Source of the DNA: Styela clava
Lineage: Eukaryota
Assembly: GCF_964204865.1 (NCBI RefSeq)
Contig: NC_135253.1
Location: 11,284,001-11,348,000, forward strand
Direction: 5' to 3'
Length of the DNA stretch: 64,000 bases
In this document: piece after piece, positions 1 through 64,000 of the stretch
Position numbering within the stretch: position 1 is the stretch's first letter
How the letters are laid out: each line of letters begins with the position of its first letter
Translations under genes and position numbers: made by a program
Notes under the pieces: model-generated
What the model saw: the letters and a program-made list of their open reading frames with translations, nothing else
Database searches by the model: none
Told to the model about the DNA's origin: nothing

Positions 1-1875
1 TAACGTTGAACACAAACCTAAAACGACCTTAGGAAGGAGGCCGGCCTAGTCTACTCATGTTCTAGCAATTTTCGAAATCATATTGGTATCTGCATTGTGT
101 CAAAAACAGTAAAGAGTTCTGGATTTCAATCAGGGGGTGGAGGATAACCATAATGAACAAAGAAAATTAAGCGCAATATTATCTGAAACATGATCTCATC
201 AAACTACATTAGGCTCCATGGTCGTGAAAGTAAAATAAGAAAAAATGAGAGAGTCCGCCGAAACAAGCATTTCGACTTCAAAATACCACGGGGATGTATA
301 TTGCCATGTCCCTTTCATATAGCCTAATGTGTTGCGTGGTGTCCCATGAGGTAATTAGAATCACGAATCTAACCAAAGTGAATGTATGCATATCTCTCTT
401 CCTCGTTCTGAGCTACTTGCCCAGTTTAGCTGTTCTACGTGGGTGTCGGCGTACGTTATAGCGTAATTAAACAACATAGCGTAAGATCTCTTCATAAATA
501 ACAATTTTTCATGACACACTCTGCTTACACGCAAACGTTACTGTGGCCCGGATAGATAACAGACAGAAGGGCCAAGTTTACCTGCAGGTAGGTAGACTAG
601 GGCCCCTTATCAAAAATCGTCTTTATGCTGTGCAATCGTGGGTATTTCAATAAAAACATAGTAAAAAGATATCAGATCACTTTTTTACTGAACAATCAAA
701 ACAATTACAGAGAATTTATATATTACTCACGCAAACACTCCAAGTCAAAAAAATGTCGCCTCTTGTTAGCTAAGTTGCATTACAGCGGAAAAGTGTGTGC
801 TGTAAAATCTTTTGTGGTGTTTTGAAAAAGAAGAATTTGTTTTCATTAGCCTTATGTGTCAAAATTTTTTTGAAAGTGCAACTAGAACGTTTTGTGCCTC
901 ACGAGGAACATAGCTGCTACAAGGCGGCCCGCTGTCTGGGAGACGCGGCGCTACATCTTTACAACCAACCAATTGTGCTACTCAGTAGCCTAATGCAATT
1001 TAGTCTATCGTGGAATTACTGCATGGGGTGCACTAGAAATACTTATTAGATCTTAAACTACCGATGTTGAAGATTCAAACTTTATAAAGTCATTACAAAT
1101 TTATAAAATCACAAATTGAGCAAAAAGAGCCCTATTTGTAGACGAACATTTTCCTATATTTCAGTCGTTAGATCGATATATAACTTTTCCCTTCGATTTG
1201 CGCGATTTTATGGGATTGAAAAAAATTGGTGTGCCCACGTTTCAGTATACCTGAATTTCAATAACTTGTTCTATTCCCCCTCATCCAGCATACAAATTGA
1301 ACACTGCTGATCAAATGAATGAATAATGGTTTATATATATATGCTACTATTGAATTTATTTCGATTTTAGATCTCAAATTTAATATTATTGTAGTTGATA
1401 TTTCCTTATTCCGGGTGTGATAAAAGTCGAACAGAAGAAATCTAAAAATAAAGTTTGAGAATAACTATTGTTTTAGTAATATGTGTGCAAGAATTGAAAT
1501 GACGGGTCAATAGTTATGCACTGTTGTGAGTCTGACATGGTTTGCAAATGGATTGCTAGCATCAATTTTTGTGAATTTCCTTGTGAATATCGTTGCCATT
1601 TTGGGGAATGACTATTGTGTTTTTATGCTTCCATAAATCACGTCAAATATACAAACTTAACTCATTTGGATCTGTCTGCATTATTTATACGATTTAGATA
1701 ATAATTGATGTGGTCTTATCGGTAAGGTTACGTACTTTCCAGGGGGTTTGAAGAAATGCCCAAAGCAATAAAGAAAACAGTCGTTTCCACACTAACACGG
1801 TGCATTTCAATAAATGTTTAAACTTATAAACGGGAGTGAATCGTAGATAATTAGATTACCCTTTTAGGTATGCAT

Positions 1876-4800
1876 TTATTCATCGTATTCCGGATCCTCC
1901 TCCGAGTAATCATCTCCGTCCATCTCATCACCCTCATCATCATCGTTCATATACTCTGCAAGAAGCATCAACATGTCATTGGCAACTTCTGGTTCGTCCT
2001 CCATGAACGATTTCAACTCGCCAATCGCGTCTGCTCTGGTCTTTGCTTGTTGTTGTTGGATTGTTACAAGGGCAGCTGGAAGAAAATTTTGCAAAATGTT
2101 AACTACAGTTCCATGATTGCATAAAATAGAGCAGTTAATATGATACATTATACGTTCTTCCAGTGGCGGCGCGTCAATAGGGCCAACCGGGGCAATGCCC
2201 CGGTTGTTTTTTCGGTATAATAAAAAATATTCGAAAAATACCTCAATATCGGTTGCACAGACTGTCTACACTAGCCATATTCTCCCGACATGGTTCATTT
2301 TTCGCTCGCAAAGCCTTCGCCGAACGTCGACGCGGCGACGCCGATTTTGCCCCGGTTGCTCATTGTATATAGTATTCTCTCTTTTATCTTCCACTCGCCG
2401 CGTTTGTCTCGTTTGTTTTCTGTTTCTTTTACTAAATCATCGGGGCCGATCGGGGCTAGCCCCGAACTTATGAAGACACAATGCCGACGTTTCTTACAAC
2501 AACGTGTTGACATATTCACGCATTCCTTCTCGTTCGTTGGTTGCTTGAAGAGTTGATAGTTTCCTCGCCTTCGTTTTTGTCGCTTGTTTCGCTATTTGAA
2601 TCAGTTAGAGACCTTTAGTCCATTTGCTTTCGATTTTCCACATTCCTTTTGAGCTCCTCACTTCTTTCCGGCTTCGCATTTCTTAGCCTTAGACCTCATA
2701 ATGAATAAGGTTGATGCACTACTTCGCACTCCGTTTTCACAGCTGCTGCTGGAACAAAAATTAGAGGTACAACGTCTTGGGCCTTATCAACCAAAAATTG
2801 TTCACTGGAACAATCCCATGACGGAGGAAAGCGTCGGCGTACATTCTGCGCAGAAACTTGGTATAACAAAACACGAATGGTTGTGTTACAGCGAGGACAA
2901 AAATGCACTTTTTTGTTTTTATTGCCTACTTTTTGCTACCGCCCGTGACTCACGTTGGTGTAAATTTGGTTTTAGAGATCTTAAACATCTTTCCGAGCGT
3001 GCCAGGGATCATCAATCTTCTATGGAGCATCTGGACAATGCAGTAAAATACCGAACATTCGGAAATGTTAATATTGCAGCACAGTTGGATGAAGGACGCG
3101 CGGTTTCTATTCGTCGGCACAACCAAAACGCCGAGAAAAACCGCCATGTTCTCGGTCGATTGAGAGATGTTTTGAAGTTCATTGGTTGTCACGAGCTGTC
3201 CCTCCGTGGGCATCATGAACGGGCTGGCTCTACTAATAGAGGGGTATTTTTGGATATGATGGAATACACCGCATCCCTAGATACAGTATTGAGAGATCAT
3301 CTTGATGCCGCAATTGTTTCGAAAGGGACATCTAAGGATATCCAAAATGATTTGCTCGACTCAATGTATAACATTTATTTACAACATTTGGCTCTGGAAA
3401 TTGAGAATTGCCAGTTCCTTTAGATTCAGTCTGACGAGACACCTGAAATCACGTGCGTTTCCCAACTGGCTGTGATTTTTCGGTTTGTGAAAGATGGTAA
3501 ACCTACCGAGAGATTTCACAGCTTTGTACCAATCGTTGATCGCACGGCTTGCGGGATATCGGCTGTACTGAAAGAAGTGTTACAGCCTTACAACGCGAAG
3601 TCAAAATTGATTGCTCAAACTTATGACGGCGTGGCAGTCATGAGTGGGTTGAAACATGGTGTTCAAGTTTATATAAAAGAAGATTTTCCTCATGCGCATT
3701 TTTTACATTGTTATGCACACCAATTTAACCTCGTTATTAAAAATATGTTTCTTGATACCCCTCTCGTCCGTATATTTTTTGCAAATGTTTCGGGGTTTTC
3801 TTCATTTTTTTCCGTTTCGCCGAAGCGCTCTGACCTCCTTTGCCAGATATGTAGCCGCCGTCTCCCAGCCTGTGCACCAACACGTTGGAACTTTCAATCA
3901 CGCGTGGTGCAGGGCGTGTCCGAAATTAGGTCTGAGCTCATTGAGTGTTTCAATGGCAGAGCTCACCGGTTTGGGACGAACGCTCCGTGAGGGAGGCGGC
4001 AGGTCTAAAGCGTCTGCTAGAAGATGGTGAGTTTTCATTTTTTCTCGCCTTTTTCTCCACAATATTCTATCACGTGGATGTTTTATACGGCGCATTGCAG
4101 TCAAGGCTAATGGATGGAGCGTCTGTGCAGTCGTGTATTTCAGACTTTTTCAAAATTTGCACGTCAATTTCCCATCCATTTGTTGGCTACTGTCTCCAAA
4201 TTTTACCCCATGATAAACGTGGGTAAATTGGAAAATGAATTGCGATGTATATACACCAATCAAACTTTTTTGAACATCACATCAACTTGCGCGCTCTATG
4301 GGTTCCTCATAGATAACACTCTAGTAACTACCTTTGCGGCGTCTGCAAAATTTCTGGACATCATTTTGACGACGCCTATTTCTTCCGCCGACGCAGAGCG
4401 AACATTCAGCACGCTGAAGCGTATTAAAACGTATCTCAGAAACACCATGAAGCAAGATAGATTAAATTCCTTGGCTGTTTTATCCATTCACAGAGACGTT
4501 ATTTCTGGGATGCATGACTTTAATCAGCGCGTTATTGAGCATTTTGCTTCCAAGAAACCGCGGCGTGTTGCATATATGTTCAAGCAGTAGAAGTCTAGCA
4601 GCATATATATCTATGAGTGAGCGACGCATGTCCTTATCTTTGCATTACCTTTCCTTTCTTCATAGTAACGTTTTAAACCTTATTTTTAGGTTTTGTCTGC
4701 TTTCCCGAAGTTTCTGTTAATATGTCATTGTATTTATCTGGGTAAACATTGCCTTACCTTTTGAAAGAGGTTTCAAAATAAACTATGTCTATATTTATTA

Positions 4801-5691
4801 ATCCCTTGACTTGGACCGGTTTTAAAGACACTTTCTTATCGTTAAAAATTGTCGCTTTTGCCGATTGGTTGTTACCGATGGAATGGTTTTTATACTCCTA
4901 AAATGATGGGAGAACTTACAGCGCTCATCCTGTCCCCGTAGATGGGGGTGACTTGGTCCCGCAGTAGCTTGCCCCGGTTGTCAAAATGACCACGCGCCGC
5001 TACTGCGTTCTTCAAATATAGAGTTTGTGTCATGCGAAACGGAAATTTGCTCGAAGAAGTCTCCTAGTCAGACAATATGAGCGGTGTACTTATTATAGCT
5101 TAAATGGCCGATATTTGTTTATTTCAAGATTTAGCACACACATATTATTGCATATTGGGGGAGGTGGTAGACATGGGAAAATTTCGAGAATCAGATCTCG
5201 GAATAATGGGTTGTTCTGCACGAAATGCATTCAATGCAAAAAAAACCAAGACATCTAGAAACCCACATCTGGCGATAAGAAGTCAAATTCATAAATATCC
5301 CTTCGAAGTGAAATTTATGCATATGGTTACTTTTTAGGGCTGTGTTCAAAAGAAGGATGCAGTGAAGTAAAATTTCATCGATATATTTACCATCTTCGTC
5401 GTGTCGTCTTCTTCTCTTGGATCGATAACGCCAGCGACTAAGTCTTTCTCTCCAACGTCGAATCCTTCTGCGCCATCCACTCCGACGACCACGTTTTTTG
5501 AATCTGTACGACCTATCAATAAAATGTTACAGTGTGGAAACATCATTTAAACTTATTGTAGATGGAAGCAAAAATAGGTTTATAGAAACTGTGATTTACA
5601 CTTTGGACTGCCAAATAGAAAATAAAACCTACTGACTCTCGGCCAAGAGCATCGCCAATACAAGGACGACGAACAGAAATTTCCAATTCAT
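1876..5691 (-). CDS. Secreted Arg/Trp-rich cationic peptide precursor with acidic propiece (putative antimicrobial peptide), copy A, 126 aa
   Basis: Hand-spliced coding exons 5691-5633, 5512-5391 and 2075-1876, all GT-AG with matching phases (2, then 1). A non-coding exon 1 ends at 5758 (donor GTAAGA). Product: MNWKFLFVVLVLAMLLAESQS-YRFKKRGRRSGWRRRIRRWRERLSRWRYRSKRRRRH-DEDAALVTIQQQQAKTRADAIGELKSFMEDEPEVANDMLMLLAEYMNDDDEGDEMDGDDYSEEDPEYDE*. The same structure is conserved in copy B. Antimicrobial function is inferred. Confidence 0.85.
2161..5005 (+). mobile_element. hAT-superfamily DNA transposon (2845 bp, defective) in intron 3 of peptide gene copy A
   Basis: TIRs CAGTGGCGGCGCGT / ACGCGCCGCTACTG. 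Perfect 8-bp TSD CGTTCTTC (2153-2160, 5006-5013). The empty site is present in the paralogous copy at ~10296-10303. Confidence 0.95.
2701..4590 (+). pseudogene. Disrupted hAT transposase (ZMYM1/Tip100-like: TTF-type Zn finger, DUF4371-like region, hAT C-terminal dimerisation domain)
   Basis: Motifs WLCYSEDKNALFCFYCLLF, QSDET, YDG..VMSG, HCYAHQFNL, PTRW and PISSADAERTFSTLKRIKTYLRNTMKQDRL. In-frame TAG at 3421-3423, a frameshift near 3950 and an apparent internal deletion near 4150. Confidence 0.9.
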
Positions 5692-5822
5692 CTGTAAAAT
5701 ATCAGAAAAGTTATTAGCTTCATGCAAATACATACAAGTTTAGACAAATTGTCTTACCTTGAAAATGGCGTTGTTCTTTTCAAATAAAGAATAAAATAAT
5801 GGGTTGTCTTATGCTCATTCTG

Positions 5823-5830
5823 CTTTTATA
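5823..5830 (-). promoter_or_regulatory. TATA box of peptide gene copy A
   Basis: TATAAAAG on the minus strand ~65 bp upstream of the exon-1 donor; conserved in copy B. Confidence 0.6.
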
Positions 5831-8800
5831 GATGCCTTTACGGAGTATAAATGTTCGGCCAACGAAGTCTGATCCTGCCAATTAAACTCTTCAGATACCA
5901 TATGGTACATTTGCCTTTGAATGACAACATGGTCACGTTGTGGATTGCAAAACATTTTGAACCAATCATATGAAAGATTCCGCGTTATATAATCTAATCA
6001 ATGTCATAAAAATAGAATGTTGCTATGATGCATCTCACATTTATTTCCAAATCAGTCCCAATTGTTAAAAATATTTATTTTCCAAGTTGTCAAGTCAGTT
6101 GCGTGCATGACTATAGCTTTTTTTGCATAATTGTGACGCCGGGTTCTTGTTACATAATGTGGACGACAGACATATGTATATATAGAAACCAACCTGCTTC
6201 CAAACATCTGTCCAAATGCAACACAAATATTGTGCTACCTATTACACCCCTTTATTTCACCACAGCATTAAAAATGCTACAATAAAAATTTAACTTCGTC
6301 AATATATTCTCAATATATATAGGAAAATAAGTTCAATATATCCCGCTTGAGATATAACCTCAATTTAGCTATACGAATTATAGGCATTTGGTTAGCATGG
6401 AATTGTTCAGTCGATTGGCAGGTGTATCATAACACAGCAGTGCTGGTAACATAACACTGCTGGTACTCATCAACTAGTCTATGCCATAGAGTAGACTCTA
6501 TGTGAAAAGTGCACAGCGGCATGCAACAATAAAATTCCGACACAAGCTCTGTGATTTAGCAAATACGTGGAACGTTTCTGGGTTCGTGGGTTTCTGTTTG
6601 GCAGACAGATGAAGAAGGGGCAAGCTGTGTTTCGTGTTACTATTCCTAACTCATTGGAAACGAAGTGGATCTATAGATCGTTTTATTGTTATTTGTATTT
6701 TTCTTTTTCTAGTTGTTGTTGTAAAAAAATCGCTTTTCTTAAGGAATACTGGATCAATTGCTTTAAATATTTATGTGGTTAACGATTGTTTGGGTCTCTA
6801 GGTCATTACTTTTCTTCAATTAAAAAATATCTGCGTGCTCCATGAGTCCATGGGATTCATTTTTCACTGTGAATTTTTGTGCGATGACGTCGGCGAAAGT
6901 AGAAAATTGCGTACCTTATGCTGTTCCGCACCCTCAATGGTTGCGCTTTCGTGGTCAGTCGAAGACGGGAAATATATGGTACCGGTACTGTAAATAATTT
7001 ATACCAGTACTAATTCGTTTTGGCTTTCGTGTCCATATATTTGAGCATCGCTCATTTGCTTGAATATAAATTGATTGAATCTTGAAATTGATAACCCAAA
7101 CATCTTTAATCCTGTGATAACGATCTGAGATCGACCCTACTCGTACCCATTATGGTGAATTAGGTTATGTTAAACAAAAATATTTGTATTCTCGATTCAA
7201 ATCCCTACTGAGTTAAGTAGGCTACATTCCTTTGAAGTATATATCACTTTATGGCTCACCTACAAATTTCGTATATGTGTGCTTTCCGTCCGGTGACATG
7301 CTGTTAAGTTCAAATAAACCAAAGAGTGCCCAAAACAGTTGAGTAATTGCACCCGACATGGTGGGGAAAGGTTGGATATTGGTAATGCACGTTCCGTTCC
7401 GAACTGTAATATATGTTGAATTCGCCATAACAGACGATGAAAATAATTGATAAAAACGGACAAAAACCGATTATTGTATCAGGAGAGCAAACGAAACCTT
7501 ATTTCATACCTGATCTCATACCTGACTCACCTCACGGAATAAGCGAATAACTTCCGTTCACATAGTACATAATTTCAACATATCTAAGGGCTGTTTTGAT
7601 TACGCGAGACCAAGTCGTATAATCCAAGCTGTGCACTAAAAACCCTGAACTATTTGTAGTTGGTAATTTAGAAACTATTTCTAAGACAATTTTCACATAT
7701 GACTGGTTTTGAAAATATCTTCATTCACGCTCGGATTGATGTCGGGTATGGTTTGATAATAGTTGTATATATTGAAACGAAATATCGCGCAACCCAAGTT
7801 AGATGAAACACGGCACATACAAAAATCGACTATCAATATATATTTTTTTATCGCTTAGAACTAGTGAGCATGTATTCTTTCATTTGTGTTCATACTGGTA
7901 CTAAGGCTCACCACAGGATGCCACACCACCCACAACCCGGGCGCATAATTGGAATCAGAATGAATTTTCGTGTGATGGCCGATCGTTCGTCATGTCACGC
8001 GGTAATAAGCACGGCATATGGATGGTGACCGTACAAACTTTAGGCAATCTACGCCTGTTGCCGATTAAGCAAAAGTGTCGTGCCATATTCATTGCGGGTT
8101 TGAATTACGTAAAACACAAACCTAAAAAGACCTTAGGAAAGAGGCCGGCCTAGTCTACTCATGTTCTAGCAATTTTCGAAATCATATTCGTATCTGCATT
8201 GTGTCAAAAACAGTGAAGAGTTCTGAATATCAATCAATCAGGGGGTGGACGATAATCATAATGAACAAAGAAAATTAAGCGCAATATTATCTGAAACATG
8301 ATCTCATCATGCTACATTAGGCTCCAGGGTCGTGAAAGTAAAATAAGAAAAAAGATTAGAGAATCCGCCGAAAGAAGCATTTCGACTTCAAAATACCACG
8401 GGGATGTATATTGCCATGCCTCTTTCACATAATGTGTTGCGTTGTGTCCCATGAGGTAATTAGAATCACAAAGCCAACCTAAGTCGTGTAAGTGAATGTA
8501 TGCATATCTCTCTTCCTCGTCCTGAGCTACTTGCCCAGTTTAGCTGTTCTACGTGGATGTCGGTGTACGTTATAGCGTAATTAAACAACATAGCGTTAGA
8601 TCTCTTCATAAATAACAATTTGTCATGACACTCTGCGTATCCATTGTAATTTAAAACTTTTTTTGCTATTGCTTGCACGCAAACGTTATTGCTACCCGGG
8701 TAAATAGAAGGGCGTAATTTACCTGCTGGTATGTAGGTTAGGGCCCCTTATCACAAAAATCGTCTTCATGCAGTGCAATCGTGGGTATTTCAATAAAAAC

Positions 8801-10035
8801 ACAGTAAAAAGATAACAGAACACCTTTTTTAACACTTTTCGCACAAGCAAAACAATTACAGAGAATTTATATATTACGCACGCGAACACTCCGAGTCAAA
8901 AAAAAAAATGCCGCCTCGTGTTAATTAGCTAAGTTGCATTACAGCGGAAAAGTCTGTGCTGTAAACTCTTTTGTGGTGTTTCGAAAAAAGGAATTTGTCT
9001 TCATTAGCGTTACGTGTCAAATTTTTTTTTGAAAGTGCAACTAGAACGTTTTGTGCCTCACATAGAGGAACATAGTTGCTAAAAGTCAGCCCGCTGTCTG
9101 GGTGACGCGGCGCTACATCTTTACAACCAACCAATGGTGCTCCACAGTAGTCTATTGTAATTTAGTCTATCGTGGAATTACCGCATGTGGTGCACTAGAA
9201 TTACTTATTAGACCTTAACCTACCGATGTTGAAGATTCAAACTTTATAAAGTCATTACAAATTTATAAAATCATAAATTGAGCAAAAAGAATCCCTATTT
9301 GTAGACGAAAGTTTTCATATATTTCAGTCGTTAGATCGATATATAACTTTTCCCTTCGATTTGCGCGATTTTATGGGATTGAAAAAAATTGGTGTGCGTA
9401 CTTTTCAGTATATATAGACTACCTGAATTTCAATAACTTGTTCTATTCCCCTCACCCAGCGTACAAATTGAACACTGCTGATCAAAAGAATAAATAATGG
9501 TATATATATATGCTACTATTGAATTTATTTCGATTTTAGATCTCAAATTTAAAATTATTGTAGTTGATATTTCCTTATTCCGGGTGTGATAAAAGTCGAA
9601 CAGAAGAAATCTAAAAATAAAGTTTGAAAATACCTATTGCTTTAGTAATATCTGTGCAGGAACTGAAATGACGGGTCAATAGTTATGCACTGTTTTGAGT
9701 TTGACATGGTTTGCAAATGGATTGCTGGCATCGATTTTTGTGAATTTCCTTGTGAATATCGTTGCCATTTTGGGGAATGACCATTGTGTTTTGACTATCA
9801 CGTCAAATATACAAACTTTACTCATTTGGATCTGTCTACATTATTTATACGATTTAGATAATAATTGATGTGGTCTTATCGTTAAGGATACGTACTTTCC
9901 AGGGGGTTTGAAGAAATGCCCAAAGCAATAAAGAAAACAGTCGTTTCCACACTAACACGGTACATTTCAATAAATTGTTAAATTTATAAACGGGAGTGAA
10001 TCGTATATAATTAGATTACCATTTTAGGCATGCAT

Positions 10036-10990
10036 TTATTCATCGTATTCCGGATCCTCCTCCGAGTAATCATCTCCGTCCATCTCATCACCCTCATCAT
10101 CATCGTTCATATACTCTGCAAGAAGCATCAACATGTCATTGGCAACTTCTGGTTCGTCCTCCATGAACGATTTCAACTCGTCAATCGCGTCTTCTCTGGT
10201 CTTTGCTTGTTGTTGTTGGGTTGTTACAAGGGCAGCTGAAAGAAAATTTCGCAAAATTGTAACTACAATTTTATGAGCGCATATAATACATTATACGTTC
10301 TTCAAATATAGCATTTGTGTCATGCGAAACGGAAATTTGCTCGAAGAAGTCTTCTAGTCAGACAATATGAGTGGTGTACTTATTATAGCTTAAAATGACC
10401 GGTATTTGTTTATTTCAAGATATAGCGTACACATATATATTATTGCATATTGGGGGAGGTGGTAGACATGGAAAAATTTTGAAAATCAGATATCGAAATA
10501 ATGGGTTGTTCTGCACGAAATGCATTCAATGCGAAAAAACCAAGACATCTAGAAAACCACATCTGGCGATCAGAAGTCAAATTCATAAATATCCCTTCGA
10601 AGTGAAATTTCTGCCTATGGTTACTTTTTGGGACTGTGTTTAAAAGAAGGATTCAGTGAAGTAAAATTTCATCGATATATTTACCATCTTCATCGTGTCG
10701 TCTCCTGAATCGGAAACGCCGGCGCCAGCGACCAAATCTTCTTCTCCAACGTCGAATCCTTCTGCGCCATCCACCCCGACGACCACGTTTTTTGAATCTG
10801 TACGACCTATCAATAAAAAGTTACAATGTGGATACATCATTTAAACGTATTGCAAATGGAAGCAAAAATATGTTTATAGAAACTGTGATTTACACTTTGG
10901 ATTGGACTGCCAAATAGAAAAAAAAACTTACTGGCTCTCGGCCAAGAGCATCGCCAATACAAGGACGACGAACAGAAATTTCCAATTCAT
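10036..10990 (-). CDS. Secreted Arg/Trp-rich cationic peptide precursor with acidic propiece (putative antimicrobial peptide), copy B, 126 aa
   Basis: Coding exons 10990-10932, 10806-10685 and 10235-10036; non-coding exon 1 ends at 11057. Product: MNWKFLFVVLVLAMLLAESQS-YRFKKRGRRGGWRRRIRRWRRRFGRWRRRFRFRRRH-DEDAALVTTQQQQAKTREDAIDELKSFMEDEPEVANDMLMLLAEYMNDDDEGDEMDGDDYSEEDPEYDE*. Confidence 0.88.
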
Positions 10991-11121
10991 CTGTAAAATA
11001 TCAGAAAAGTTATTAGCTTCATGCAAATACATACAAGTTTAGACAAATTGTCTTACCTTGAAAAGAGTGTTGTTCTCTTCAAATGACGAATAAAATGATG
11101 GGTTGTCTTATGCTCATTCTG

Positions 11122-11129
11122 CTTTTATA
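11122..11129 (-). promoter_or_regulatory. TATA box of peptide gene copy B
   Basis: TATAAAAG on the minus strand at the same spacing from the exon-1 donor as in copy A. Confidence 0.6.
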
Positions 11130-11864
11130 GATGCCTTTACGGAGTATAAATGCTTGGCCAACGAATTCCGATCCTGCCAATTAAACTCTTCAGATACCAT
11201 ATGGTGCATTTGCCTTTAATTTTTTTTTATGACAACCTTAAATTATGACAACATGGTCACGTTGTGAATTGCAAAACATTTTGAACCAATCATATGAAAG
11301 ATTCGGCGTTATATAATCTAACCAATGTCATAAAAATAGAATGTTGCTGTGATGCATCTCACATTTATTTCCAAACCAGTCCCAATTGTTAAAAATGTCT
11401 ATTTTCCAAGTTGTCAAGTCAGTTGCGTGCATGACTATGGCCTTTTTTGCATAATCGTGACGCCGTGTTCTTGTTTCATAATGTGGACGATATACATATG
11501 TTATGTACATATAGAAACCAACCTGCATCCAAACATATGCCCAAATGCAACACAAATATTGTGCTACCTATTACACCCCTTTATTTTACCACAGCATTAA
11601 AATGCTACAAACAAAAACACGACCATATCGCTTCATTTATTAAGGTATAGCGAGCGAGGGCGATCTCTAAAGACAAGGAACGATAGCGCACCAGCGTTAT
11701 GGACGTTTTCCCGACCATTGACCCCGGAAAAAATTACTCTTATACTTTACTATTGCAAACTTTATGCTTATTCTGAGTGTTTTGGTGGGTTTGCGCATAT
11801 AATTGGTTTGCGTGTTTAAAACCCTAATTTTTACCAAAATTAATCAACCATGTGCCGTTTGCAG

Positions 11865-12512
11865 GTAGGGGAAAGGTTGGGACACTTTTTTTCTTTTTCA
11901 TATTTTGAGCCCTTTATTCTGCACATTCATATGACTTTGCGGGATTAATGCAGAGAGGGGTAAATGTAGTTTTTATTCAGCGACTAATAAATTTCTTTGC
12001 GACACACATCTTACCACAAAAATGCTTTGAAAAGCGTTTGTCAAGTGTCCCACTGTACCCCACTTGTGGGGCACATTCGGACAGACCCTGGAGCACACAT
12101 TCTGTTAAAATTCAACGAAGTATGCCCTAAAATAAGCAATCAACCAGCATACTCGTCTAAAGAACAGGGAGACCTCAAATTTGAAAATTTAAGATTTTTA
12201 AAATCAATGTTCAACCGAAATATTTCAGATGTTTCACCAAACCCCGGTCCCACTGAACCCCGGTCCATTGTTCCCCATAATCAACAAATATCTTCAGATC
12301 ATCCCACGGCGAAATTCGGAAGGCCCATCCACACGCTAACGTTATATATATTTCACAGTGGACTATAGCTGAAAGATATCAGACGGTGATTTGTCACGTT
12401 GAAAAGGCTGGATTGAAACATCAAACCGCGGACCGGATTCTGAATATAGTATTTGTGTGAGAGCTGATTTTCCACTGTGCCCCATTTCCCAACGTGCCCC
12501 ACCTTCCCCTAC
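11865..12512. mobile_element. MITE-like non-autonomous DNA element
   Basis: Imperfect terminal inverted repeats GTAGGGGAAAGGTTGGGACAC / GTGCCCCACCTTCCCCTAC; absent from duplication unit A. Confidence 0.65.
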
Positions 12513-13414
12513 TGATATAGCTAAGTTTGGCCTTGTCTATCGCAGCATTTGCGAGATTCAATTTCGATCACTGCAACTATGGTAAAGCTTCGCAGAAGAC
12601 ATAATGACAATTAGGTCAATCAATTCACTATTATTTTCTTGAATCACAACTGAAATCTGACAAAACTCGAAACTACAAAAACGAGGCAATGTTTGCAACC
12701 ATGCTTGAATATCTGCTTGAGCGACAGAAGTGTCTGAGCGGCTGAGTGAAGAAATTGCAATTGTTACGTGTTGCGTCATTGTTGACTTATTGCTGATTGG
12801 TTATAGTTACGGATATATACAAGGAAACTAATGCTTGGGGACTTCCATAAACGCTGTTCAGCGAATTCATACAGTAAGGAAGACAAAGCGTTGCCGGTAT
12901 ATTTTAGCCAACTAAAAGGTTAATTGTTGCAATATTTCAAATCTGCTGGCGTACCACTTGAAAAGCTCCCGCGTAACACTAGTGGTACGCGTACGACAGG
13001 TTGAGAACCACAGCTCTATGCGAATAAATACAATACAAGTGCACAGCGGCATGCAACAATAAAATTCCGCCACAAGCTCTGTGATTTAGCAAATACGTGG
13101 AACGTCACGTATTTCTCAATTGTTGTGGGTTTCTGTTTGGCAGCCAGATGAAGTAGGGGCAAGCTGTATATCGTGTTACTATTCCTAACTTATTGGACCT
13201 ATATATCGTATTATTATTATGTTGTTGTTTGGGGGCTCCCGAAGCGAACCAAGATGGCGGACATCGGAATGTAATATGTGTACTAAGTTAGGGTTAGGCC
13301 ATAATTTTAGGTATAAATACCACGGGAGGCTCTTGGCTAGTCTTCGAACTGATAATAGGACTAAAATAAGGGAAATTGGAAAAAAATTATCGCCTAACCC
13401 TAACCTGTTACACA

Positions 13415-13912
13415 CAGTGGCGGCGCGTCAATAGTGCCAACCGGGGCAATGCCCCGATTGTTTTTTCGGTATAATAAAAAATATTCGAAAAATACCTCAA
13501 TATCGGTTGCACAGACTGTCTACACTAGCCATGTTCTCCCGACATGGTTCATTTTTCGCTCGCAAAGCCTTCGCCGAACGTCGACGGGGCGACGCCGATT
13601 TTGCCCCGGTTGCTCATTGTATATCGTATTCTCTCTTTTATCTTCCACTCGCCGCGTTTGTCTCGTTTGTTTTCTGTTTCTTTTACTAAATCATCGGGGC
13701 TAGCCCCGAAATTATGACGACACAATGCCGACGTTTCTTACAACAACGTGTTGACATATTCACGCATTCCTTCTCGTTCGTTGGTTGCTTGAAGAGTTGA
13801 TAGTTTCCTCGCCTTCGTTTTTGTCGCTTGTTTCGCTATTTGAATCAGTTAGAGACCTTTAGTCCATTTGCTTTCGATTTTCCACATTCCTTTTGAGCTC
13901 CTCACTTCTTTC
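13415..13912 (+). mobile_element. 5' fragment (~500 bp) of the same hAT transposon as 2161-5005
   Basis: Near-identical to 2161-2668 starting exactly at the TIR CAGTGGCGGCGCGT; no right end seen. Confidence 0.9.
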
Positions 13913-14069
13913 TCAACTTATCATTTTCATCTAAGCATGCTAAATATATCACTATATTAATTGATTTTGTGAGCACTAAATCAACAGTATACAATCTATT
14001 CTAACCTAGTTAGTTACAAAGTTTTATTTCGCTACCGGCAGTCTCATTTTATTCTAAACAGCCGTTGGA

Positions 14070-14230
14070 TGCGAGAGAGAGAGCTAACTCGCCATGCCTA
14101 TTTTCTTTATATTTGTTGATCGACATCGCGACTACGGGAGAGAGAGAGGGCTAACTCGCCAGGTCTATTTTCTTTTTATTTGTTGATCGACTTCGAGAGA
14201 GAGAGCGCTAACTCGCCATGTCTTTTTTCT
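14070..14230. repeat. Three imperfect ~55-65 bp tandem units with (GA)n-GCTAACTCGCCA core
   Basis: GAGAGAG..GCTAACTCGCCA.G.CT.TTTTCTT occurs three times in tandem. Confidence 0.75.
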
Positions 14231-14684
14231 TCAATGTTTCAGCCTTTTTACCCAAATTTTGTTCATTTATTTTTCAATGTTAGTAGTAAGCTTTTTCTTA
14301 TTTTAATATCTCTTATCTTGCGTTCGTACCAATAAGATAAATCGCAGATAATATAGGCGTGAGTTCGGAGATAAAGGATAAAAGATAACAGCGGCCCAGT
14401 TTCATCCACTTATCTAAGAACTAGTTATCTTCGACCTATCTACGATTTTACGCCAGCCAGTATTACGACTTCTATTTACTACGATCTTCAACCTCAGAGC
14501 AACGATGAATTATATACCTATATAGGTATGTACGCATGAATTGTGCTTCTTCTGGTTTGACAAATGAAATAAACTCTCCCTCTCCTTCTACAGTTCTATC
14601 TGTCTATAGCTCTATTAGTGTAACTGTGCAGTGATTTCTGTCTACAAATATAAAATCAAATCACCTTCGAAAACGACGAAAAGC

Positions 14685-15884
14685 ATGTATACATATGAAC
14701 CTTTGAGAAAAGGTCCTGGATTAGACTTTCGTTCAACATTCACTTTTTCAAACACTGGGAAATCTGCTTCATCTGGGACTAAATATAGTGCTGTGTCTAT
14801 TGATATGGAACCAGAATTTCAGTATATGAATCCCTCTCATCCATGGTGGGTTACCATATGCACTGGTGCAGTCCAGTTTTTTGCATATTTTCTTTTTATA
14901 ATAACTTTGCCATTTTCAGCAATCGTTTGCTTTAAGATGGTACACCAATATGAAAGAATAGTCGTTTACAGGATTGGACATCTATTGCCACTCAAAGGGC
15001 CTGGCATTGTTCTTATTCTTCCTTGCATTGATCGGTGGAACAAAGTAGATTTACGTACCAAGGCTTTCAATGTTCCACCAACCAGAGTTTGTACTTCTGA
15101 TGGCGGATTAATTTTAATTGGTAGTGTTGTTCATTTTCGTGTGCAAAATCCTTTGCGTGCAAACAATAGTTTAAAAGATATGAATCACTCCATCAGAACA
15201 ATGGCACAATCAGCTATGTCAAAAATCCTGAGCAAAAAGCTTTTTTCAGAGGTGATGTCAAGTGGATCTCGTTACAATTATGACATTCAAACTGAGATTA
15301 ATGAAGTTGCTCGTGATTGGGGGCTCGAAATCGGAAGAGTAGAATTGTCTCAACCAGTTGCAGAAGTCTCCCCGCCTGTGCAACAAACTGGATTTCTCGA
15401 TAAATTAAAATCTGGATTCGGGGGAGGCGGTGATGTAATGGGCATGACGCAGCAGCTTTTAGGTTTTGCTGGAGCTGGTGGTTTAAACCAACAATATGCC
15501 AGTATGAATAAAGTCAGTGAGACATCTACAAATATACCAGTGGTTGATATAGAAAAAGAGGCAGGTGATCTAATCAATGCTGCTGGGAGTGTTATTGATG
15601 AAGATATGCTTTATAATGTTGATGCTGCATTTGAGATTAAACTTACTGATAATGGAAATTATTATTTTATCGACTTGAAGATTGGAGGAGGAAGTTGTGG
15701 CAAAGGTAGACTTCCTGTTGGTACACCTGACGCAACTTTGATTCTCAGCTTCAGTACGTTACATAAACTTTTGTCTGGAAAAATAGGAGCATTTTCTGCC
15801 TATAATAGTGGGAATTTAAAGTTAGAAGGTGATATCAAAACTGCAATGAGACTGGAAGAACTTGTGAATCATCTCAAAATATAA
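14685..15884 (+). CDS. STOML1: Stomatin-like protein 1 (SPFH/band-7 domain plus C-terminal SCP2 sterol-binding domain), single coding exon, 399 aa
   Basis: Membrane segment followed by YERIVVYRIGHL..KGPGIVLILPCIDRWNKVDLRTKAFNVPP. C-terminal SCP2-like PDATLILS...AYNSGNLKLEGDIKTAMRLE. First in-frame ATG at 14685; possible 5'UTR intron at 14526-14593. Confidence 0.92.
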   Translation: MYTYEPLRKGPGLDFRSTFTFSNTGKSASSGTKYSAVSIDMEPEFQYMNPSHPWWVTICTGAVQFFAYFLFIITLPFSAIVCFKMVHQYERIVVYRIGHLLPLKGPGIVLILPCIDRWNKVDLRTKAFNVPPTRVCTSDGGLILIGSVVHFRVQNPLRANNSLKDMNHSIRTMAQSAMSKILSKKLFSEVMSSGSRYNYDIQTEINEVARDWGLEIGRVELSQPVAEVSPPVQQTGFLDKLKSGFGGGGDVMGMTQQLLGFAGAGGLNQQYASMNKVSETSTNIPVVDIEKEAGDLINAAGSVIDEDMLYNVDAAFEIKLTDNGNYYFIDLKIGGGSCGKGRLPVGTPDATLILSFSTLHKLLSGKIGAFSAYNSGNLKLEGDIKTAMRLEELVNHLKI

Positions 15885-16851
15885 ATAGCCGTTTGTTGAT
15901 AATACAAAATTATCAAAAAATGTTAAATTACTTTCATTTGTGATGGCTGTATTTTGCCTAATTAAAGAGTGGAAATACGGTAGAACATACAACCAAGTCA
16001 CAACTCCTGTAGCTTGTCTGTAAAAAAAAAAACGAGTATCAGATAGGGTTTAGATTAGGTTTCTGCATGTAGTTTTTCTTCGATATTAGAAATGTTGCAA
16101 TTTCAAATACATTTTTGGTAGTTCGAATATCAAATTAACCGATTTGTATTATTCTTTAAATCAGAATTTTGCACTTGTTAATGAACTGTCAGTTTTTCAT
16201 ATTAATTTTACTTTTTTCTAAACTATTTCTTGCAAGTTCTTATATTGTTTCAATTTATTATATTAATGAAATACAATAAGGAGTGTATGATAATATGGAT
16301 TATGGATAATCTAATATAGCTAACTGTTGCTGTCTGATATTTCATCAATCTCAGTCAATATTATTTCCAAAAGATCTTGTTTTATATCTATCAAGCATTT
16401 TATGCTTTCATTAATCTTCAAAAATTACATTAATTAATGATAATAATAACTCTGAGATCCAATATTTCCATTGTTTTGTATGACTATTTTTCGAAAATTT
16501 GTTCAATGATTAATATGGTAATAAATATCTATTGATCTTTATTAATTTGTCACTTGACACTTGGTTTCACATTATCTCAACCCTAATTTTTCAAGTAGTT
16601 ATGCATTTGTTGTTGGGCAATCGTTTCTCCATAAGCAAACAAAATTTCAGATTTTTTTGAAAAGTATTTTCATGTATATACTGTGCTATCCTAAATGTCA
16701 TTGAAACTTCATTTTGTTGTTATTGATTTATTGACTGCATTTCTAGTACAAGGTATGTTTGTACTTTAGTAACCTACTTTTTTAATACATTTTTAGGTTT
16801 TTGATTGTGAACATCTAATTAACCCTTGTTACTATTTGCACATTATTCGAA

Positions 16852-17622
16852 ATGGCTGACAAAGAGGAAGACAATGCGGAGTTGGATTGTACAGGAGCAA
16901 AGCATTCTGTATGGTTGGTCAAAGTTCCAAAGTATTTAGCTACTATATGGAAAGAAGCACCTGGAGGTCAACCAGTTGGAAAATTACGCATCGGAAAAAC
17001 AATGGGAAGAACTCAAGTTTCATTCAATCTTGATGAATCATTGGCAAAAGAACATCCTACAAGTAAAGATTCTGTTCCTACAGAACACAAGTTCTCTTTG
17101 CAAGGCATGGGGAACCAGAGCTTAGCTGTGTTCTCACAAATACCTGGTGTAGGCCCAGGAGGGAGCGAAAAACGAGCTATTGAGGGACGAATAGTTCAAA
17201 AAGCTGATTGTATGCCACAAGGTGGTCAAAAGTATATGAAACTCAAAATGACTCAATTTGAAGTTGCTACAAAACCAACCAGAACTGTAAAACAGCTTGA
17301 CACTGCAGTAAGAAGTGTCTATAAGCCGGTATCAAGAATACAAGAAGAAATAGCTAACGATAAACGGCAAAAAGCAGAAGGAAAGCGTATCAGAGGTTCA
17401 AAAGAACAAGTCATGGCAAAGCTTTTCGAAGCATTTGAAAAACATCAATTCTACAGTATTCAAGATTTAGGAAAAATAACAAAACAACCGATAACTTTCC
17501 TTAAAGAGATATTGCGAGAGATTGGACATTATAATTTAAAAAATCCACATAAAAATATGTGGGAATTAAAACCTGAATATAGACATCATGAAACCCCGAA
17601 AATGGATGTAGATTCTGATTAA
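16852..17622 (+). CDS. GTF2F2: General transcription factor IIF subunit 2 (RAP30), single coding exon
   Basis: VWLVKVPKYL near the N-terminus; C-terminal winged helix LFEAFEKHQFY..QDL..ITKQP..FLKEILREIG.YNLKNPHKNMWELKPEYRH. Confidence 0.97.
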   Translation: MADKEEDNAELDCTGAKHSVWLVKVPKYLATIWKEAPGGQPVGKLRIGKTMGRTQVSFNLDESLAKEHPTSKDSVPTEHKFSLQGMGNQSLAVFSQIPGVGPGGSEKRAIEGRIVQKADCMPQGGQKYMKLKMTQFEVATKPTRTVKQLDTAVRSVYKPVSRIQEEIANDKRQKAEGKRIRGSKEQVMAKLFEAFEKHQFYSIQDLGKITKQPITFLKEILREIGHYNLKNPHKNMWELKPEYRHHETPKMDVDSD

Positions 17623-18933
17623 CGAACATCAAAGTATGAAACATTCAAAATACTTCTGTTTAACTGTTGTCATAAGATACCTTCAGCATATGTATTGCTG
17701 TAGTATAACCGAATTAGCTATGTCACAAGCTTCTGAGAAAATCGCATTTTTGTAATTTTCAGATCTGTACAGCCTAACCTAAAATGCACTACCTGGAATG
17801 AGAGCTGAAACAGGTATAGCTTTGAAATCCAGACCAAGCGATTTCCCCTGGTCCATAATGACATAAGATTATAAATTGTCAATCACTGAAATATAGGTTA
17901 CTTTGTGTTTACTGTGGCGATATTATAGTTTTCCTGGTTTAAAATCTTTTTAATAAAACTAGAATAGGTTTTTGCTGAATTTATGTAACACTGTATTAGG
18001 AGAAAAGAACGAGAATTTTTTTGTTCAAGTATCTCCAGTGTGCACAATCATCCATTCTTGTTTATATACTTTACTTACCATATTTTATTTGCTGAGTCAG
18101 AAATGTCGGTGATTCGCGAAGATTTGAGGTTTTTCAATTACTTCTACGGAAATGGAATGAATTATTCAATTTTGTCTACCCTCAAACTGTTTTTGCATGA
18201 ATGTATTAATGTAGCATTGCATTTATGTTTTAGGAAACTAGGACATTTTGCTCAAAGGTTTTGTCCTCTCTAGAATATGTACCCAATGACCTCCTCGCTG
18301 TTGGAGACAGACTTGTATACATTGCGGGAAATTGTAACTCACTCACTTGCTGAAGCATTTTCAAATAAGTAATTAGGGAATTTATGGTTTCATTTTTTTT
18401 TTCGGTGACCCTTACCCTTAAAATTGTTTTTGTTTGTTGTCGAAACCGGCTTACGTATTTCAAAACCATCATTTTAGTGCGAAGTATTCATCCACCTGCC
18501 ATTTAAATTTACCACCAGCTAATTTTAGCCAGTCCATCGTAGCTGAGTTACATTTAAAGTTTGCCATGAATACGAGATAATGTTTACAAGTTTACAACCG
18601 TTCCTAAAAGTTTCTGAGTAAAAATTTGATTTTGTTTTCCATATGTTTCCTTTACATATGTAGCCCGGTTGCACTGTGTTTGAAGCATTCGACTTATCCC
18701 ACCCAGAGTGTAATATATTTGGTTGGCAATGCCGAGCTGGAGGGATTTCAGCCCTTTCTAGTCGTGGCAAGGTATCTCTTGTCATAACTTCATAAGTACA
18801 TCAATCCTAGCGTGTGTCTGATAATTATTTAATATTTATGTTCTATTTCTAGTATCAAGTTTAATAGTTCATTTCTAATAGAAATGTAATATACCTGAAT
18901 TAAATTCCAACAATCAACATCATTCTTATTGTA

Positions 18934-21900
18934 ATGGCTTCTATATTCAATCAATATGAGGCAACTATTTCACATAATGAATCGACGAACCCATTTGAGG
19001 CTTCAAACAGGAGCAGAAGGCCTGAACCGGTTGCTAGTGGATATGTCAATGCAAGAGTTGCAGATGAGACACCAATATTCACAAAGAGCAAGGTTTGTAG
19101 GATAAGTTTAACTTGAAAAATTGGTGTTTTGCTAAGAATAGTTGGTAATTCTATCATTTCAGTGTTCAAACTTTGTGCTTACTTTTAAATGGATTCAGTA
19201 TAGATAATATTCATGTGTTTTCAGATAAATTTCAAACCCCAAGGACCTATCACGCATCTTGAAATCAGCAACAACAGATTATGTATGATCATGTCAGGAA
19301 GAATTTTACTTCGGATCAATCTTGAGAAACCTGAAGATCAGGAAGAAGTAAGATTTTCTGATGTGTAACTTTTATTGCGAAGTGCAACTCTGATATACCT
19401 AATGACTTCTAGTCCGCTATATCCAAAATCTGGCTTTCTACGAAAACAAGACTATGGAAAAGAGGAATTCAAATATTGGCCATCGGGTCAGAAATACTTT
19501 TATCCAACTTAAAGAACCAGCTCCAGCTAGTTGTTGACTCTGTGACAAAAATGTTGCTATTAGCTCTGCAGTGGCAATCTGAATTTCCATTTTCATTCTC
19601 GACTTTGGGCAATACAAAATTTTTTACTCACTGTAATCACTGTATGGCCATGTTGGTCCACGTTAACCCAAGCCGGAATGGAATATGTGAATGTAATTTG
19701 CATTTTTGATATTCAAATATACCTAATTACAACCATAAAATCCGTGTATCATGTAATTTTGACTTCATAAATTTTTATATTATTAGGTTGAAATCACCAG
19801 AGGAGATGACAAAGTATACAAGCTATTTCTGGATCAAACAGGATCACATTTGTTGATTGAAATGGCATCACAGGATACAGTTTTCTTTTCCAAGACATCG
19901 AAAAAACCTAAATCTTTGTCAAAATTCAAAGGTGTAAAATCTTTGTGTATATGTGTTTCATAATATCCTTACTTGCCCATGTTGATAGGTTCCCACCAAC
20001 TTTTGTGTGAATAGTTCTTATATACTAGTACCATTAATTATATATAGGCCTACCAATATTTATGATTAAAATGTAGAAATTTCTCTACTAGACAAGATCT
20101 AATTTGCAGAATTTCATAAAGTTTTCAATTAATTTGGGTTAATAAGCTACTAGATGATAAATTTAATCTTAGAGAATTCAATGACCTTGACAACTTTAAC
20201 ATATCTCTGAATTTATGGTTCGGGTATCGATGGGACGAACTACTTATCCTTTTTTCTGTGCGTTTGCATCGATGGATCTTCTTGCATGCAATCGAGCTGT
20301 TCTAAGTGATTCAAAACTATTGAATCACTTAGAATAAGTTATTTACCAAGACAGAACTAATTGTATAATACCAAGTTTTTCTTCATTTAGGTCACAGAAT
20401 TGAAAGTATAGGTTGGAATAGACAGCATATTATGGAGGCTAGCAATACTGGAACTACTGGTCCTGTACTGGTGGGCACCAGTAGGGGATCAATAATGGAA
20501 TGTTGTATAGAGTCTGGGGAAGATACAAAGTTTTTTGGAGGAAGTGTGGATCAATATTTGAAACAGTTATTTTGTTTGGGAAAAGGAGATTCCAGAGGTA
20601 ACTTTACCTATAGTATTTGTCCACAAATCAAGGCTCTGGAGTTGTCGACCTCGGGTTAAAAAAAATGTTGGCTTTGTCCGGACTCATGTTAATGATAATT
20701 CGACTCGAATGGGGCCTTCTGGAAGGCTCTTTTGGGGTCATTTCTATAATAAATTCCCATATAGTAAAAAATTTTTTTTTTAGCTTTGAATGGTTCATTA
20801 TTAAATGTTATTTACATACTTCATTTCTACAACACATAAATAGGCTACTTTTTCCAATCTGCTCAAATATTGAAAATAAATCTTTTTGTCAACTACAAAT
20901 TTTTTATGTATTTTTCCACAATGACAAGTATAGGAAATACAGATATAAAGGCCCTTCGGAAAGCCCTATGCCGGAATATCATTATGAAAAATTTAGTCTC
21001 TGACTCCAACTCCCAACTATGGAAAAATCCCATTGTGAAAACTAAACATGGGCGTATGCAAGCCTTATTTACGGTTCCTGATTATATCAATAATTCAATG
21101 TGTGCCTAAAAGTGTATTCTAGTAATAGGCCTACTAAATAAGTAAAGAATATTGTAATCTTAAATGCACATTTTCCTTTCCTAAGACAGTGAAATTATTT
21201 CCAGGGGAGGATTTCTATCTACACTGGAAAACACTATGTTATTTGTGATATTTATCATTTTTAGATTGTTCAATCACTGGACTCGAATTCAATCCATTTC
21301 CCGCCAGAGGTGGGGATCGTCCGACCAAATATCATATTCTTGCTACAACTCGTACAAGACTTTATCAATTTGTTGGAAGAATTAATCCAAACAGTGGAGA
21401 AATTCCTGTATTTCAAGTAAGATTCCTTAAAACAAATGTTATTGATATTTAATTAGATTTCTTTATACCAATATCCAGCTACATAATATTTTTCTATATA
21501 CCTATTTACGTAACATAATCATAATAATTCTGAAATATAGATAAGGCAACCTCTTTGATTTTCACTCAATTACAAGTTGATTTGATCAACTTTTTTTTAG
21601 AATATATTCACACCGTATGACAATGGACCACCAAGATTCACTGATCTCCCTGGTGGTGGTGGATGGAGTCAACTCGCATTATTTTATAAAACAAAATCTA
21701 GAACATGTAAGTAATTTTTCATATTCGAGTTAGGAATTCCATACTCATCCCAAGGAGAGAAAAGCCAATAAGATGGTTAATCATATTTCGCACCACAGCC
21801 TCTTGTCGGTTACCAGTCCATGTCAGGTATGGGGTTATTCAGACAGGTATTTGTTTCATATGCATGGACTTGATGGTGAAGGAAGCTGTACCTGTACATC

Positions 21901-24900
21901 GGTTATGTGACAGGCTGACAGCGAGGTGAGGAGGATTCATTCCAGCAGGATTCAAACCTGTGAACCCACACAGGTTAATTTTTGATTAGTAATATTTAAT
22001 GAATCTACTTATTTTTGCATTGTTGCTATATGTTTTATATTGTTTTGTTTCTTTAGCTATTCCTACTCAGTTTGCATGGATGGCATCACCTGGTGTATAT
22101 TTTGGTGACATAACTGTTCCTGCTGTTGAAGATTCTACATCACTTCATCATTTATCCATTGTCGCAAATGCAAGATTGATTTCTTACCCTGATAAAGGTA
22201 ATGTATGCAGATATAATAAAATGTTCTTTGTAAAATTTTTCACAAATGTGGTTCGGTATGAACACCATCACACCCGGTTATCTTGCAGGTATTAGCATTT
22301 GAATTGCTGGACTCCTTGCCATCGTAGGCAAGGAGGAAGTAACTACTAGTCGCTTTGGGCTTCCTTTGTCATCAGTAATCACCATGCATCCGAAACAAAT
22401 AACTGGTTAATTGTTTCTTTATCTGACATGCACTGGTGAGCGGACGAGATGTCGTGGGTCACCATATATATGATCAAGCCATTTTCTCGAATTTTCTCTC
22501 TTTTGAGATAAAATAGGAAAATTCTAGCTTATCCTTTTATATAACAGACACAAATAGTAATTTTGTCAAGTTATACAGATTGGGTAAAAGTGTAATTATG
22601 CATCCAAATTCTTTTAAAAACCTTTGTGACCCTACCATATACTATTTTATATATTTTTAGAGATTGAAAAATGAACTTGTTCGGATTTGAGTACCAGATG
22701 TCAAATTCTTTGTCCATCTGTGTTTAAAATAAATTATACAATATTTCACCCTCACAAGTCACCATTCTAATTTAGGATCAATATTGTTTAAGCATGAAGT
22801 GTACATATGAATAGTCTTGCTGGATTGTTGATAGGAACTAAATTTTCTCTGCAACTGATCGACCATTTAATTTTCATTTTTCATAAGATGGAAGTCTCTG
22901 GGACAGATTTTTTTCTGAGTCCTGAAGTTTTGTCAAAAATCTTCAAATAAATGAAACTCCTTTTATTCCATATTTCATGACTACCATCATTTTGCTTGTC
23001 TGCCGAGTGCCAATATTTGTAGAGAAGCAGATTCTTCCAGGCCTCACCATCCTGATATTGATAGTTGAATCCATATATTTTAGCTTTGCTCTTTTGTTTG
23101 ACGATGTCTTTATTTTTAGAATCTGACAGCAGCAATCCATTTGCACCTCACACTGACCCAGCCGAAGAAGTATTAGGAATAGCATTGACTGAGTTTCATC
23201 TTCTCGTCCTATATTCTGATCGTGTTAAGGCAATATGTACGTTGAATGAACAAGTTGTTTATGAAGATATCTATTCTTCAAGGTAAGATCATACAAAAAA
23301 CAAGTATAGGAAATCTACAAATGATAAAAACTACCTCCGAATACATGTGTATGAAATGAAAAAAAATACATGGTGACTCAAAAAAAGAACACACAAATTT
23401 CCCAATTAGTTCTACGAAAAGGGAGTGAATTTTTTGGTTTTTTTCTATGTTGAACTTCTTTTTGTGTATGATTATAGCCAAAAGTTTCAGAAATCTGGAA
23501 CATTTTGCACAAAAGTTAAGTTTTTTTTAGCAAGTGCAAACAAAATTGAATATTTTTTTTTCATTTTCCTGGAAGAAATTAGGAAATTTATGGATCAACC
23601 CGAAGATAAAATTTTATTTCAAAATTAAGAATAACAAATACTATTGGAATTAATAAATAGAAGCTTTTCTGGTTAGATTATTTATTTCATATTTCTTTCA
23701 ATCCCCCCTATTTCTAACCTTATGCAATACAGTTTTATTGTTCATTTGTTGAAGGTTTGGATCGATACTAGGTTTGATCAAGGATGAAAAAAAGGGATCG
23801 ATATGGACTTTTACAGATCGTGCAGTTTATAAGTATAAGGTAATTCAGCTATATTTCATCATGATATGTTTACAATATTCATGTAATACTATAGTCAAAT
23901 CATCTAAATTCAGTATTGATACACCGTGATCTGCATCTCTGTTTCCTGAATTTGCCTTGCTCAAAATAAAATCATAGTATAAGCCTAAATTTTATCAATA
24001 CTAAATGAATACACTCAGATTATTCAGGTTTGAAGCTGAAAAAAGGGTTGAATAAATTGAAAAAGTACCTAATCTAAGCACTTTTTTATCCTATTTTCGG
24101 ATCATAACTAGAGATGTACCGATACCACTTTTGTCGCCGATACCGATCCGATACCAGCTAAAAATGCCGATATTACCGATACGCCATGACTACAAAAATG
24201 CCGATATTACCGATATTCCGATACCGATACTATGTAATTAATATTTAATTAGGGGTGCTGTGTAGGGCAGACGGGTTAAAACAATGGTCTCTGAGCGTTT
24301 TTCTTAGTACACATTATTTCAGATCGAAAAAAAAGATATATCACATAATATGAAATTAATGTTTGGTGTTTGCTTCAACTGATTAAGATACATTGTACAG
24401 TAACGCTATTAATCTCGGTGTTCAATTAGAAAACTCATAAGCCGGGACGTCCAATTTGAATTTAATGTTAATATCGCGACTTTCGAATATCGTTTTTCGT
24501 GTTTAAAAGAATATCGAATATCACCTACACATTCTAGCGCCGCCGTCCTACGTTCAAATTAATAGCATTTTACAAATATTTTATTTCGTGGCTAATCGTA
24601 ATCGTCGACGCAATAAGTCAAAGCCAACATAAAAGAATATCAATTAGCACCGACAAAAAGAAGGCCTACCTATAACCGTCGAGGATGTTTTTTTACTTTA
24701 CTAGTTTTGTAGTTTATAATATTTTACAATTGCTATCATATATTTTGAGACAGTCTAGGGCTAGGCGGTCATGTCAATATATCTATAAAGTAATTGTGTA
24801 GTTAAACAAAATTAAAATTAATACCTGCGTAGAGGAATAATTGTGTCGGAATATAGTTTATCGATGTCGACGGACTAAATGACACTCGTACTTGACGACA

Positions 24901-27900
24901 AACAGTCAGAATTTATACCCGTGCCAAAAGTCTATGTGCCTTTAATAAGGACCCCAATTCCACTGTATGATTTAAAACTGGGCGCCTAGTTGCTTTTTGT
25001 TATGTGCTGTGTTGATATATTTCTTCATTATTACTATGTAATATTAAAAATGTCAATATAAAAATTTGACAACGAAAATAGCCAAATTAGTTGAGCTAGT
25101 TTGGCTGATAAATAGTTAAAAACACGTGAATCCGATTCTCTCGCGGGGGTGGGACATGTATGGCTCATAGCTCACGATCTCTCCTGACAAAAAATAAATT
25201 GAAAAGTAGTATTCCAACTAATCTTTTAAAACATTCTGAGCCATATCAAAAAAGGTAAATATATCGGGAATATCGGCCCTAATCTAACCGATACCGATAC
25301 ATGGCCGTTACTGAAAAAATGGCCGATATTGCCGATACCGATACCCGATACCGATACATCGGTACATCTCTAATCATAACCATTAATTGTCAGATTTAAA
25401 AAAATATTGTTTTATCAAATTTTTCATATTATCATATATTTGAACTATGTTCTCATACTATCAAGTCTATGCATATGAAACAATTGACTGCTTGGCTGTT
25501 CTCATACCCTACATCAGGGGTCGACAACCTACGGCCCGCGGGCCGGATCCGGCTGGCGGAGCAATATAATCCGGCCCGCGACGCTCCACTGAATTATAGT
25601 AACCAATTATAGCTGTTTTGTCGATTATATTCTTTACGCAAGAGAATTTACATGTAGACTAAATTATATTATAACGTAACAAGTATATAATTCACGATTA
25701 CTCGTTTAATGAGCCTATAATTTAATTATAATTTAGACAAATGACAACTAAACGCAGAAAAGTTTATGCTAAGTGCAAATGGTTTAATGGCGCAAAAAAT
25801 ATTCAAATGGTCAGTCTTCGTGCGCTGCTTAAAATTTAACTTCTGATCTGTGTGATAGAATGTGATTCATCGGTAATCCATTCGATTTTTAACATTCTAA
25901 AAATATGTGCGGCCCGCCAATGACTTGCAACCTTTTTGGCCCGCAAGCGACAAAAGGTTGCCGACTCCTGCCCTACATGAACTGGTAACCTGACACAAGG
26001 ACATGCTTTATCATGATTAAGTTGTCTTTTTAACCTTCCTCTCCCCCACGATAAACATGAAAATCCTATCTCAATTTCCCAATAGTATATTTGATAACCA
26101 ATTTTTTGCTTGTCTATATAAAAATTTTATCTATTTTTATAGGTTTTCAATGAATCTAGGAATGTTTGGCAAATGTTTCTTGATGATAAGAAGTTTGATA
26201 TGGCTCGAGATTATTGTAAAGATAACCCTGCTAATCTTGATAAGGTAAGATTGTATTTGGACGATTTCAAAAGTTTCAAAATACTTGTTTTGCTCTGGAA
26301 TCATCATATTTGTCATTTATCACCTTATTATATTATTGTATATTTGGGTACAAATTGTACTTACATATGTTTCGTTATGCTAATTTTTGTTGTTGTTGCG
26401 ATTTCAAGTTTTCAGTACCTAAAGATAAAAGAAGACTGTCTATTACATTATTTTTTTTTCTAAATTTATTTTGAGTTAGATGGTACTGTTTTAATTTACT
26501 TGAACGAGAACAATCTTATTCTGTATTATTCAATCAACTTCATATTACTTATCTGCCAATCTATTCAGAAAACTTGATTCTCTAGGCTAATGTTCTTCAA
26601 ACTTTTTTAGTCACGACCCACTTGGCACGGCCTAATTTTTATGCAACCCTCAGAAACTGAAATAAAAATAAAGTAAATTTTGATAATACAAAAAAATAAA
26701 AAAAAAACTGTACTCGCATATTTTCACACAAAAGATCGAACCTTGGCCCTATTTTGGTGATGGTGGTTCTCAGTACTGGTTACAATTTTTCCGATAACGA
26801 AAAAGATTTCACCGCGACCCTCACTGAGTGATTGGGGGTTGGGACCCCCAGTTTGAAAAGCCTTTCTCCAGGCCTTATCGTGCCAGTGCCGATGACTATT
26901 GTATCAATATATTTGAGCTCTCTTATATTTCATGTTATGATTGTTTTTCCCAACTGCGTATATTTAAAAATTTCAGGTTTTCACCAGACAAGCAGAACAT
27001 TATTTCGAAGAAGGAAAATACAATGAAAGTGCATTATATTATGCCATGACCAGAAACTCATTTGAAGAAATCTCATTGAAATTTGTTCGAGCTGATCAAC
27101 AGGAAGCACTGAGAGCATTTCTGCTCAAAAAATTGAGCAGCTTGAAGGTATATTTATCCATATATTTAGTAAATTCATATCAAATTCATTGCCCCCAGGG
27201 GTGGCACATGATGAGAAGAAAATTGAATGCATTTGAAATATTTTTGATTTTATGAATCGTTTAAAATACCTTTCTATAAACACTTGTCATTTTGAGTAAC
27301 AAACCTCCATTGGTTAAGCTGACAAAGTCACAGATGTCATTCAATTTCATGAAAAAATACTTTTTTATTCTGTAATCTTTTCTTCATAAATACCTATATA
27401 TATCGCAATGGTTTCTCCCTATTTGATATGTCCCCTTTACTGTTAATTTCAAACTTCTTGTTCTTTATAATACTGTAATTTAAGTTACTTTAAATATTTT
27501 TATGACACCAGATTGTTAGAGTGTCATATTTGATTTATATCAAAATTTCATTTTGTAAGTACCAAATTTTTATTATTTTACATACATTTATAGAAGAAAA
27601 CTGTTTCGTCATCTAGCATTGAATCCGTTTACCAAGTCTTAATTTTTATAATATTAATCTCAGCCTGCTGAGAAGACTCAAACTGCTATGCTTGTGACAT
27701 GGCTTGTTGAATTATACTTGAATCAACTTGGAAAATTGAAGGAAGAAAACAGTGAAGATTACACACATTGTGAAGATGTATTTAAAAAATTTCTTGCTCA
27801 GGTGTGTATTACTTCGTGATTGTGGGTGCAAAAGTGTTGTCAATTGCGTTCAAGTTGGACCCATCATTTTGTAGGCCTATTTGTTCTTTAGTATATTTTT

Positions 27901-30900
27901 TAATTTGAGTATCTTATACCACAGTGTTCTTTAAACTTTTTCATCACAACCCACTTAGCACGGCCCCAGTTTGGAAAGTCATGTTATAACATATATTAGT
28001 GAACAATATTAGATATGCATATAATTTTACAACATATTTATGCCAGTTGCCATGATTGTATCGTTACCAGTTATCGCCCAGACAAAAATTGCCAAAAATA
28101 TCATTTTTCTTATATTTATGTGTTCTCAGTACATTGGCTTTACTGAATAATCTTATCTTACTTTAGAGGTCCTATTTAAATATATCTGACACTTTAGTTT
28201 TAAAGTGGATAAAATGCTCAAAAAAAATTTTTTTTTTTTGAATATTATGATGATAATTTTATTGTTTCACTTCTTATATTTAGGAAAATCTCAAAGATAT
28301 TTTCCTGGAAAATAAGAAGACTGTTTATGATCTTTTAATTGGTCATGGGAATATTGAAGATTATGTCTTTTTCGCTGTTCTCATGCAGGTGATGTCTAAT
28401 GACTATAATTATGTTGATATAATATATTACTACCGAAATCTTATCATAGAATCTGAACCAAAGCGTTTATGCTTATTGATAATATGTACAACATTCTTTA
28501 AAATCAACGAAGAGGAAGTTAACAATTCAACATAAAGTGGACCTATGGATCATTCTTGTTGTTGTTGTTAGTCATCATGTTAGTATTCCTTTGTTCTTAT
28601 TGTGAAAAAATCGCTTTTCTCATTAACTCCTGCACCAATTGACATTCCGCTTTCGCGTAAGTTCAAATCTGCTTCTCAGCTGCGATACGGTACTGGTAGA
28701 GTGGTAGGCTATCGTGACAGATTGAATACCTGTATCACTTTGTGTCCATATCTTTGAGCATCGCTCTCTGGTTGTCTGAATCAAGCTTGATCAACCTCGA
28801 TTTCTAGTTTGAACTAGTCATGGTTAGAAATGTATTGCAGAGATGCGGATAATTTGAATAGAACAATACAGCATTGTAGGCTGCATTTAGCTGCTCGTCC
28901 ATAGCCTTGTAGGGAGGGGATGTGTGAAACACCTCAGTGTAATTAAATAAAAGGAATCTGATTTCCTTGGAACAATTTGTCGAAATTTCAAAATTCAAAC
29001 TAGGACCTGGTAGGCCTATATTTCAAAATTAATTAGATTAAATGTAGAATTGAACCAGGGTGTGCAACAATTTTGTCGGTGGGCCATATAACCAACTTCA
29101 GCTGGACCACACAAGAATTTTCGTTTCCCCCTTGTACACAACAACATACATACATGTTATACATACATATACATACATATACATACATGTTGGATGTAGA
29201 AAAATCTGAGTGTTGCCAAGGGCAACACTAAATGGCTAGGAGGGCTGGGTTGTGAACAGATGGGTCACCTGTTTCACACCCCTGTTCTAAACTGTGCTAA
29301 GGAGTTGGTGTGGTTATAAATTAATGATCCTGATATTGTATTTCCCAGGATTATGAAAGAGTAATCACGCATCATATACAAAATGAAGATTATTCAGCTG
29401 CCATTGAAGCTTTGAGAAAACAAAATAACATCAATCTTTACTACAAATTCTCTCCCATATTAATGCAGGTAAGTTGTTGTTATTATGTTGTTCTTGATAT
29501 TTTTCTTTTTCTTGATTTGAGAAAATCACTTTTCTCATTAACTACTGGACCAATTGCTTTCAATTTTCAGTTGTGAAAGATTGTTGTTGTCACTAGAAGG
29601 CTATTATATTTATTTATTCTTAAATTTCCTATGAAGCCTATGACATCTGATATTTCACCCAAAATTTCGCTGTTTTATTTTTATGCTCTGATAATGGAAT
29701 GATTACTGCTCTAATAATGTAAAGGAGTTTTTATGCATATTGGCAGAGAAATATAGAGTTTCAAAATAGGCAATCTGATCAATTTTTGAAAAAGCTTGGG
29801 AAGCAATGAAATAGACTTTTAATTTTTTTATATATTCCAGTATATTCCTGAAGTAACCGTGAATGCATGGATTTCAATGGGAAAAAATCTTTCTCCTAAG
29901 AAGCTTATACCTTCACTTATCAACTGTACACAGGTACATTGGGATTTTACCTTTGAAATAAATATATTGTATATATACAATTTTTTAGTGATAAATCAAA
30001 TGTTTGATAAATTTTATCAATGTGGTCTGATGTCCAGGCTATCACTCGGGACTATGAAAATTATGAATGAATAAAAACCTCATTTCCATAATTTATTTAA
30101 ACATTTAGAGTTAGTTATGCAAACTGAGTGTTGATTTAAATTTTTCATCTGAATGGAATGTCTTTATGTTGTTATTTTAAAAACACAATAACCTCCAAAA
30201 CATTGAAGATAAGTGAGGCAATTTACCATCATTGTTTTATGTATCAAATAGGGCTGTTTTTTCCCTGACCTTATATAGTGTTGTCACATCAGGTTAAAAA
30301 AAAAATTCCAATCAGCGACTCATAAATAGGATCTAAACAAAATATGGGTAATGTCTAATATATGTATGCCAAATTCTCCAGGCATCTCTCCACATCCAGC
30401 ATTGTGAACTTGTACAAATACTAGATATGTAATCAAAGTGATTATCATTATAGGGTGCTCTGATTGACCGACCTCAAGAAGCAATCCGGTACCTTGAACA
30501 TTGTACTGGAACATTACATTGTAAGGAGCCGGCAATTCACAACTATTTATTATCATTATATGTGAAGCATAAACCAGAAGCTGTGGCTGAGTAAGTTTGC
30601 TAGAATTATTACGATGATTTTTATTTTAAATGTGACTTTTCAATGACAAAGTTGCAATGATTTCCTGCTAGCAGTTTTAGGCGTTTAAATGGATGTCATT
30701 ATGTACAATAGTCGATTAAAGACAGGTCAATACACATCATTTGCAAGTTGATGAACTTGAACAACATGATCAATATGAATCAAATTCAGAAAATATTTGA
30801 GAAGTAAATTGTTCACTCGTCACAATGTATTGCAATTTAGGAATATGCAGTCGAAAAATTAGGTTAATATTTTGAGCTCGGAATATTACCATTTCAGTTA

Positions 30901-33900
30901 TATCAAAGATCAAGGAGATGATTTAGAAGATGTATGTTATGATGTGAAGTATGCATTACGTCTATGTCTTGAAGGAGGTGTTAAACTACAGAAAGCTTGT
31001 GTTGAAATATATAATGTTATGACATTGTATGAAGAAGCAGTTTCATTGGCCCTGAAGGTAAACTTATTTTGATTATCTTCATAATCATTTGCACCCACAA
31101 AAATTTGACTGAATGTCGTTATTTTGTGATTTCGAGCGCAGCGCTATCTAATATCAATTTATGATTAATAAATCTGCAACCATAACGAAAGTTTTTTCTG
31201 AGAACTGAGCACCCAACTCGAAACATCTTCATCTTGGCCATAATCATTTAGCTGTAACTGATCACATCACTGATCATGCCCAGCCATTTGGGAAAACACT
31301 AGTTGTCAGAAATACAGTTAACACCCAGTACTATTTAATTTTAGACTAAAGATCTGTATGACATCATTGTTTGATTATTTTTTACAATTTTCTGTTTTAT
31401 TCTCTTTAGGTTGATGTTGATCTTGCAAAATCGATCGCAAATCGACCAGAGTTAGAGGAAGAAGATGAAGAATTGCGAAAAAAGTTATGGATGTTGATCG
31501 CGAGACATGTCGTACAAGAGAAAAAAGATATCAAACGTGCAATGCAGTTTTTACAGGTTTTCATCATATGCTTTTTTTCTTTTTAAATGAATGTCGATTT
31601 TGAAAACAGTGCTTTTTTATTAATATATGGTATATATTTCATTTGCTTCCTTAGGAAATTTTTTTGAAATTGTTCTCGATACCTTATGTTCTTTTAATGC
31701 TCTTTTCAATTTCAGGAGTCCGGTGATTTATTAAAAATTGAGGATATTTTGCCATTCTTCCCTGATTTTGTAACAATCGACCATTTCAAAGATGCATTGT
31801 GTGAATCACTGGATGAATATAACAAACATATTAAACAATTGAAGGTAAAAAAAAAAATTTTCAAATTAAATTGACATTTTATAATCAATATTATTAGAAG
31901 TTAAGAAGTTAAAAAACTAAAAGGGGTGGAATTTTTTTATTTTATGAAGTATTAAAAAGTCATGAATTTGAAAATTAATTAGATAGTTTAGAGCGAAGGC
32001 TGCTAAAATTTCTGGTAGCCCCATCTTTTACGCTGAGTATTGCTCCAGCAAAATGTCATGGCTCCGGCTCCCTATCCCGGTTAAGACGTGGTCGACTTGG
32101 ATTGTTTTAAAGAAGTTCCCAGTTTCAATAATATGATGTTTGTTCATCATTCCATTATTTTGTATTGATTGTTTCAGGATGAAATGAATGAGTCAACAGA
32201 CAGTGCTCATGCAATCAGAGCTGACATTCAAGAAACAAGGTGAGAACTAAGAAACTAAACATAATGCAAGTCACTAGTCTTCTGGTAGTCGTTGCCATGA
32301 AATATCTCCATATAATATATTCATAGGCAACGCCGCCTAGATGTTGAAAATTTAAACCTAACTATAACTGTGTTGCAGGATTCAAATCCCTTGTCAACGG
32401 TGTACTAAATTGGGTAAACAATGCCGAACCGGAAAGATTCCATTCTGTCTAAAAATTTCAGACATCAGTGACTATGACCCTTTCGGAGCATAAGACCACA
32501 TGTGCATCATATAAAAACGTCATCGAATCTACGGTATATCAAATGTGGGCTGTTTACTTTTTATTTGGTGCATCCCTGGGTATGTTATTTACTCAACCAT
32601 AGATAACATAGCACTCAATTGAAACTTCTCATGTTTACAGAAATCATCATTTAGTTGTTGGAGGTTCAGATAAATGTGCTTTGTGCAATGGAATATTGTT
32701 ATCGAGAGGTTTTTATGGATTTCCATGTTCACATTCATTCCACAGTGACTGCTTATGGAAAACGGTTACTCCTTATTTAACTCCTGATAAACAAGTTCGT
32801 GCTGATGAAATGCAAAGGGTATGTATGAAGTCTGAAAAATTTATTTCTAATTTTATATTAGAAAAATAACACAAATTTCTGTTCTTGTTCTTTTATTCTC
32901 AACATTGAACATCTAACTTTGACCTTATGAGACTCATTGACGCTACTTGAATTGTGTATCACTGTATTTACAGGTTTACTAATAAAGATTAGATGAATTT
33001 TTTTTTCATTTCACATATTGTTTGGTCGTTTATATCTGATTCATTCATGTGTTTAACCAAGCACAGGATTCAGGAATATGAAAAGCATTATAAATTGGCC
33101 AATATGTTTAAAAATAATGGGGTTTCAAGTCTCAAACAATGACATTATTTTCCTAAATAGTGGATTATTTGTGAATCGTCAACATTTTCGTGTTTCAAAG
33201 AAGTGTAGACATCTTCAAATTAGGGATGTGAAAATTTTCAAACGGTGGCAATTATTTTTCCCAAATGTACCTAGATTCAAATATCCATATCAATATCATG
33301 TTGTATTAGAAGTACAGTTTGAGAATTTTCATCGGCACGTATGCGAATAGTCATGATGATGACGCTTCCGCGGATTGTTCCCCTTCTTTCCTATTGCAAA
33401 ATTATTGATTCCTATCGTAAGACTGTTTTTTGCGGGTTGACGCTCACAAACTGGATTACATGTGTATATGCCAGTGGTTGGCAACCTATGGCCCGTTTCC
33501 TGAATTATAGTAACAAAACAGCTGTTTTGACTATTATATTCTTTACGAAACAGAATTTATTGTGAGGCATGTGTAGACTAAATCATATTATAACCTAACA
33601 AGTATATATTTCACAATTACTCGTTTAAAGTTAATGCTAAGTGCAAAGGGTTCAGTGGCGCCAAAAATATTCAAATGGAATTTTTTAAGATGCAATGAGG
33701 AAATAAACCTATATTCTATTCAGAGATGTATCACTGCTTAATTTTTATTTTAAAAAGATTTGTCCGTTTGGTTTTCAACTTTCTAAAAAATATGTGCTGC
33801 CCGCCAATGACTTGCAACCCTTAATTGTGGCCCGCTAGCGACAAAAGGTTGCCAATCCCTGGTGTAAGCAATCTAAAGTTCAAAACCATGTATGCTAAAA

Positions 33901-34275
33901 TTTTGATTGTTACATTACCTTTGTGATAGGCAGTCAGTGCTTTGGATAACATCATTAATTACAGTCAAGTATGAGATATGGACAAATTTTGCATTCAAGT
34001 GGAAAGAATCTTTAAATTTTATTGAGTTGCTCAAGCTGAAATACATAACCAATAAGACCTCTTTTTAGGAATTGAATGCTTTAAACCAATCCAGTTCCAT
34101 TCAAGATCAAAGTGGAGCTAAAGACAGTAAAAGACGAAGACAAGAAATTGTTTTTGAGCTGGATGAATTGATCGCAACAGAGTGTGCTTACTGTGGTGAA
34201 ATCGCAATCAATTCTATTGATGAGCTATTTATTGATCCTCAAAAGTATGATGATGTTGTTTCAAGTTGGTCGTGA
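18934..34275 (+). CDS. VPS18: Vacuolar protein sorting-associated protein 18 (HOPS/CORVET core), 22 coding exons
   Basis: Exons: 18934-19092, 19225-19347, 19787-19931, 20391-20597, 21265-21416, 21601-21706, 22057-22197, 23120-23282, 23755-23839, 26143-26244, 26977-27147, 27664-27801, 28284-28388, 29349-29468, 29841-29933, 30454-30590, 30898-31057, 31410-31556, 31716-31844, 32178-32239, 32641-32818, 34069-34275. Motifs SGYVNA, LFLDQTGSHLLI, IALTEFHLLVLY, LLKIEDILPFFPDFVTIDHFKD, and RING C..C/FPCSHSFHSDC/ECAYCGE. Confidence 0.95.
21735..21975 (-). mobile_element. SINE-like interspersed repeat (tRNA-like B-box head)
   Basis: Similar to 54500-54790 and 22290-22515; B-box-like GGTTTGAATCC/GGTTCAAATCC near the 5' end. 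Confidence 0.5.
24109..25372. mobile_element. Non-autonomous hAT element (Ac/Ds-type ends) in VPS18 intron 9
   Basis: Perfect 15-bp TIR TAGAGATGTACCGAT / ATCGGTACATCTCTA, perfect 8-bp TSD ATCATAAC (24101-24108, 25373-25380), and many subterminal CCGATA repeats at both ends. Confidence 0.93.
25515..25970. mobile_element. hAT-Charlie-type MITE
   Basis: TIR CAGGGGTCGACAACCT / AGGTTGCCGACTCCTG, GGCCCGC subterminal motifs and a perfect 8-bp TSD CCCTACAT. Confidence 0.9.
29145..29190. repeat. (ACAT)n/(ACATAT) microsatellite
   Basis: Directly visible simple repeat. Confidence 0.7.
33472..33861. mobile_element. Second, more diverged copy of the 25515-25970 Charlie-type MITE
   Basis: Shared internal sequence and right end GGCCCGC.AGCGACAAAAGGTTGCC.A.CCCTG; degenerate TSD GTATATGC/GTGTAAGC. 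Confidence 0.8.
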
Positions 34276-35463
34276 TTAGTTGGTTATTCATTTTCGTGAC
34301 TATGTAGCAATCTTGTGACGGCGTTATGATTTTTTCTTTTGAATGTGCAATTTGTATGATTTTCATTGATATATTTCAGCGAATCGATATAATAAAAGTA
34401 TAACTAAATAGTTTTGTGTGATACAAAAATATACTGCAAGTCTCTTGGAGTATGTATAAAACAATGATGGCTAACTATTGTAACTAATAAATCCTTCAAC
34501 CAGAATATACGGTAGGTACACTTTGCAAGATGTAGGGAGCAGCCGAAGTAGATTAAATTAAAAATAGCTACAAGCTATATGGTGACTAGGAGATTTGTAA
34601 TCTTTTGAAGCCGGAGATACCACCCCATTAGCCAATAAGGTTGCACAATAAAAAATAGTTGCCCAATTTGACAATAAGCACACTGTATTCTCTCTGCTAC
34701 TCTGGAGGAAACAGTTGCTGTACGCAAATTGTAATGGAAGATTGTTCCATGTCATGAATGAAATTAACCTCTTGATGACTGCAGTTTTTTTATTTGACAC
34801 CGTTGCTTCACACAGATTCTGCAGCATCCAAAATCACAAATACTTAATTGTATGTTACATAGTGTGATACCTATCATGGTTTACTTATTGTACAGCCGAA
34901 AAAACAGGAAAGTTTCATCATTACAATAGTCCTAAATCAGGCAGTGGAGTTAGCTTTGAGATTTTATGCGGTTATAGAAGTCTAATTTTCAAACTCTTCA
35001 CATAAAAATACGAACCAAAGTATATTTACTCTTAGACTAAAGCCAAACTTTTTTGAAACCGGGAGTTTGGGTCACCCCAAACGATAGGTATCCAACTTGA
35101 ATTGTCCAGGTTTTTCACTAGAGAGCCAATCAGCAAATTTGATTAAATTATCAGAATTTTTGCCAACAGGTCTGCACAAAAACACCCTTCCAATAGTGAG
35201 GTATACCAACCGACCATTTCATTAAAGCAACAAGTGCGTGCACGCTCCGATAAATTCATTCGTATCAAACAGTTATCACCGCCTGTCATAAAGGCTATGT
35301 TATCTGGACAGCAACCAGAATACTATTCATAAAACCTTGCACTAAAAATCAGCCTTAATATTAAAGCCAGATAGAAATAACCAATAATGATCTTTGAAGG
35401 ATATTCAAAATTTATTCATTTATAAAACAAATTATGTTAAAGAGATGGCCAAATAATACAAAG

Positions 35464-38224
35464 CTACCAAGTTCCTACACTTTTGTTAGTTCCTGTAAAA
35501 GGATCGTGGTATTCAGAAATCATATCAGATGATATTTCTGTAGAGTCTCTTTTCATTGCAATATAATCGATTTCCAACTGAAAAGGACCTTGAATATCAT
35601 CCAGGAGTAAAAATCTGAAACTTGATACCTGAAAAAGATGAGAGATTTTTTGAATAATAGCATAAAATAATAAAGCATGATCAAATATTCAGGCATCGAA
35701 GACAAAAAATTTTCCCACAAATTTCCCAAAACCATGTCCTGAAAAAAGCTGGAACGCCTACTGGACCTGTGTGTAGTTTAGTACCATAAGTACTTCTAGT
35801 CTAGTATATTGTCATGTCACAGTGATATAATTTTTGGATGACGTAGTCAGGAACGACATGCAAAAGTACACTACACTAGACTCCCGGTTGTCTACCGTAC
35901 CCTTCTCAAAAACCTTCTTATATTCACATTGAGTTCGTAGTAAAATTAAAAACTGCTATAACGATCTATAGGTCCACTTTGTGTCCAACAATTCAAATGT
36001 GTAAATATAACAGCATTGTACGAAGATATCCATTATAGAAACGAATAATCAACTTGTTTTTTCTGCTTCGCAGAATAGAATCCATAGTATGTCAATGACA
36101 TTTAAGTTTTTGTTGATCACAATATAATTAATCACTTCTGTTCATCTCAACTTTCCATTTTTTCACTGCATTTCTGAATTCACATTCATTGAACATACAT
36201 GTTTTCTGATAATCGTCAACCAATTAGAAAAATATTCAATATATCACATTTTCTGTTACAGAGTTGCTTGCTTGAGAAGTATTACTACATGATCTAAAAG
36301 TAATTAGCTATATATGGTCATATACTCACATTATTTTGTGACAAAGGACTCTGTTGCATAAGATACATACTGCTCTTTGATGCAATAAATTTTCCATAGG
36401 GTAACTGAAACAATAATATTATTCTTTTATTATATTGTATATCATGGCTGTAGATTCGGGAAATTTGAAATCAACCCCAGACTCCAAAACAATTTTTTAA
36501 TCCTTCTCCAAGTCCAAACTCTAAGAAAATCAAATTTTGATACAAAAAACTAACTTAAATAGATGACAGAACAATATATCATCTTTGAGTTTCTGTAGAA
36601 AATTTTGACTTTTTATTGTCGTCATTGAATGTCTGAAACTCCAAAGAGTTCTAAAATATGACTTGGACTCTAATAAAAGCATGCCAAACTTCGCAGCCAT
36701 TCTTTATATCCTATTTGACAACCTACTTAGTTTCACAGAAAATCGCATGATCACAACATGCATTAGAAAATCAGACACATCATGCTTGGATTTCCTTAAA
36801 TTTACCCACAGTACAAAGATAGGATTGGGAAATAGAAAAACACACCTTAATTGTCTGCCACTCAGGCCCTCCTCTTGTATGTATAGGTGTTAGATAAATA
36901 ACATCAAAACCCATATATGGACCTTCACAGTTTATTTCAAACAAATATCTTCTTCCATCGCCACGAAGTCGAATTTCAAAACAATTAAAAGTTGAAATAT
37001 TCAGAAAATCAGGCAATCCCGAAACGTTCTGAAGCAAGAAACAGAATAAAGCTACATTATTAGCTAGCCATATTTGTGATAAGTAGGTATATCATGTTGC
37101 TTATATATTTTGCTATGAGTGAGGCTCTGCATAGGTATCGACTGTTAAGAAAGGGCGAAAATCATTCTGGTTTGGCACTACCAACCCAATATATTACACC
37201 CTGGATGAGGTGGGTGGCTTGTGATTTAAAACTGAGGTTTTAACCTGCGGTGTCATCATGGTTGAGTCTATCGCACCCATCTACACATTCTGATCGAATG
37301 TTAGAAATAACGTCCAAGTGCCAACAAATCAGGTGAAATTGGAGAAAAGAAAGAATTTATATAAATTGGCTCATAAACTAATAAGGCTTTTATATATTTT
37401 TGCGCATAAACCACTAAGGCATTTGGTAAAGTAAACAGCCCGGAATGGCTGCTCGTGCAAAACCTTTTTCAGGGTGAGCGTGTGCAGATCCTTGTTTGGA
37501 GCCAGACGGTGCATAAATATGCTGTATAAAAAGACTTTATTACTGCATTGTCCTATAACAGTTTCATATGAGGCATTTTGGTATATTGCTCCAATAGCCC
37601 TGATATAAGCTTATCAAACGATTGAGTTTTAAGGTTAAGTTTATTTACTGCTAAGTGAAAGTAGACTTAACTCAATTCCATACATACCACAAAAGGTTTT
37701 GTCTCCAGTAGTGCAAATCCTCTGTAGTTTTGTTTCATTTCAAGTTTATCATGGGCAGAGGGCATCATAACTTTAGGTAATTTTTGACTGATATATCCCC
37801 GAAAAGCTGCGGTCATTCCGTTGTCACCTTGGACGAATTCTGCCCAACTTTTACCCCCGAGTTCTTTGTCAGTTACTGTATACCAGTGTTCTAAGTCATC
37901 TCTTTCTCGAAAATAATATAAAATTTCATCGTCTCTAAAATATTTTGACCTGCCTCTACTTTCTCTGTTAGATTTTACGCCTTCTTCCATTACTTGTCTT
38001 ATTTCAGCTAATTTGACAGCGACGTTATCCCATTGTAATCCAGGGTGTGTGTATGATCGATGTTTCTTTTCTTTTTCTATAACGATATCCTTTGATGATG
38101 AATCATTTGTCTTCATTCGAACATGAATTTGAGAAGATATTGAAGTTGTAATACATCCTTTTGAAAGTGAAGATTTTTGAAACATTTGATAGCATTGTTG
38201 AAATAATCCTCTACTTTTGGACAT
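35464..38224 (-). CDS. NDUFAF1: Complex I intermediate-associated protein 30 (CIA30 domain), 4 coding exons, ~319 aa
   Basis: Exons 38224-37688, 37028-36846, 36404-36330 and 35628-35464, all phase 0. Motifs WYTVTDKELGGKS, FRG.IS, IRLRGDGRRY, TRGGPEWQTIKLPYGKF and DDIQGPFQLEIDYI; N-terminus resembles a mitochondrial presequence. Confidence 0.9.
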
Positions 38225-38922
38225 TATTGTTTATCTAGTTTTATTATTAAATATAAATCTAAAAATGAAATTATATCAGTAATATTTCACCAATTGCACA
38301 TACCACAAAATTTATCGGCCTCCATGGTCATATAAACCACCCGTATTCAAGTATGTATACATTCGAAACGATTTCACTAATACCTGTCCACATGATAATA
38401 TGTGATTAGAATTTGAAACAGATGCATAGACAAATTATTGTTAAAATGGCTGACCATATAGACTGTCATTTCCAAATGGATGAATAGGTACAGGTAAATA
38501 TGAAACACACACTGGCTCATGTTTGCAAGAAATATTATTTCAACCAATAAAATGTCTGGCCTAAAAAAACAAATAAAATATTCTTAAATTCATTTTTTTC
38601 AAATCATTTTTATATTGAAGCAGCAGCTTAATCATATAGCAGACCACATCCTCTTACAGATACCAGTTCAAGCCGGGTATAGGTAGTGCTAACCATGAGA
38701 TGGCAGTTGAAGTGTTGGACTTGGCAACGCAGCCCTTCACGGGTTACACAGGTACAAATCTCATGTTCATCACTTCACTGGGCAAATCAGGTATGCTATG
38801 TCAAACCGAAAATGTGCTCCTCTTCTCTTTCCGTTGACTATCAGTGGCTGTCTATTCGGAATTGAGGCATGATAAGCGCGAAAAATTTTATACATTTCAT
38901 TAAAAATATTCTCATAAAAATA

Positions 38923-41900
38923 TCATTTTTCTAATGTTTTTACAATTTGCACCATATCTTCAAATCCCGGTTGCATGGTCTCTGTTCCCGGACAACAGAT
39001 CTTATATATTGAAATAACTTTCTTAGCATTCGTAACAGCATGATTTAAATTTCCCATATTAAAATACAAGGATGCCAGCTTTTGTAATTCATGTGCCATT
39101 TCAATGCTTCGTGTGCCATGAAGCATTCCAATAATGGCCATGCTCTTACTTAAATGTGGCAATGCAGATGTATAGTTTCCTTCCATTCTGAAATATATAA
39201 AAAAGAGAGTTCCAAATTTGACACATACCATGATTAAAAATATATACTTAAGGTAAATTCATCATTCTATACTAAAGACAATGCATTAGAACAAGGGTTC
39301 TCTCTAAGCTGGGGGTAAATCTACCCTTGTGAATAAGTTTGACCTGGCTTGAGGATAAAATTAGCATTGCTGCATGCTTATATTTAAACATGTGTGTTCA
39401 AACACAATTATTACATGTTTAGCTACATCAGATACATTAACTTGTGCGGCAATCCGCAGAAGCAAGAAGATACAAAATCACTGAAGCGTGAAACAATAAC
39501 ACTAAAACAGGACCCAGTTGATGGAAAACACATTTCAGGCAAAACATAACTGCAAACAACCATGCACAAATAACTGTGCGACAGGACCTAAATTACTGGA
39601 ACTTTTGTGTACAATCAATCATGCACACACATAGGTTCAAGCTTCAAATCGAGTTTCTTTATTTTGTAGAAGTAATCAAGAAATACATGGGTTCTGTTTT
39701 TGGGTCTCCCTGTACATCCGCAATTCTACATTGAAAGTCGTTCCTCCAAGTCATTACAGAGAAGAGATAAAAATGAAATTACTTTTAAAATTAGCGAAGG
39801 GGTAAATAAGAAAATGAAGATTGAGAAATCCTGCATTAAAATAATTGGTTTAGGAACTTATAAGCATACTATCACTTACACAAAACATTGAGCAATTTTA
39901 TCATGAAGTTTTCCAATATCAATATGATTGTGATAAAGTAACTTATTCGCTTGTTTCAAACATTCCAATAATTTAGGTTTCGCATTTCTGCAATTTCCAT
40001 TATTCAATGCACTGCATGTCTCCTCTATCTTTGACTATGAGAAAAAATATATCAAATAATGCAATCGATATAAACAGTAATTTTAATAGGAGGGACTCGT
40101 ATGGTACTGAGTCATTCAATTATGGGACAAATAATTTTGCAACATGGTACTTGAACCTATTATTACTTATTGATTTTAATCGGTAAGTATGTTGATTTGT
40201 CTTTCTGTCTGTGTGTATGTCTGTTAGATGCACGCGATATCTCACGAAAGCGAGATTGAATCTGCCCCAGATTTCGCATGTGCATTCTTCATATTTCGGA
40301 CCAAAAACCTATTGATTTTGAGCGAATTATGTCGTATAATTAGCGAGTTATTAATTAATTAGTGATTGGACACAAGGTGTCACTATGGAGTAAGAGCGCT
40401 GTTTTGGGGATCCCCTAACTTTCGATCGATAAGTCTTCGGTCTCTGACCGATATTCTCGTTATTGCATTTTATTAAGAAAATTTAAATGTTACATCATAC
40501 TAAATGTTCTGTAATAAGGCTTCCTCCGCCCTAGTTTATCCCTATTGTGATTATTGATACCTATCCCCTGAATGTATACTGTATCAGTGGGAATCGTAGG
40601 TCTATCTTTGAAAGAATACTGTTTCCATTTGTATAAGTATTGAACCTACTCAGCTGAATTAAGAAGAATATCACATAATTGGTGTGGAAGCTGATTTACT
40701 CCTAAGTTAGACTAGTGATCTTGACTGAACAGCAAATATCTGTAAAAAATGCAACATCACCTGGCATTTCTTATATGACAATATAGACTGTCTTAGATCT
40801 TGCACTTTATTGCAATTGCTGTTTATGCATGTACCACTACCGTCTTTTCCTGAAAATAGATTGTTTTAGTATGGTAATAATATTAATACTTTTACCCATT
40901 CAAGGTAATTTACCAGAGGTTGCCAAATAAATAATGGTATATGAATTTTAAAATAATGTCCGAAAATTATCATATTATCCTGGATGTATCTAACAAACCT
41001 GGCTTTACAGGATCTCCACAATACTTGCATTTAAAAGCATGAAACTGCACCTTGAAACTTGATTGTTCACTGTCATCTGTAATGCATGATAAAATTATTG
41101 GATGAGGTGTGTTAATCAGAAAATTACCCTTTGCAAATTTTCCAAATATAATATCTGTTATCTCCACTGTATCTGAGCCAAACTGGTTACTTTTTTTATT
41201 TATATAAATTAAATTTATATGAATATCATACACGGGGTGTATCACTAAATTTAAAAAAATGGTGATGTAATTATGATATATATATTATTAGTCAATTTGA
41301 AACTTTTAAATTATTGAAAATACCTTGCTGAACTATATCATTCAACCTAAATCCGATAATAATACAGTACCTTTTAAATCCGATGCACAGCCTTCACAAG
41401 AACAAGTAAAAAAATACTGCTCTTTCAAAAGTCTTTGTCGCTCTTTCACATCATGTCTACTACAATGTGGTCCATAACAATGACAAATTTCTTCACCTTT
41501 TTTGATGATTTTAGAGGCAGATACCTTAATGTTACAGAAGGTACAGACGAATCATATTGTATTTATTGCAGTTTGCCAGGATAAGAGATTGGAGAATAAG
41601 TGAAAAATAACGTCTTTGCATGGCCTTAAAACGTGGTCCGTTAATTTCATCATGGTAATTCCAACACATGGGAATATATTGCCGGCAATCTCATTGTATG
41701 AGAATTTCATGGCATTTTGACTACAGAGCAATTAATCTATACATATGAAAGTGCTGTAAATTCCTTCCTTGAAAAAGCCTCACCATAAACTATGATAAGA
41801 AAATTTGAAAGTAAGAGGCAAGAATATTATAAAAACTATTACTGGGTTCGGGTTAGTAAGTTGATTTCATCTCATTCATTATTTAATTACTGGAATCATA

Positions 41901-44900
41901 ATGATAAAATCATTGACAAATAATCACCATACGATATGAACTGCCCACAATGAATTTACCGCAATGAAATTACAGTGAAACCCTTAAAATATCACTAACC
42001 CACCCTTTATTTACAAGTAGAATTAGAAGTCAGGAGATTTTCCCTCTGTTTTATTAAGCAAAATATATGACTGGTTTTATAGCTCTAAAAACATTTGATG
42101 CATAAGAATAAAGTGATAGATGTGAAAAATGATATACCGTGATTGTTAGGCCATCAAAAGAAATTGTAGTGTTAGGTGAGCAACTATGATTCATCAGACT
42201 TGTCTTGCAAAATAAAGCAGATGCAATTCGCTTTTGCTCTATATTTTGGACTCCTTGCACCCCTTAAAATTATATTCAAAATATTAACAAAAAATAAACA
42301 ATCAAAAAACAACCAATATGTGCACGAATCCCACTATATGACTATCTATCAAAATGGATAAGGTAATCAGCGCAATATTCCTGATGTATAGTTTGCAGGA
42401 GAAATATGTTATCAATTCAGGTATGAAATAAATTCTGTAATTCTCTTTCGCACAATATATTATTATGTACCAAAGAGTTTTGAATTGAGTCAGTACACCT
42501 TTGAAAACCTGACAAAAAGAAAACCCCACGTCCATAATGAGAAGTGAATCAAAAAAGTCCATTTCTGAAAATGTGACATAAGCTACTTTGGATTTACTGC
42601 GGCGATATTTACACTAAGAAATGTTTTACTCTACAATTTATATTACAACAATCAATATATCAATATGAAAATTGTACATAGGTCAACCAATTAACAATTC
42701 TAATACTCAGAAGATAGGTTGCTGTTACTATGTGACTAAGCCTCTTCATTATTTTCCCTTTGAGATAAATTATGACAATCATAGCTGATTATTTATTCAT
42801 GAATATGATCTACCAACCCTTTTCTTCACAAATCTTGAATATTGCCTGCGTATTTGTTCTTAATTGTAATAAATGGTGAACGAGCAATCTTTCCAGTAAA
42901 TCTTGTTCGGTTAATGGTTTTCCAGAAAATATATCCTCAATTGATCGGTTTGGAAAGTAACCTGTGAATAAATAAAAGCAATAAAAATAGACGATATTCA
43001 AATTAACCTTCTGAAAAACGTCCACTAACCTTTTTTTGAGCCAGCAGTATCACATGAGCTCATTATGTGAGATTTCCATAATCGAATATCGAAGTTAGGG
43101 TTCTCATAATATGAAGAGAAATTTAATTTTTTGAATAATGAATACAGAAAGGTATTTCCAATATTGTGTTCAATATTCTTCCCAGGAAAAGTGAAATCGC
43201 CAAGGTGATTGTATAATGAAATGATACTTAGAAGAACTTTCGTTAACATTCTTATATCATTTTTCATTGATAAATATTGTTCCTTTATAGCTTTCTCATT
43301 TTCATGTCTTTGTAACGAATAAATGCTCCAGTAATTTTCATCACATGACTTTAACAAGGTAGCTTGTTTTTGTTTTTTAGACGTTGAACCAGTCTGAAAC
43401 ATGTCTTTACAAACATTATGAATAGATTCGCAATTTTCCTCACGAAACATTGAGTGGGCTGCAACCAAAATTATTCTGAAGGCAAGCTTCAGCTCGACGG
43501 TCATCTGTAATAAGGTAATGGAAAAAGTAATAAAAAACAGGTGGTAATATAGAGTGAGGTCTACCCAATTGCGGTCTCAGATTCCTCATCAGGAATTTAA
43601 ATATTTTACAGTTTTCAGGATATTGCAGAAGATTCTGTTACAGAGGGCTTTTGAATGTTCAAACCTGATCAGGCTTTGAAAGTCGAAATTGATGAGATTT
43701 TTATTGTTTTGTCAACCATAATAAAGTCTTTATAACAATGAAAATAGACAATATCATTCGGTATAGACTGAAGAGGGAAATACAACCATATGGTCATCAA
43801 ATATTGGAATGACATAGTAAGCTAGACTAGTAGAAGACTGTTTTATTTTATACATTGCATGAATAAAAATCTAATTCAAAATATTTTCAACTTGAGCCAC
43901 TGATTTTGCTCAATGAAATCTTGCCCCCAAAATTATATAAACATCCAAAATAAAGTCAACCAACCTTTCCTAAGAGACTGCTCATGAAACATTCCATCCA
44001 ATGATGTGATTTCCATGATGAAAGCTTACAAGCAATTGAACAATAAAGTTCATCATCGCATCCGAAACATTGTACAGGTGTAGTGAAAATCTCCTATGAA
44101 AAGAACAGTATCAATTAGAAGGCTGAAATAAATATTATTGCCAATAAAATAATATTTTTAGGAAGAATTAGTAGATCAAGTTGGAGAGATTTTATTTCAC
44201 AAACAACAATAACACTAACAAGTAAATGTATACATTATCGGATATGAAAGCCATTGTTTGGATAATGTTGTGGAATGACCTTTCACTGTTATAGAGCGTT
44301 TAAGTCACAGACTTACAGTAATTGTTGAAAATAAGATTGAGAAATAAAAAGATAAAAACGGTGTCAACAATAACATAAAGTCTTCAATTGCAAAGGGAAT
44401 TTATTGACACCATATATAGTTTGTTGGCTTCTTCATGTATGAATTGAAAAAAAAAATACTTAACCAAACACTGATTAATATATAAAAAACCCGGATAAGA
44501 TATATTGAAAACTAACTTCATATTAAAATAAAAACTGTAACAGGACTTCATAACACCCTGTATGTATATCCAAACTATAGTCATCAATTGAATTAACAAA
44601 TCAAAAGAACAATACCTTGAAACAATGACAGCAAATAAATCGATCACTTGTCTTTTTCGATATTATGATGGCAGAAAAGGAATGTTCGTGAATAATCACT
44701 GTTCCAGCTTGTATTTCTTCACTTGCTGTCAAATATCTACCTGCAAATATAATTTGCATCAAGGAATATTAACTTTACATTTGACAATTACATTACAGCA
44801 TTAGATTTTGATAAAAAATTTCCAACTGTTTTCATAGCACTATGGTCAATGACATCATAACCATAAAATGAACATTTGATTTCACATAAAACGCTATATG

Positions 44901-45185
44901 TGTCAAACACTATCGAAAAAAAAAGTTTAAACTATACTTTAAAATATATGGTAATAAACAACGCTTTTACGATGGCAGTATTGGGTGGTATTTCAGTGTT
45001 TAAATAAACGTCAGGAAGTTGTGCATTGCTATATTTCGTAAATGTGGTCCTATTACAGACAATATTACAGACTGTGGACCTAAAGCGTTTCATTGTGTAC
45101 ATTGATGGTGCTTACCAAAAAAACGCTAATTTCTATTAAAAACCTTACCTCGGTAGCTATCATACTCAACCTCGAACATGTTCAT
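38923..45185 (-). CDS. SMYD4: SET and MYND domain lysine methyltransferase, SMYD4-like, ~11 exons
   Basis: GRYLTASEEIQAG (44740), MYND CCHCFK...CFGCDDELYCSIAC....W..HHWMEC, SET SLMNHSCSPNT and GEEICHCYGP, post-SET LLKEQYFFTCSCEGC, extra FKCKYC motif and C-terminal TPR-like GTRSIEMAHELQKLA. The 5' end is uncertain (ATG at 45185). Confidence 0.8.
40160..40461 (+). mobile_element. DINE-1/Helentron-like non-autonomous repeat
   Basis: Family subterminal inverted repeats ACTTATCGAT / ATCGATAAGT (5' one reads ACTTATTGAT here), (TGTC)n microsatellite, 3' stem-loop TCGGTC-TCT-GACCGA and T-rich flanks; three copies in the window. Confidence 0.65.
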
Positions 45186-45429
45186 AATCCTCTAAATATA
45201 AAAATCCGATTTTCACATTCAAATCACAAGGGGAAAACCCTTCTGCAATTATTACTACATTATTGTTGCCAGATTTATATTTGAAAAAATTCTTTTATTG
45301 TGAGTTTTAAAATTATTTCATTTCGTGTTTATTTTCAACATTTGATTAAATTAAAATATTTTTTTATGTCACTCGATTATTTGGAATTTGATTGAATTTG
45401 TATTTTATTGCAAAAACCATGCAGACATA

Positions 45430-45804
45430 CCGTGTTTTCCCGAAAATAAGACCTACCCCGAAAATAAGACGTAGCCAGAATTTTAAGAATGATCGTAATT
45501 TAAGCTATCCTTTAAAAATAAGACCTAATCAATAGCGCAATTTTTTTTCGACCTGCCCGATAGCAAAAATCTCTCCTATACATTTCAAATAATTAATCTA
45601 AACGTGTGAGGGAGGACGTGTCATTTAATTAAGTAAGTGGATATCGGTTTTCATATTTTGTATATTTGAAAATTTCGTAATTCTCTACTTTGTAATTTTG
45701 TTTTTCATAAATAAAAATATACGACATCCCCCAAAAATAAGCCCTAGTGTTATTTTTCGAAAGAAAATTGAAATAAGATGAAATTATTTACGGGAAAAAC
45801 ACGG
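45430..45804. mobile_element. Tc1/mariner-pogo (Tigger-like) MITE
   Basis: TIR CCGTGTTTTCCCGAAAATAA / TTATTTACGGGAAAAACACGG, preceded by TA; repeated AAAATAAGAC subterminal motifs. Confidence 0.75.
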
Positions 45805-46815
45805 GCAGTTAAATGAATACGGTAGCCTATAATATGACGTAGAAATTTATTCCACAATGACAGCGATCCCACAGTGTGCGGTATCTGGCTATTTAGTTTT
45901 CCAGTGAAGAATTAGCCACAATGTCTTTATTTATATGTAATTTATTTATTATTTAGGCTACTTATTGAACAATTCACATTGTGGATCCATTTAAAAAAAA
46001 GGAACTGGCCTATATAATTTTTGGTTTCGCTGGCCTAGTCACTTTGGTTTGGGAGAACGGAGGGGACAGGTTAGTGTAGTCAGGTTGCAGAGACTGAGAT
46101 TGATTATGAATATTTTAAATAAATAAACGATGCAAGATTTTGTTCGAGTAATGGAGTTCTCTTTGTTTTTCCTGTTTTCCTCCAAGCTATTTCAGTATTT
46201 TACACTGTTTTCAATTTAGAGCTTTCCCCCACGTTTTTCAGTATTCTCCAAATGCTAAGAGAAGTATTTGAAATCCATTTGCCAATACACAGATACACTT
46301 CACTGCCACCTAGGATCTGACCTTAAAAATCAGAAAATGATGAAATGCGTTAACTTCCAGACATCATTCAATTCGCTGTCACGATCTATTTCGAGTAATT
46401 AGAGCAACGAGGACTGAGTGCCATGTTAAATCATTTTGATCAGAATTTTTTTTATCATTTGAGAAACCTGTCATATGTCTTTTATATACTTGAATCTCTA
46501 CTATCACTGTATCAAGTTAAGTCTCTCTGAGTGTTTGTAGAGACTTATATTTTGACTCAAGTCCTTTTCTAAAACTACAGGCAGCCTTGAATTTAATAAA
46601 AAATGTAAAGTGTGGTCAAGCTGTCAAGTCAATGGCTCAAGTTTACCAAAACACCTATTCTAGTATATTTTGTACTTATTGTCTAGTGCTGTAGTGGCTG
46701 TGTTATAATTTCATCAATACTGCAATAAATCACATTGTGCAATTACAAAGCTTTCTTTAATTCTAATATTCATTATTAAATGTAAGTTTGTATAATATTG
46801 AATGAGAAGAATTCA

Positions 46816-47274
46816 ATGAAGACTAAATTGCTTGCTGTGTTTGCGGGGTGCCTGGGTGCGGCAGCATCTGTCACAGGAAAACTGGGAATGAATGGAGACC
46901 ATATAAACAAATTATGTCTGGCTATTACCTTGATGTTCCAGAGTATTGCGCATGATGACCCTCCACCATTAACAGATGAAGAAGTATATATGACATTTAT
47001 AGCGTCAGTTGTTACAAGAGGAATATTTTTGATATTAACATTTATATTGAATGCCACTATGTGGTCTTTATTTGTGGAATCAATGCAAGGACTCAATTCT
47101 GGTGAAGCTGTGGTATTAAATACTGGTGCAAATATTTTATTTTCTGCATTATTAGGAAGGCTTGTATTTAATGAAATGTTTGGAATGTTGTGGGGAGTTG
47201 GGGCATCACTTATATTATGTGGGATGTCCTTTTTGCATTCAACAACTCCACAAGAAGGTCTCAAAAATGGTTGA
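46816..47274 (+). CDS. TMEM42: Transmembrane protein 42 (EamA/DMT-like), copy 1, single exon
   Basis: AGCLGAAASVTGKLG, NATMWSLF, AVVLNTGANILFSALLGRLVFNE...LWGVGASLILCG; four hydrophobic helices; first ATG at 46816. Confidence 0.85.
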   Translation: MKTKLLAVFAGCLGAAASVTGKLGMNGDHINKLCLAITLMFQSIAHDDPPPLTDEEVYMTFIASVVTRGIFLILTFILNATMWSLFVESMQGLNSGEAVVLNTGANILFSALLGRLVFNEMFGMLWGVGASLILCGMSFLHSTTPQEGLKNG

Positions 47275-47950
47275 CGATACATCGGTATCTGTCACATGCT
47301 ATTTATATTTAAGTATTGCTAAATAATAAGTGGGTGAACTCACTTGAACATTACTTTGTTTTATAATATATTTTTGGCCTGAGGGATTATTCTGTCATAA
47401 AATATTCTGCTCATTCTGTTTGATGGTCCAAACTCAAATTCATGATAATGCAACAAATCTTTTGAGTCTGAATTTGGCATTTTTTTCACTGGAATCTCAT
47501 TTTCGAACTATCCAAGTTGGAGTCAGAATTTCAATGATGATGAGAGAACTCAATTTTTTTACGAAAACTCGAAAAGCATAAAGTTTACTACTGTAAGTGT
47601 TTTTAATAACATTCTAATAAAGATTGCTTGCATATGTTGAAGTTTTTGTTCTAAAAATGTGATTTCCTTGAAATTCAAAGCTATAGTTGAAGTCAAATTT
47701 TCTTATACCTTGGGCTTAGAGTCGGCTTCACAGCCTTGGTTTCCAACAATGCTCATATAAATATGCCATAAAAAGTGAAATATAAGTGTTTCAAAAATTA
47801 CCGTAGTTGTAGTATCCTGTTTGTTTTTTTAAACAAGATCTATGCGACTTTCTTATATTGTGGTTGTAACTTGGCCAAACTAAAATGAATATTGTGATCA
47901 ATATCTTTTAAAATTAGGTTCTGAGTACGCCTGTAATGTGAAGTATAGTT

Positions 47951-48098
47951 ATTACCTATCGATTTTAATCGGTATGTTGATAGGTATTTGTCTGTCTGTT
48001 TGTTAGATGCACGCGATATCTCACGAAAACGAGATTGAATCTGCTCCAGATTTTGCATGTGCATTCATCATATGTCGTACCAGAAGCCTGTTGATTTT
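47951..48098 (+). mobile_element. Truncated copy of the DINE-1/Helentron-like repeat
   Basis: Matches the 5' half of 40160-40461; absent from duplication unit 2. Confidence 0.65.
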
Positions 48099-48214
48099 CA
48101 TAATATTCTATTACCAGTATTCGAATGTATTCTGTCCTTTAGTATTTCTCACATGTGTAGCGAAAATAATAATTTCCTATTTTTCATACTTTTATAGTTG
48201 TATTGTTTAATTAT

Positions 48215-48364
48215 ATGGCCAACATGAATGATATAAATGATACAACTCTGGAGTTTGGAGAGGAAGATAAACCCCAGAAAAAGAAGAGAATTGCTCACCC
48301 GGTTGCTTGCTTTTTCCATCTCTTCTTCAGAGTTTCTGCAATTATCAACACGGGATATTTATAA
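48215..48364 (+). pseudogene. Truncated duplicate of TVP23 (first 44 codons, then NTGYL*)
   Basis: Near-identical to 51246-51378 until 48347, then unrelated sequence and TAA at 48362-48364. Confidence 0.88.
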
Positions 48365-49500
48365 AAAATTAGTTGCTAACTATTTATTATGCTTATTTTA
48401 CCAAGCAATTAATGCTTTTGCTTTGTAAATGGTAATTTTAGTTTTATTTGATAAATATCTTTCCCTTTTTGTCATGTTAATTTTACCTGTCTACATTTTT
48501 TCAGTTGTAAATAATGACACGCCTACAATTCTGCCAAGAATTTTAACCTTCGCCTCGCCGCACACAAAGGTCAAATTCTACTAGCTTCACAGCGGTGGGA
48601 AAACACGGGCAGTTAAATGAATACGGTAGCCTATATGACGTAGAAATTTACGCTACAATGACAGCGATCCCCCAGTGTGCGGTATCTGGCTATTTAGTAG
48701 GCCTATTCCAGTTAAGAATTAGCCTATTGGTACACAATGTCTTTATTTATATTTAATTTTTCTATCATTTACTTTTTGAACAATTCACATTGTGGATCCA
48801 TTTAAAAAAAGGAATTGGCCTATATAATTTTTGGTTTCGCTGGCCTAGTCACTTTGGTTTGGGAGAACGGAGGGGACAGGTTAGTGTAGTCAGGTTGCAG
48901 AGACTGAGATTGATTATGAATATTTCAAATAAATAAACGATGCAAGATTTTGTTCGAGTAATGGAGTTCTCTCTGTTTTTCCCGTTTTCCAAGCTATTTC
49001 AGTATTTCACACTGTTTTCAATTTAGAGCTTTCCCCCACGTTTTTCAGTATTCTCCAAATGCTAAGAGAAGTATTTGAAATCCATTTGCCAATACACAGA
49101 TACACTTCACTGCCACCTAGGATCTGACCTTAAAAATCAGAAAATGATGAAATGCGTTAACATCATTCAATTCGCTGTCACAATGATCTATTTCGACTTT
49201 TCGAGTAATTGGAGTAACGAGGACTGAGTGTCATGTTAAATCATTTTTATCAGAATTTTTTTTATCATTTGAGAAACCTGTCATATGTCTTTTTAATATA
49301 ATTGAATCTCTACTATCACTGTATCGAGTTAAGTCTCTCTAAGTGTTTGTCAAGACTTATATTTTGACTCAAGTCCTTTTCTAAAACTGCAGACAGCCTT
49401 GAATTTTATAAAAAACGTAAAGTGTGGTCAAGCTGTCAAGTCAATGGCTCAAGTTTACCAAAACACCTATTCTAGTATATTTTGTACTTTTTGTCTAGTG

Positions 49501-49944
49501 CAGTACGGCACACTATACAAATCGGGTGACATTGTCCCGTTTCAACGAAACCCATTTTACAGATGATCAGACACCCCTCCTTCGGGAGATGTCTGGACAT
49601 TGTTGTCCCTCAATATCGGTAATAATACAGTATAATGAAGTTGCGCAAAATACTCGAAAAACGGCAATCTAGTAACGTCATCATTGAATTCCTTGGGAAA
49701 AAATAATCCGATTTACAGAAGGGAAAAAAATTTTACCATAGCATTCGAGAGTTTTTAGCAAAAAACGGCAATTTTGGTCATGTGACGGCCGCGATTAATT
49801 TAGATTATTATTGAGACAAGCATGGCGTGATATGAAGCATTTGTCGTGGTCCCAGACGCCCCTCGTTTGTGAGACACATGGAGTGTTTGTTTTATTGAGC
49901 CAAATGGAGGGAAATTCTTGGAATTTGGATAGTGTGCTGTACTG
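49501..49944. mobile_element. MITE (444 bp) upstream of TMEM42 copy 2
   Basis: TIR CAGTACGGCACACTATACAAAT / ATTTGGATAGTGTGCTGTACTG, flanked by TAGTG on both sides; absent at the paralogous site 46684-46696. Confidence 0.85.
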
Positions 49945-50068
49945 TAGTGGCTGTGTTATAATTTCATCAATACTGCAATAAATCACATTGTGCAATTACA
50001 AAGCTTTCTTTAATCCTAATATTCATTATTAAATGTAAGTTTGTATAATATTGAATGAGAAGAATTCA

Positions 50069-50527
50069 ATGAAGAATAGATTGCTTGCTGTGTTTGCGGG
50101 GTGCCTGGGTGCAGCAGCATCTGTCACAGGAAAACTGGGAATGAATGGAGACCATATAAACAAATTGTGTCTGGCTATTACCTTGATGTTCCAGAGTATT
50201 GCGCATGATGACCCTCCACCATTAACAGATGAAGAAGTATATATGACATTTATAGCGTCAGTTGTTACAAGAGGAATATTTTTGATATTAACATTTATAT
50301 TGAATGCCACTATGTGCTCTTTATTTGTGGAATCAATGCAAGGACTCAATTCCGGTGAAGCTGTGGTATTAAATACTGGTGCAAATATTTTATTTTCTGC
50401 ATTATTAGGAAGGCTTGTATTTAATGAAATGTTTGGAATGTTGTGGGGAGTTGGGGCATCACTTATATTATGTGGGATGTCTTTTTTGCATTCAACAACT
50501 CCACAAGAAGGTCTCAAAAATGGTTGA
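50069..50527 (+). CDS. TMEM42: Transmembrane protein 42, copy 2
   Basis: Three amino-acid differences from copy 1 (T>N, K>R, W>C). Confidence 0.83.
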   Translation: MKNRLLAVFAGCLGAAASVTGKLGMNGDHINKLCLAITLMFQSIAHDDPPPLTDEEVYMTFIASVVTRGIFLILTFILNATMCSLFVESMQGLNSGEAVVLNTGANILFSALLGRLVFNEMFGMLWGVGASLILCGMSFLHSTTPQEGLKNG

Positions 50528-51245
50528 CGATACACCGGTATCTGTCACATACTATTTATATTCAAGTATTGCTAAATAATAAGTGGGTGAACTCGCTTGA
50601 ACATTACTTTGTTTTATAATATATTTTTGGCCTAAGGGATTATTCTGTTCATTCTGTTTGATGGTCCAGACTCAAATTTATGATAATGCAACAAATCTTT
50701 AGAGTCTGAATTTGGCATTTTTTTCACTGGAATCTCATTTTCGAACTATCCAAGTTGGAGTCAGAATTTCAGACTTTCAATGATGATGAAAGAACTCAAT
50801 TTTTTTATGAAAACTTGAAAAGCAATAAGTTTACTACTGTAAGTGTTTTTAATAACATTCTAATAAAAATTGCTTGCATATGTTGAAGTTTTTGTTATAA
50901 AAATGTGATTTCCTTGAAATTCAAAGCTATAGTTGAAGTCAAATTTTCTTATACCTTGGGCTTAGAGTCGACTTCACAGCCTTGGTTTCCAATAATGCTC
51001 ATATAAATATGCCATAAAAAGTAAAATATAAGTGTTTCAAAAATTACCGTAGTTGTAGTATCCTGTTTTTTTTTTTTAAGCAAGATCTATGCGACTTTCT
51101 TATATTGTGGTTGTAAAGTATAATATACGACATATATTCTATTACCAGTATTCGAATGTATTCTGTCCTTTAGTATTTCTCACATGTGTAGCGAAAATAA
51201 TAATTTCTTATTTTTCATACTTTTATAGTTGTATTGTTTAATTAT

Positions 51246-51866
51246 ATGGCCAACATGAACGATATAAATGATACAACTCTGGAGTTTGGAGAGGAAGATA
51301 AACCCCAGAAAAAGAAGAGAATTGCTCACCCGGTTGCTTGCTTTTTCCATCTCTTCTTCAGAGTTTCTGCAATTATCATTTATTTGTTTTGTGGACTCAC
51401 AAATTCCGGATTTGTAGCCAGTTTTATATCAATACTATTAATGCTCTGTGCTGATTTTTGGACTGTTAAAAACATAAGCGGCAGGTTACTTGTTGGATTA
51501 AGGTGGTGGAACAAAATAGAAGAGGATGGTAAAAGTCAATGGATTTATGAATCAAGAAGAGGGGCTGCTCTCAAGAAACATCCAGTTCTGGCTGCGGAAT
51601 CAAGAATATTCTGGTTTGGACTGATATTATGTCCGATATTTTGGTTTTTCATGCTTTTCAGTACTGTTTTTGGAATGAAACCTCAATGGCTTGCTGTGGT
51701 CATTATTGCTTTGGGATTGAATGGTGCAAATTTGTTTGGGTATATCCGATGTAAAGTTGGAAGTCGTAAGCAGCTTGGAAGTATGGCTACAACTTATATT
51801 GGGAAACAAATATTTCAGCAGGCTACACAAAGCTCTGAAGATACAAACCAGAGTTCAACAAACTGA
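51246..51866 (+). CDS. TVP23B: Golgi apparatus membrane protein TVP23 homolog, single coding exon
   Basis: HPVACFFHLFFRVSAI, DFWTVKNISGRLLVGLRWWN, ESRIFW, LNGANLFGYIRC. The A/B/C paralog label is not meaningful outside vertebrates. Confidence 0.93.
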   Translation: MANMNDINDTTLEFGEEDKPQKKKRIAHPVACFFHLFFRVSAIIIYLFCGLTNSGFVASFISILLMLCADFWTVKNISGRLLVGLRWWNKIEEDGKSQWIYESRRGAALKKHPVLAAESRIFWFGLILCPIFWFFMLFSTVFGMKPQWLAVVIIALGLNGANLFGYIRCKVGSRKQLGSMATTYIGKQIFQQATQSSEDTNQSSTN

Positions 51867-52894
51867 TTGAACAACTTTGGTTTCATTACTATTATTGTCT
51901 AGATTTTGTTTCTGATTAGAGGATATCAGTGGAATTATGGTCATATCATGTGCTCGATGTACTCTTATTGACATGTGATTGTGCCTTTTGTAAGTTATAG
52001 CCAAGCTTAGGCAAAAACTGAAACATTATGATAATGTACTATAGGATATTGAATATATTCAAATAAGAAGGAACAGAGAAATTGACAAAATCATTGTAAA
52101 TTCAATAATGAAGAACATATGTCCTGTGCCTGTTTCTATGTTTATGTACATATATACGATACTAATATGTTATGAATTTCCATGTACGGTAAATAGACTC
52201 TACTATGGTATATCGAATAAGACCAAATTTCAAATATATTCATTTAGTGGATATAGTAATGTCCTGGAAAACTTGGCGTGAATTCAGTTAAAAAAAATCC
52301 TGTTAGCTACCGATAAGAGATACCGTACTATAAAAGTACCGAATACTAGATTGGGAGAATATATATAGTAGTATAGTACCGTAATTAATTTATTCTTGCT
52401 TATTTTTTAATTAGTATTGAGGACTGACTTTCTTTCCATGGACGTTTTCTCTGCCTTTGGTCCTAGGACAATATTTAATGCAATTTTTAACGCTCATTCT
52501 TATTTCTGCTAGTTGGTGGTTGAAAATCATCATTTTGTCTTGAAATGTAGAAGCATCCATCTCGTTTTTCATGGCGGTTTTTGATTACTTCAACTAAACT
52601 AAAAACTTCTTAGAACATAGTTTATAATAATACAAACAACACTCATAACTACTGAAACGAGTTAATGTTTACAATCATGCATGAAAATATGTTGGGGAAA
52701 ATTGAAAAATAAGTTTTATTATCGTTTATTCCTGTGCCTGGTAGCTAACACCATTCTGCCACGATACATTTTATATTATGCTTGCTAGATCTATGTATAT
52801 TTATTTGCCAAGCCTGCAGTTAGTATGTTAGTATTAATATATATACAGTAACATGTGTAATGAATTTCATGACTTTTTATTTGTTAAAAGATAG

Positions 52895-54841
52895 ATGATA
52901 ATGTCATCATCAAATAATACTAGTGTCATTCTTACTCCTAAGAAAGTTATTCTTCATGTATCTTCTGTAAAGAGGGATGAACTGGAAGTTTTAGCTTGTT
53001 ATAACTTAGATGCTTGTCATACCACACCTGAGAAAACCATATTCTTCCAGAAGCAAGTGATAAATGCTCCAGATACAAGAGCAAGAAAGGTAGGCTATGG
53101 TATAGGCATGGACGTTTGTCCCTGTTGCATGCGGTAATTATATATATTTATCTAAAGTTGTTGAGCTCTGAAAATAAATCATATATCAAAATATTTGAAA
53201 TTAGTTACATTTTTATTGAGTGATTCAGATTCTGCATTTGATGCAACCCCATTATAAGAATTGCTAAATGACACCACTCTCTTTCTAATTTCAGTTTTAT
53301 TTTCAGGTTACAAAAAGTCCAAATAATGCTAGATCTCCTAATTCTTCCCCATCAGATACTCCATCCAAAATTAGTACACCCAAAAGTGCGAGGAATTCAC
53401 AAAAAAGTCTAAAACGAAAAGCAGATAAGAGTGGATTAAATGAAAGGGATGAAACTGTCACTTGTACTCCTAAAAAACGTTCTACTCTCCGTGGCAATGT
53501 AAAAAAAAATACAAAGATTAGCCAGGAAGATTCTGATCCTCAAAAACTTTCTACTGTACGTGACAATGCGAATGAAAATTATAAGACCAAACGCAGAGAT
53601 TCTGATCTCCAATCAAAGCAAAAAGTTTTTAATTATATAATGGATGGAAATTGTAAACACCACATTGAAGGAATACTGAAATGTAGGACATCTTCATCAA
53701 GGTGAAAAACATTGATAAATTTTAGTTAGAATAGTCCAATTAACTTTTTTTCAATGTTGCTAAAATCAATGTTGATAAAGGATGAAGAAATTTCAAGCAG
53801 GCAGAGGAAATGTTCGGGAATACAGAAATTGGTTACTTCTTCATTTTTTCCCATATTTCAAAAGTAAAGAAAAACAAGATGATGTAACACGTTATCTAAG
53901 AGGTGTTTTATATGAATTTCAGAGAAGGTAGTTTATATTACACTTATCTTTATGTATGCATCGTTTTCTGTTTTTCATTACAATTCTCTTGTGGTTATTC
54001 AGAAACGATTTCAAATTACCAATATCGAGAATGACTCGACTTGTACAAGATGTGTTATATTCAGAGGCAATAATTCATTCAATATCAAAGGTTGAAAAAG
54101 TTTCCACTAAGGATGCAGAAACTGTAAGTTTTAATTTCGATATATATTTTATGATTGTGATTACTGTATAATCCGTTTGCTTAATAAAAAGGTTCATATT
54201 ACTACTTCATAGCTGTTATTCTAATCGTACTGACATGAATAGCGTTAAGTGTCATGTCAATCGATATTTACTAAAGTCAGCGGGCCGGTCAAAATCTCAT
54301 CGCGGGCCGGGTGACATTGGAAGTTTCATGTCACATTTCAATTTTGTTTATCTGTTATTACTCAAGCACCCGACTTGTGACTCTGCAGTGACTCGAACTT
54401 TGCGGGAACTCTGACTTGAGACTCTGATGACCTATGACTGTACTCAAAAATCGACGTTCAGAGACTCTATCATTGTTGACCACTTAATTTACTGCATTTA
54501 TTAATGGCTGGGCGGTGTGGTGCATCATGCCGATCGTTAGTAATACAGTCGTCACTGCACCTCACAGGTTCAAATCCTGCGGGGGATAATTTTGTGCAGA
54601 GGATTGCTAGATTTGTCACTGTAGGGTGGTCGGCTACGGCTTCCTCCACTATACGGTCCATACATCTGAAACAATTAACTGGCTAACTAATCCCATACTT
54701 GACATGGCTTGGTAACCGGACGAGAGCTCTGTTTCGCCATATTATTAAGTCATCTCATTGACTTTTTTCTCCCCAAGGATAAATATGCAAATACTGATAA
54801 CATCTGTTGTGTTGTTTCAGATTTACAAAAAATATTCCTGA
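52895..54841 (+). CDS. Protein with PWWP3A/B (MUM1/EXPAND1)-like C-terminal domain, no PWWP domain, ~292 aa, 5 exons
   Basis: Phase-consistent exons 52895-53089, 53307-53701, 53781-53927, 54003-54123 and 54821-54841. C-terminus KVFNYIMDGNCKHHIEGILKCRTSSSR...QDDVTRYLRGV...RLVQDVLYSEAIIHSISKVEKVSTKDAETIYKK resembles, from memory, the human PWWP3A C-terminus. The N-terminus is basic and S/TP-rich. Confidence 0.7.
54500..54790 (+). mobile_element. SINE-like repeat with tRNA-like head
   Basis: GGTTCAAATCC B-box-like motif; body shared with 21735-21975 (-) and 22290-22515. Confidence 0.55.
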
Positions 54842-57788
54842 TCCTTGGATTTATGATTAGTGTTGAGACACCATTGATCAACTCAACTGTACTGAACTTT
54901 ATATGGATCTGATCGTGATATAATTGTATATTATGTTGATTTATATTTCGATAATGTATGGTTTTGTAACTTATGTATCGTGATTAGAAATTAATACCAT
55001 GGGATTTTTGCACCATCTGGACTTATCACTGTAAATCGGTAAGGAATACAGTAATGCAATCAGTATGTTGAGCCATGCCAGGTCGGTTGGAATACTTTTT
55101 ATCGTGATTCCATTCCGACCGCCATCAGGTGGGGACACGGCTAATTCGAGCCAAAGATTTTTGTTCAGAAGTAAATAAAAGACTCAGTGACATCAAGAAA
55201 ACAAACAACGGATTACAGAAATAGCAAATTGTTGACTGTGGGACTAAGAACGTACAACAAAGAGGTTCAGGAAGGGAGATTTTCAACTTCTGCATGCAAG
55301 TCTGAAGATTAGTTCAAACAAGATCAGGCTTGGTATGTTCTCGTATATTGGGGCTGTATATATAGAATTTTAATGCCTGATCAGTGATCATACTATTTGT
55401 GAACTCTTGATCGATTTTTACAATTTTGTGTAACCTTTTCGGTCAATAGTAGATTGGGGTTGGATATATAGAATTTTAATGCCTGATCTTACTATTTGTA
55501 AACTCTCTATCAATTTTGTGTAAACTTTTTGGTCGAAATTATGTTAGACACTAGATATGTTTTGATTTTTAAGCAAGAAACGGCGACATCGCAATTTTGT
55601 CTAGAAATAATTCTTTCGATTGTCTGTTTGCATACAATTCGCAGAGCCGCTCTTCAGTTCAATGTTTTGTTCTTGAGTAAATTGCGCGCGACCTGATTAC
55701 AAAATCAGACGCCTGAGTAATGGCCCGCCTACTCGTTTTTATTTTTTTGGTGGGCGAACGCGTTCAACACGTTTTGAACTTATTATTAGGTTTTTTTCAC
55801 TTCCCGGATTCTTAATCTCTTTGTGTTTTGTTTTTGCAGCTGAATCGAGGTCGAAAATATCTATCTATGATAATGAATGTAATTGTTATTGTGGGCATTA
55901 AGAATCATTAACTAATTCGGAAAAAAATAATGAGAATTCCATTTACCGCTAGGATTTCTTGAACAAAAGTAAAAACAGACGGTATTGTTTCTATTTATGA
56001 TGCCATGGATGGGAATGCAGTGATGCAGACAACATGCTTTTCTTCATTTACATCAATTATTTTATCGTCTATTATGTGGATTATGGAATCTAAATAAACT
56101 TGTATTGTGGTAGTTATTAAGTTCATTGTACTATCAAGCATGTTATTAACTTTATGTTCGACCATTGATGGCGAACCATTTAAACCGTGTAATGATTTGC
56201 AGTAGGATTACAAACGTTTCGCGATAGTTGATATGTATGCGAATCCAATATGGAACGGGTGATTCACCCGAAGACATCCAACATCGTTCAAACCCTGTCG
56301 AATCCAGCACAACAATGTTGTTCGGGTGTCTGATCTCGCCTTCCGCTCACAGTATGGCATGGCGAAGTTTACCATTTTTTTAATACAAGGAAATGATGTG
56401 GGAAGTTAATGTTGCGCAGGGAGGGACTGCAATAATTGTTCTTGAGGTACATTTGTTATTAACATTCTGGAATGCGTAAGAGCGTACTTAAATGATAACC
56501 ATTGTCTTTTATGGTAAAAAAAGTTTTGGTAGTCGAACGCCAATCCAAAACGAAATATGTTCGACTACCGAGGGATCTGGTTGTTGTCAGAGAAGACATT
56601 GCGAGCAATCGACAGAATCAATGGCCAGCTGTATTACGTGTTGACGAAATTTTCGAACGACGTAGTCAGATCGATATCGGGGGTGGCATGTGCAAAAATT
56701 GTTACGCCAAACCTACTAGAAGTACTTATGGTACTAAACTGCACTTGACCCTGGTAAGGTAACCGTGCCAACTTCGTCCAGATGACTTGAGGAAATTGCA
56801 GGTATAATCTTTCATTTTAGCTTTCTTGACTAAAATATTTGAGCATTGCTCTCTTGGGATGTTCCTTCGGCCCCCTGGCTACGCCTATGCGATGTCGTCG
56901 AAGTCGGCTTATTTATAGGTGGACCACGAGGTAAATGATTGGCGGTTGCTATTGTCATATCATATATCGAGAATAAGATAAAGTTAAATTCAGGGATAGC
57001 CTATTATGGACCTACGAGTTAAGTCAAAGTTGCGATGCTGATTGTTACCTTCTTCCCGTGACCTCTTGCAAGTACAAGAAACTTTCATCGTATAAAACAG
57101 TCTCTAGTAAAATACACAACTCTAAAAACTCAGTAAAATACACAAGACAAAGAGGTACGGCACGACGGCGATATGTACAATAGTCAGTTTATGGCACGTC
57201 CATATCCCAGGTTCCGGTGTGAAAAGATGGAGATAGGGTATGGGTCGCTGAATTGATATGTTTTTACACTAAGTCTCACGAAACACGTAAATATTTGTTC
57301 GGGATATAAACTTGCCAGAAACCAACGTTGGATGGGGCCACGACACGAGAAAAAATTTGTAAAAGATAAATGTAGAAAACCTTCGCTGAACTTGAGTTGT
57401 TAATCATAGTTTGCACTGGACCAAAGATATGGGAGCAATATAGAGTCTGGCATAAAATGCGGCCACTTTCATAAGCGCTATTGTGTGAAATTTATTGCCG
57501 CCATGTCTCAGCATGATAATTATAAATTTTTAAGGAATGATCTAGTTTGCATAATTGACGATCCAGCGAAGGAAGTAAGTAAACAATAAAACTATACAGG
57601 AAAAAGAGACAATAGATCCGTGGGGGTCTCGAAACTTGTTTTCCGATCAATGGAGATTTGTTTCATGATGACATTGTTAATCGATTGGGGGTATTTTTCA
57701 TTTCTGTAGTTTTTTTCTCATCTCATATTTACCCTTTGTATCTGAAAAGTAATGTCGGAAAAGTAGGATGTCCCTTAACTCACTAAAT

Positions 57789-59900
57789 CTAATAGAATTC
57801 CAATAAATGTCTCTTAAGCTTGGATCTAAATTCGGACATCGTTGTCGAGCTTTTAATACTATTAGGCAATGGGTTCCATACTTTAGGTCTAAAGAATGTA
57901 ATCGATTCTTGTGCTATTGATGTTCTAACATACGGAACAAAAAATCTGTCGTGACTTCTGCTATTTTGGGTATTATTATTCGCGAATACGCGATTAAAGC
58001 AACTAGGGAGTTGACCAGTAGAAGATAAAAACATCAATGTGCAAATCTCTAATGTTAGTAAATCTTCAACACGTAGTAGTTTTTCACTTTTGAACAAATC
58101 CGCAACACTATCTCTCCGACCCCTATCAAAAGTCATTCTCAAGAACTGATTACAGGCACTTTGAATTTTAATTGTAATACCTTTTTGACGATGCATCCAA
58201 GTGTTTATACAATATCGTATATATTAAGGTTTTTATTGGTTTTTGAAATAGCTTCGAGGGCTGCCCTTGTTTTGGATAGTACCAATTGTGACTGATATTT
58301 CCATGACAATTTGTCATCGAGTGAAACACCCAGGAAACGAATTTGGTTTACTCTTTGAATGCACTTGGACTGTAGAATTAGCTCATCGTTTAAAATGAGT
58401 AGTTTTTGTCCAGATGCACTGAAAATCATGTACTTGGTCTTTTCCGCATTTTCTGTTAGTAGTTAGCCATGGTTGAATATTAGTTAGGTCAGCATTAGCT
58501 TTTTCAAAAAAGTTTTGGTAAATTTTTCCCCTGTAAAAAAGTGGTGGTGTCATCAGCAAATAGAATAGCATCAGAGTTCTTGAGTGATTCAGGGAAGTCA
58601 TTAATCATAATTAAGAAAAATATAAGCCCCATAAGCGAACCTTGAGGGGCCCCAATTGTTAAGTTGCAGTATTTACTTGAAGAGTGCCCGTCATAAACTA
58701 ACACTTGTATGCGATCAGACAGGTAATTGCGGAACCATGAAAGGCAGTGGCCTCTAACAGCTATGTGGTAGAGTTTTGAAAGCAAGATATGATGGTCAAT
58801 GCAATCAAAAGCTTTTGATAAGTCAAGAAATAGTCCGAGAGTATAGTGGCCTTTTTCAAATCCATCCAGTATTTTACTTGTAAGCAGAGACGTGGCCGGC
58901 GAAGTGGTATGTCCCTTGCGAAAACCAAATTGTTGATGGTAGAAAAAACTCTTTTGTTCTAAAAAGTTAACTAGTCTATTGTACATGACTTTTTCTAAAA
59001 TCGTTGAAAAAGACGGCAGTAAGCTAATCGGTCTATAGTTTTTGACATTTTTTAATGTCTCCGCCTTTATGAAGCGGTACTACTTTAGCGATTCTAAATT
59101 CATCAATAAATTGTTAAATTAAATATTAAGAAGATGAACCAGAGAGAGCATACAGTTCCACGGCATTGCTCTAACCTTAATGGGGATTCCATCAAGCCCA
59201 CAGCTGGTTTTAGGTCTAAAAGCTCGAATAATAGCTTGTATTTCTGTGGCTGTTACCGGTGATAGAAACATTGAAGAGTTACTTGATTTGCCCATGTATT
59301 TTATGAAGTTACCGTCATAATCATTAGTGAATTTATCAGACATTCGCTGTCTTATCGTAGAAAAATGTTCATTGAAATGATCAGCTATCAATACAGGATC
59401 ACACGTTTCTCTATTTCCCACAACAAATACTTTTGACAGTTTAGATTTGCATCGACCTAGCAGGGTATTCATTGTTTGCCACGATTTTTTAAGATCGTTT
59501 TTAGTTTTAGTTTTACTCAAGAGCGATCTGTAGTAAGAATGCTTTTTGGCCGATAACATTTTTTTATAAGTTTTCTTGATTTCCAAGTATTCATTCCTAG
59601 AATATTGCAATTTATTGATGAGAGTTGAATTTTACAGTTTCTGTTTTTTCTTATGAAGTTTTATTAATTCGTTAATCAAATTGTTAGTTTTCTTGATCAA
59701 AATCTGAGGAAAACAGCGATTAAAAACTGGCATAACATGGCAAGAATATTTTCTAAGGGCATCGTTCGGGTCTGATTCTTCATACACTACAGAGAAATCG
59801 ATGCATTCTATTGACGTCCTAAATTTAGTCATATTGGTCGGATTAAATGATCGAGAAAGACTGTTTTTATTTATTTTAATAACAATTTTTTGTTACTATG
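57789..59900 (-). mobile_element. Decayed, 5'-truncated non-LTR retrotransposon (L2/CR1-group LINE ORF2, reverse transcriptase)
   Basis: Frameshifted ORF pieces with YRPISLLP, QFGFRKGHTT, FLDLSKAFDCIDH, GAPQGS, LFADDT, FLGVSLDDKLSWK and WNPLPNSIK. Confidence 0.9.
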
Positions 59901-60231
59901 TTATTTTTGCAATGGAATTGAACCACAGCATCACCATTTTACGTCAACCAGTGTTTTTTATTCCATATGTTTGTAGGAAAAGCACTGTTGTGATACACAT
60001 ACCATAGCCATGCATTCCATCCTATCAAAGTGTATTTATTAATTGGGACCCACCGAGTGTTTATGTTACACAAGTTTGATGCCCGAACGATGCCCGTTCG
60101 TGGCTTTTATTTTGAATATAATATGTTTGTGTGTTGAATGTGGGTAAACTGGCGCATGTATATTTACATGTATTAAACCATTATAAAGGTTTTGCCAGTT
60201 TCCTCGATTTTCCCAATCTTCTGTGTGTTCA

Positions 60232-60536
60232 TTGTTACTTATCGATTTTAATCTGTAAGTATGTTGATAGGTATTTGTCTGTCTGTCTGTTGGATGTACG
60301 CGATATCTCACGCAAGCGAGATCAAATCTGCTCCAGATTTTGCATGTGCATTCATCATATCTCATTCATCATATCTCGTAGCCTATTGATTTTGGGTGAA
60401 TTATGTCGTATAATTAGCGAGTTATTAATTAATTCGTGATTGGACACAAGGTGTCACTATGGAATAAGAGCGCTGTTTTGAGGGATCCCCTAACTTTCGA
60501 TCGATAAGTCTTCGGTCTCTGACCAATATTCTCGTT
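60232..60536 (+). mobile_element. DINE-1/Helentron-like repeat, full-length copy
   Basis: Same structure and sequence as 40160-40461. Confidence 0.65.
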
Positions 60537-61480
60537 TGTGTTTTGTGTATGAATTCTTTTTTGCGGGAAAATCAAAATATACTTATTATGCTGTAAAGAC
60601 CCTACAAAAATTCTTCCTGTACTTTACTATGGAAAAATTTTGTATGCTTATTCTGAGAGTAATTCGTGGCGTTGGCGCTTATAAACTGGTGTACATTTTT
60701 AAAATCATTATTTTTATTGAAATTGTTTTAACCGCATGCCGCTACTGACAGATAACTTCAAGCCTAGTCTATCACAGTATTTGCGGGCATATTTGAATAT
60801 TGCGACTAAACTGAAAGCCAACCGGGGAACATAATGGCGATTGAGTTATTTGATTCGCAATTTCTTTACGAAAACACAACTGAAAACTGGAAAATAACAC
60901 CCAAAACAACGAAAACGAGGCAATATTTACAACCATGCTTGAATATCTGTCTGAGCATAAATGTTGCATAACAACATTTGTTATGCATTCTCTCTGGTCT
61001 GAGCGAAGCAAGTGTCTAAGCCAGTGGTTCTTAAACTTTTTCAAGCGCGACCCAAATCTGAGTTTTATGAATACTCGCGACCCAATCCTAAAAAACGCAA
61101 AATGTGTTTTTAATGTTAGTACAGTTTGACTCAAATACAGACAACTATTTATTAGAAACAGTCCATTGACTCAGTGAGATTGATGAAACTGAAATTTCCT
61201 TTTTCATTATATCTTCAATACATAGCTCTATTTTACTTAACCCAATACGCAAGTTGTCACGGGTATCGAAGCGATTGCGAGCTTAGTTTTGATAACCGTC
61301 AGTGCCAAATATCCTCGCTCGCACAAGTGCCTTGTCGCGAATTGTAGCAGAAAAGGCGTCCGCTGTCCGTCGCAAACACGACATCCTAGCTGGCCTTCGG
61401 TATCTCTCGCAATATACAATTTTTACTCGTCACATGTGCACGCACTGCCAACAGGGGTGATAACTTTTTTGTGGCTTTAG

Positions 61481-61598
61481 AGCCAGGCCACACAAAAGGG
61501 GCCAGGCCACGGAGAAAATGGGGCCAGGCCACAGAGAAAATGGGGCCAGGCCACGGAGAAAATGGGGCCAGGCCTCAGAATATTTGGGGCCAGGCCAG
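61481..61598. repeat. Minisatellite, ~22-bp unit GGGGCCAGGCCACGGAGAAAAT, about 5-6 imperfect copies
   Basis: Directly visible tandem units. Confidence 0.85.
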
Positions 61599-62878
61599 CG
61601 CAATGGTAATGTTAAGACATCCGTATTTGTTTAGTTATATTTAATGTGGAAACTGGTAATGTTAAGACATGTACGGTACTTGTACAATTGAACCGTATCG
61701 TATGTTACAACCAGGGAAAATGCTGTATTCGAACACTTACTCATTACAAATGTAGAGCTATAAGTTTATTTCGACTCCATAATCAGCAATAGACGATAAA
61801 ATAATAGATAAAAACAAATGATAAAGTAACTGATTATAGAATCGGGAAAGCAAACAAAACCTCAAGTAAAGTTTGAAGCCTACATATTTCAGATGGAAAG
61901 GTATTGATAAAAGAAGTAGTACGTGTTTGCTCACCCAATGTATTACTTATGTGAGGGGGTATATTGCGAGCGATACATTATTGTAGTGTTTCTACTGGTC
62001 ACCGTATCTATACATTTATATTCCTCACCGCATTCATTGTCTTTTTACTGTAGCGTGAACTGGTGCCTATATGTTAAAAAAAACTCAGTGAAATAAGTTT
62101 TGTTGCATACCTTTTTGTGATTGTTAATTTTTTTTAGCGAATATGTGTTGTTATTTAATTATTTTCATACAATACATGGTTAATAGATCAGTGAATAATT
62201 CCACCAGTGACTCAAATGCTATTATTAAATGAAGTCCGTACTGATAAATTGTGTAGTTCTACCTGTATTGCATAGGCAATTGACAGGGGTTTACACGCAA
62301 GATGTTTTAGATTTGTAATACAAATTGCAGGCACAACATATCGGTAGCTGGTATACGCTATCACAACCACTAGTATCCCAATACTCAACATGCAAAAAAG
62401 ACTACTCTTCTCCGTTATACATTATCCCTAACAGAAAACAAGATCCATGCATACCAGTTGATTAACTGTTTCATTTATTGAAAAAATTGCAAACACCAGA
62501 TTGGCAGGATTCCAACATACTCTTTTTTAAAATAAGATTCATCTCCGAGGGAGTCCTTTTTGTTAGCATCTTAAGACTTTCCTATTACCGATAATTACTT
62601 CAATTATATTCAGCGTAATGAATATCAGGGATAAATGTTCAATCATAAGACTGTTTTTTCAATATAAGTCATCATAGATATATCGGAAAAGTAACAGTAG
62701 TACAAACGCATATTAGATAATCATAAGCAAGGAAATTGTAAAACTCTTTTGACTGGAACTGGTTTAGAGATTCAAGGGAAAATTCGCAAAATTCAATTTG
62801 GTATTTTTTCAAATTTGTTTTTAGCAACCACACTGGTAAGGTTGAGTATCTCCTACACAATATAAAACCAAAATTATA

Positions 62879-63912
62879 TAGAGTCCGTATTGTTGTCATC
62901 ATAGCAGACACCATGATATAATTTCTTCTCTCCAAGCTATAAAACAAAAAAATTATGTTAAAATTCTTGATGACTTGAGTGGTTTATTATTTTACAGTAC
63001 TGGGAATCAAAATACCTATTTCACCAATAAATACTTTTTAATCCTGCACACCATTTTGAGAATACAGGTAAAACGTAAAATTAAATGGTAGTGATATTAG
63101 GGAGTGGGGTTTTATGGCACGGTTGTTAGCAACAATATGGGATGAAATTTATCTAACAGAAGGAAGTATGTAGGTTTCATATAGAATTATTACATCATTT
63201 TTATCATTGTCAACTATTCAATCCAAATCTAACGAAGATTCAATAAAACATGGTGTTTATTCGACTAGACCAGGGGTTCTCAACCTTTTTTCTGCAAAAT
63301 ACCCCCCCCCCCCCCGAGGCACGAAACAATGAACGTGAACCCCCTACACCGAACAAAGTTGTGATATATCGATTAACAATTTGTTGAAACAACAATTTAT
63401 TGACCAGATAAAACTAAATTTAATTTCCCTGTTACTAATATTGCCCTAACTAATAAATTCTTGAAATCCCTTTCAAGTTTCAATAAGGATATCACTTTCT
63501 CCAGTGCTCGCAGCACGCTGTATTTTCTGTGAATTTCACATTGTTTACGTCACAATCACAACAACGCAAGATCAGGGAAAATCTATGTTTCAATTGGCAT
63601 CCAGTTTCAATCGGCACGCATTTTCCTCTGGTAGTAATAAAGGATATTAAAAACAGCAACACGCAAAAACTCGACTGCCATCAAGTACCAAGTACCCCCT
63701 GAAATCTTTTCGCGAACCCCAGGTTGAGAACCCCTGGACTAAAGACTGCTTGGTCCATCCCTGCTTCATTATCAAAAACTCATTAAGTTAGGAAACAAAT
63801 GGAATGGGCCAATTTTTATATTCTATTCTGTTTTTACTTATTGTTGCCTATGTCCTGCTATAAAGCTCAGTACAAACAATACGTCAAACTCACATTGAGG
63901 TACGTAGAATCT
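62879..63912 (-). CDS. Possible last two exons of a gene entering from beyond the window end (..DSTYLN/LGEKKLYHGVCYDDNNTDSI*)
   Basis: Acceptor TATTCAG plus a 17-nt exon plus donor GTGAGT near 63895-63912, and acceptor TTTTATAG near 62937 giving an in-phase join. No homology recognised; boundaries approximate. Confidence 0.25.
63271..63736. mobile_element. hAT-Charlie-type MITE
   Basis: Perfect 16-bp TIR CAGGGGTTCTCAACCT / AGGTTGAGAACCCCTG; imperfect 8-bp TSD GACTAGAC/GACTAAAG. Confidence 0.85.
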
Positions 63913-64000
63913 GAATAAATCTTCGAGCAATCATAATACCACACTTGCCAATTCCACGTCATTCTATTGTTTTATGTACGCGATGTTTTGGAGAAGCAAA

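Follow-up and report, generated by a model that had tools for sequence, protein, structure and literature searches.

A tandem gene pair in the ascidian Styela clava encodes candidate charge-neutralised cationic host-defence peptide precursors

A 64,000-nucleotide window of the Styela clava genome (contig NC_135253.1, positions 11,284,001 to 11,348,000) carries two similar genes, A and B, whose exons specify an extremely arginine-rich block followed by an acidic tail. What kind of product do these genes make? The haemocytes of Styela clava are a classic source of antimicrobial peptides, and the initial annotation, which rightly suspected an ascidian origin, proposed a new family of this type. 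Our preferred explanation, to which we assign a probability of about 0.5, is that A and B are a young, Styela-restricted tandem pair representing a new family, restricted to this lineage, of charge-neutralised cationic host-defence peptide precursors that converged with the mussel myticalins and with the styelins and clavanins of Styela. Composition and layout are the sole grounds on which we infer that the product is antimicrobial, enters cells, or binds nucleic acids.

Both genes lie on the minus strand and comprise four exons. In gene B (LOC120326849), the non-coding exon 1 (11057–11205, its 5′ limit set by the reach of an assembled transcript contig) is followed by exon 2 (10932–10990), with the start codon and signal peptide, exon 3 (10685–10806), the cationic module with a net charge of +22 over 35 residues, and exon 4 (9911–10235), with the acidic tail coding sequence at 10036–10235 and a 3′UTR reaching at least to 9911. 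Gene A (LOC144422150) has the same organization. Its non-coding exon 1 spans 5758–5906, with a donor at 5758 and a 5′ limit placed solely by analogy with gene B (offset 5299). Exon 2 (5633–5691) contains the ATG at 5691 and the signal peptide, exon 3 (5391–5512) the cationic module (+20 over 35 residues) and the first HDED of the tail, and exon 4 (1876–2075) 65 in-frame codons of acidic tail and a TAA stop; this last exon encodes residues 62–126 of XP_077968122.1 with full identity. Every intron is bounded by GT and AG, and the phases, 2 and then 1 in both genes, join only the Arg-rich frame; each coding exon contributes one module to a precursor of 126 residues. The exons, phases, one-exon-per-module structure, and peptides given in the initial annotation thus stand, the quoted peptides matching the translated spliced exons exactly. 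The genes are not hidden, as had been claimed: RefSeq annotates both as uncharacterized Styela clava proteins, and XP_077968122.1 (A) and XP_039249137.1 (B) are identical to our exon models.

Both genes are transcribed and spliced. A 657-nt assembled contig from run X1 joins gene B at 10235/10685, 10806/10932, and 10990/11057, the joint between exons 2 and 3 reading 10804(+2)/10930(+2). It covers 9911–10235 and matches exons 3 and 4 with no mismatch. The two coding junctions foreseen for gene B are seen in X1, and none of these joints is present in the DNA run X9. For gene A, a contig from run X8 that carries letters diagnostic of A in both exon 3 and exon 4 contains the equivalent of the 5391/2075 joint, and A-type exon 4 is also found in run X5. 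Altogether, spliced B and A-type transcripts occur in RNA-like runs from three studies, coded and without tissue labels. The TATA box described for the genes exists as a motif, TATAAAAG, at 5830–5823 in exon 1 of gene A and 11129–11122 in exon 1 of gene B. In gene B it falls inside the X1 contig, which extends at least 75 nt further upstream, to 11205, and is therefore not established as a promoter, assembled contigs being unable to mark transcription start. Exon 1 of gene B includes two short upstream ORFs. Should the X1 transcript begin 5′ of the TATA-like motif, it would carry both of them, which counts against a host-defence role, as does the lack of any κB-like motif in the conserved upstream regions.

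The predicted architecture of putative signal peptide, hyper-cationic block, and acidic tail is confirmed. By rule, residues 1–21 would form a classical signal peptide, with MNWK as n-region, 13 hydrophobic residues as core, and the small residues AESQS as c-region, where positions −3/−1 fit cleavage after AES or SQS. The 35-residue cationic peptide (residues 22–56) is 51–57% arginine and has no cysteine, and no proline in its Arg/Trp core. This core consists of three heptads of pattern W-x3-hydrophobic-x2, of WRRR type, which read WRRRIRR, WRRRFGR, and WRRRFRF in gene B. Three tryptophans at period 7 arose in 67–73 of 20,000 shuffles, and hydrophobic residues in a/d register in 962 of 20,000 for B; the hydrophobic moment at 100 degrees (0.51–0.58) ranks in the top 8% of shuffles. 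By charge, moment, and Trp period, A and B thus both encode a strongly cationic, amphipathic mature region, its helical state being modelled with low confidence. The core is consistent with a helix presenting one narrow aromatic ridge sheathed in guanidinium groups; AlphaFold2 places the core and tail in helices 33–87 and 89–107 at low confidence (mean pLDDT 60.5).

The acidic propiece, 70 residues counted from the HDED closing exon 3, nearly mirrors the charge of the peptide: +20/−23 in A and +22/−25 in B, leaving a pro-protein net of −3 in both. A putative basic processing site separates the two halves, with RRRR (A) or RRR (B) directly before HDED, in the contexts RRRR-HDED and FRRR-HDED. 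In the low-confidence model, the propiece would begin with a conserved helical-hairpin-like half and end in disordered poly-Asp/Glu. That an anionic prodomain offsets the charge of a cationic antimicrobial peptide and so protects the producing cell is an established principle (PMC10608444). In the proposed mechanism, the acidic propiece would keep the cationic peptide neutralised while it is made and stored in granules, a proprotein convertase would cleave at the RRRR/RRR-HDED boundary, and the freed polycation would act against microbes by membrane binding and entry, by polyanion binding, or by both. Two features count against this scheme. No Gly amidation signal precedes the propiece in A or B, and di- and tetrabasic sites occur throughout the cationic block, which convertases could cut into small fragments.

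The two copies lie in two duplicated units, at 1–6273 (gene A; this unit may begin left of the window) and 8107–11602 (gene B), with a non-coding divergence of about 5% (~0.05 per site). The cationic exon changes faster than the introns, at 0.086 per site plus two in-frame 6-nt indels, whereas the tail exon, at 0.015 per site, and the signal exon change more slowly; signal exon and intron 1 together show one difference in 125 nt. For the cationic exon, dN/dS is ~1.2 (Nd 8, Sd 2), a value from 10 changes in one paralogue pair that is not significant. All three tail changes are non-synonymous; at 160 sites, this number falls short of the neutral level. All these statistics come from the one pair of paralogues, and the slow change in exon 4, and in exon 2 with intron 1, could stem from gene conversion. 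Within the cationic block, the first 21 residues and the Trp period are conserved in A and B. Where the peptide has gained +2, two of the three changes in the tail of that copy make it more acidic, an apparent charge compensation between peptide (+2) and propiece (−2).

This slow tail invites a prohormone-like reading in which the arginine block is degraded, being mainly a series of convertase sites, and the functional products are the conserved acidic or helical-hairpin piece or very short fragments. The many KKR, RR, RRR, and RRRR sites in residues 22–56 fit it, as do the tail exon being the best-conserved coding part and the ordered, HEAT-repeat-like helix-turn-helix pattern in the N-terminal half of the tail. 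We nevertheless consider it quite improbable: the conserved start of the cationic block, its Trp period, and the in-frame indels argue that the block itself is read as constrained protein, and the precursor contains neither amidation signals nor repeated conserved small peptides, nor did profile and protein searches find a related neuropeptide family.

Could the pair instead have no settled function, being a low-complexity ORF, transcribed and spliced, that has merely persisted since a recent duplication? A dN/dS near 1 in exon 3, modest contig depths, an intron that tolerates a transposon, low-complexity composition, and the absence of relatives described below would all agree with a young lineage-specific pair of this kind. 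Against it, neither ORF is broken despite neutral divergence of about 5%, signal peptide and splice sites are perfectly kept, the indels are in frame, the tail has fewer non-synonymous changes than expected under neutrality and appears to track the charge of the peptide, and transcripts occur in several studies; we judge it rather improbable.

In database searches, the precursor matched no described peptide or protein family. No homologue was found in protein sets of 5.8 billion and 1.84 billion sequences, nor any Pfam family or solved structure for the precursor, and no protein search with it returned a mussel protein. When the whole S. clava assembly was searched as DNA and in six frames (E ≤ 10) with three queries, namely exon 4, exon 3, and exon 2 plus intron 1, only A and B were recovered, apart from one further match (E 0.5) judged to be chance; the family has two members in this genome. 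Residues 73–107, modelled by AlphaFold2 at low confidence as a helix-turn-helix broken at Pro89, align with a NACHT-HEAT protein at several of its successive HEAT repeats, with 31–37% identity. The E-value of this match is owed to the summing of repeats, and we treat the match as a structural pattern and not as homology. Membership of the HEAT-repeat family was rejected: no Pfam HEAT-family match was obtained at E ≤ 10, and the precursor has a single hairpin-like unit, not a tandem array.

Weak compositional Pfam matches were obtained to TT_ORF1 and Gemini_coat, the arginine-rich nucleic-acid-binding arms of viral capsid proteins. They are compatible with a non-immune secreted polycation, whose arginine block would bind and package or cross-link polyanions (extracellular nucleic acid, for instance, or the sulfated glycans found in tunic or granules), or which would self-coacervate as a whole diblock polyampholyte into structural or adhesive material. 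The charge density is indeed extreme, protamine-like, and almost exactly balanced by the tail, and an acidic half that has double the length of the cationic one and is more conserved than neutral sequence exceeds the need for a simple spacer. Structural and adhesive proteins, however, tend to be bigger and repetitive, with very high expression; moreover, the cationic part differs most between copies, as in arms-race effectors, and the regular Trp heptads suggest membrane-interface activity over pure charge. We therefore regard this alternative as unlikely.

Among known systems, styelins, clavanins, and clavaspirin come from the same species and are linear α-helical cationic peptides of haemocytes. 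The 1997 cDNA papers reportedly derive these peptides from prepropeptides that start with a signal peptide and end in a polyanionic extension at the C terminus. The known peptides are Phe-, His-, or Lys-rich, of moderate charge and C-amidated. The A and B peptides, by contrast, are 51–57% arginine, with charges of +20 to +22; they lack a Gly amidation signal and are followed by a much longer propiece (70 residues). No paralogy with the styelin and clavanin genes was detectable, own-genome searches with the tail, cationic, and signal exons returning only A and B. Sea-urchin centrocins and strongylocins, horseshoe-crab tachyplesins, and Hydra arminins follow the same charge-neutralised propeptide principle with no sequence kinship to A and B. 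Several charge-neutralised families have Arg/Trp-rich mature parts; in arminins, the acidic part lies ahead of the cationic one. Tachyplesins are disulfide-bonded hairpins, whereas the A/B peptide is cysteine-free.

Another close parallel is with the myticalins and modiocalins of mussels, which are linear cationic antimicrobial peptides (PMC5577615, PMC12294457). Their precursors have the layout seen in A and B. Behind the signal peptide, which is putative in A and B, comes a linear, Arg-rich cationic peptide that is hypervariable and has a pI above 11; a basic cleavage site follows, and an Asp/Glu-rich anionic extension of 35–75 residues makes up the C-terminal end. In both, exon 1 is non-coding and the intron behind it stops immediately ahead of the start codon, the last intron, in phase 1, interrupts the anionic extension a few residues from its beginning, and the genes occur in tandem or as a multigene family. 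A conserved signal and propiece around a fast-changing mature peptide is a hallmark of myticalins (PMC5577615), and the A/B pattern of slow signal and propiece with a fast cationic exon matches it, which counts in favour of the host-defence reading. Myticalins are found in molluscs, not chordates, share no sequence similarity with A and B, and have a signal peptide consensus starting MKG..LLLL instead of MNWKFLFVV. Their three exons combine signal and mature parts in one, whereas an extra phase-2 intron separates these in the four-exon A and B. They are built of Pro/Arg/Tyr repeats and not of proline-free Arg/Trp heptads, and have proven activity and gill expression, whereas A and B are known here from genes and transcripts. 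Membership was rejected on the different signal peptide, the exon number, and the lack of a mussel match; the shared layout and two shared intron positions are analogous only.

If the host-defence reading is true, the same animal possesses a further family unrelated to styelins and clavanins, which widens the view of innate effectors in the chordate lineage and provides a natural template, unusually dense in arginine, for antimicrobial or cell-penetrating peptides that tolerate salt. If the peptide is not antimicrobial, the finding shrinks to two annotated orphan genes with no assigned role. A more specific version, which we advance tentatively and with less than even confidence, is a Styela-specific, possibly de novo-born hyper-cationic family, inert until released from a structured acidic propiece of tracking charge. 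Its peptides would be helical Arg/Trp effectors of a new class, antimicrobial or cell-penetrating, maybe killing by entry and nucleic-acid condensation rather than by pores, on a gene plan convergent with that of myticalins. The striking parallel with this mollusc gene plan bears on the repeated origin of such precursors, and the A/B pair offers a clean small case of an exon-per-module precursor with fast change confined to the mature-peptide exon and apparent charge compensation.

The genomic surroundings are those of housekeeping genes, with no immune cluster, which counts against the host-defence reading. The two units are collinear direct repeats of 92–96% identity, spaced by 8104–8169 bp 3′ of a transposon and by 5294–5329 bp 5′ of it. 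This degenerate hAT element (2161–5005, plus strand, 2845 bp) lies within intron 3 of gene A. It is flanked by an 8-bp target duplication, GAAGAACG, at 2153–2160 and 5006–5013, has 13-bp terminal inverted repeats, and retains DUF4371 and Dimer_Tnp_hAT matches in broken plus-strand ORFs. Gene B carries the matching empty site at about 10296–10303; the insertion postdates the duplication. A second hAT copy begins at 13415.

The two genes are collinear on the minus strand of the window, according to our reading of the sequence. Each starts with a non-coding exon 1, whose donor lies at 5758 in gene A and 11057 in gene B, followed by a 66-nt intron ending right at the ATG (5692–5757 and 10991–11056, respectively). 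Exon 2, carrying the start codon and the signal peptide (A, 5691–5633; B, 10990–10932), is 59 nt long and ends in phase 2, and exon 3, encoding the cationic module (A, 5512–5391; B, 10806–10685), is 122 nt long and ends in phase 1. Exon 4 encodes the acidic tail and finishes with TAA (A, 2075–1876; B, 10235–10036). Every intron of both genes is bounded by GT..AG. In-frame translation of these exons yields exactly the peptides quoted in the initial annotation. Contrary to what had been stated there, the genes are not hidden: a protein search with exon 4 identified both as existing NCBI Styela clava records. Gene A corresponds to XP_077968122.1 (LOC144422150 isoform X2) and gene B to XP_039249137.1 (LOC120326849), both 126 residues long, named "uncharacterized protein" and identical to our models. 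The 140-residue isoform X1 of gene A is a read-through of intron 1. No mention of either locus name was found in the literature searched.

Parts of gene B were detected, by sampled words, in 12 public sequencing runs. Eight of these, from four studies, contain 6–30% of the sampled words, the share expected from exons alone, and the other four, from one DNA-like sample, contain 70–74%. Seven of the eight low-share runs (three studies) are labelled as Styela clava; the eighth, X6, bears the label organism B. X6 contains 8% of the sampled words, and its signal may come from a close relative with an orthologue or from a mixed sample. We placed the contigs of four runs on positions 9800–11500 of gene B, this 1701-letter stretch being the sole reference, so that junctions of gene A were judged through A-type letters on it; such contigs inform on presence and joints, not on levels, starts, or ends. 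A single 657-nt contig of run X1 consists of the pieces 9911–10235, 10685–10804, 10930–10990, and 11057–11205, and thus contains all three splice joints predicted for gene B. Each joint reads CT..AC on the plus strand, that is GT..AG on the strand of the gene, and no mismatch with the window occurs across exons 3 and 4. Contigs of the DNA run X9 cover the whole of 9800–11500 with none of the gene B joints, and whole-assembly searches returned no intron-less copy. The joined form is therefore RNA. For gene A, the predicted exon 3/exon 4 junction has its equivalent in a contig of run X8, which agrees with gene A at the diagnostic letters 10181 and 10193 and reads CGT, a Tyr codon, and CGA-TCC where gene B has CGC-CGG-CGT-TTC. 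Exon 4 of the A type is also present in run X5. As X1 joins gene B and the X8 and X5 contigs carry A-type letters, both genes are expressed. One low-depth X8 contig with a joint 10804/11055, connecting exon 1 straight to exon 3 and skipping the signal exon, was given no weight.

The TATA box proposed in the initial annotation exists as a motif, TATAAAAG, at 5830–5823 and 11129–11122, but its role as a promoter is unproven, the X1 contig reaching 75 nt further upstream. A transcript starting upstream of TATAAAAG would have two short upstream ORFs in its leader, and one starting about 30 nt downstream of it would have none; the choice between these positions is beyond what the contigs can decide. 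The conserved upstream regions of the pair contain no kappaB-like site. Six such sites are found in the whole window for 3.4 expected, the nearest at 12837. Another X8 contig, on exon 1 (11104–11177), continues upstream of 11177 with 53 letters that have no match in the window; they could come from an alternative exon further upstream, reflect a structural variant, or stem from mis-assembly.

The pair lies in a tandem duplication whose units, at about 1–6273 and 8107–11602, share 92–96% identity. Divergence between the copies is uneven. Flanks and introns differ at about 0.05 per site and the cationic exon at 0.086 per site, with two in-frame 6-nt indels in addition; its codon alignment gives Nd 8, Sd 2, and a dN/dS of about 1.2. 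The tail exon differs at 0.015 per site, by three changes that are all non-synonymous. Two of these, Ala to Glu and Gly to Asp, make the tail more negative in gene B, whose peptide gained +2, in what is one comparison. The signal exon and intron 1 together show one difference in 125 nt: it is synonymous and lies in the signal exon, the 66 nt of intron 1 being identical, against about 5% difference in the surrounding non-coding DNA. The identity of intron 1 and near-identity of the signal exon could result from gene conversion or from a conserved regulatory or splicing element, and gene conversion could likewise be the reason why the outer exons have diverged little. After the duplication, intron 3 of gene A gained a degenerate hAT element of 2845 bp (2161–5005). 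It has a 13-bp terminal inverted repeat, CAGTAGCGGCGCG, and an 8-bp target duplication, GAAGAACG, present as a single copy at the empty site of gene B. Its transposase frame is split into at least three ORFs with DUF4371 and hAT dimerisation matches. This insertion is no bar to splicing of gene A. A second copy of the first 500 bp of the element, at 13415–13912, is 98–99% identical; the hAT family was therefore recently active.

Residues 1–21 of the precursors fit a signal peptide by rule, with predicted cleavage after AES or after SQS. Residues 22–56 have a charge of +20 in gene A (18 Arg, 3 Lys, 1 Glu) and +22 in gene B (20 Arg, 2 Lys), and residues 57–126 of −23 and −25, respectively, leaving a pro-protein with a net charge of −3 in both copies. 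The cationic core comprises three heptads, WRRRIRR, WRERLSR, and WRYRSKR in gene A and WRRRIRR, WRRRFGR, and WRRRFRF in gene B. Since the Arg codons vary from heptad to heptad, the period is maintained at the protein level. A DNA-level tandem repeat was considered as the source of the heptads; Tandem Repeats Finder detected none. The period-7 spacing of the three Trp arises in about 0.35% of shuffles in a post hoc test, hydrophobic residues at a/d in 5% for B and 17% for A (p ~0.05–0.17), and, at 100 degrees, the hydrophobic moment ranks among the highest 8% of shuffles (p ~0.08). These heptad and moment statistics are only suggestive. An origin of the cationic exon from a frame-shifted duplicate of the acidic one was rejected, the local alignment of exons 3 and 4 being no better than those of dinucleotide shuffles (102/500 for B, 415/500 for A). 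AlphaFold2, run with just the two sequences, gave a low-confidence model (mean pLDDT 60.5) with helices at 33–87 and 89–107 followed by a disordered acidic end. A predicted complex between cationic peptide and acidic tail scored 0.01, which bears on neither side.

The layout of the pair and its conserved signal and propiece with a fast-evolving mature peptide match the pattern of charge-neutralised cationic host-defence precursors. We give about even odds (0.5) to a host-defence effector. The other half is shared by three alternatives: the strongly charged peptide might bind polyanions or serve as a material instead of in defence, the precursor might be prohormone-like, its Arg block being cut up, or the gene might be young and without a settled function. 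Neutralisation of a mature peptide by an anionic prodomain is an established principle (PMC10608444). In the same species, the styelins and clavanins follow this principle too, but they differ from the pair in sequence, charge density, and amidation signal. The nearest described analogue is the mussel myticalin family. Common to both are a non-coding exon 1 with its intron stopping just before the ATG, a mature part that is linear and rich in Arg, with a basic cleavage site (predicted here), an anionic extension (35–75 residues), and a phase-1 intron a few residues inside this extension. Membership in the mussel family, prompted by the layout and low G+C, was rejected: the organism is Styela clava, and myticalin genes have three exons, not four, and another signal peptide. 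Myticalins are moreover molluscan and rich in Pro, Arg, and Tyr, unlike the pair. Because exon number, signal peptide, composition, and phylum differ, the likeness is, as far as can be seen, convergent.

When the whole S. clava assembly was queried with exon 4, exon 3, and exon 2 together with intron 1, A and B were the only genes returned. For full-length queries we used the XP records, the spliced models being searched exon by exon. Among 5.8 billion word-indexed proteins, no other match was obtained, whether the query was exon 4, the cationic region, or the full-length record. With exon 4 as the query, phmmer, run exhaustively against 1.84 billion representatives, revealed no related protein and gave weak matches to two long repeat proteins. 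In one of these, a NACHT-HEAT protein, successive HEAT repeats align with tail residues 73–107 at 31–37% identity. As Pfam gave no HEAT match on the precursor, we read this as a helix-turn-helix pattern and not as homology. Pfam otherwise yielded sub-threshold compositional matches, the PDB sequence search chance matches (E ~1), and the ESM Atlas the query sequence itself (pLDDT 0.52) with no usable look-alike. The pair thus seems Styela-restricted, in the sense of absent from the protein collections searched.

The neighbours in the window are ordinary and form no immune cluster: a STOML1-like Band_7 and SCP2 ORF, TFIIF-beta, CIA30, DUF846, and a retroelement reverse transcriptase. Two long single plus-strand ORFs adjoin gene B, one encoding 417 residues with Band_7/SPFH and SCP2 domains of the stomatin-like protein 1 type (14631–15884) and one encoding TFIIF-beta (16852–17622; 256 residues). 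Both are seemingly intron-less over these intervals, which is unusual for an animal genome, and one may ask whether they are retrogenes. Further along, 46776–47282 and 50029–50535, 3253 bp apart, contain ORF pairs of equal length (minus strand, 168 aa; plus strand, 158 aa), a pattern that suggests a further local tandem duplication; the 158-aa ORF has a weak EamA-like match only. An RVT_1 reverse-transcriptase ORF fragment of a retroelement lies on the minus strand at 58504–58986.

What the first reader, a model, noticed from the sequence alone, without database searches (positions are those of the whole stretch)
10036..10806. Charge-compensating co-evolution between cationic peptide and acidic propiece
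Counted by hand, excluding His. Copy A: cationic part 21 K/R minus 1 E = +20, propiece 26 D/E minus 3 K/R = -23. Copy B: +22 and -25. The last exon differs at only 3 nucleotides in 200, all non-synonymous, and two add acidic residues (A>E, G>D). Both propeptides therefore keep a net -3. Inference: the propiece acts as an intramolecular neutraliser tuned to its toxic cargo, like a built-in toxin-antidote pair.
Basis: partly seen in the sequence, partly recalled or inferred. Interest (0 to 1): 0.7.

Follow-up and report, generated by a model that had tools for sequence, protein, structure and literature searches.

The report
Sea-squirt defence peptide with acidic tail
Two tandem sea-squirt genes encode a very arginine-rich, likely antimicrobial peptide followed by an acidic tail that likely keeps it inactive until cut off; across look-alike genes the two charges balance only roughly, an idea long known from defensins, and the exact match between these two copies is likely chance.

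Summary
The counts are right. Copy R (10036-10990) is +22/-25 and copy L (1876-5691) is +20/-23, both net -3. Both are uncharacterised Styela clava proteins, and each type has spliced contigs in runs guessed to be RNA. The exact match is weak evidence. One Arg>Glu makes the whole +2; three random tail changes give exactly -2 about 7% of the time, and neutral drift gives equal totals 13-16% of the time. I ran the proposed test on 23 look-alike genes modelled here plus the pair. Peptide and tail charge correlate across the set (r=-0.70, n=25; subfamily means -0.85, n=7) but not within subfamilies (r=0.01; 0 of 30 pairs compensate exactly). Other runs show tail variants of different charge. So coarse charge balance holds and residue-level tuning is not supported. 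Coarse balance is the 1992 'charge balance hypothesis' of defensins, and the signal-cationic-anionic layout is standard for ascidian peptides. New: an unnamed, extremely cationic candidate and, in the papers searched, a first ascidian test. Killing, cleavage and binding are untested.

The parts
10932..10990 (-). Copy R coding exon 1: predicted signal peptide (residues 1-20, cleavage site inferred); phase-2 intron follows
   Evidence: joint 10804/10930 (+2) in 3 of 4 RNA? runs
10685..10806 (-). Copy R exon 2: cationic Arg/Trp peptide (residues 21-57, +22) and the first three acidic residues; R42 lies at 10741-10742
   Evidence: amphipathic 18-mer moment 0.73, shuffle p=0.004; joint 10235/10685 in 4 of 4 runs
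10036..10235 (-). Copy R exon 3: acidic tail (propiece 58-126 is -25 in all) and stop; the three differences from L lie at 10220, 10193, 10181
10991..11056 (-). 66-nt 5' UTR intron ending directly before the ATG
   Evidence: joint 10990/11057 in 2 of 4 runs; GT..AG
9611..10019 (-). 3' UTR intron seen in one run
   Evidence: X8 only; GT..AG
5633..5691 (-). Copy L coding exon 1 (predicted signal peptide)
5391..5512 (-). Copy L exon 2: cationic peptide, +20 (carries E42)
   Evidence: L-type spliced contig in run X13
1876..2075 (-). Copy L exon 3: acidic tail (propiece -23 in all)
2161..5005 (+). hAT DNA transposon in intron 2 of copy L, 8-bp target duplication at 2153-2160 and 5006-5013, broken transposase
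   Evidence: junction also present in run X1

Best explanation
Two tandem Styela clava genes encode a precursor with a predicted signal peptide, a 37-residue arginine/tryptophan-rich amphipathic segment that is likely a membrane-active defence peptide, and a 69-residue acidic tail that likely masks it electrostatically until a protease would cut before the first Asp; the balance is coarse, and the exact -3 in both copies is likely coincidence. Shown: gene structure, splicing of contigs, charges, amphipathic pattern, family-wide charge correlation, no correlation among close paralogs. Inferred: secretion, cleavage at His57/Asp58 (by analogy to styelins and clavanins), killing, and binding of tail to peptide. 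Selection likely keeps precursors within a few charges of neutral (20 of 25 within +/-5) and lets single charge changes drift.
For: Layout matches ascidian linear cationic peptides: signal, cationic helix, anionic proregion, cleavage before D (PMC7387483). Best 18-mer moment 0.73 (R) and 0.64 (L), shuffle p=0.004 and 0.013. Exon 3 is more conserved than non-coding DNA: 3 of 200 vs 87 of 1540, p=0.010 (gene conversion could also do this). Across 25 precursors r=-0.70, p=9e-5; the spread of net charge is 4.2 against 7.6 for shuffled pairs. It survives dropping any one subfamily (-0.61 to -0.83), dropping 10 doubtful models (-0.70, n=15), moving the boundary by up to 10 residues (-0.64 to -0.72) and controlling for lengths (-0.62). 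With three styelins r=-0.79, n=28. No fine signal: within-subfamily r=0.014; shallow contrasts r=-0.24, p=0.41, n=13.
Against: No assay of killing, processing or binding. The 23 family models are mine and unconfirmed by RNA; their later exons were chosen partly by acidity. Homology of R/L to them is weak: 7 of 500 segment-shuffled controls score as well as R on the pooled profile, and intron phases differ (2-1 vs 2-0-1). The across-family signal rests on 7 subfamilies and a tree with deep support of 34-66. Charge density per residue correlates positively (r=+0.47), so only total charge balances. The peptide is less hydrophobic (-0.10) and more charged (+12 per 18 residues) than the Ciona screen's window (0-0.6; +3 to +10). 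One L-type contig carries two opposite tail changes (R74G, M85K) that cancel, and one close pair differs by +3/-2; both lean towards tighter control.
Confidence: 0.55

Rival explanations
1. Residue-level compensatory co-evolution: each charge change in the peptide is matched by one in the tail, so that the precursor stays at -3 and the tail is a cognate antidote.
For: R and L match exactly. 4 of 25 precursors are at -3, two of them R and L. In run X13 an L-type contig has R74G and M85K, which cancel (depth 4.4; 2 of its 7 exon-3 differences not displayed). One close C18 pair differs by +3/-2.
Against: One contrast, driven by one Arg>Glu; chance 7-16%. 0 of 30 within-subfamily pairs compensate exactly, 10 in sign, 15 oppose, 5 show no tail change (pairs are not independent). 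In run X1 all 3 contigs over place 10181 read G79 while only depth 3 of 9.6 reads A75, which implies E75+G79 tails of -24; run X11 shows E108Q (not phased with exon 2). Among three styelins the most cationic has the least acidic tail.
Confidence: 0.1
2. The tail balances charge for biosynthesis and packing, not for self-protection: it lets a polyarginine chain pass the ER, stay soluble and condense in granules.
For: Predicts the same coarse correlation in total charge. An antibody to the botryllin propeptide labels granules (PMC9966394 passage). The low-charge C18 subfamily also carries acidic tails.
Against: For alpha-defensins the anionic prosegment is reported to keep the peptide inactive (PMC3308943 passage). 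The two roles are not exclusive, and nothing here separates them.
Confidence: 0.2
3. The product is not an antimicrobial but another secreted polycation or polyampholyte (nucleic-acid or sulphated-glycan binder in tunic or extracellular traps), perhaps uncleaved.
For: No Pfam, PDB or Atlas family match. Mean hydrophobicity of the best helix is below zero. There is no Gly before the Asp, unlike styelins.
Against: Regular Trp/Ile/Phe face on the helix, an Asp boundary, and weak likeness to styelin-like clusters (E=2.8e-4 in this genome). A Ciona peptide of similar make-up (hydrophobicity -0.03, +11) was among those validated (PMC7387483).
Confidence: 0.15

Closest known systems
Charge balance hypothesis for alpha-defensin, cathelicidin and frog peptide precursors (Michaelson 1992; Hughes and Yeager 1997, as described in PMC4571063 and PMC7073735)
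   Same: Negative correlation of propiece and mature charge of similar size (defensins r=-0.742, n=28; here -0.70, n=25), and loose rather than strict (cathelicidins r=-0.38; frogs -0.40 to +0.16).
   Different: Here the propiece is C-terminal, the host is an ascidian, charges reach +24/-28, and inhibition is untested.
Ascidian linear cationic alpha-helical peptide precursors (Ci-MAM, Ci-PAP and others, PMC7387483)
   Same: Signal, cationic amphipathic helix, anionic helical proregion, acidic residue at the boundary, no Cys.
   Different: Longer (126 vs 50-100 aa screened), much more cationic (+22), no sequence match found.
Styelins (Pfam PF17562; three genes on G000:C10) and botryllin
   Same: Same species (styelins), same order of parts, Asp at the boundary. 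The C3/C18 look-alike genes share the styelin phase-2 and phase-0 introns.
   Different: R/L have no Pfam match, no KHK motif, no Gly before Asp and other intron phases; styelins are only +5 to +9.
Myticalins of mussels (PMC5577615)
   Same: Arg-rich linear peptide, variable centre, anionic C-terminal extension, 5' UTR intron right before the ATG, phase-1 intron a few residues into the tail.
   Different: Myticalins have a dibasic Lys-Arg site and are Pro-rich; the likeness is probably convergent (not tested by alignment).

Membership tests
Styelin (PF17562) | Match to the Pfam model | tested here: not met
   No match at E<=10 for P0001/P0002; the genome search hits only C10 (9 of 9 matches)
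Styelin (PF17562) | KHK motif and Gly before the Asp boundary | tested here: not met
   Absent in R and L; present in the three C10 genes; motif named in PMC9966394
Styelin (PF17562) | Intron phases 2-0-0 | tested here: not met
   R/L have 2-1; styelin genes 2-0-0
Clavanin (PF05452) | Match to the Pfam model | tested here: not met
   matches over the cut-off lie on C1, none on C4
Ascidian linear cationic helical peptide precursor (PMC7387483) | Signal peptide | tested here: inconclusive
   Hydrophobic N-terminus by eye and helix 3-24 in a low-confidence model; no signal-peptide predictor on hand
Ascidian linear cationic helical peptide precursor (PMC7387483) | Cys-free cationic amphipathic helix | tested here: met
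   Moment 0.73, shuffle p=0.004 (scale values recalled); no Cys
Ascidian linear cationic helical peptide precursor (PMC7387483) | Screen thresholds of that paper (50-100 aa; charge +3 to +10 and hydrophobicity 0-0.6 per 18-mer) | tested here: not met
   126 aa, +12, -0.10. These are screening limits; one validated Ciona peptide also lies outside them
Ascidian linear cationic helical peptide precursor (PMC7387483) | C-terminal anionic helical proregion starting at Asp/Glu | tested here: met
   Starts at D58; best 18-mer charge -6, moment 0.49; helix 89-107 in the model
Ascidian linear cationic helical peptide precursor (PMC7387483) | Antimicrobial activity, proteolytic release, hemocyte expression | not testable with these tools
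   Needs synthesis, peptidomics and tissue data
C3/C18 styelin-like clusters found here | Sequence homology and shared intron phases | tested here: inconclusive
   E=2.8e-4 to one C3 gene; 7 of 500 shuffled controls reach R's score; phases differ
Charge-balanced precursor family | Negative correlation of mature and propiece charge across genes | tested here: met
   r=-0.70, n=25; all contrasts r=-0.42, p=0.038, n=24
Charge-balanced precursor family | Coordinated change between close paralogs or alleles | tested here: not met
   Within-subfamily r=0.014; 0 of 30 exact

The most novel reading that the evidence does not exclude
Styela clava carries a mostly unnamed set of 25 or more precursors in which an acidic C-terminal tail scales with a cargo of +5 to +24 and acts as a charge-matched antidote and packing partner, condensing with its own peptide in granules until cleavage before Asp. 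This would be a natural titration series for the charge balance hypothesis with C-terminal propieces, with the gene in this window (+22 in 37 residues) at the extreme of charge density.
Probability: 0.3. Interest if true: 0.5.

Novelty: new member of a known kind. Interest (0 to 1): 0.27.

Why it matters
If the peptide kills, it is an unusually cationic candidate from a marine host that a standard screen's thresholds would have skipped. The family gives a ready series for testing whether C-terminal acidic tails quench in proportion to total charge or need a cognate partner. The principle itself is more than 30 years old, so the gain is a new case and a test set, not a new mechanism.

Tried and rejected
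Close relatives: only R and L in the genome (2 of 2 matches). Outside it, only their own cluster (1 hit of 3 and 1 of 46 candidates; 2 hits in 1.84 billion, the second a 1208-aa composition match), so there is no outgroup to orient the changes. The family search for annotated models covered only proteins of 222-2000 aa and found none of 7996; it says nothing about the 125-190 aa family. Atlas: no usable feature hit. PDB: 5 weak matches, E>=1. Single-sequence fold: pTM 0.28, helices only, no packing information. Complex prediction of peptide with tail: no verdict, score 0.01; not evidence either way. No run was on record as RNA; the runs used are guessed RNA. Runs X5-X8 gave no cover over L exons; that is no evidence of silence, and X13 holds an L-type spliced contig. 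'L is a decaying pseudogene' was considered: frame intact, exon 3 conserved and an L-type spliced contig argue against it. Positive selection on exon 2 is not established: 19 of 122 differences ungapped (p=1e-4) but 10 of 116 with two 6-nt gaps (p=0.21). L012-L014 were rejected as unrelated. Dropped before the regression: 4 of 27 first exons (two with no second exon found, one with a premature stop, one nearly non-cationic with another exon layout); two lone hits on C1 and C10 (L036, L037) were not modelled. PMC507226 was not held; PMC9872612 passages held nothing relevant.

Full report
What is there. The window lies on G000:C4. The NCBI names of the encoded proteins are Styela clava. The finding covers exons 2 and 3 of a minus-strand gene (copy R; coding exons 10990-10932, 10806-10685, 10235-10036). 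A tandem copy (L; 5691-5633, 5512-5391, 2075-1876) has a hAT transposon (2161-5005, 8-bp target duplication) in intron 2. The spliced products are identical to P0002 (XP_039249137.1) and P0001 (XP_077968122.1), both 'uncharacterized', 126 aa. Contigs of runs guessed to be RNA join R at the predicted sites: intron 2 in 4 of 4 runs, intron 1 in 3 of 4, the 5' UTR intron in 2 of 4. Run X13, from another study, holds a spliced contig with L-type exon 2 letters.

Checking the observation. The counts are exact: R +22/-25, L +20/-23, both -3. Exon 3 differs at 3 of 200 nt (T66I, E75A, D79G). The peptide difference comes down to R42E, because R49Y and F53R cancel and R52K is neutral. In such an acid-rich exon 74-81% of single changes are non-synonymous, so 3 of 3 has P=0.41-0.53; a tail difference of exactly -2 has P about 0.07. 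Random change also erodes both charges at once: in one-lineage simulations both parts lose charge in 56-69% of runs and compensate exactly in 3-20%; in two-lineage simulations the totals stay equal in 13-16%. The pair alone is therefore not evidence of co-evolution. Exon 3 is more conserved than introns and flanks (3 of 200 vs 87 of 1540, p=0.010), which points to constraint on the tail or to gene conversion.

R and L have no other close relative. The full protein gave a weak hit on C3 (E=2.8e-4); its first exon found 24 loci, 22 of them in three clusters on C3 and C18. I fetched the clusters, found 27 first exons and built 23 models by hand. Four were dropped: two with no second exon found, one with a premature stop, one nearly non-cationic with another layout. 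The models have a signal-like start, an Arg run, a cationic segment, an Asp boundary in exon 2 and an acidic tail; 20 of 23 have intron phases 2-0-1 and 3 end in exon 3. None is RNA-confirmed. With R and L (n=25), mature and tail charge correlate at r=-0.70 (p=9e-5, slope -0.78); subfamily means give r=-0.85 (n=7, p=0.016); counting His as +0.5 gives -0.84. The result survives dropping any subfamily, dropping 10 doubtful C-termini, shifting the boundary by 5-10 residues, and taking one gene per subfamily (median -0.80 over 3456 draws). Tree contrasts give r=-0.42 overall (n=24, p=0.038), -0.61 for the 11 deeper and -0.24 for the 13 shallow ones (p=0.41); deep nodes have support of 34-66 and my split at distance 0.5 is arbitrary. 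Three true styelin genes on C10 are +9/-7, +5/-8 and +6/-8, less acidic than predicted (-12.7, -9.6, -10.4) but at the low end as expected; with them r=-0.79, n=28.

Fine tuning fails the same test. Within subfamilies r=0.014 (permutation p=0.52). Of 41 within-subfamily pairs, 30 differ in mature charge: 0 compensate exactly, 10 in sign, 15 oppose, 5 show no tail change. Net charge spans -11 to +6; 20 of 25 lie within +/-5. Other runs show variation. In X1 all three contigs over 10181 read G79, one of them at a depth (9.35) near the local total, while only depth 3 of 9.6 reads A75, so tails of -24 are implied. X1 also has a third exon-2 form with a 6-nt insertion (Gly plus Lys by my reading; one contig, depth 2.8). 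X11 shows E108Q. Against my reading: the X13 L-type contig has R74G and M85K, which cancel, plus E101D (depth 4.4; 2 of its 7 exon-3 differences not shown), and one close C18 pair differs by +3/-2. Contigs are unphased, drop rare variants, and 16 rows of that table were not displayed.

How it likely works. The N-terminal hydrophobic stretch is likely a signal peptide (no predictor on hand). Residues 33-50 form an amphipathic helix with a Trp/Ile/Phe face (moment 0.73, shuffle p=0.004; scale values recalled). The tail has a predicted acidic helix and an Asp/Glu-rich end (low confidence). By analogy to styelins and clavanins, which are cut before D and DD (PMC7387483), cleavage before Asp58 would free a +22 peptide; with no Gly before the Asp, no amidation is predicted. 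The tail would mask the peptide on its way through the secretory path. The correlation holds for total charge, not density (r=+0.47 per residue), which fits bulk neutralisation. Self-protection and packing roles cannot be told apart here.

Comparison with what is known. PMC4571063 (passages) describes the charge balance hypothesis of Michaelson 1992, the defensin r=-0.742 of Hughes and Yeager, and r=-0.38 in cathelicidins. PMC7073735 (passages) finds weak or absent correlation in frogs and calls the requirement not strict. PMC7387483 (passages, sections 5 and 8) gives the ascidian layout. PMC9966394 (passages; its supplement gave only a legend, so the botryllin precursor sequence was not seen and may bear on the C3 genes), PMC5577615 (passages), PMC3308943 (passages) and PMC5198042 (passages) add context. 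The primary defensin and styelin papers were seen only as citations. R/L fail the styelin and clavanin membership tests, and their homology to the C3/C18 genes is unproven, so 'family' here means shared architecture. A search for charge balance + ascidian + propeptide + antimicrobial peptide returned 0 papers, and the listings showed no title on this gene; most subscription papers are not searched. Earlier scan notes describe similar S. clava precursor clusters; they are leads, not support.

Verdict. A real, uncharacterised gene pair of a known kind. The general neutraliser idea is plausible, supported at family scale and already known. The specific claim of tuned compensation between these two copies is not supported. 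Interest 0.27.

Noticed in passing
G000:C3:16.14-16.24 Mb, C3:7.75-7.78 Mb, C18:11.39-11.46 Mb (L015-L038): Three clusters with 27 first exons of styelin-like precursors (signal, Arg run, Asp boundary, acidic tail), sharing the styelins' phase-2 and phase-0 introns; C18 members include His/Tyr-rich long helices and a low-charge type.
   Followed up: partly
G000:C3:16185549 (L041): A cluster member that has almost no cationic segment and a weakly acidic tail; left out of the regression.
   Followed up: no
window 2161-5005 and 13415-13912: hAT transposon with a broken transposase in copy L's intron; contigs of related copies from RNA-guessed runs cover it. A 500-bp end fragment lies at 13415-13912.
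   Followed up: partly
window 10707-10728 vs 5413-5434: Exon 2 of R and L aligns best with one 6-nt deletion and one 6-nt insertion, each of two Arg codons, keeping length.
   Followed up: partly
window 45793-51378: A second tandem duplication, 91-99% identical, with two copies of an EamA-like membrane protein ORF (46786-47274, 50039-50527).
   Followed up: no
window 57789-59631: Fragments that look like a LINE reverse transcriptase on the minus strand (label by eye).
   Followed up: no
window 14619-17622, 51204-51866: Single long ORFs for a Band 7/SCP2 protein, TFIIF beta and a DUF846 protein.
   Followed up: no
L037 (G000:C1:11068647-11068760) and L036 (G000:C10:9020318-9020398): Two lone precursor-like first exons; L037 has tandem Trp-Arg-rich repeats after the signal.
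   Followed up: no
G000:C3:7740275-7745150 (L053): Tandem array of about 372-bp units, 14 seen, beside the C3 cluster.
   Followed up: no
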